A stretch of 64,000 bases of DNA, taken from NCBI GenBank assembly GCA_964035545.1, contig OZ037765.1:31123504-31187503 (forward strand), in the 5' to 3' direction. The DNA comes from Bugula neritina. Taxonomy: Eukaryota > Animalia > Bryozoa. Made by a program: the position numbers and the translations under genes. The notes beneath the pieces are model-generated. The model was not told where the DNA came from. It was given only the letters and a program-made list of their open reading frames with translations, and did not search any database. Numbering within the stretch: position 1 is the first letter of the stretch; every line of letters begins with the position of its first letter. Shown piece by piece: positions 1 through 64,000 of the stretch.

Positions 1-891
1 AGTGACATATTTGGTTAATGTTTACATACATATGCATGAATTAGTTTTGAGTGATAACTGGGTTATGTAGAATTAACCTAGAACAATTTTTGAATCACTG
101 TTAATAAATAACGTGATAAAATCTCAATTTCGGAGTTGCTTTTAGGTCTACACCTTTTTGTTTTTGTCTCACACACTTTCCTTACAACTTCTTAAAAGCT
201 CAAGAATTTACAATAATTCTTTTGTAATATTCTTATATCTAAACTTGAAAAAAATGGTCATTTGAAAGTATTTACTCACAGGGGTATGCCACTTTCAAAC
301 CAGCTTTAGTATTTGTGTGAATATTATTTCTACAAGCCAGCTTGTTTATGCAGTTTTGTTTGAGTGACTAGAAAATTTATACAATATGCAGTATGTATAA
401 CATTATGTTGTAGGCCACACTGTTACTGTTCCAGAGTGTTTGGTAGAAAAATCATGGCTTTGGAGAATTGGCAGAAAGAATACATAGATAGGGTTGGGTG
501 GTGGTTGATTTTACTAGTAGCTACATAACTCACATGTATCTAAAGTAATTTATATGACTCAAAAGTTGCCACAATGAATTAACATCTATGTGACTATATT
601 TTTACATGGGCAATATATAACTTGACCATTGAGTATTGAAAACAAGTGTTTAAGACATGCTTATTGATTATGTTGCAGTGATAAAATAAGAATATATAAT
701 ATTGTTAACTGTATACTGTTAACCATATATTTTAAGAAAAAATATCATCATACTAAATTATTATAAATATTATTCATAAATATAATATTACTATTATAAT
801 AATTATTCACGGACGTACGAATACAAGTTATCATTGTGTTCATTGGATATTAACAGAGTTATCCTCTTTGCAATAGAAACAGTAGTTGTGA

Positions 892-911
892 CACGTGATG
901 GATTTGGCGGG
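892..911 (+). promoter_or_regulatory. MCM6 promoter motifs: E-box CACGTG (892-897) and E2F-type site TTTGGCGGG (903-911)
   Basis: Exact motif matches about 200 nt upstream of the MCM6 ATG; MCM genes are classic E2F targets. Confidence 0.6.
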
Positions 912-1109
912 TAATACTTTTAGTAGCTAGTGTTCGTACGACTCATTCACATTGTGATACCGATTGATACCATAGTCATACTCATAGGGATACTGCTAGC
1001 AGATATTCATATTGCTCCAATAAATCGAAAGAAGCCGTTGGTTAGCATTGTTTAATACTTTTGCTGTTAATCTTATTGGGTCTTTAATTTGTAATTATTC
1101 TTTCGTGCA

Positions 1110-8955
<7,846 letters not shown>

Positions 8956-10586
8956 GCTCCTCCATGCGTTAGCACAGGCAGCTGTTTTTTTAGAGCTGAT
9001 CCACTTTTTTATGCTATTGTTATGAGCTAATGATTCCATTTTCATATCTAATATTTTTTTAATAACTGTCATAATTTGATAATCATATTTACCCATTTCA
9101 TGTGTATAGGATTATAAAAGCCATGTTTTACTCCGTCTTTTTCACTTTGTAAATAAAATTATATTAAAATTGGCAGGTATTGTGTTATTGTGTTGGGCTA
9201 TAGGAGTATAGTGTATCTTGCCTTCGTTAACCATCAGAATCATTCAATATTGGACTCAGTGACTTGATAAACGAGGTGTAGTTTATAAGTCCTCTTGTAA
9301 ATGACAACTGGCAGCCTATATGCTCATTGAAGACCCAAAAAATATATTCAAGGCCACTTGAGTTGTAAGTAACATCTTATATAGAAGTGCCTGTGAAGAG
9401 GTGGTATGCTAAAGGTGTGGTTAGCTAGCTCTGTAGTTACAACTTGCAGTATCTGGGGCCTTCGTGATGGATTTTGCTGGGCATAGTTAACATTCATTAA
9501 TGGGATTAGGTGCAAAATAAGGACATCTTTTGATCGAGTTTTAGAAAATGATTTTGATGTTTCATTTACTGGAAAGGGTGAAGTAAAGTTTTCCGTGAAA
9601 CCAGGAGTTACCTCCCACACACAACGGCTTGCCAAGCTGAGTGACCAATCATATGATATTCGAGAGAATACTGTGCGGCTAGCTTTAGAAATTATTTCAA
9701 TGTTTGAAATTGTTAAATGTAATTCAGGGTTTTTGACTGTTAGAGCTGCGAACTCAAAACTGAGCTTCCAAAGCAAAATTGTATTCGGCCAAATAAGTCA
9801 TTCCTGCAGCAAAGTTTTGCATTCAGCATGCTGGTCGAATCAATTCCATGAAAAACAGTTAGTTCTATTTTTTGTGCTAAGTTTACGCTATAGCCGTCCT
9901 TGTGACAACCTGCTGTGTGTGGCTTGTCCTTCATTATAGTGGGCCTTTAGTCTCTTAAACCATTTTAAATGATTTCCTATTCCTTGTTTAGTTCATTTAC
10001 TAGCAGCTAATTTCTATTTATTGCGATAATTTGATGATTGCACCCAATATACATTTACATGATTTTACATCAACTGGTAAAACTTCCATCAAGTATATAA
10101 TCATAAGAAAAATTGTATTTTTACAGTATGTTAAATATCCTTTTTAGGAGTGGATATTTATGTTCTCTTATAGAGAGTCAATCATATGAAAAATGCTCAA
10201 AAAATCATGTAATTAATGCAAAAGAAATGTACATGCAATATATGAAACCTAAAACAATAATTATAAAAACAATATATGTAAATAGTTGAGCATAAAAAAT
10301 ATATGTAGTATGATAATTTTCACAATATAAAATAAAATGGGTATATCAATATGTATAACTTTAATGTTTTCATACTGTCCATAAATATACAATAGAATGG
10401 ACATGTGAAACTTCAGCATAGAATACAGTGGGAGTTGTCTTATTAATGTACTGGAATGATTTTAGCACTAGAAAAGTTGGTAGTTGTAAAACCTGTGTGA
10501 AATCTTATTATCAGCAGTGAAATAAAAAATAATTAAAAACCTGTGCATATTCACTTTGGTAGACTTCTTATCACACTAGGCTGTTA

Positions 10587-13500
10587 TTAGCTATACATTG
10601 CATGTATGTACAACAAGCTAAAAGCACAAATAGATAAAACAAAATTTAAAGATTGTGGAGTTAGTGAGCTGCAGCCGGAATCGACCCACGGCTGCCAGGC
10701 TACAAGCTTATTGTATTGAGGATCGCCTTTCTCATCAGCTACTGACGAAGTTGTGTATTTCACACTCTCATTAAACTTGCTAATGTCTTCCATAAGATTT
10801 CGTAATACGACTTCACTAGTTGAGAGAGGAGCAATATTTCTCTTTTCACATGGATCTAGAGCGATATTAAATAAGCACGGGGCTTGCTTAGGGTTGCAGG
10901 TGAGTGTGTTAGCTAGTCCGCAGTCGACATCTGTTTCTGATATACTGTACCACTCGTTCATGTCTGCTAGGTAGCCGTCTGCATTGGTCTAAAAATAGGT
11001 ACAGTATAAGGAATTGTCAGACTACTCAAGCCAGTTTTTTTTATACATATTTATACATTTATTTCAAATACTAATGACTTATTTTACAACCAGCAAATGA
11101 GCAAATTAGGAACTGCTTAAACTTGATGAGGTTTATATTCAAGCCGTAGTATTAGCAATACCAGAAATATCGCAATGTGAAGTGTGAACAGGCCTTTACA
11201 CTTTTTACAATCATTTCACACAGAGAGGATAACTCCACAGATCACTCACCACAACTTTGTATTCAAACTTGGTATAGGAAGCACTGTCACCGTATATAAA
11301 GTGCATTATACTGTTTCTCACATTCGGGCCATCTGTTAATAAGCAATTGAACTGGTCTATCCCATACAACTTGGCTTCAGGCTTCAACACTACTGTTGGA
11401 GAGTTGCCTAAAAACAGGAAGTGGATTTTGTTGTTTAGTAAAGTACGACACATTTTGATTTTAGTAGATAAATATGCTGAGCTAGTAGTATTTTAGGGAG
11501 CAAAACATAAGCTAGTGATAAATTATTGAGGTGGGTGCAGTAATGGGGAAATTGAGAAAAGTTTGTGTTCTAGATTAGAAATGTAGCAAAAGAAGTTATG
11601 CTCTCGAATTTCAACCCAAATTTTAACCAAAATTTATTACGAAAAGGAAAAACTTAAGCTATTAAAGTTTCTCTACTACCCCACCTAAATGATAAATTTT
11701 TTGGTCCAAAGAGAAATTCTACTCTAAGAAAGAGCATATTATAGGTCCATAAAACTTACAAAGGGATCTCAACTAGAATTTTGTGTAATTTTAAAAATCA
11801 TTTAATATTTTGGCAAAAAGTTAACTCAAAGAAGGCTGATTGTAGTATTTCTTTAAAAGAAGATATTCTATGGTTCATAATTAGTAACGTTGTCACTATA
11901 ACTGTTCGTTGTCATAATTTTTTCTGTTACAACCAGGATTTTTAAATAGTTGAGGTCATGCATTTTACCATCTGTGAACTATGGGAAATGTCAACTTTAA
12001 ATTTTATCCAGGTCTACACCATGCGCCATGCATTACATGCGTGCATTACTTGTACTATCTATTTTTAGATCAATGTGGGATGAAGAGCCTAAATTTAAAA
12101 TTCATTTTTTCACATGAATATCCCAAGTGTTATCTAACTATGCATAATAAAAATTGACCTTCTGTAAAGCAAAGATTGAAATATAATCCGATTAACACGA
12201 GAAACTAGTTGGAGCAGTACATACACTGATATTATGTAAACATGGCAGAAGCAATGACAAGTATATACTTTATGTAAATACAGAACCTGTGCGGCCAGGT
12301 GAGTCAGACAACATTTTATTAAGCAAAAAGTTACGATATTTGACTAATTTGATACTTTGTAAACATACTTGTGAATGGGATATGATACAACAAACACTAA
12401 ATATTATAACTTTATTTTTGAGCTTACATGGGAAAACTAAATTTCGTGTTATTCACATGAATGAAAGTTGAAATATTCTATTGCGTAGTAAAGCATTTAA
12501 ATGCACAGCATATAGTTCCGTGGAAGTTTTCATTATTGAACCTATGAGTTATTATTATTGCTAATACTTTCACTGCTATCGTATTTACTCAAACCAACAC
12601 CACACAAATATTATTGAATGCTTGAGAAAATCAATAAATTATCAACAACCAACTTTTTTGTTTATTCATTGTTGAACAAAAAATGAAAAAATTTGTTAAA
12701 TGAGTGTTATATGATTTTAGATTGCGTTTACTTAATATAAGAAATAATTGTTGGAGCAGTAGAAAAATATTAGAAGAATTTATTCACATAGCCTCCCTTG
12801 GTATAAAACTGACTTCCTTCTATTAACTGAAGTTGCATTATCTAATAGACACTATTTGGAGCACATACAAAGGAGCAGCTATGGTCTTGGAGTTAGAGAA
12901 TTTGCATAGTAAGCACCAAGTCATGGGTTTGCGTCCGACAAAGGCCATTGGTAAAGTTAGGAAGAGCATCCCAGGCAAAATTGCTTTTGCGCCACATTTT
13001 TGAAAAAGTTCTTAGCTCACTTTAAAAAAACCCTTCCATCAGGAGTTTTTTCACAGGGAGGGTGACTATAAACTTGCATGAATTTTTTTTATTTGAAGCA
13101 CATACAAGTCCAGGCAGCCTTAAGAGACATTTGATGGGCATTCAGTAGGGCCTGTAACGTAGAGAAAGTAGAAACTTACCTGTTGCTTCCTGGTACATAC
13201 TGGCTAGAGTTGGTATCCAGTCGGCCACATGGAATATACATGTGGGTATATAGTTGGATGCTCTGGTAAACATGTCATTGAATATCAGGGCTACTCCCTT
13301 AACTCCCCCTTCCCAGCCTGTAAGCTTTGATCCTCTGCAACAAAATCCTTGAAATCATGTGGTTTTAGTGTAAAAAATGACATTTTCTTATCTGTAGGAG
13401 GGAGAAAAGTAAGCTCTCCGTGACAAAAAAGTTAACCTATAGTCTTATGATTCATTGGTTATACAACAATCGGTCAGGTAAATCGTACATTGTTAACAAT

Positions 13501-16500
13501 GACCTGCTATATTATGTTAAGGATGTTCCAATAAATACTAATTTAGAAGTTCTTTTGGAAGACACCATGACTGACTTTGCACTGGCTTTAATGCATTGAA
13601 AATCAGTGAACACGAGACATTCTGTTTCCTGAGTGTTTTCGTATTGTTTTCACAGCCCTTAGTTATATAACAGATTAACAGTCTAATTCAACGTGTATTA
13701 GTAGTTAGACTAGCTAATGTTTTATAAAGACAGGCCCTATAATCGTCATAGAGAAAAATCTTGCAACACTTGGCAATGCCAGCCTACAAAGAGCTGCAGT
13801 AATAATTTGGTAAAGGTGGTGGACTCGGCCTAGATAAGGGTAGCTTGCTGCTGATGCCAAATAAAGAAACTCGCAATGCAAGAGCTGCCTTGCCATAATT
13901 AGTTCTACAGACACTAAAGGGAGAAGTACGTCAGCAAGTTCTATGTTTAGATGACTTTATGGGGTTAGCAGCATTTTCTGATGTTTCATCCCAAACATAA
14001 TTAAGATAATCAGCGGTTTTAATGCAATTTGATTTACCAGATTGAAAGACCAGAAATTTTATCCAGCACCTTGGGCTGAACACATATCTTGTAGTTTATT
14101 ATAAGCTGTCTACAATGATTTATCATGACATTTTAGTTGCCTTGTTACTTGAATATAATTGTAACAGCATAGCAGGTACAAAGTTTAAATAATGTGAGTT
14201 TTAATATCTGTGATTTACAAGTTAAATGCTGGATTTATTAGAATAAATAATGTTATATCTATTCTAATAATTTAACCAAATTTCAATTTTTTTACTTCTT
14301 GCAGCCTTGTATACTACAAATGAGAGTTAAATCTTGCCTGAAGGAAGTACTACAAGATTTTAGATAAATGGCAGAGAACCTAGAGTACATTGAACTGATG
14401 TCATCAGCACCAAGTAGCAAACCTGTATGGTGAGTTTGAGGCAGCATTGAAGTCATATCCTCCAGCTGCCGGGCCTCCGCTGGTCGTAGTGAAGACAACT
14501 ACTGAGTTCATTATCAGCAGATGATCCTTCAGTGCCTCAATAATCCGTCCAAACTGTTGGTCTATGGCTTTGACCAGTGCTGTAACAGAGAGTTTGTGTG
14601 TTAATCTCTTGCAGAGTGCTGTAATAGTTCTTATATTGTTGTTTCTGCTAGATAAATACTAGTAGAACTGATAGCTTTTGGTTTTGCCATATTGTGTGGT
14701 GGACAAGCTTCATTTAATATACTTTTACAATATTTTTAAGAAACTAATGCTATAGAACCTGATGTAGATGCCTGGACCTATAAATATGAATCTAGTAAAA
14801 ATAGTTATACTGGTAAGGAATTTTGGTGGCTTATTAGTTTTGCCAAAAACCACACTGATAACGCAGTTCAAGGTTTTTCTAATGTCACTGCTAAACGCAT
14901 ATGAAACTGAGCAGTACCTAAATAACACTGGCGAGTCGGATCGTCCACATGGCTCACAGCCCTGTAATACTCCACAGGTATTTGCTTTCTCTTTTCACTA
15001 TCTTTACACTGATCAAGATCATCTATTTGAGCTCCTTGGAAAGCTACGTACAGGTGCAGCGGCTAAAATAGAGAATGAACCACAAATTATAACCATATAG
15101 GGGCACCTGCTAGCACTACAGGCACCTTGTGTACTGTGTCATTATAGCTTGGTAACCTCCTGACAGCTCTATCAGTTGTGGTGAGTCATCAAATAAATCA
15201 TAAAAGTACGATCTTTTACCAACAGAGCTGAGATGAAATAATATGAATTACTGACTATCATTTGAGACTATACAGCATAGTTGATAATTAACAGAAATAT
15301 AACTCCTCGTTATGTAAATAACTGCTAAAAAATTCAGGCCAGAAACTCACTTTGAATTTTAGACCTCTTTTATTTAAAAACCACACAACCAAATGCAATC
15401 ACAAGTAGAACTTTTATAGAATAAACATTTTAGTTCATGTAGACAATGTTGATAAGCCAGCATATGTGAATGAAATTTCATAAACTAAGAATTCTTACAT
15501 CTTTATCATCATGATTCTTTATAATGTCAACAGCTTTGGTACCATAGAGCTCTGTTTTGAATGTACCAACTGCAGATTCATCTACATCTAAACCATTGTG
15601 GAGATCAAAGCCCTCGTGGTCACTCTACAATAAGCAGCGGAAAATTGAACTTTGCTTTTCATTTTTTTGTTAACCTTTTGAGTAAATTAAATATTGATAT
15701 CATCACATTATATTTTTAAATAAACAAAAAAATGGATAATTTGTGAATGAGGAGAAAAGCATAAGTGTAGTCAAACCAATGAAGTCAATTCCTACCAAAT
15801 ATAAACCAAATCTAAATACCATTCAAATCAAATATAAGAACAAAACTGGACTTTAAACTCTGAACATTGTTTGGGGAACTAACCTATTAGCTTAGTAAGC
15901 AGTCAGTATACTGTGTTTGTCTGATGATGAAATATGGAGTTACAAATATCACAGTCAATAGTCTGAGTTTTACTGCAGATTAAACATCTGCACCAGTTAT
16001 AGTATAGTCTGAGTTGAGCTGAGTACTAACTTAAACTACAGTAGATTATCGATAGTCTGAATTGAGCTGGATACTAACTAACTATACAAGTTACAGTAGA
16101 CTAGTAGTACCTGATCCTTAGCCTGATGAGTCAGATAATTTCCATAAGTTAAATAGGAGCCATAGAATGTATCGTATCCTCTGCTGGTTGGCAGTAAGCT
16201 CTTAGTATAAAATCCTAGATCCCACTGAAACATTACAGAAAACCATGCACACAGCCCAAACTATCAATCTTCAGAATAGCAAAAAAGGCTACATAAAAGT
16301 TAGTAAATTATGTTAATATAGTCAAAATGATATGAAGTTACTGTGACTACCATGCTGTGAATTTTTAGCAGCTAAATTCTTGCATATTTTGTATTTTATA
16401 AAAAATAATACTCAACACTAATGCTTATTGATTACTTATTTGATGGTTTTTATTTCACATCCTTTACAAGGAAGCAATGCTATTTGAATTTTAGTAGTCT

Positions 16501-19277
16501 GGATACTTGGCTTATCGATTGTATAATAAAAGCATTTGCATCAAATTAACATAATATCCTGCCATCACCATGATGAGTGAGTAAAGTTTTATAATATTTT
16601 AAAACTAAATTACGACAGAAATATTTTATAACAATGTATGGAAAACAAATTACCTGACCAACAGCATGAGTCTTATACTTAGAGTTGATCTCTTTCAGAT
16701 ACTCAGGTATAAGAAGGTGCTCAGTACCCAGCCCGTATGGTACTGTAGCATCCATTGGCTCAAACTGAGTTCCTATTTTTAAACATAGTGTTAACAGGAT
16801 CATTATTGCCTCCATAAATATTCACAAAAACAAATGAGAATATTCGTGTAGCAAATACTAACAAATGAGAATATTCGTGTAGCAAACTACTAAGAAATGG
16901 GTTGGAAAATTATCACTTAGATATAGTTGGTATTATCATTTCTTTTTATAAAAGGGAGAAAAAAAATGCAGAATCAGAAATAATACTAGAGATTTATGAC
17001 TATCTCAGGAATACTTTTCAAAACAGTAAACAAACTTGTATTAACACGCAGGCAGAATATATAGATAACATTAAGGCAGCATATGGACAACATAGGCAGC
17101 ATACATACCAAGATGAGCCGGGTGTTTGCCCGTCAGAAGGGCTGATCTTGTACTGTGACCATTGGGTGTCACGTAATAGTTCTGAAGTGACATGGATACT
17201 TCAGAGAACTTGTCAATATATGGTGTTCGAGCGTCACCCATCCCTTTGTGTATGAAACCAAAGTCATTGTGGCCCTACAAATATTATATAATACTAATTT
17301 ACAGACTAAATTTAACAACATTGAAAATTTCATTAAAAAACATAAGTGCACTACTAGTTGGGTACAAAAGGTTAATTATTGGTAGGTGAAAAGCTTGGGT
17401 CTGAAATGAAATCAATTTAATTAAAAAGAAAAAAGGTAATAATGATTATTAGTCAGGAAAAAACAAAATTCTACATTTGTATTTTTCTGTTGAGACAAAT
17501 GCAATGTAAAAGTGGCTGTTGAAGCCTACATTTTATTATGCAGAGAAAAAACTAAGAATTTCAAAAGAACAAAAGATTGATGTATCACTAAACAATAGCA
17601 TTATCTAATACTTGGACATATTATGAAGGTTTTTTGATGATAGTTGCTTCAGGTCATATAACTAAGTAGTAACACAGAAGTGGTTTTATATTTCAACAAG
17701 TTGAAACATGAGAATGTTGCATTGAGCTTTATTATAAGGGCATGACATTTTATTACCCCTCAATTCATTGCATGAGGAAACCAAATACACATTTGCAATA
17801 AGGCATGTGCCATATTTTTCTCAAGAAATCTAAGAAATGAGAAATTAAGTTACTAACAATTCAAGTCAATAGGCACCTATTCAAACACTTTGATTTAATC
17901 TACAAGATCTAACTGAGGCAATAAAATTTTGCATTCTAGTTAGAGCTGGACAGTTTCTTATAGAGGCAGCAGGCAAAGTAAATGCTGCCTTATTCTAGCT
18001 AATTTAGAAATGCAGACTTCATGAAATCATGTTTATTGCAAGGAAATGATAAACATATTATAATATTGTTTATAGTTCTATACGTTGAGTAGCTGATGAA
18101 GTTCATGCATGGATCTGTAAGCTGTACAACCTTACATTGCTGTAAGACTGACTGCCTGCCCATGATAAAGTGCACACCAACATATCTTTAATATTATCAG
18201 AGATCTTGAAAACTAAATCTTCTAGTTGTTTTGGATTTAGACAATAAATCGCAGAGAGAAGCTGCATATACTATTTGATATTGCTATGAAACACTGGTTT
18301 TTCAACATACTTTGATTGCTTTAATTGAAACTTCTAACAAATATCTATTATACTATAATTAAGAGCCAAAATGCTAATAAAACGTTATGACTCTGGTTTC
18401 TAACATAAACCATTGGCTTAATGAAGTTACACTCAGATCTGACTACTTTACTTAATTCTCATAATTACTGAAGCAGTGACTTGACTTTGTTAATCACCAT
18501 TTCAAAAGCCAGCAGATGGATCTAATTAGCAAAAGTGTTTAGACTTACACTTCAGTACTTCTGTTCAATCAGAAACTCAATATAAATTATCTATATTATA
18601 AATGTGTCCATTTTTATAAGGACTTTAGCCTAAAGCATTGCAGTCTAGTGAAGAATATAAATTATCCAAATCTTAACACAAGCAAGATAATGGCCCTACA
18701 GGCGCTGATGCTGCTTTTAGCTGTAAAGTGTCATGATAACTTTTAGTTGGGAACTATTAGTTTATGGTATAGCCTATATACGATGATTTTAGTTCCCAAC
18801 AAGATAATTCAATCTGTCAAATAAGCAGCTTAAGCACTATAGTCCAAGTATAATATAAAAGTTGTGTAGAGTGTGGCACACAGAGAGATGTGAAATAATA
18901 TACTGTAAAATTTTCTACGTGAATAAAGGGTTTAGCTTTTTGGAGGTTTGGCTATTTTGGAAGATGCCTAACATTTTAAAACTCACTTTAGATTTTCAAA
19001 ACCTTTCAAGTCTTTAACCCAGACTCCAAACAAAGAAACAAACATAATATAAGAAGTAAAGCAAAGCAGTAATTGCACTAATATTTGTAGAGAAATACAA
19101 GATTTGCTTACAGTAATAAATGTGCAATAGGCCACACTACTAAAGCTGCTAGCAATATTATTACACATTAATAGTAGTACTTACTATATCATCGACAGTT
19201 ATTATAATGATATGAGGAGTGTACGAAGAGGCAGCTATAAATCCAGAGCATAGAGTCAGCAGTTGAGCTAGCACCAT
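10587..19277 (-). CDS. Arylsulfatase B/I/J-like protein, predicted catalytically inactive, with signal peptide and C-terminal hydrophobic (GPI-like) tail; 544 aa, 10 exons
   Basis: Phase-consistent exons 19277-19185, 17274-17109, 16772-16654, 16224-16111, 15624-15499, 15062-14918, 14579-14423, 13334-13180, 11407-11250, 10988-10587 (1635 nt). Sulfatase-fold landmarks: PHIIIITVDDIGHND, TPYID, NYYVTP..RSALLTG, RGYDTFYG, PLHLYVAFQ, NSPYRGSK..WEGG, FHVADWIPTL, CLFNIALDPCEKRN, AWQPW. Confidence 0.93.
12872..13070 (+). mobile_element. Degenerate tRNA-derived SINE with a V-domain-like core
   Basis: A-box-like TGGTCTTGGAGTTAG, B-box-like GGGTTTGCGTCC, then GTTAGGAAGAGCATCC..GCAAAA, which resembles the GGAAGGGCATCC..TAAAA core of V-SINEs. 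Lies antisense in a sulfatase intron. Confidence 0.5.
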
Positions 19278-22200
19278 CTCTGTTTTCTACCAGAAATACA
19301 ATTTGCTATGTACATCAGTATTAAGTCATCGCATATACAGTTTTAATAGTTGTTACTCAAAGTACTTCTAACCAGCAACTTACCACTTAGCCATTTGACT
19401 TAAAAGAAAGAGAAATTATGTGGCGCAAAGTAACAAATCTCTTGCCAAGCACTGATTAATCGTGATTAATAAATCAAATTGATAACTACACTCGGCACTT
19501 ACACTGAATGCTCCGGTCGAACAGGTTTATATAACTCGTTTATAATGATCTCATATTTCATATAATCCCAATATCCTTGCCTGAGCAATGAAATGCAGAC
19601 AAAGTTGCTTCACTAGCAGATCTAACCTAATCTTTTGTGTACCTACTCTGAGAATCAAATCTGCTCAAATGCAAGTTCTTCCGGAGTACTTGCCATTTAA
19701 CTACTGACTATCCTGGTAGGCAATCACGCGTATCAACTTGCATTAAATTTATTATGTTTGATTTCCACTCTGAGTGGATTTATCACTTTAACAGCTACCA
19801 TGTCAATCAAGCATGAACATTTTATGAGGTCGCGGTGAGGGGATGTTCAACGCGTTATGATACAATACAGAACTGTTACAAGTGCTGACAAACGTGCGCA
19901 ATGACTCATTAGAAAGAGACGCTTTTAAAAATAAACCTGCACGGAGAAAAATCGTTGGTGTTGCTACAAAGTGCAATAAAAAAAGGCCTTTGAAATTAAG
20001 TATACGGAGCAGGTCATGAAAATGAATTTCACAAAATAAGTTAAACTTTCCAGCACCATCATGTACTTCAAATATGTAAAACATTACTTTATATAGAACG
20101 ATTTTCAATCACTTTTGTATAGATAACACATAGAATATTTGTAGACAGTGCATACACAAAGTATAGACAATGCATACACAAAGTATAGACAGTGAGTGTA
20201 TAGAGTATAGACTACAGACAGTAGCACCAATCAGTGTTTATGGTACACAATGGATGCAATGTGCTGTTGTTTCATAACCTATGTATAACTTTAATTACCA
20301 ATAAATAGGCAAAGTCTACTGACATATCCGAAGTTGTATAAATAAACAATATTTAATAATTGTTTTATGACTTCAAAAAATATGACAAACTTGCAAATAC
20401 ATAAGTTGCAAACAACCAAAACAAACATTATTATACTACTTTCAAATTTCGTACTACAATACTTGTAAATTCAGACATGAACTTGTATAAACGTTTATAC
20501 ATGCATATATTCCAAGTTTCTAGTTTTACCCATCACTGATTTTTGACTCATGTTGAACTTTACAGCAATAAACACCATTAGTAAATACAAGAATTATGTG
20601 AGAATATTTTCAATAGTTATACATACCACAGACCCAGACATGACTGATTTCATGGCTTAGTATCTTCATTAAATTAAACCTACAAAATAAACAATAATAA
20701 CTCACCTTAACACTACACAGGAATAGTTGTTGCACACAGGCTAAGTATTAAGTAGCTCAGTCTAACTCCAACTGTCTGACTGACAGACAGTGCAATCAGT
20801 TAAGTAACAGAAGTATAACAGCAAACATTCGGCTGTTAATGTGGATTATAAGGCACTATTGACTCAGGAAGCTGACTTAGAATACCAATCAACACAGCTT
20901 TTATCAAATGATTGATCCTGCCATGTAATTAACTCGCATCTATTAATACAAAGCATTATAATCTACACTTTTGATTAATCCACATTATATTATATATAAT
21001 AACCTACTTTAAATTATCAACCTCTTTCATATTATTCTTTTCAATGAGCTTATTGACTAAATTACACTTTTATTTTACTATATAATAAACTTTAGTGCAT
21101 TGGTAGTGTTGCTTTTCCATACAGCACGGTTTGTACATGCACCAAATACAATAGAGATAAATTAGTTTAAATAAAATAAATTATAATTTATTATTACTTG
21201 CGTCAGAGACACACTAATTGACTTATAAATCTTGTAAGTTTGATGATGCTGTAGGCAAATAAAAGCACACGCAGAGAAAGAAAAAAACTTAAAAGACCAA
21301 ACACAGTGGATGTGTTTTAATATAAGAGTTGTCCTTCCGTTTCTTTTTAGATTGAAGCAGACAAAGATGTACTATGTTGATTAAATTTGAGAGCAGATCA
21401 TAAACAAGTCTGTTTTATGTATTTCTTTTAACTAGTGCTAGAAAAGTGAACTATTCAACTTCCAATGTTTGTGGCTTAAATAACAGATTAGATTTTAATG
21501 GCGTTATCTGAACTAAAATTTGATATAGCTCTGTGTACCGATCTATAAGTATAAATTTATACAATTTTTTAGCAAGAATTAACAAAAGTAGGAGTGTGAT
21601 AAACTTTGAAATATTCTACTATAACTGATGGGAGAATCTTAATAAAGAGTCATATAAAATACGAGGTTAGCACTTGATATTCTTTTGTAACAAATTCTAA
21701 TTTCGAAATATAAAATTTTAACTCATTAGCTTGTTATGAGAAATAATGAGGAATTGAAACTTCAATTTGAGTATTTAAAAATGCAATATGGCCCAGTATA
21801 ATAGTCTAGTCAGTTAAAGTCAAAAAGTCAAGTTGGTATATTTTATGATTATAATTTCTATACAAACCCTTTTATATGCTAACAACATTTCTGGGCACAT
21901 TTTATAAAGATAAAATAATGTCTACTATAGGGAAGTTTTTACTCAAGTCTTACAGAATGCTTTCTGTATTCTCATCATCCAAAAAACTAACTTATTTATT
22001 TTCAGGAAAGATTAAATATTTTATATGAAGTTGTCTGCTCATATTGAAAAAAAGACTACAAAGGGCAAAACTGGTACAAGAAGATGTAGGTGCAGTAAAG
22101 GAGACATTGGAAAAAGCCTGTGTTCTAAATGAATTATGCAGCAAAAGGATTTTTATGTTCTCAAGAGATGTTCAATTTTTATGTTCTCAAGAGATGTTCA

Positions 22201-23601
22201 AACTCAAATCCAAAGTTTTTTTAGACAGGTGCAGAACATGGGTTATTGAAATTTTACAGTTATAAGAACTTCACGCAGATATTTGGGCTGACACTGCAAG
22301 ACTAGAAAGAAATGCTGATATAACTCAAAGCGGTCCTGAACAAGCCCCCCCCCCCTCCCAGAGGAAGTTGTTTGACTCAAAGGAATAGTTCACGACTCAG
22401 AGTAGAAATAGATGGATTGATATGACTCCATTGAGAAGGAGACTGAAGAGAAAAGTAGAGAAGAATCTTTAATCAGTTAACTGAAATACTAGCTCAGGTT
22501 GCTGGGGATGACTATCCCCCTCAAATGTAGTAGCTTTTAGTTTATAGAAATTTCACTGATCTATTTTCTATACTCATTGGCTCTAAAACTTATGGTAGCA
22601 TTACATGCTTTATGTGCTATGATTATCCTGTTACGTTATAAAAAATTGAAATTTTTACATTTTATTCCCAAAGTACTTCAACTAAAAATATCCTGATATT
22701 GAAGCCATGCTAAAGCACCAAGCACACACATAGCCTTGTCAGTTAAAGCAGCTACACAGTGCAAACTGGCTCTGCAGTGCATACATTTTTCATTACATGT
22801 GTCACCGCCTGGTCTCAGATGCATAATTTACAAATAATTGCTCAGCTCTGTTGCTGATTAAAGTAGTTATTGATAGAACCAACTGATATCTGAACTTTTT
22901 CTACGAGCAGCGACTACTAAACTAAAAGTACTGTGCGGTCAGCAAAGTGGACCTTGGCCATTTCCACACTATATTAGGAATCTAAACTCATAATAAATTA
23001 TTATGACAAACATTGTCTCCAGGTCCCACACCCACTATGAAAGGCTATGTACAAGCTGTAGTGACTAACTGTAAGTTATCTGTATTGGTTGAGTGGGAAA
23101 CAACTTTGTTGACTTCTGGAGTCGAAGTGTATGACCTCATTGCTGCCACAGCATACCAAAACTGACATTGTTATTTTATTTGCATCATGTCTGTTATAAC
23201 AATACAAAGAATGCAGGCTTGACCCAGTTGTGTGTAAGAATGAAGACAATCAGTTTACAAAATGCTACTATAACCACTATTTTAATGTAAGCTTGCTGTA
23301 TAACTTTATTATGATAGAAAGCTATAGGCGATATGATTACATAAATTGGGCCTTGTAGTATGATTAGTAAGTAAAATATATTCCTCTATGGGAGACAATT
23401 CCTGTATACTAACAAACTTACTTTAGACTTGGACTTGAAACAGTATGTAAAACTGTTTATACATAGATAACAGTAGCATAATATTATTATAATTATATTA
23501 TTTAAGCTCAATGTAACAAGTTGAAGAAACTAACACACTGATAGTTTGAAGCCCTACAGCACTAATTTGCTTAGCAGAGTAGAAGGTATAAACGCAACTT
23601 A

Positions 23602-24059
23602 AAGCTGCGTTTATACCTTCACGATTTTCGGTCAAAAATTCAATTTGGCCGGGTTGAAATTTCTCCGAGTTGCATTGCATTGTAAAAGGCACTCGTTGAA
23701 ATTTTTGTACTGTGATAACTTAATCGGCCAATTTTAGAATAGGAGTAATAACTCCTTGTAAACATCGTTATTTAGTTATTACTTTGGCGATTAGACAACG
23801 TACTTATACGACTTATACGGTTATAATTATATAGCCTACGCTTTCTCAATTATCGCTTTTATGCTTTCTGCTTCACTAATTCACGACGTTTATAAAGGGC
23901 ATCAAATAGCTATTATGCGAGTCAAATTTCAATTTCAGAAAGTGAGCAACCGCATCAATATGATTTCAACGAGTTTAAGTTTAACTATAAAGGGGTACCC
24001 GGACAAGCATTATTAACTTAAACTCGGTACTTTTTTCAGCAGAGGTATAAACGCAACTT
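23602..24059. mobile_element. MITE (non-autonomous DNA transposon), ~458 bp, TA-flanked
   Basis: TIRs AAGCTGCGTTTATACCT (23602) and AGGTATAAACGCAACTT (ends 24059), 1 mismatch; TA on both sides; internal inverted pair ACTCGTTGAAAT/ATTTCAACGAGT; CpG-rich compared with its flanks. Confidence 0.8.
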
Positions 24060-25847
24060 TATCCTTGACACCAGACCAACCTTGAGATGGAAGATTATTT
24101 CTTTATATTATTATTATATTATATTATTATACTCTATTGATCTAATAAATTTTTTATAAATATCGCATAAATAACGCTTATAAAATGCAATTTTATATTT
24201 TATAAACAAGTGCGAATTTTGTTTTTTTCACTGTGAAAATCAAGTATGAATTTGAGAAGGATGTTCTAAAATAAAGTACACGCTGCAAAGTTACTAAACT
24301 TAATGCTAGAATAACAAAGACTATAGCAGATTTTGAAAGTTTCTAAAACCAATTTTTAAAAGACGATGTTTTACAATCTACAGCATTATGTCTGGAAATT
24401 GTCTTTCCCCTATGGAAACGGTAAACACGAAATGAGGTCTCAATTATATTATAATGTCACTCTAGCAATCATCAATAATATACCATCAGCAAGACATGAA
24501 CAAAACTTAGTTTAGGAATTTTATGTTTCCATAAATAGACACTAAGTGATATCAACAAACCATTACCCAATACTGTATACCGTAATTTCACATTAATTAT
24601 AAACAATACAGACCATTTTCTCAAACACTGACATTTTCTCAACGCTATACTGTTGAGATAGTATACGTTGCATCTATTAAAAGTCTAAAGTTTAGACTCT
24701 AAACTATTACATGCAGTCTATAGATGTCTAGCAGTTTAAACGTTTCTTATATAATACTGAGATTGCATTAAAACTTATACACTGACAAAAACTGTACACA
24801 CATCATTTTCAAAATTAAAAGTTTCTAGCAGCTTTAAATCTAATAAAAAAATATTTTATAATATTTTTAGTGGATTGAAAAAGTGTAGGTCTGAAAAAGA
24901 TCTAGCATAACATATTTTACACAATGCTCCTAGAAATTGCTTTGAATTGTTTGCAGATTTGAGTCTGCTTTGAAAATAGTAGATGCCAATTATAATAACC
25001 GAGTGTCACATATCTCAATCAATATACACATTGTATTTCATACAAAGCTAGATAATCTACTTCTACCTTATGTTGCAGAAAACATCTAATCCTATGAAAT
25101 GGATTCTACTGATTCAAATAATGAATGTTTGGACAGCATTACAGGTATACTTTGATTATCGAAACTGGGTCTAACCAAACAAAGTATTAAAGGTACCCAA
25201 TTTGCTAAAAGTTTGGTCAAAAAGTCAATACAAAAGGCATATTAAAGGGGCGAACTTTGGGTCTTGAAACATCAAATAAATTCTAGCTGAAGAGGATAAT
25301 TTTGTTAATTGACTAAAAAACTTAAACTTTTTAATAATAATTTCAATGTGCTTCTAGTATATAGTTTTACAATATATATTAAACTTTCCTATAAAAAAAT
25401 TATTTTCTTTACTCTCAATTACTATCTGTAACTTTCAATCAGAAGAGTGACTTCAATAGAACTTATCAAAGAGACTAAACACCAGCATGTATGCTATGCC
25501 AGCATACTGATTGTAGTTGTAACTTGTAAGATGATATGATAAAGGAACATAATTGCAATTAGTTGAGAGTTTGAAATGACTTCTAAATTGTTAAACCTCA
25601 GAGTAAATAACATGTTCACGGTGTATAGTGTTACAATTACAATGGATAGTACATTACTACAAGATTCTAATGTGTACTAACTTGCAACATATTAAAGTAC
25701 ACTAGCAGTGGAATGTAGTCTATAATATCATTCATATGTTAAATTATGATTGCTTGTCAATGTGGTTTGATAACTTGAAAACATTTTAGTTTATACTCTA
25801 GCATAGATTTTTACTTTATAAAGTCAACCTTTCCTTATTAATTTTAC

Positions 25848-26042
25848 TGTCTGCACTACTCTATCTGCACTACTCTATCTACAGTACTCTGCACTACACT
25901 ATCTGCACTACTCTATCTGCACTACTCTATCTACAGTACTCTGCACTACACTATCTGCACTATTCTATCTGCACTACTCTATCTACACTACTCTGCAATA
26001 TTCTGTCTGCACCACTCTATCTGCACTGCTCTACCTGCACTA
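25848..26042. repeat. ~14-bp minisatellite (CTCTATCTGCACTA)
   Basis: Directly visible degenerate tandem copies. Confidence 0.9.
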
Positions 26043-29000
26043 TTTTGCTATTCACACACAGGTACACTTACTATTGGAGGTCTAGAAATTTAACTAAGGT
26101 ATAAGAGACAACTCAGCTCCAAGCTGCATGTAAATAAATACTTCTGCATAACACCATCTATTGCAATTCATAAAAGGCCAAAATATTATTAATAATTTCA
26201 TAAAAATTTGGCATGACAACTTGTGAACAAGCAATTTGACTTTTGTGCAAACTTTTTTAGTATTTATAGTTGGAAGTTTTTAAGTCTGTAAGTGGTCAGG
26301 GTTGAGAAGTCTGCGCAACCATAGTTTACAACTTAAATATTAAAGTACCCAAGGCTTCAGTTTCTCTAATCTGTTTCCATGGTCTATTGTTTGCTACCAT
26401 ACACACAATTTCTATTTTAGTATCTTGGCAGAAAGCTGTGTTTTATCATGCATTGACATAGCACGCACATGACACTCAAACAAAATGTATGATAGGTCAA
26501 TCACTGCCTAAAATGTCTCTAAAAATGTGAAACTTGCTTTAAGATGGCAACAGAAACCATCTACAGACAATTTTTGTTGGACATTCTTAAAAACAAAGCA
26601 ATTTGATGTAAAAGAAAAATACTGAAAAGAATTACAAGGCATTGACACAGCTGGTAAATAACAATGCATGTAAATTTTGCTCACATAATTATAATATGTA
26701 GACCAAATACATTTTTCCCCCATCAGTTTATAAGGCCATGTAAAAAATACATTGTATGTTACAGTAAATTCAATATAGCTACGGCTATCTGGGTATTATA
26801 CTAACATCAGACCAGCTGTAAAAGTGACACGCAGAGTCTAGAATGAATATCAGTCATCAATACAAATTACTTTACAGACACATAATGAAAGTAAAGTGGC
26901 AGTTGTAAGTCAAATCCTGCACAAGAACAAAGTAAAATATTCTAAACCCAGATGTGCAAATAAAATCTATTTCAGTAAGTAGCTAGTATGTATAATTAAC
27001 TGGCCTAACTACTAATTACCTCACTAAAATTTTAGTCAACCTGCTTATTATTGTAACTATGCTATTAGACTACATGCTACAGGCAGCGCTCTTACCATGT
27101 AACTAGATGCTGACAATATCCACAGTCCCTTTCTCCCACTGCTAAGGGATCTATGTCACAGCTAGAAGAAAATTATCAAGTGTGTAGGTCGAAAGGTTGC
27201 AAGTCAGTTTATTGAATGCCAGGCCTATAGACTGGCTTAGCTCTCCTATGCCTAACTTCTCTATACAAATGAAATTCAATAAGATAAAAATAACTCAATT
27301 CAAACTGGTGTGAAATGTAGGGTTATATATTCAGTAGAGACAAAACAACTTATGCAAGCGTAGCTTACCTCTAAAAAACACTTTACTAAATACACTTGGA
27401 GAATTCTATAGCATAAAAATCTCCCTAGGTATTGAGTTCAAAGAGATAAACTCGAAGGTTTGAATCGTTCACATGGGACCTTTTCAGTTAAACGAGCCTG
27501 AAATACACATAATAAACATGGCTGTGTACAGTGCAGTAGTGCAGTAGACGATGTAATCATGAAGTGCTTTACAGGAAGATAAAAGCCTATTTTATAGCAA
27601 TGTGTGCTAAACACTTACCCAGTAGACTGCTGCTTGCGACAGCCTCTTATATCATAAGTCATCTTTTAACAGCTTAATTAGGTTATGGCAGAGAAAACTA
27701 ATAGCCATACACTCTCAGCAGCTAATGCGATTAGTCATAGATTTAGAGAAAAAAACCATGTGTCAGTGAGTGGAGGCAATAGGCACCCGACTTATTGAAC
27801 TACATCAAGAGTATAGGTCCAATGGCTGCGTTAGTAAATTTGTAACCCGAGAATGCTAGATACTTGACTGTCTACTGAAGAGAAGATATCGGTGTAAAGG
27901 CAGTTTACAGAAACCTTATAAATAGTCAGCAATAATCAATTCTTTTAAATCAACATTGTTACATAGTTCCATATCAGCTATTAGCAGCTTTATCTGTAAC
28001 TACGACTACCTTAACTTGGAAATAATACTTGCACATTAACCATGTTTAATTACTACAAAAATCAATGCTAGTCTAGACGTATAGGCGATTATTTTCACTT
28101 TTATATGGTATATAATATATACTGTATGTGGTTTTATTTTAACACTAAATTTAAACAAAAATTGGTTACAAGGTGGCAATAGGCAATAATATACTAAAGT
28201 AGAATAAAATTGAAAAAATTTAAAAGCATTTATGTGAACTTTATTAAAATGTTTTTGAAATTCTGAAGAGTTACTTACTTGCTGTAAGCATGTCATCGGC
28301 AATGATAACTACTCGGTGAAATGTGTGGAACAAAGAAAATAAATTTCTGGAATTGTCATCATCTCTCTCTACTTAGCCTACGTATATCAAGAGAGCTCAT
28401 TGTTGCCAACCTCCTACCACATCGTATAAACAAATGCTAGTGGTTACATCAGATCTATTATCTCACATGTTATCCTGCTAGCCTTCAGTTAGTTTAGACT
28501 TTAGAGAACTATGTACTACAGCAGCAGCAGTGGTAACGGAAAACCCTGTGCTTTAGTTGAGAAATACAGCAAAAAAAATCAGAATTTCAACTCGTGCCCC
28601 TAGCTAAAACTCATAGAGGCAAGCTAAGAACTTAGACTAATAAAATTTCTTGTTGCTGTACCTAAAAGATATGAATCACTGCTCTCATTAAAGGATTTTA
28701 TGTCTATGAACTATAATACTTTAAATACAAAGTATATCTTATGACTGAACACACTTACCACTTGAAGTGTATTAACAGAGAGCTTCACAACTCAAGCAAC
28801 TGCTGATTAATGCCGGTCCTAATGCCTTTTCCTGTTTTGCTGTCAGCAATACCTGCAGGCAACTGCTGGTGCATGTCACAACTTTACAACTAAAAGTATA
28901 ACAAAGAGATGAATGAATGTCATAAGCTGTTGAGAGAAAATTAGCAACATTTAGCAGCAACTAATAGAACCTGGTAGAAGGAGTAGTGTGTAGACCAGAG

Positions 29001-29382
29001 GGCATTGACTGGAGGCTAATTAGTATAAACAGAGTATTTACTATGAAATATAGAATGAGTGATACTCCATCAGTGATATTTACAGTCTGATGTATTGTGC
29101 AACTTTTGGTAATGAGCAGACAACTTTCTGTTGAAATCTAAAACCTTACTATTTCTAAATAGCACCTGCTATTAAATAACATTCCGTGTCACTTGTTTGC
29201 ACATTACACAGCATTGCTATTCTATTTTCAGTTGGTAATAGATAAGGAAGTTGTCTTAGCATGACTTTTAGCTCTAGAACGATGTAGGCAGATCAGGCAT
29301 TGCTGCTCGTCACCAACAAGACTTAGGAGTTATATACTTGAAATTCATTGTATGAAAAGTCAAAAGGTGTATACTGTATCAG

Positions 29383-29860
29383 TTTGATTGATTGATTGAT
29401 TGATTTATTTATTTATTGCGTATCACAGACATGAAAACACGTGTAAACCCTGGCTATAATAAGTAGATATGAACGAAAATGGGAAAAAAGTCAAAACTCT
29501 GTTGATTATTTAAAATAAAAGATAATTGTATTTATACAAATCTGTGCGGAGTTGTCCTCACAGCTCACTCCACTTTGTGAAGAACATGACTCCCCAGTTA
29601 GCAAATCCTCTAGTAACTAACTCAGATTTGAAAACTCTGATCACTAGGTTTTTCAACAGAATATAACTGTTTTGCTCGAAACATACTGAGAATATAGTTT
29701 TGAAGGGTTTTAGAGTAACTCAGAGTTAAATTATAATTGAGTTCCATTTCTCACCCATATTAATCATATAATTTGATCATGTATACATCTGTCAAGCAAG
29801 TGTATAGTATACGTTTGTCATGTTAGACAGGTGCCTTCAGTACTAATATTGCAAATAGTT
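29383..29860 (-). mobile_element. 3' remnant of a non-LTR retrotransposon (CR1/L2-like)
   Basis: Minus strand ends in AATAAATAAATAAATCAATCAATCAATC; upstream degenerate translation GEKWNS...TLKPFKT resembles the WN-x-LP...FK terminus of CR1/L2 ORF2. Confidence 0.45.
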
Positions 29861-32216
29861 GCTGCTAATTTGTGTGATTAAGATTAACAAACCCCAAATT
29901 GAACAATAATATTATTTACGAACCACAAATATGTAAAAGAATAGTGCAGCAAATAATATCAATAATACACATTTTTAGGCCCTTCATAATATTTATATAC
30001 CTATTTTTATTTGAGCTGATGATAAATACTAAATTATATTAAATAAAATATATACCTAAATTTGGCTATCGTAATAATTTCACTAACCTTTTACATACAT
30101 ACTGTTATAAAATGTCGTGCAAGTTGGTGAGGATTGTAGCTATGTTGAGATTGGAGTTATGACATCATAGCTTTTGGTATGGATATAGCTTTGCGATAGC
30201 TGTGAATTGAATGCACATGTGTACAGCTGGGGACTTGTGATTCTAGCGTGAACCTAGTAAGTTGGGCTAATCCTACAGATAATACCTAATTAGTTATAGT
30301 TATGTACTCTTTATTTAGTTAATATGTTATTCTAAAATCTATACAGTTTTAAGGATAATATATATGTTCACATTTTTTATTTTAGATTTATAGTAACCTT
30401 GACAGGATGTTATATTCTTTCAATATTTCAAGCAGATTTTATTCTCATAACATATTTAATGATTAGCTTACAATTGCTCATTGATTTGCTACTGAAACTT
30501 TGCTTCCATTTCCTTTGCTGTGTTCAAAGGCAAACAACTTCTCATATAATCATAATTTACTAAAATAAAGGCATTAGAATGTGTACCACCACTCCTCCTC
30601 CACTGACGTCAACAGTATCTAATAGCTGATAATTATATGCTAACCAGCTTTCATAAAAATACTTTATTAGATTGTAAAAACATGCTTCAACTATAACTGT
30701 TTACATGTATATAAAAATATATGCTTGCAATAATAACATAATAATATATTGTAATTAAAAACAACAATTTAATCAAAATGAAGCATTTCATTATAAAATT
30801 TGCTATGATATAAAATAGTAGATTTTATGAGGCAGAATTACTGTTTTTTGCAAATAATGTCATTTTTATTGACTAAAATGCATATTTATTTTGTCAGTTT
30901 ATAGAATTTGGTTTGTCAATTTGTCAATTTGCATCTGATGATTTATTAATAAGAAAAGCTGAGGCAGTAGATGGGTGGGGGTTGGTGGCCAACTGAATAC
31001 AGGAAATTAATAAACACATTTTTGGCAACCAAATCCTGCGGATAATATCATACATACTGTCACATAAATAACATATTACAACATATGCTATAACTATAAC
31101 TATAACATTAAGTTACTATAACATTTATGTGCATGTATCAGAAAATAAATTGGTATAAATACATGCACTGATTTATTTGAAGGCTAAAGTGTTATAAAAA
31201 TATACATTTTATATAAGCTACAGTGTTTTGCATATTGGTAGTTGTGTCTCCTTTTTATATGTTGTGGTACTGGCTGCCAAACAGGTGCGAAGATCCCCTC
31301 TAAACATTTGGAGTGATGCTTATCACTACCTGCTTGCTGTTAGGAGAAAAAAATTCTAGTATATTAAGTTTAATTTATTGGATACACATAGCCAAGAGCT
31401 ATAAAGTTGCAAGCACCAAAGGACAATCCAAAATAACCATAATTCTTTAAAATTACTTAATTGCAACTGATATACACTAAGGCCTAAGCTCTCTCAAAGT
31501 TATGGTCACTACATATTATAATTACAATAAAACATAAATTGCATACTGTATCCTATATAGTTTATAAAGGCTGCATCAAGGTATTATAAAATTAGAATAG
31601 TATACATTATAAAGTTTGATAAAATATTTCTATAATAATTATGTAACATGATACATAAACTACATATTATTCCGTTTAACAAAATAACTGGATTCAATGC
31701 CTACAACAAGCTACCCTGCCACTACCAGGTCACCCTGTATGCTTGGATTATAGACACATAATAACATGGTAGCAATCACTGAAATATAACTAGGTATCAT
31801 ATTATTTCAGTGGATAACAATTAGCAAAATATCTAGCAATAGCCAAAGGACTTTCTGGTTTGCAGATTGCAGTGATTCTGCTGGTAGTGAAACAGCGAGT
31901 ACAGTAATGATTGTTCTTACATAATATAGTAAGTAGAAGAGAGTTTAATAATAAACGAAAAATAGGTCACGTTTAACGATTATTTAGTATATTTTGTGAC
32001 CTATAAAATGCCTAAACTTTTGTTAGATTTGCTGTGCACGGAGTGATATTTAACCTTTAACCTTTTGGCTGTGCATAAGCCGGCATCCGGATATGGGTAA
32101 ACCTTTAATTTACATATAAATTTTATACAGGTTCCAAGTCTATGTTCATATTGATATTAATATTTACATCGTTCGCGTATTTTAGTGATATATTTCAAGC
32201 ATTCTAAACCATCACC

Positions 32217-40114
<7,898 letters not shown>

Positions 40115-41435
40115 ATGTTTACTTGAAAGAATTATTATTATACAATATTAATTACATTTATCCAGTCCATTGTTTGGTAAAGGAAAAATTGGTACATAAA
40201 ATTTTATACACCAAGTGATCTACAATTAACAGCAGAGGCTGGAGTGAATTAGCCAGTCTGGGCAAAAGTTGATCGGATTTATTAAAGAAGACATTTATGT
40301 GTAAGCAGCTTCCATTAATGAAAGATAACAAAGTAAAAATTAGTAGTAACCTCTGATTAACCTCTCGGAGGTATGCCAACACAATACTAATAAATAAACC
40401 AGCTTCTCCAGACAGAATACAACGTTTGAACTCATTGCCGTGCATTGTTATTATCAGATGACAATAGATGATGCTAAATACTCATCTGGACATGCGTATT
40501 GTATACTCTGAACTTTAGCTGACCCAACTCCATTTACAATGAAATTATCTATAGATGCCTTACTATTATTTCTTGTATTTTGTGCTAAAATGTTGCATTT
40601 GTATTCTTTATTTTTAAATTAGGATATTGTGAAAAGCGTTTTTCTTTATAGTAGTGTTTATAAGTGACTGAAGAGCTTTGTCTATATTGTTTTGTTATCA
40701 TCTAATAAACAATGAAGGTGTGAGATGTGTTGTCTTGTGTTGTACTCCTCAATAGCCCCAAGCTCCTTGCTGCTCCTAATTAGCATATCCGCTGAGGTTC
40801 GTTGCCCCTGGGCTCTGCCCTATCAGCACGGCGAGCAGACTCTATTTGGCAGCTGTTTATACTTGTACTACCCACTATATGACACAGATATCAAATTGTT
40901 ACTTTATAGCGGGCATACATCAAAGGAAATACAGTCAGTTAATTTTTACAGACTTCAGATCCGAGACTTTATTATCTTGAACATTTAGATCAGGTGACCC
41001 TGAGGCAAGATGCTGGAGATTTCGAGACTTGTAGGCACCCAAACTTATCAGCTTCAAAATAATGTGGAAGATTTTATGGTAGCTTGAAGCCCTGAAACAT
41101 CATGCTATTGAAATGCACTAAATATTTGCAAGTTATGGGCACATAGATCATTTCAAACTTCAACTATTCTATTCATGGAATTTGTTAAACTAGTTAACAT
41201 GGAAGAAACTTTTTTCTAATGCCTCATTGTAAGTTGCAGTGGGAATTGCCATTTTTCTGTTTAATATTTGAATTAAAAAACTTAAATTAATGTCTTTACA
41301 GCCCTTTTGTAATGCCGCATTAACTTAATAAGCACATACTTGTTGCAAATCATTAGACAAGCAGGTATTTATTAGCTTTGTGGAGTTTTTCTATTTTGTT
41401 TTTATAACTCACAACCTATCATATTACTTGAATAT

Positions 41436-41550
41436 GCCTGAGGCAGTGTTCGTGACACCTAAAGCTATGCTACGCCACACTGGTTTTTATTAAGTGGTCC
41501 AATCACAAACCAGCCCTCCAGCCTTGCCTGCAGCTCTACTCCATATATAA
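41436..41550 (+). promoter_or_regulatory. KCTD1/15 proximal promoter: AP-2 site GCCTGAGGC (41436-41444), CCAAT (41499-41503), TATATAA (41544-41550)
   Basis: Canonical order and spacing upstream of the first coding exon. Confidence 0.6.
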
Positions 41551-41730
41551 GTGCAACTGGAGCGTATAAACACAATGCATTGTACCTCTCAGACCAATAA
41601 CACTTCTCAAAGCAGAGTTAAAGAAGCACCAGTTGATAATTTATTGTGGTGACAGCACGTTGAGTTAGCCAGCAGTCGTTCAGTTATACTCCTAGTTGAC
41701 TTGATGACATCTAAGCTGTAGCAAGTATCA

Positions 41731-43899
41731 ATGCTTGATGCTATACTCAACACACTATATTTGCAAAGACATCCTCAAGTGATGAGAAATATGGAGCTAT
41801 CTGAACGAGAAACCCCTGGCACCAGCGGTTGCGCGCCTCCAACCACATCTAAGCAAATAAAAAGGTGAGGAGTGGTATTTCAATGCACAAGGTTTTAAGA
41901 ATAATTATTATAATTACTATTATAATATAGTTGATACATAACATGACTAATATTCCCCATTACCAGAACAATAAGAGGGGAAGTAGTAATAGCATAGATA
42001 AGTTAACCTGTTGTTTAACTCAAATCAACCGATGTTTCCTTCAAATTCAATTTTAAGCCATTCATACATTTTATGCAATTGCACATGGGATTTGATTGCT
42101 AACTATAATTATTATCAGTATGATAGTGAAATGTACTATAATGCCTGATAATTGTTTTTATAAGTATAATTGTTTAGCTAATTATTGTAGTTATAATTTT
42201 ATGTTTTCAGTACGACTATATGTAATGTAATACACAGCAGGATGTAATTAATAACTGCCCAACTCTTTTGTAGTCTGGTAGACTTTTCAAACTTGGTCAT
42301 TAGTTCCAAATAAAATACATTGTTGGCAGTCTTATTATTTCCACTTATATATTTGCAATGCAAAACTTTGTAATCTTCAACCAGCATAAAGAAGTGTTGC
42401 CATAACATGCAAGACAGTATATATGAATTTTTTCTGTAGCATTTATTACTCACAGGTCTGTGTCTAATATCTCGTGTAATTTACATGTTACACACCCTTA
42501 TTGTAAAGTAAAGCATTAGAATCACGTGTACGTTTATCATAACACAGAGAAAATGGCTCTTCTGGTAGCACCAGCACAGCCCCTTCCACAGCCACCAAGA
42601 GATCCTACACTCCTGAGACAGTGCCTTATCCTGTGATGACGGGGGTACCAAAGCCAGCTGTGCCAACTAAACTCACCGCTCCTGTGCACATTGACATAGG
42701 AGGCACCATTTACACATCATCATTAGAAAATCTCACCAAGTAGGTTCATTTTACTTGCAGTCTTGTGTTTTAACTACTTAAAACAAATATGCTTGCTATG
42801 GTTGATGAGGCAAACAATCAAGTTTTTCAAAAATAACATTAAAGTGTAGCCTAAAGCCAGCAGGCTGTTCCAACAAAAACATTTTATAATCTATAGGGAG
42901 GAAGTCTTTATTCATACAAGTGTATGGCCCAGGGCCTACAAATATGCTGGTAAATGTGCTGTGAGAATTTGTTAAGTGTGGCATGCACAGCTTTAGGGTT
43001 CAATACTAAGGGTGAAGCAATAGCTTACACACTGTCTAACACTCGAGGGGGTTATCTAACTTCTACTCATCACAGCATAGCAAACAATAATCAGCAATAT
43101 GTAGGAATTGTGGCAATGTCTCAAAGAGGGTACAAATTGCACATGTATGCACACATGCCCTTAGGTTAGTAAACTTTCAATTGCTGCTTGCGGTCTGCCC
43201 TTGAGGGTATAACTTCAAGAGTGAGGATACATTTATAAAACCTGTTCAACTACAGGCTAATATTCTGAGAAATTTGCTCTTAAGGGGCAACTGAAAGCCA
43301 TTTCAGTAACACTTATTGATTTGGTGATGTGTTGTAGGTATCCCAACTCAAGACTGGCGAAGCTTTTCTCAGGAGAGCTGCCCATAATACTGGACACTAT
43401 GAAACAGCATTACTTTATAGATCGTGATGGCCCATCATTTAGATACATATTGCAGTTTCTAAGATCAGGAAAGCTGACACTGCCTGATAAATACAGAGAG
43501 ACGGAGATTCTACTGCAAGAAGCCACGTACTACGAGTTGACTGAATTGGTAGAAGCAATTAAATGCAGTTGCGACAATTCCCAAAAATCCCAGAAGGAAT
43601 GCTTGACAATAAGCATGTGTCCAGATCTGGGTGAAAGGATATGTCTAAGTGGACGCAAAGCAACGATTGAAGCACTCTTCCCAGAATTCTCAGCAGCCAT
43701 AGGAGATGCTAGGAATTCTGGGTGGATAATGGACAGTGATCATGTGATACGATTCCCTATCAATGGGTTCTGTAAGCTGAATTCTATTCAGGTGTTGGAG
43801 AGAGTAATGAACAATAATTTTGTGGTGGCAACTAGTAATGGAGGTGGGGTCGAGGGGCAGCAGTTCAGTGACTATCTGTTCACTAGAGACTTAGTATAG
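41731..43899 (+). CDS. KCTD15: BTB/POZ domain protein, KCTD1/KCTD15 orthologue (3 coding exons)
   Basis: Exons 41731-41864, 42548 (or 42569)-42739 and 43339-43899 give [90 protein letters not shown], diagnostic of the KCTD1/15 clade. The start ATG is uncertain (41731, 41782 or 41791). Confidence 0.93.
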
Positions 43900-44545
43900 A
43901 GACTCTGAAGAGTTTGGCCAGTAATTATTGTACATATAGAAAGAGTTGATAAAACAATGTGGTTAAAAACTTGTGAATTAATTTTATTACAGAAATACCC
44001 TTTTACTATCTACTTACATTCTATAATTATATTACATGTACATAAATTTTGCTCATACTAACTTATGACCAAACATATTAGTTTAAAATCATTTTACACA
44101 TCTGTTGCACATAAATTATATTCCGTCTTTATTAACTTTTCTTATAATAGAAATATGTTCAAACAAGTAGTCACCATAATTACAACTACAGCAAAAACAA
44201 TAAGATAACAGTATTGAATCAAAACAGGTAAATAAGATTGCAGTATAAACTTTACATTTGTACATTAGAACAAACAGTGTTTTAGTCACTTGATAGTTTT
44301 CAAGATTCAGCTGCACAAACTAAAGTATAGGCAGCAGAGGCATCGACCTAGAGCCTTAATTATTGGCGTCAAAAAGTTGCTAAATACATGTATAATACAA
44401 ATGGAGGGTCACATATATTTAATGCCAAAAAAAGAGTAGATGGGCAAGGTGGTCTACAAGGAGAAGGTAACTTTTGAGACAGACATCCGTAGAATATACA
44501 CATCATTTACAATGTACATGTCCATCCCTCTAGTTGTTGCATCTC

Positions 44546-47500
44546 TTATTTCACTATGTCTGAGCAGATACCGGCTGAAAATCAAAACAAAAAATGAGTC
44601 AAAATATCATAATTCAATTACAAAAGGATGAAAAATCAGCATGAAAAGCAAAGTGGAAGAGTTTGCACCCATACTGCACCAGTGTGCCATCTGACACACC
44701 ACCACACGTGTATACATGTGGCAGTGAAAGCAAGCCTACCTTGTCCTTATAGCTGGGGTAGTCATAATTCACCCACTGTTGATTATTTCTCCTCTGCCCT
44801 ACAAAATGGTAAACATTAAAAGGTTAAATTGAATGTAAAGCAGATTGTTCTACATTATGGGGCACATTCCAAAAGACTACAGCTACTACGTGTACAAACA
44901 GCAGAGGTATTTGTAGCCTGGGGCATGCATACTAATCACTTGACTGATAATGCCTTGTGTTACCTGTGGAACAATAGCCATTTAATACTTACACTTGTGC
45001 ATTTTACTATTAATTACTGCACTTGCCTTGTATGATGATAAATAAACAGTTATTTGCATAAACATGGAGAAACTTTTTAATTTTATGCAAATACAGCAGC
45101 AGTACTCATTAGCAATGCCTTTGAGAAAAGAGCTAACAGTCTGACTCTATATATGATAACTGTACATAGCTACCTGCATACTGTACATAGCTACCTGCAT
45201 ACTGTACATAGCTACCTGCATACTGTACATAGCTACCTGCGTGCTGTATATAGCTACCTGCGTGCTGTATATAGCTACCTGCATACTGTACATAGCTACC
45301 TGCATACTGTACATAGCTACCTGTATACTGTATATAGCTACCTGCATGCTGTATATAGCTACCTGCATACTGTACATAGCTACCTGCATGCTGTATATAG
45401 CTACCTGCATACTGTACATAGCTACCTGTATACTGTACATAGCCACCTGCATACTGTATATAGCTACCTGCATACTGCACATAGCTACCTGCATACTGCA
45501 TATAGCTACCTGTATACTGTGCATAGCTACCTGCATGCTGTATATAGCTACCTGTATACTGTACATAGCTACCTGTATACTGTACATAGCTACCTGCATG
45601 CTGTATATAGCTACCTGCATACTGTACATAGCTACCTGCATGCTGTATATAGCTACCTGCATACTGTACATAGCTACCTGCATACTGTATATAGTTACCT
45701 GCATACTGTATATAGTTACCTGTATACTGTACATAGCTACCTGTATATAACTCTGAGTATACTGTATACAACATATGATGGTAGAAACATGTCCCTCACC
45801 TCTGCCCTGGTAGTCACCAGACCCTCGACCTCTGTAACCACCTCTGCTATAACCTGGCCTACCGCCTCCTTGGTTACTGTAACCTCTGCCTTGAGACTGG
45901 TTACCAAAGTCTCTGTTGCCATGCTGACCGTGGTGTTCTCTGGGTGGGTGGTTATTATAATTGCTATACCCCCCTCGGTTGTAACCTCCTCGGTTGTATC
46001 CACCCCTGTTATATCCACCTCTGTTTCCACGGTAATACCCCCTTCGCACAGTAGGCTGGCCAAACGTCTCTTTGTTGACCTTGCGCTCCTCTCGCCAATT
46101 AGGTCTTATAGATTTGCTGCAAATTATTTTCAAATTAGTAAAAGAAATGTTAAATGAAACCCGCACACAAAAGTTATCCTCGCAACATTGATAATGGTAC
46201 ATCGGGGGATCTGCCCCCCCCCCCGTATTGATGGCGCACTCACCCATCGGCTCTGTCAGTAGCTTCGCAGCTAATATTATCAAAGAATGACTTTTCTTTG
46301 TTGTAAAACTCTGGCTGTGGAGCCTCATGGTCGGAGTCACTCTCTCTTTCTCCATTTATTTCTGGAAACAATCAACAACCAAGACTACTAAAATGTAGCT
46401 GTACCATGAGGAGAAAACTCCAAATACTATTACTATAACATTTGCTCTACACTTGGGGACAACTTTCTACTGGTACAGTTTTACAGAGTATCTATACGTT
46501 TAGGAGTTGTCAGTCCTTGACAACCATCTCCATGTCATGCAGTTAAAAGTAGCCAAGAATTAAACACAAGAATATTATTGCTGCTCTATTTAAGCACAGT
46601 GCACTCATTATTTGTATTTACGGGCGTTTGAAAATGCTGCACTTTACTTCCCAAAACAAATGCTAAAATTCTTTCCCAGTCCACAAGACTTGTGACGTAC
46701 CGACTGGGATTATTCCATTAAAAAGATGACATTCCCTTCAATTCTGATGAATTTAGCTCAGATATGATGAATTTTGAATGCCATAGCACGCAATTCCCTG
46801 ACAAAGTTAATTCACCAACCTGGAGTTGTAGAAATGGTGAGTTTTTCTTTCAATTCTTTCTCAATATCTTCTTTATTAAACTGTTGGTTGGACGTTTCAA
46901 AGTCAAACTCTCCATCAAACTTTAGCTGCCCGCCTCGGCCCCCTCTGCCTCGCCCTCTGCCTCCACCTTCAATGCAGGTCAGAGCAGTGACAGTCACAAG
47001 CATTACAGTGTCATGGGACGAGGAGACAACTTCAAATAGCTAGCACTTGATTACAACTCAATTGATAAACTATAATACAGTGTATAAATAACAAGACTGT
47101 CTCATCAAGACCGATAGACAGAAAAAACATGACTGAATAAAATCCACACAGTATATAATAGCAGTTACAGTTAATATAAAGCAGAAAATGCTTTTTACTT
47201 TTGAGTGTATCACAATTTGCTTTGCACAGTGAGAAGTGTAATGTTTTACTAGTATGTAGAGCAGTGGCACCGGCTGAGATAAAATGTACTGAAAGTAATC
47301 AAATTGAATCTTGAGAGAAGTCGACACCAAACCCTGCTGAGCACAAGTCATGAAGAAAGACGTACCTCTGTATCCTCGGGCTGAGCCCCTGCCTCCTCTA
47401 CCACGGGAACCCCTAGACTCTCCATATCCACCCCTGTTCACCGGGGCAGTAGATACTTGACCTAAAGAGTGCTGACCGACTTCGCTGTCGGCGGTGGTTG

Positions 47501-50500
47501 ATGGACTCTCACTTATTTCAGAAGTACTGGCCAGAGCTGCTGGGGGTGCAGATGGAACGATGCCACTCGGCTGAGCTGAAACCAAAATACTTTTCATTCA
47601 GTTGACAAAACAGATTCACTGAAAGAACTTGTAGTGCGTTGCATGTTATTACACACAGTAGGCAGTACACATTCAGCGAAACAAGGATGAGCTGACGAAT
47701 AGCCCGGGAGTCTAAAGAGAGGCGGTTAGAAGTGACTTGAGTTAGCAGTGGATTAGCAGCTGCCATGGAAATAAACCCACACCAAGGTGCAGGCAGCACA
47801 CAGGCGAGTTAAAGTGCATGCAACAAGCGGTTTACCGTCATCCAACTGTGGCTGAGGCTGGGATAGAGATGGCTTTGGCTTATAGCCAATAGGGTGTGGA
47901 GGTGGCCGCTGTGTCTCAATGTGAGCGGCAGGTGTGTCGGAGGGAGCTGAAACATAAGGTGGTGTCTACTCATTCACTGCAGACTCAGAAAACATAAGCT
48001 ACTAGCTGGTCTCATAAACAGCAAACAGTTGCATGGCCATGTAAACCATGTGTAGTATTATAACTGTGCCAGTCTGGTAAGCACTGTGTAGTGTGTAACG
48101 TAGAATGAACTCCCCGCCCAGTCTTTCCATGTTACGGCTGGTGTAGTGGACAGAAGTGAACTGTATTTCAACTCAATTTGGCAGCTCATGAGTTGCATAT
48201 TAATGCCAAGCACATTTTTTTGGTATATAGTGTTACAGAATAAAATGCTATTCAGCTTCAGAGTAACTTCTGGTTTAAGCAATATAAACAGAAGAGGGAT
48301 TTTCACAATTAGGGAACACAAAGTTAAGCAAACTTGTGTATCCAATACTGATTATCCCACAGAACTTCTAATCTCTTACAGCTACTACACACTCACTTCT
48401 CCTGGAGCTAAATTCTATATCTCACACACAAACAGAGAGAGAAGAGAAGTGAAACTGAAAATTATACCTTGGCGTACTTGTGAGTTACCAGGAGGGACTG
48501 GGGCAGGTGCTCCATACTGTGTAGGATGTGAACTAGCTGATGCTTCGGAAGATTGAGGCGTAGTGGAAGACTGCAAGGAAAAGTGTATACAAATTCACAA
48601 TAAAAATTAACTTTTCAACTTATTGGTGATCGACAGCTTTAAACTCCGAAATTTCACGACAGCTAAAATAAAACCAAACTGCAAGCTCAAGTAAGACTTT
48701 TTACCACCGAAAGTAAGGGAAACGGTGCCAACAGTTTCCGAATGCATAAATAATAAACTTCGCACGATACTCATATAAAAAATGACTGCCACCTCCTATC
48801 ACAGTAATCACCAAGTATACTATCTTGTACAACTTGCTGCAACAAGCACAGTTGCACTAGTATTCTACTATAGAGTGTAAGTACAGTTTAGAGTAAGTAG
48901 TCCCACCTCTACTATAGCCGGGTCTGAGAATGTATCGGAGGGTTTAGGTGTAGCCTTGGGAGGCTCACAAACTGTCAAGTCCTTAATATCACTCCCTCTG
49001 AATATGATATACTCAAACACTTCATCTCGAGGGGGAACAAACCTATCAGCTACTCTGTCTTCTGTGCCAAACGACTGCACTGCAAACGGAGAAATCATAA
49101 ACCACTACAACTTTTATATTGTGTCTTGGCAGCTATCCATATGTGAATATTATGACATCAATCTTTTTAGTGACAAATTTACAATTTATTTTATTGCAGC
49201 TGACTAATATAATAAACGATAAGTGATATCCATATGCTTAGCTTTCGTAAGTGGGAGTTATTGTCTTTTTTGGACACCAACACACACACAGTTGAAAATG
49301 TAATTCAACATATCTAAACCACTATATTTACTAATGCTGACAAGTCACTTTGAGGACCAGTGAAATGTGTATAAAAAGAAAGTAAAGGTTAAAAAACTTT
49401 AAAAAAACAAAACGATTTCTGCAAATTTCAAACTTCCGTTTATTTAAAAATTTGTATCAATTATTATTTATGTCATATACTAGCAGATGTAAAATTCTTG
49501 GCTACATTAACCTTAGCTTAGAAAAATAGTTTTTATACTTTTTACCTGAAAATAAAGAAATTTTTACATTTTTATACAGAAACTGAGAAGCTGTCTTACT
49601 ACCGATGAATAAAATCATTTTAAATTGAATTTCAGACCGTTCTTTTGCCACAAGAACTACCAAAATATTACTTGATTGCTATTACTGAACTCTTACTATT
49701 ACTAAAAACCGCCTTACTATTACATGAACTTGAAGTTAATCATTATCACCAAATGAAATAGCCAACATTAGATGATTACTAGAAAATAGAGTCTTTCTTG
49801 TTTCTTTCATTAAATTTAATTCAAATCACATACAGACTTGTGATTTATTTATTGTGATTGTGGAACTTGATGTACTTATAAATAGTGGTTGTAATACTTA
49901 TTATTATGCGAATAATAAATGCATGGGTAAAAACAATATTATTACTCACAGTCACTACATTAAAATTTACAATTAATATTATTATGATTATAACAATAAT
50001 GTCAGTATCACCTTTGGCTTTAGTTTTAACTAAATTGATATCAAATCAATATCAATCCTCACCTATCCCTGCCCTGTTCGGGTAGCGGGATCAAATCAAT
50101 ACCAATACGAATATATATTATATTATTTATATAACTATAACTTTAACTTATTGTTATAACTTATTAACTATAAGTATAACTATAAGCTAATAATTATAAT
50201 ATTATTTAGATTTAGTAATATCAGATTTAGTAATACTAATATTAATAATACTCCTATAACTATCAGCAACACATCTACTAGACCTGTCACCCACACTGTG
50301 AGACTGAATGTCATGATCATGATGTTGAAATTGAATCGAATGAGTGAATCACAGTGACAGTGTGAGTTTCAGCTACGAGTTATTTATAATAATAATATTA
50401 ATAGTAATACATTAACTTTAACTTTAGAAGTGTAGTCTTCAACTTTAAGCCCGATGCAGTGAGTGATACTGATAGCATTAATGTAAAACGTGTATGAGAA

Positions 50501-50726
50501 ACATTTTGCAGCTATTATTACATGTAAGGGTTCCATTTTGATCTGGCATGAAAAATGCACTAAATTAGTGACAGTGACTGGTTCTAAATGAATTTGAAAA
50601 TCTAAATTCACCTTTAGCTAGGGCAACAGTAGATGCTTCCGTATCTATAGTGTATAGCATGCCTTCATAACGAATTCCTGCTTTGGAAATAAGACTAATC
50701 TTACTTCCAATATATGGTATTGACAT
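44546..50726 (-). CDS. LSM14: LSM14/RAP55/Scd6/Trailer hitch family mRNP granule protein (about 9 exons)
   Basis: [22 protein letters not shown] LSm domain, [30 protein letters not shown] motif ([12 protein letters not shown]), FFD box ([10 protein letters not shown]), TFG box ([13 protein letters not shown]) and RGG repeats. The last exon (AGICSDIVK*, 44574-44546) is less certain. Confidence 0.95.
45158..45748. repeat. 21-bp minisatellite (TAGCTACCTGCATACTGTACA), ~28 copies, in the last LSM14 intron
   Basis: Directly visible; produces 7-aa repeat ORFs in several frames. Confidence 0.97.
50040..50101 (-). mobile_element. 38-bp GC-rich hairpin insertion flanked by 12-bp direct repeats (probable 5'-truncated retroposon)
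   Basis: ATCAAATCAATA at 50040-50051 and 50090-50101 flanks TCAATCCTCACCTATCCCTGCCCTGTTCGGGTAGCGGG. Confidence 0.55.
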
Positions 50727-51080
50727 ACTAGCTAATTGACGCTAATGCATTAATAAAATAAATAAGATTCTACAAGATTCAAATTTGCAATTGCACAAAC
50801 TTCGCTGAGATATTTTCTCATAATCAGTTCACGAACAGATCACGGGTTTTACGAGATATATGACATTTAGTATTAATAAACTTTGTTTCGTAAAACATTT
50901 AACATTAGCTGCTAATGATTGTGGTATAAATAAAAACAAAAAAATTGACAACATTTGTCATAAAATATATAACATTTATAAATATTACAATAATATTTAA
51001 ATAAATATTCAAAATGGGAAACAAAACCTGCGCAAATTTACATATAAACACTGAGCCTCACATACTGGAAATTCTAATAA
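50727..51080. promoter_or_regulatory. Probable bidirectional promoter between LSM14 and the TAF4-like gene
   Basis: Head-to-head genes with ATGs about 1.3 kb apart; an acceptor near 51987 implies a non-coding first exon of TAF4-like around 51.0 kb. Confidence 0.55.
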
Positions 51081-52018
51081 GTAATAGTTATACTTATAGT
51101 AATAACTCTACCCGAGCTACTGCGTACTAAAAGTAAATGTAATGCTTCATGTTTTATGGTTTTACCAAATAGCATATTTTTAGGAATCTGCATATTTATA
51201 TTAAAAAGTAATGCTCAATTAATTAAAAACTTATCTTCTTTACAAGGTTTCAGGTTACACTTTCACTTCGACTTACTACTTTTATTAATTATTTTACTTC
51301 TAGTTCTACAGTACTTCTAGTTCTACTTCTAGTTCTAGTAACTATTACTATTAGTATTAGTATTACTATTAGTATTAGTATTAGTAACTATAACACTATT
51401 GTTACTATTATGGTATTACTATTAGTATTTACTAATTTAGTAGTTATACTAAATCTAATACTTATACTTATAGTTATAGTTAATGTTATAGTTGTTGTAA
51501 TACTAATACTAATAGTAATTGTTAATTGTTTATTTTGAATGTCATGATAAGATAAATCTCTTATTTTTAAACCAGTTAAAAAAATTTTTGACATGAAGAA
51601 ATTGATAATAATAAACTTATGCTATGTGATGAGTAAAACCAAATATTTTGTATTTTAGCTCATGAGCAGTAAAGCATTTTATCTTATTTTTCATCTGCTG
51701 AATTATTTAGATAAGCACATTTGGCTTCATTTTGATAACTTTCAGTTTTTTGTAATCATTCTGGTTCTTTATTTAAAATTAATATAAACAAATTTTTATA
51801 TAATATATAGTGGAATGTAAAATTCTACAATTCTTTCCAATAGCAAGTCAAAAATTTAACACCCATAGCCTACCTCTTAGATTTATGAACTAAAAATATT
51901 CTTACTACAAAATCAGTTGGTTCCATATTTGAAAACTTTTTTTTTGTTTGATGATACATCTGTGAACTTGAGATTATGTTTTTTTAGGAAATTCTCTTAT
52001 GACACTTATTAACCAATC

Positions 52019-55000
52019 ATGGGTGGTGAATCCAAACCTGGAATCAACACTTTGTCAGCCATTGGACTGCCTTCTGATGAAAAAAGATCTACTCTGGATA
52101 ACACTCACAGAAAGATAATTGACTTGTTGAATGCATCTCCATCAACAGCAACCCAGCAGAATGATAAAGAAAAACCCATCACTCAATCAAATGCTCATGG
52201 AAATTTAGCTGCTTCATTGGCTTTTTATGTTCCAAAAGCTTGCAACGTCAGCATCGGCAAGGAAAATGAGTCACCTTTAGTTCACTTTCAAACATCTCAA
52301 CAATATGTTGCAAAGAGTGCTTCTAACACCACACCTAAGGCATGTATCATTTTGTCAAGTATTTAAATGAGTCGGTAAAGGTAATTATAGTTGATTATGC
52401 AGACATATTTATTATTTGGAGTTAAAGCTAGCAAATCTTTTAAAAATTAAGTTGTATGCTTGAATGATAAACCTGTAACATTATACAATATGCCTTGCTT
52501 TTGTAGCATCTAAACAGAATTGTCTACCCCGTGATTTTAGCAGATAAAAATGGGCGAGTTATATCCATTCAGTATGGACCTTCAGTTGCTCCAAGTAAAC
52601 AATGTAATGATTTCAAACTTGTCAACAAATTGACCAACGAAATATCTCCAGCAAGTCATACAACACCCATAGGCAGCATTAGAGCGGCAGCACCTGTTTC
52701 AGCACCCAATACTACGTCCATATCTGCTGTGTGTCATCCAAATCTTTCTGTAACAGCCTCTCCTTGTAATTTGCAAGTAAACCGAAAACTTCCAGTGGCA
52801 AACGTTATAGGTTCTAAGGGTATGTTGATGTATGCATGTTAATACTATTGATTTGGCACTTGAATCCTAGGTGCTGTTCAAATGTTTTATCAAGTGAAAT
52901 AAATGAAGTTTATTATGTGTGATGCTGGTATAAGTCCTCAGCTGAAAATGTATATGTATTCTGAAATTGATATCTGGTTAGCAAGATTATACCTGCCATG
53001 GTCATCTAAGTGTTTATAATATGTGCAGTATAGTGGTCTGATGACTTTAGGCATCAGGTTTTCCCCCATTATTACTCCACAATGATTTGTTTTCTTCGAA
53101 TAAAAACTCATTGAAAGTTGTTAATTGCAGTGAAAATATCCTTTCATGAAAAATTTCACTTTTTGCCGCATCTGCTTACTGTGTAAAAATTATTTTGCTC
53201 ATAAGTTAAGAAAGTTGTGAGCCAGTGTTTGTTGGAGATATCAATGTTTCTGTTGTTGTTGTCAATTAATACAGGAGAAAGACTGGCTGTAGACATCAAA
53301 AGTATTTTGAAACTTAAATCACTACTAGAGACAATACTGAAGACTACTAAAGAGTCAGCGAACCATTTCAAGATTGTGAGGTACACAGAGGCTGTCATGG
53401 TATGCTAATGTATTACGTAGCTTCTCTATTGTCTTGGAGATAATGTTTTCTTGATTAATAAGCACAATTATGCTATTTCTTTAATCATTATTATGTCTTA
53501 TTAAATATTGCTGAAGAGTTTGGAAAAATCATTGCTAAAATATTTTTTCTGTTTATAAGTAACTGTAGAAAAGACCATTTTTACTCTTATTGTTTACACT
53601 GCTGTACCTTATACAATTCCTTTCTGTTTTATATTACTTTACTTGTATATTTTATACTTCTATACTTTATACTTTACACTATGCTAGCAATATGCTTTAT
53701 ACTATGCTAGTTATATACTTTATACTATGCTAGTTATATACTTTATACTATGCTAGCAATATACTTTATACTATGCTGGTTATATACTTTATACTATGCT
53801 GGTTATATACTTTATACTATGCTAGTTGTATACTTCATACTATGCTGGTTATACACTTTATACTATGTAATTTAATCTCCTATACTACTTTATTTTTGAA
53901 GGCAGGCACCATAGTTCCCACACAGTTTATAAGCATGCTACAAAGTGTCATGCTTGAAGTTAGTCCAACCGTGAAAGATTTAATCACAGTGAGTTCTTCT
54001 CACCAATGGCAATGAGTTTTGATTTATTGCTTTTTTATTTGAAAATTCCTTCATCACGTTATTCAAAGGCTTTTTTTAAGTCAAGGGCAGATGATTACAA
54101 AACTTAGTAATTGGAATTTCTAAGTTTTCAATTAAGCAAATTATATAACGAAAAATGGTTTTTCTGATTTCTTTACAATACTTGTGCACTTCTTAGAGGA
54201 ACTTACCTGGCTTACGGATAGCTGCTATTAAAGATAAAAATTTTGCTATCAGCGGTTTATCTAAGGATTGGATGACTCCACCACCATCACAGTTAAACAT
54301 GGTTAGTAACTCGTGAGTAGTTGTATCACTTGTGCTTTAGTCTGCGTGTTTTCAACTGCAATACCTGAGTATCGCACAATCAGCATATTTTCTAATCACA
54401 GAGCTGTGAGAAGTAGTAGAAACTTCTATTCAAAAAGTTTTCAAAACAAACTATTTTAACAACCAACCAGCTGTAGTTGAGTTGTAGCTGAAATTATTTC
54501 TCAGTGTTGCTAGATGAATGTGTAATAAATGGACCTGTGGAAATAGACATTTGAAACCTCCATTTCTCGTACCTTCAATTTTTTTCTTGTTTTTTATTGA
54601 TTTGTCTTGCACCACAGAGCACTTGTCTTGTATTGCTAGGCAGTTTTTATTGTTTTTTTTATCATTGCACCAATATACCTAACACTATGGAGAGAAAGAG
54701 AGAAATTGTCTGTCAACTTACATAATACATTCATTCATTGGACACTCATTTCTTCCTATGTCATGAAATTTATTTGAAAAATTCAGTGAACTTATAACTG
54801 TCTAAGAATACAATAACATGCTATGTAGTAGAAGACTTGAACAACATTGTGGACTGTTTAGTTTATGCCATTACATTTTTCAAACTTCTACACAGTGTAT
54901 AGCATGTAGAAGAATGTGTTGTATGCTTTCCATGTGGATTTTAGTCTCCACAGCCTCGGAAAATAGTCCTTCAGGGATTACGACCTATACAGCCTTCTAT

Positions 55001-58000
55001 GCTGAGTCATCCCAAGTTTTCCCTACGGCCAATTGGCCAGAATGTTCGACATGTGAGGTGGGTACTGACAACTCCGCAACTTAGCAGCTCATAGATTTAT
55101 TTGTTACATAATGTAGTGCAATATATCATAATTATATGTAACAACTTCAGTTACTGCTTTAAGGCAAAATTAATTTACCCAGTTATCTTTCTATTTTTGA
55201 TTAGCTTACATATAAACAACCAATATTTAACCTTTTTGCATTGTACAAGATGAAGTTGTCTCACCTGTTTTATTTGTTACAGTCCGATAAGACCAGCCAT
55301 GCGTTGGAATATCAAAAGTGAGACTCCATTTTCTCTGTGTATCCCCGTATTGCGTCAGTTTCTTCAACAAAAACGTAAATATTGAACACTATCTGTATTT
55401 GTAAGGGATTCCTCTAGTTATAAATAGTATATTTATTTGTATAATCTGTGCTATTTTTATTCACAAGATATTTGTAATGCAATAAAATATAATTATATTT
55501 ACATACTTTAGTTTCAAAGTCAAGTTTAGTGGATCTTAAATATTAGTTATATATAGTCAACTCAAAATGATTCAATGTTGAAAACTGTGGATAAATGTTT
55601 TCCTTCTATAAATATATTGTGAAAAGCAAAATAGTTATGCTTTTAGTTCAGACTTGCTTTATAAAACTAACTCTGGTCATTTTTTATCAAACTGTTATTT
55701 TCCAAAAGTTGCTTACAATTTGATGCTCTCAGAAGAGGTGCTTCTGAGAACATGATTAGAAGTTTTCTTCTCTCTGTTACTCTCGAGTAAACCTGTTTTG
55801 GTTGAGTCATCATTGCTGCCTGGAGACTATTTCCAGTTCAAGGCTACCGTTGCTGCCTCATCACAACCTTGCAAACACCCGTAGTATCATGTCATGTATT
55901 TATATTTATTTTATGGTCTTTCTGCTGCTAGTAAGGAAGAGAGGGTTGAGGAAATTTTCAAATGACACCATGTTTCTGGTATCAAAGGCCTGTGCAGAGA
56001 AGTTGCGTCACATAATAATAGAGTGCATCACACTTATGGAGCATCGCCGGGAGTCTTATACAGTAAATACTATATACTATACTACTATATACTATACTAC
56101 TATATACTATACTACTATATGCTGTACTACTATATACTATACTACTATATACCATACTACTATATACCATACTACTATATCCTATACTACTATATACTAC
56201 TATATACTATACTACTATATGCTATACTACTATATACTCTATAATACTATATACTATACTACTATATACTCTATAATACTATATACTGTACTACTATACT
56301 ACTATAACTATATACTACTATATGCTATATACTACTATATACTATACTACTATATGCTATACTACTATATGCTATACTACTATATACTCTATAATACTAT
56401 ATACTATACTACTATATACTCTATAATACTATATACTGTACTACTATACTACTATAACTATATACTACTATATGCTATATACTACTATATACTATACTAC
56501 TATATGCTATACTACTATATGCTATACTACTATATACTCTATAATACAACATGTCTGGTAAAACACTAGTTTATTGATATTGTAGCAAAACCCGAACTTA
56601 ATAGTCACTAAAAACATACGCTCTTGTATCAGCTTTCTGAAGAGTTTGGAGGAGGTTGAGAGAGATAGAAAAGCTGCAGAAGAAAGGCAGGTGTACCTGA
56701 AAGCTGTGAAAGCTAGCAACAGGAACCCAGGTCCTGAGCTGGAAGAGTTGAAGAGGAAAGCTAAAGCTGTAAGGCTCATTATTTTGTCATACTACATAAT
56801 ATACACATTCATAGTAACGTATTCATAGTATTTGGTTATGTGAAAAGGTGTGAGCAAGTTTGATTGGTGGGTTGACAAAATTGTGTTGCAATTTTATGAA
56901 ACAGGTTTTTGTCAGTAACAAGTGGAATTGAAGCAACAAAAGATCATTTTTTCTGTTCTTTGGTACACATAATCTTGCAATAACTTAATGAAACCATTTT
57001 TAGCATCTCTGTATTTGGAGTTAATTTGACCGTAGAAATTCAAGTTGGTAGTTAATATGTGAATGTTTGTGTATTTTACAGTTGTTTAATTTAATAAAAC
57101 GTTTGTGTTTTTAACTGGTAAGTATGGTGGTTGGTCTGAAACCCTCAGACTTAGAGAAGTGCTGGTGGTGGCTCTTTACACTGAGGAATTGTCACCCTTG
57201 TCATGCATGTTGGTAGTCAAGCGGATGATAAACTAAGAGAATATTCTCTTTGCATGCCTTTCTTACCACAACCAAATATAAAACTGTCTGATTTTAAGCA
57301 CTGCAGAGTTGTGTGTGGAGTCAAAATATTTTCTAAAATTATGTAGAAATTCGTCCTCAAAAGGCACCATTCAACCTCACATTATAAATTCACAGTATGG
57401 TTTTTTGCTCTTCATGGTGGAATTTCCATTTATGTTGAGTAGCTGTAGTAAATATAAAACTCACTAATGCTATAAGATTGTGGCAGAAGATTTTTAATGT
57501 CATGTTCATTAAACTATTATATGCTTGCAGTTTAAAGAAGCTGAATATGAAATGGCACTCCTGAATAAAGCTAATGAGACAGCACTGAGAGAGAGTGCAC
57601 CTAGAAAGAGAAAATTTGGTCATTTAGTAAAGACTGAACAAACTGATTTGATGAATGTCACTCATGTATGTGTAAGATGAAGCCCTTTACTGCTTATGTT
57701 TCACTTAAACCAGGCGCTTTTACTTGAAGAGAAGTTTGTAGCATTTTGTTTATTAATTTCTTAAAAAGTTGAGGAAAGGCATATGTCAAACAGAAATCAT
57801 TGAAATCAATACTGAATCAGTTCCTTATTGACTGAAGCCATGCAGTGTTTTTGTGTTGTGAAATACTAATTTAAAGTCTAGTTTTCCATGTGCTGTAGAA
57901 ACACTCATACTGGTGTTGACTCGTTTCAGATGCAACCGAGACGGAAGAAGATCTGCAGAAGAGATCTGCAGTATGCACTCGAGAATGATCAAGACTTTTC

Positions 58001-58034
58001 CAAGTCACCAGCATTCTTTCGCTCATATTTTTGA
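52019..58034 (+). CDS. Divergent TFIID subunit 4-like protein (TAFH domain, histone fold, conserved C-terminal domain)
   Basis: TAFH-like KSILKLKSLLETIL..AGTIVPTQFISML..RNLPGLR; histone fold LRKRGLRKFSNDTMFLVSKACAEKLRHII; IRSCISFLKSLEEVERDRKAAEERQVYLKAVK..ELKRKAK; KANETALRESAPRKRK; final exon 57930-58034 RKKICRRDLQYALENDQDFSKSPAFFRSYF*, which aligns by eye with the TAF4 motif RDL..LE.E..S.LLY. Confidence 0.82.
53645..53870. repeat. 23-bp minisatellite (TATACTTTATACTATGCTRGTTA)
   Basis: About 8 copies in a TAF4-like intron. Confidence 0.92.
56066..56548. repeat. TACTA/TATAC low-complexity satellite with a higher-order ~120-bp duplication
   Basis: Starts just after the splice donor; explains the poly-Tyr ORFs. 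Confidence 0.93.
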
Positions 58035-58902
58035 TAAAAAGTTTTTCAAATTCTAATATCACTACTATTTAATATTTTGCTCATCTATCAAGATATTTTT
58101 CATTCTATTTTAAATCAATCAAATTTCTTTGAAAAAAAAACTTATTTTTTGAATGTTAGTTTATCATGTTCTTCTGAATCAAACATTTTTGTATGTTTGC
58201 TATTATTTTTTTGCCACCAGTATTATTGATTAGAATAGTATTCGTCAAATTGGATTCCAGTCACTAAATTAAAATATTAGTTGAATTTCATTTCAATGAT
58301 TCCAGTTAAGCTATTTATAATCTGTATATGCTTTTGCGATCATTTGTGTTCTAAGATAAGGCAAGTATATTTTGTATTTGTATTCTAAATTATTGTTCGT
58401 ATGCCTTTATGCAGTAATTTCAAATGTTGCTACAATTATTTGCTATGAGTATGTGTAAAACACAATAAATCTTCAACATACTACATATAATACACCTTCT
58501 GGTAATTAGCTGTAAATTTTCACTGTTAATGGAAATACAATCACACTTTTGTACTAATTGATTGTATCACTTCAACATCTTCTAAATTCTAGTTAGTTGT
58601 CATATGCTTAAGCAACATTAAAGTTGGGCATGTTAATAACGACTGCTGTCTGTGCGTAACAATAATATGTAAAACAAAGTTGTCCTCTCTACTTGTAAGA
58701 AGGTAAAGAAAATACGTATTAAAATGACGCGTTGCTATTGGTTGCGTGTTGAACAGAACGAGAAAAATTAGTTATGATAATACTATTGCCATGAGTATTT
58801 TGTCGGTTTCGTGTTGCTGCAGGTGCTTGAAAATAAAAAAAGAAGGTTCCTATTTTAAACTTGGATAACGATAAAGTCTGTATCAGTAAATTTTGCACAA
58901 AG

Positions 58903-61900
58903 ATGCCTGTTAGATTTAAGGTGCGTAAATATTATGAAAAATATTGAGTATGTGATAAGTATGAGTATCAGCTTTAATTTTAATTGAGAACCTGATATCA
59001 AAGTGAAAGTGAATGATGTTGATATTGTCATATTCATATTCACATTGATTAACTTTAATTTTTAAGCCATTGTCATTATGACTATGATTGTGACTGAACG
59101 TAAATCGTTGTGATTGGTAAAAGTTTGTTGCTGGGTACAGCAACAAACTTTTACCAATCTTTCGATTACTGCACCTATCTATAAGTATAAGTATAATGAA
59201 TAATCTAAAGATTTTACTACTATTTTACTAGCATATAATATATACACATTACATACACTAATTCAGTTTTAGTTTATGTTGTAAATATAATACTAATAGT
59301 AATAGAGATTAAATAAGCTATTTCTCAACTATAAGCTGTTATAGTAAAAAAAAATACAGAGCATGTAACATCAGTTAAAGTTGGCAATCTAAATAAATGG
59401 ACTTTTGATTAATTACTTCACCAGCAACTATGTGATTGATGTATATATATTTGTATTAGATATTATATAATATAATGGTTATTCAAACTGTCAGTTTGTT
59501 TGCAGGGTGATTCTGAGTATCATGAAAATTTTAAGTGGATTAGCTCACCAAAGAGTGCCACATTTTCTCCCACTAAGCAACAGCAAGCTGCAACTGCAGG
59601 TCTCAGTTCCCCACAAGTGAGTCACGTACAAGGTATGTTTTATTTATATATACATCAGTTGGCATATCTATTGCTAATAAATATTATGTCATTCTGTGTG
59701 AAATAGCTGTTTTTTTCTCGAAATACTTCAAATCTTGCAGACAAAAGTTACCCGATGGTAATTTTAGTAATCCTTTATACAAATTAAAGCATGAAGCATC
59801 AACTCAGAAATCATAATGTTGAACACTGTATCTTGAAACCACAGCTGCTAAGTAGTGACAGCATAGTTAATAAAGTGTTGGCTTAGCACTAATAATAGAT
59901 TGTTATTAAACGGCATCATAATCTGTAGTTAAGCTTTAGTCAGCTACTATGATACTGTTGACTTCTTAACATCATTTTAATAAATTTCAAATAATTTGTT
60001 ATCAATCAGTAAACAATTAGGTCTGCATTGTGTTAGTTTTATCAAAGTGATAAACTCCTGTTGTTTGGTTGTTGTGTATATGTGTAGCCTATAGAGTAAA
60101 GAATACTATGACAATATGTTTTGTAATATTTTATCAACCAGTTTACAATTGGTGCATGAACATTAACTGGATTGTATTCACAAATTTTTGCCTATAATAA
60201 TTTTTTTCTGTGCTGGTTATTAAAGTATATTGCATTTGATGTCATAGCTACTCCATTTATTTCTACTTTTGTAAACTGACCTGCAGACCATCATCAGATG
60301 CAAGCCGCATTAAACAGGAGACATAACTCCAAAATAAATAAGTTATGAGCTGCACATGGAAAATAAAACATTATGCTTTTTAAATCAGGGTTTATGGATG
60401 AGCCAGCTATTTTGCGAAAGAAAAAGCCTATCCCACTGATTACGACTAGCACTACTAAAATGTTTGACGAGGAGCTGGTAGTACCCGATGATTACATGCT
60501 ACTAGGGAGTCAAGAGAAATTCACAACCAACGTTCCTTACAAAGATTATCTGACTAAAAATCGCTCTAGAGTTTTAGGCACTACTTACGTGGTAAGTGAA
60601 TATTGTCTAATACTATTTTTGTTGTTTTGTATTGAAATTCTGATTTTTGAAAATTGTTTGTAAAATACAACAGTTGATTTTAAAAAATCAAAGTTTTAAA
60701 ATGAACTTTTCTTGAAGGCTCCATCTAAGCCTGTGGACTTTGAACAGCTGCAGCCTTCTCCCTCCAAACCTTTGGCTAAAATAAATTTTGACGCAGGTGC
60801 TCCTAAAAGACAAGGTAGGCATCTAAAAACTAAGGTGTGAATCTGTTTAAACAGTTCATCAACACTTCTTGTGACTTTATATTTGAAATTGTGAAAACAA
60901 TGAATTTAGAACTTTGGAAAACTAAATACCTCTATCTAAACATATAGTTTTTGCAGTTGCGGCTGTTATTACTGTTTGAAATGATAATCACTTTTTTATG
61001 TAAAGTGATAAGTTTATTTTCACATCATCATACGGTTTACCCAAAGCACTAGTGACAAATCATACGCATATTGTAACATATGTAGTTGCTAAGGAACAGC
61101 CACCAGTGGATGTTGAAGGTAGAGCTAAACCTGTTAACTTATCCAAGACCAGAGTCATTGCTAAGGAGCCAGCTATTCCTGTGGTATGACCATCCTATAA
61201 GTTGACAGCATTTCCATTAATATAAAGTATTGATAAGTATAGGAACGTGTAAAGTTTTGTTTACTTCAAGAAAAAGTTTTTTATCCAGTTTTGAGTTCTG
61301 ATAATTAACGATTTCCACTAGAAGTATTGTTAATGGATTCTTTTTATTCAGCCTGAATATCACTTCTGCAAAATGTTATCAATAAGTAGAAATTTCAATT
61401 AGAAGCCATCTATAGTACAACACTGCTTACATGTAAATAATTTTTCTTGCTTAATTACTTCATGTAATTTGAGTACCTGGCAGGATGTACTTTTGACAAA
61501 TTATGTAGTACTATATGCACACATACTTGCAGACATATATACATGCATGTATACATGTAGGACATATAAAAATGATATATTTACAGTATATACAGTAGGA
61601 AACAACTCTATTATAAACAATGTTATTACATGTTCCTCCAGTCTCCGCCCCACTCCTCTGTTAGTGGCAGCACCAGCTCCACCCCTAGGCAGATGGCTAA
61701 AACAAAGGTTATTGAAAAGCCAAAAGTTTCTCAACCTGTTCCTCGACAAGTGCAGGCTGAACTGTCTCATTCCCCTAATAAGTCCTCAGCTCTAGTTGTT
61801 GAAGCCAAGGCTAAATCAAAGCAAGATCCAAATGTTGATGTATGTAGATATTATGTTACAGATGAGTTTTATATTTATTCTTTCTTGAAATGTAAATATT

Positions 61901-63034
61901 TTAAAAGCCATGAGCATGAAATATTATTTTAGATCTGTAGAAACGTGGCAAATATTTAATGTCAGAAAAAACAATCGACTAAAATTAATATGTCTGCTTG
62001 TCTGTATGAAAATTATTTTCAACCTCCTCATTGTTCACGACTCAATGTTAAAACTGCTACAGTCAGGCAACTACTGTATGAAGCAACGTGACTATCCAGT
62101 GTATCAGTGATATTAGTATAGTTGTGAGAGATATGTTGTGCTGTGTTCAGGACTCGTATGCCATGAAGTATAGAGCCGGCATCGCCCCGCACCGAGTGAG
62201 CACTAAGAGGAAGTCAGAGTATGCGTACAAGTATGACTGGAAGAAACCTGTTGAGTCGACACCACTCCTTGCTGCTCAGCAGGTCTGTTTCTCTGCCTGT
62301 CTGTGTTATTACTACAGGGTGTTGCTATTACTACAGTGTTGTTATTGTTACAGAGTGTTGTTATTACTACACACTTGCTATTACTACAGAGTGTTGTTAT
62401 TACTACAGTGTTGTTATTGCTACAGAGTGTTGTTATTACTACACACTTGCTATTACTACAGAGTGTTGCTATTACTACAATGTGTTGTTATTACTACAGA
62501 GTGTTGCTATTATTACAATTTTGTTCTTGCTACATAATGTTGTTATTATTGCCGGGTTTTGTTATTGCTACATACTGTTATTATCACAATAGACTGTTGC
62601 TAAGTGTTGCTATTACTACAGAGTGTTTTACATGCAGCTTACAAATTATTTCTCATTATTATCACCAGCTCTGCCGTGCTTTTCTCAATACTGTGATGCA
62701 GTACAGTGTACGCTAACCACCTATGTTCTTATTACTCTGTTATGTGTTAAACTGTATGTCATTATTTACCAAACTTTAATTTGCCATGATAATTTATGTA
62801 ATATCTTATGTAGCATTATTTGTGGATGTTTTGACAATTTTCACTACATTATTGACTGCCTTTGGTTAGGTTGTCCACAATAACAACCCTCAGATTGCGC
62901 CATATAAAGTAGGCTTACCCAAGCAGAGCGAGTACAGCAAAGAGTTTAAACCATGGAAGTATAAACCAGTGGTGAGTCAGGATGATGCAATCGCTGTCTC
63001 CAGCAGTCTCAAGAAGACTATTAAGGGATCAAAG
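58903..63034 (+). CDS. MDM1: Nuclear protein MDM1 / centriolar microtubule-binding protein (5' part; continues beyond the window)
   Basis: Exon 1 MPVRFK (58903-58920) spliced to GDSEYHENFKW matches the MDM1 N-terminus MPVRFKG.SEY..NF.W; EPAILRKKK and repeated SEY motifs (KSEYAYKYDW, QSEYSKEFKPW) follow. Approximate exons: 59506-59631, 60389-60591, 60718-60814, 61086-61183, 61642-61839, 62151-62282, 62870-63034. Confidence 0.9.
59112..59159. repeat. Perfect 22-bp inverted repeat with a 4-nt loop
   Basis: GATTGGTAAAAGTTTGTTGCTG-GGTA-CAGCAACAAACTTTTACCAATC. Confidence 0.95.
62305..62622. repeat. ~18-20-bp minisatellite (TGTTATTACTACAGAGTGT) in an MDM1 intron
   Basis: Directly visible degenerate copies. 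Confidence 0.9.
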
Positions 63035-63049
63035 GTGAGGGTAGTTTAC

Positions 63050-64000
63050 TGTCACAAATTCTGAGTGTACATATACCTATAAATAGACTTACCGGGTTTT
63101 TCCTAATGATTATACAGGAATGTTCATAAATATTCTAGACTAATCAAAGAGATGGGTCATTGTTCATTGTTACTGTTTTGGTTAGTCATGTTAACTACTG
63201 CCCAGCAATGTAAACAAGGTATTGCGCAATAATTGCGAAATAACCATGGAAATTCCAATGTTTTGTTTTGTTTTGATTTTCTATAAATAGTATTGGCATG
63301 TGGGGAATGTTTTCTACTAGAATCTTCTATACTGGAATGCTTGAGAATGTTCTAGAGTGTTTTGTTTACTATAAATACTGAGGCAGTTGTGTTTACGAAT
63401 CAGTTCACTCTTATAAGTTCATCTGTGCATATCTTACTGAAGAAATAAAGTCTACTCTATTTACTCTCAACTGGATTAGCAAGCTGTATGCTACTTGTCT
63501 CTATACTTCTGACTACCAGACTTTTCGAACTCGTCACACTGCTACCAACAGTTTTGTGACAATTGGGGGCTGCTCCGGGAAGTCTCAGTCGCACACAGGG
63601 AAGTTATTAGTTACAACGTGAGTATACACAGGATTAATTAACAGTTGTTGAGACATTATGGCGTTGTTGGAGAGAGTGACACAGATGGGTAAAGACCTTG
63701 GGTTGGTGGAGGACAAGCTCATAGCTTTTGTTGAAAAGAACCTACCCATTGTTGCTGCACAAGAAGAAAAAGAAAAGGACCGAGAGGAACGTAGATTAGA
63801 GCGTGAGGCAGAAAAGATCAGGCAAGAGAATGAGAAAGCCTTAATGGAGATGAAGATAAAAGCTGATCAGGAGGCAACGGCATTCAAGGTTAAAGCTGAT
63901 CAGGAGACAATGGCACTCAAGATAAAAGCTGACCAGGAGGCAGAAGAGAGAAGACAACAACATGAATTAGATATGGAAAAGCTGAAAGCTAACACAAGTT
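63050..64000 (+). mobile_element. Ty3/Gypsy-type LTR retrotransposon, 5' end (LTR 63050-63561, PBS 63564-63580, gag from 63658)
   Basis: LTR bounded by inverted TGTCACAAA...TTTGTGACA with internal TATAAATA and AATAAA; PBS TGGGGGCTGCTCCGGGA matches the tRNA-Pro complement TGGGGGCTCGTCCGGGA with 2 mismatches; open ORF follows. Confidence 0.9.
63658..64000 (+). CDS. Gag-like ORF of the LTR element (open to the window end)
   Basis: MALLERVTQMGKDLGLVEDKLIAFVEK...DREERRLERE...RQQHELDMEKLK: coiled-coil N-terminus resembling Gmr1-like/SCAN Gypsy Gag; 114 codons without a stop. Confidence 0.8.
   Translation, partial: MALLERVTQMGKDLGLVEDKLIAFVEKNLPIVAAQEEKEKDREERRLEREAEKIRQENEKALMEMKIKADQEATAFKVKADQETMALKIKADQEAEERRQQHELDMEKLKANTS

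Follow-up and report, generated by a model that had tools for sequence, protein, structure and literature searches.

The window, i.e., the whole stretch of 64 kb of Bugula neritina DNA that was analyzed, carries on its minus strand, at positions 19277-10587, a gene that we rebuilt from the sequence as 10 exons encoding an ARSB-like sulfatase of 544 amino acids. The coding sequence of 1635 nt (544 amino acids plus stop) has no internal stop codon, all introns are of the GT..AG type, and their phases are consistent; the intact 544-residue reading frame in 10 phase-consistent exons described in the initial annotation was thus rebuilt identically, and the Gly codon that it had placed at 17160-17158 was found at that position.

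All features described below lie on the minus strand. Exon 1 (19185-19277) contains the start codon, a signal peptide (19277-19227, residues ~1 to 17), and the metal-ligand pair D29 D30 (19193-19188), which corresponds to D53 D54 of human ARSB; its N-terminus agrees with the 'SYTPHIIIIT.DDI' of the orthologues and with exon 1 of another species (locus L027). The former formylglycine motif, which reads G70-H-S72-T-R74 in the alignment to human ARSB (PDB 1FSU), is located in exon 2 (17109-17274), with the R74 codon at 17148-17146. Exon 3 (16654-16772) ends with Q126 (16656-16654) at the position of ARSB K145, and exon 4 (16111-16224) carries W127-D128-L-G, with D128 (16221-16219) at the position of H147. 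Both joints of exon 5 (15499-15624), E4|E5 and E5|E6, are present in RNA contigs. Exon 6 (14918-15062) encodes AFQGAQ, with Q218 (15029-15027) at the position of H242, and exon 7 (14423-14579) encodes FTTTSGG, in which T287 and S288 (14484-14479) occupy the positions of D300 and N301. The R-G-S-K310 motif, whose Lys (13327-13325) is the retained ARSB K318, and WEGG are encoded by exon 8 (13180-13334). Exon 9 (11250-11407) follows, its E8|E9 joint being present in an RNA contig, and exon 10 (10587-10988) comprises the Sulfatase_C region and the stop codon (10589-10587).

Homology to the sulfatase family (PF00884 plus PF14707; S1) is evident from both sequence and fold. Pfam domains Sulfatase (PF00884) and Sulfatase_C (PF14707) were detected in exon 2 and exon 10, respectively, both below the gathering score because the exons were scanned singly; database searches and structure prediction used single exons or database orthologues, while the joined 544-residue model was used in local alignment and the tree. 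Human ARSB 1FSU was the best PDB sequence match of the orthologue (E 7e-56). An AF2 model of the Watersipora orthologue (pLDDT 85, pTM 0.87) likewise gave 1FSU as the best PDB match in Foldseek (E 7e-46, TM 0.85 by target), and on this model the whole sulfatase fold is retained. No Rfam match was found over 8000-20500, and exact look-up of the exon-2 and exon-4 reading frames matched no record. Compared to human ARSB (N-acetylgalactosamine-4-sulfatase; S1_2) and the invertebrate ARSB/I/J-like proteins, the bryozoan protein has the same fold and domain order, is 32-34% identical to canonical animal members, and shares with them D53, D54, R95, K318, WEGG, and a C-terminal CLF..DP.E; unlike ARSB, it has seven catalytic residues replaced and an extra hydrophobic C-terminal tail.

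The catalytic residues were mapped by alignments to 1FSU (chain index + 41 gives the precursor numbering) and by MAFFT alignment with 8 canonical animal sulfatases. The seven replacements relative to human ARSB, C91G, P93S, K145Q, H147D, H242Q, D300T, and N301S, are spread over five exons (E2, E3, E4, E6, and E7), confirming the initial count of seven active-site changes across five exons with no frameshift or stop. The alignments also bore out the initial motif readings, i.e., GHSTR (within PNGHSTR) for CTPSR, GQ|WDLG for GKWHLG, AFQGAQ for ..VH, and FTTTSGG for F..DNGG, with only the Asp pair D53 D54, R95, and K318 (in RGSK) left of the ARSB catalytic site. In the C/S-x-P-x-R formylglycine signature, Arg alone is left, here and in 3 further species; two of the four metal ligands (D300 and N301) are replaced by Thr and Ser; and three of the four sulfate-binding and acid-base residues are replaced, K145, H147, H242, and K318 reading Q, D, Q, and K. 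The segment RSALLTGKHP downstream of the old formylglycine motif is retained. Overall, there are 14 positions at which the clade of such proteins invariantly replaces a near-invariant canonical residue, and 8 of these, S94T and the seven changes listed above, fall within the canonical active-site motifs. The protein is therefore an enzyme homologue that lacks essential catalytic residues. Sulfate-ester hydrolysis by the family mechanism should be impossible for it because the Cys that is the formylglycine precursor is Gly, the Pro required by the formylglycine-generating enzyme FGE is Ser, and metal ligands and acid/base residues are replaced. Binding of sulfate by the canonical pocket is doubtful, given that the pocket has lost three of its five cationic residues and half of its metal ligands; the change of K145, H147, and H242 to Q, D, and Q, with two of four metal ligands gone, speaks mildly against an ancestral sulfate pocket. 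As D53, D54, R95, and K318 remain and H147 has become Asp, the remodeled pocket may support another chemistry or a metal site of a different kind.

The genome also encodes six canonical paralogues, all of which keep C-x-P-x-R, GKWH, VH, DNGG, and RGxK and have no such tail; a genome search with exon 2 gave six loci, all with Cys. A second or tandem dead copy was sought and rejected, as the exon 10 search returned only the gene itself and two weak (30%) matches elsewhere; the dead sulfatase type is single-copy in this genome. In the tree, the dead clade is monophyletic with 100/100 support, and its stem of 1.28 substitutions per site is followed by ordinary tips of 0.41-0.48.

Watersipora subatra XP_067951666, annotated as "arylsulfatase J-like," and the P0156 transcript of a third species share all seven replacements, residue for residue, and replacements are found again in three other genomic loci, each partial. 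Q, TS, and K are retained at the partial loci L011 and L014, while loci L026-L030 share PNGHSTR and GQ|WDLGFY as well as the intron positions. A degenerate DNA pattern designed by hand from PNGxSTRSALLT gave six matches in metagenome contigs, five of them being L026-L030; the remaining one, L031, had no match to the queries, and peptide patterns from exon 1 and the exon 1/2 junction confirmed no locus in these contigs. Gly occupies the nucleophile position in all four species with known exon 2, and reading frames are intact in every species seen, the clade being present in at least five. The orthologues, including one from another cheilostome superfamily, are ~50% identical overall, and the replacing residues are invariant among them; given 40% invariant columns overall, invariance at all 7 sites would be expected by chance with a probability of ~0.0016. 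Compared to the sibling lineage, dN/dS over the 185 codons of exons 9-10 only was 0.21 (dS 0.16, dN 0.034; Fisher P = 4e-5), exons were 94% and introns 90% identical, and indels were in-frame only, with a 9-nt deletion in sibling exon 8 at ~13255. The orthologue transcript L010 had no nucleotide-level match to the gene, so dS at that distance is saturated. Purifying selection acts on the coding sequence, and the replacements are old.

RNA-seq contigs of the sibling lineage (~95% identical) contain joints exactly at the modeled borders for 7 of the 7 introns tested (E2|E3 to E8|E9), and none of these joints was present in the DNA run. The runs are labeled RNA-Seq of 'symbiont metagenome'; although this 'RNA' label is a guess, the spliced contigs prove cDNA. 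Exon contig depth was ~130-240 in run X1 and 20-36 in the smaller X2, with intron-containing contigs at 3-30 across both. The orthologue in another species is represented by a full-length transcript of 1819 nt (L010/P0156); expression is thus documented both in the sibling lineage, whose exons diverge by ~5%, and in another species. When the middle third of P0156 was used as a word-index query for spliced sibling fragments, it returned an unrelated bacterial fragment only. Alternative exons restoring CxPxR or KWH, whose use in transcripts would have spoken against an inactive product, were rejected, since tblastn with seven sulfatases revealed a single sulfatase exon set in the window, and no competing joints within the gene occurred among the sibling RNA contigs. 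Likewise, the initial annotation would have been overturned by dN/dS near 1 with no expression, and the value over exons 9-10 and expression in the sibling lineage speak otherwise. The initial interpretation is supported in part: these two results and the identity of the replacements across orthologues favor its claim of selection for a fold without catalysis, whereas the sulfate or sulfated-glycan ligand that it proposed gains no support. With intact reading frames in at least five species, the protein is thus a pseudoenzyme that is both expressed and maintained by selection.

The C-terminal tail (10590-10685, residues 513-544) consists of a small-residue DSGCSS, a spacer, and a hydrophobic end. 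All 12 clade members inspected end in a tail of 26-40 residues, in which small residues precede a hydrophobic stretch and the maximal 15-residue Kyte-Doolittle hydropathy is 1.5-2.7; none of 7 canonical sulfatases has such a tail, as judged by simple hydropathy and residue inspection with a hand-made criterion; in the AF2 orthologue model, it forms a terminal helix of low confidence. The tail resembles a GPI-attachment signal, and the protein is probably GPI anchored, the alternative being a C-terminal transmembrane helix in place of the GPI signal. The cell-surface location proposed initially thus gains a predicted signal peptide and a clade-specific tail of the GPI-signal type in its favor, while the surface role itself we only infer.

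Altogether, the best reading of these data, and one that we consider rather likely, is a conserved, expressed, GPI-anchored pseudo-sulfatase with a surface binding role. An ARSB-like (SulfAtlas S1_2-type) pseudoenzyme would enter the secretory pathway via its N-terminal signal peptide and receive a GPI anchor at its C-terminal tail, placing it on the outer face of the plasma membrane, where the rebuilt pocket would serve a new noncatalytic job, i.e., binding of a ligand or partner; candidate roles are those of an adhesion molecule, receptor, co-receptor, or lectin-like protein. Because the replacing residues are invariant at ~50% overall identity, the rebuilt pocket looks constrained for such a job. 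We infer inactivity, GPI anchoring, and the surface binding role from the features above.

Three other explanations were weighed. The loss of seven catalytic residues and the long stem branch would fit a recent inactivation, a pseudogene in the making whose frame is open by chance; however, the same replacements occur in ~50%-identical orthologues from another cheilostome superfamily, reading frames are intact in all species seen, omega is 0.21, and spliced transcripts are found at high contig depth. The present data refute this explanation unless the orthologue sequences are assembly artifacts. The same invariance of the replacing residues, with 8 of the 14 clade-specific replacements in old active-site motifs, fits a remodeled pocket more than an abandoned one, and this would also be expected of a neofunctionalized enzyme, its scaffold rebuilt for another reaction (e.g., that of a hydrolase or transferase) via the Asp pair, the new Asp128, and Ser/Thr hydroxyls. 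The conserved D53, D54, R95, and K318 and the new acidic side chain at 147 also speak for it, yet the nucleophile position is a side-chain-less Gly in all four species with known exon 2, and the protein has lost both histidines along with two metal ligands. LtaS and EptA of the alkaline-phosphatase superfamily use a Thr nucleophile, and we know of no family in this superfamily with the present residue set. We regard a new catalytic function as quite improbable.

A noncatalytic protein that partners with or regulates active sulfatases or their maturation, acting inside the secretory pathway in the manner of SUMF2/pFGE, also seems unlikely. The RSALLTGKHP segment is kept, the genome encodes six active paralogues, and active paralogues are often regulated by pseudoenzymes. 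However, the Cys and Pro recognized by FGE are absent, and the protein is therefore no FGE substrate mimic; moreover, the clade-specific anchor tail suggests a membrane or surface location, and the C-terminus has no retention signal. SUMF2/pFGE itself is an inactive, ER-resident paralogue with the FGE fold that modulates SUMF1 in sulfatase maturation; it is likewise a conserved pseudoenzyme tied to sulfatase biology but differs from the bryozoan protein in its fold, its ER location, and its target, the maturation enzyme.

A GPI-anchored surface pseudo-sulfatase, the reading we prefer, has partial parallels. According to Mitsunaga-Nakatsubo and colleagues, the sea-urchin embryonic arylsulfatase (HpArs/SpArs) is reportedly largely a nonenzymatic component of the extracellular matrix and cell surface. 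It is likewise an animal sulfatase-family protein proposed for a structural extracellular role, as opposed to a lysosomal enzyme. Cloning papers on the sea-urchin arylsulfatase are cited in PMC5066984. That protein keeps its catalytic residues and measurable activity, whereas the bryozoan clade is without those residues and has an anchor tail. By analogy, the bryozoan protein may also be compared with neuroligin and gliotactin (cholinesterase-like), the chitinase-like lectin YKL-40, and the carbonic-anhydrase-like domains of RPTP zeta/gamma, extracellular or membrane proteins of unrelated folds that likewise keep an enzyme fold under purifying selection with catalytic residues replaced. These dead-enzyme surface and binding proteins have turned the old pocket or the surface of the fold into a binding site. 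TNAP and PLAP are GPI-anchored active metallo-enzymes of the alkaline-phosphatase-like superfamily; they share a related core fold with the bryozoan protein and are displayed on the cell surface via the GPI anchor, but the bryozoan tail arose independently, within an ARSB-like lineage.

More tentatively, cheilostomes, possibly all bryozoans, may have made from a dead arylsulfatase a lineage-specific GPI-anchored receptor or lectin. Its rebuilt and strictly conserved pocket, formed by G/S/Q/D/Q/T/S together with the Asp pair, Arg, and Lys that are left, would recognize a specific extracellular ligand; candidates are a surface cue from microbes and a glycan, either sulfated or acidic, from the cuticle, the larval adhesive, or the matrix of the skeleton. 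If true, no molecule for adhesion or recognition in animals would have been derived from a sulfatase in any earlier description. A full-text literature search found no described animal pseudosulfatase and no description of the bryozoan gene itself, making sulfatases one large enzyme family without a description of an animal pseudoenzyme that we could find. The name 'arylsulfatase J-like' given to the sole annotated member wrongly suggests activity, and more generally, sulfatase gene counts in invertebrate genomes should not be equated with sulfatase activities. The history of the clade, one duplication, then an active-site-focused burst of change, then long-term constraint with gain of a membrane anchor, makes it a clean natural experiment on the reuse of an enzyme fold, and its ligand, if found, could inform bryozoan adhesion, cuticle and skeleton formation, and host-microbe recognition.

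The gene was reconstructed directly from sequence as ten minus-strand exons, at 19277-19185 (exon 1), 17274-17109 (exon 2), 16772-16654 (exon 3), 16224-16111 (exon 4), 15624-15499 (exon 5), 15062-14918 (exon 6), 14579-14423 (exon 7), 13334-13180 (exon 8), 11407-11250 (exon 9) and 10988-10587 (exon 10), with introns that are all GT..AG, consistent phases and a coding sequence of 1635 nt (544 codons plus stop). Exon 2 matches Pfam Sulfatase, with human arylsulfatase B (ARSB; PDB 1FSU) as its closest solved relative, and exon 10 matches Pfam Sulfatase_C. Catalytic positions were mapped by alignment with 1FSU (chain index + 41 gives the precursor numbering) and with eight canonical animal sulfatases. 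Seven human residues are replaced in these alignments: C91 by G70 (codon 17160-17158, minus strand), P93 by S72, K145 by Q126, H147 by D128, H242 by Q218, D300 by T287 and N301 by S288; D53 and D54 (D29 and D30 in the window protein), R95 (R74) and K318 (K310) are retained. The open reading frame and active-site motifs of the initial annotation were accurate throughout when compared with the rebuilt gene and both alignments.

Bond et al. 1997 is reportedly the source for the catalytic requirements of ARSB. Hydrolysis by sulfatases requires a formylglycine derived from the CxPxR Cys and a divalent metal held by D53, D54, D300 and N301, while K145, H147, H242 and K318 serve sulfate binding and proton transfer (SulfAtlas, PMC5066984). 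In the window protein, the nucleophile position is a Gly with no side chain, the Cys and Pro recognized by the formylglycine-generating enzyme (FGE) are both lost, and substitutions have removed half of the metal ligands along with three of the four Lys/His residues. Because of these combined losses, sulfatase activity is very unlikely.

RNA and DNA reads were compared over 11275-17274, spanning exons 2-8 with most of exon 9 and thus all catalytic exons, with two RNA-Seq runs from one "symbiont metagenome" sample (X1 and X2) and a DNA run (X3). Contigs from X1 and X2 carried joints at 16772|17109, 16224|16654, 15624|16111, 15062|15499, 14579|14918, 13334|14423 and 11407|13180, all seven coinciding exactly with modelled intron borders (CT..AC on the plus strand, GT..AG for the gene) and all absent from X3 in this interval. 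Word depth of the exon contigs was approximately 130-240 in X1 and 20-36 in the smaller X2; intron-containing contigs had depths of 3-30 across the two runs. The RNA contigs are approximately 95% identical to the window and therefore derive from a sibling lineage and not from the sequenced individual itself. Alternative exons restoring CxPxR and KWH, the escape from loss of catalysis named in the initial annotation, were looked for and found no support, since tblastn of seven sulfatases against the whole 64-kb window returned a single sulfatase exon set and the RNA contigs over 11275-17274 held no competing joint within the gene, the remaining listed joints sitting in high-copy repeats.

Relatives were searched exon by exon, with an exhaustive HMMER search for exon 10. 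This search returned a 126-aa fragment from X1/X2 (P0001, sibling lineage) 92% identical to exon 10, approximately ten fragments of 121-142 aa with 32-45% identity in Logan, ENA and JGI assemblies, and a sole full-length match (P0008), NCBI XP_067951666, named "arylsulfatase J-like isoform X2", from Watersipora subatra, a cheilostome bryozoan of a different superfamily from the source. A word search with the Watersipora protein added P0156, which is 540 aa long and encoded by a full-length transcript of 1819 nt from a separate run and a third species; beyond it, canonical sulfatases alone appeared, at no more than 37% identity. The window model, the Watersipora protein and P0156 share approximately 50% pairwise identity, compared to 32-34% with canonical members, and at the replaced sites each of them has G, S, Q, D, Q, T and S, with D, D, R and K at the retained ones. 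As 40% of columns are invariant among the three, the chance that all seven sites would be invariant is approximately 0.0016 if sites are independent.

Partial loci from other species extend this pattern: L011 (JGI) and L014 (ENA) encode ..FQAAQ../..LQSAQ.., ..FTTTSGG../..FTSTSGG.. and RGAK, and L026-L030 (ENA) encode PNGHSTRSALLTGKHP and HAVGQ|WDLGFY, their intron positions coinciding with those of the window gene. A clade-invariant replacement of a near-invariant canonical residue occurs at 14 positions, 8 of which, the seven replacements and S94T, lie within canonical active-site motifs. The comparison indicates an ancestral origin of the dead active site and its conservation within this clade, which comprises the window protein and its bryozoan-type orthologues. 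The downstream neighbours of the orthologues differ by species, being an alpha-L-fucosidase at L011 (8759-13861) and L012 but an MCM6 fragment at L013 (2205-2924) and L015.

From the sibling lineage, the two genomic-type contigs L008 and L009 align to 11558-8520. Their identity to the window is 94% over exons 9 and 10, compared with 90% over introns 8 and 9, where indels are many. By the Nei-Gojobori method, the 185 codons of exons 9-10, a third of the coding sequence, hold 16.5 synonymous and 14.5 non-synonymous differences, giving a dS of 0.16, a dN of 0.034 and an omega of 0.21 (Fisher p = 4e-5). All sibling exon indels are in frame, namely a 9-nt deletion at 13255 in exon 8, in a variable loop after GVALIFNDMF, and a 6-nt insertion within the hydrophobic tail encoded by exon 10; both regions are also length-variable between orthologues. 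The two exon-8 substitutions shown are a synonymous change and a Tyr-to-Ser replacement. The omega is thus not near 1, the value that the initial annotation had tied, together with a lack of expression, to a recent pseudogene, and maintenance of the pseudoenzyme under selection is well supported.

Intron 8 contains two high-copy interspersed repeats (11528-11606 and 12935-13090), and DNA-run word depth rises from approximately 147 to 127,000-166,000 where the bins include them. The piece at 12930-13095 has at least 1,739 candidate copies of approximately 83% identity on all chromosomes, is abundant in the RNA runs too, and looks SINE- or MITE-like, with no match in Rfam. A 34-bp tandem array (8170-8548; 11.3 copies, 94% match) lies approximately 2 kb downstream of the stop, and sibling contig L008 terminates in the same repeat.

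Homologues of exon 2 at six other loci of the same genome all keep C-x-P-x-R, and the exons recovered there by tblastn encode GKWH, ..VH, DNGG (DNGA in one) and RGxK; tblastn of the fetched loci found no extended C-terminus at any of the six, and the dead type is single-copy in the genome. Maximum-likelihood analysis groups the three dead sequences in one clade (support 100/100). No internal branch among animal sequences is longer than its stem (1.28 substitutions per site), and its tips are of ordinary length (0.41-0.48). The pattern is that of a duplication, then a burst of change and then constraint. The clade joins parB, a canonical paralogue, weakly (81/89), and this sister relation is tentative because the paralogue rows behind the tree were projected from HSPs and contain some intron noise. 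At the parB locus (L018+L019, G000:C2:1425501-1445500, minus strand), exon 3 and exon 6 each occur in two adjacent versions. Elsewhere in the genome, L016+L017 (G000:C1:1520001-1540000) contains a tandem pair of complete canonical ARSB-like genes, approximately 6 kb apart, with intact catalytic motifs.

An AlphaFold2 model of the Watersipora orthologue, built on a 21-row alignment, had a mean pLDDT of 85 and a pTM of 0.87. Its best Foldseek match was human ARSB 1FSU (E 7e-46; TM 0.75 by query, 0.85 by target), with carrageenan sulfatases, ARSA and GALNS ranking next, and the sulfatase fold is intact in this predicted structure. The N-terminus is a typical signal peptide common to the orthologues. 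Canonical sulfatases have 0-16 residues past the WxxW motif, none hydrophobic; all 12 dead-clade members have 26-40, laid out as a run of small residues (e.g., DSGCSS, DSVNSAA or SAANKAS), a short spacer and a hydrophobic stretch of 15-20 residues. In 11 members, this stretch runs to the C-terminus or to within 3 residues of it; in P0006, the gap is approximately 9 residues. For a type I transmembrane anchor, one would expect a charged tail on the cytoplasmic side. By sequence rules, the layout suggests a GPI-attachment signal rather than such an anchor, and surface anchoring is plausible.

We read the window protein as a probable surface-displayed binding module, because its replacements are fixed, no part of the clade is more conserved than the motifs around them, and a putative anchor tail is present. 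Binding of sulfate or sulfated glycans is possible but not favoured, since three cationic side chains, and probably also the metal, are missing from the pocket, which has gained an Asp; one could conceive of a site rebuilt from D29, D30, D128 and the Thr/Ser hydroxyls that perhaps binds a cation. That the protein works inside the cell as a regulator of active sulfatases seems unlikely to us, and new catalytic chemistry on the retained sulfatase scaffold is quite unlikely. A decaying gene is effectively excluded.

In its mode of working, a surface-displayed binding module might be likened to other dead-enzyme surface proteins, for example cholinesterase-like adhesion molecules, chitinase-like lectins and carbonic-anhydrase-like receptor domains. 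Sea-urchin arylsulfatase reportedly has a non-enzymatic role in the extracellular matrix, but it retains the catalytic residues that the bryozoan clade lacks. The inactive SUMF2 is a second case from sulfatase biology that the window protein recalls. The literature searched (full text, with most subscription journals outside its coverage) held no description of a pseudosulfatase or inactive sulfatase like this clade, nor any bryozoan or Bugula (aryl)sulfatase work describing such a protein; the only related remark in SulfAtlas is on a few sequences from bacteria that lack the Arg (PMC5066984). By descent, the window protein belongs to the ARSB/I/J-like branch of the S1 sulfatases; it fails three defining catalytic features of the family and therefore should not be filed as a sulfatase. 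Altogether, the results provide good support for a pseudoenzyme clade within the sulfatase family, made up so far of bryozoan-type sequences only.
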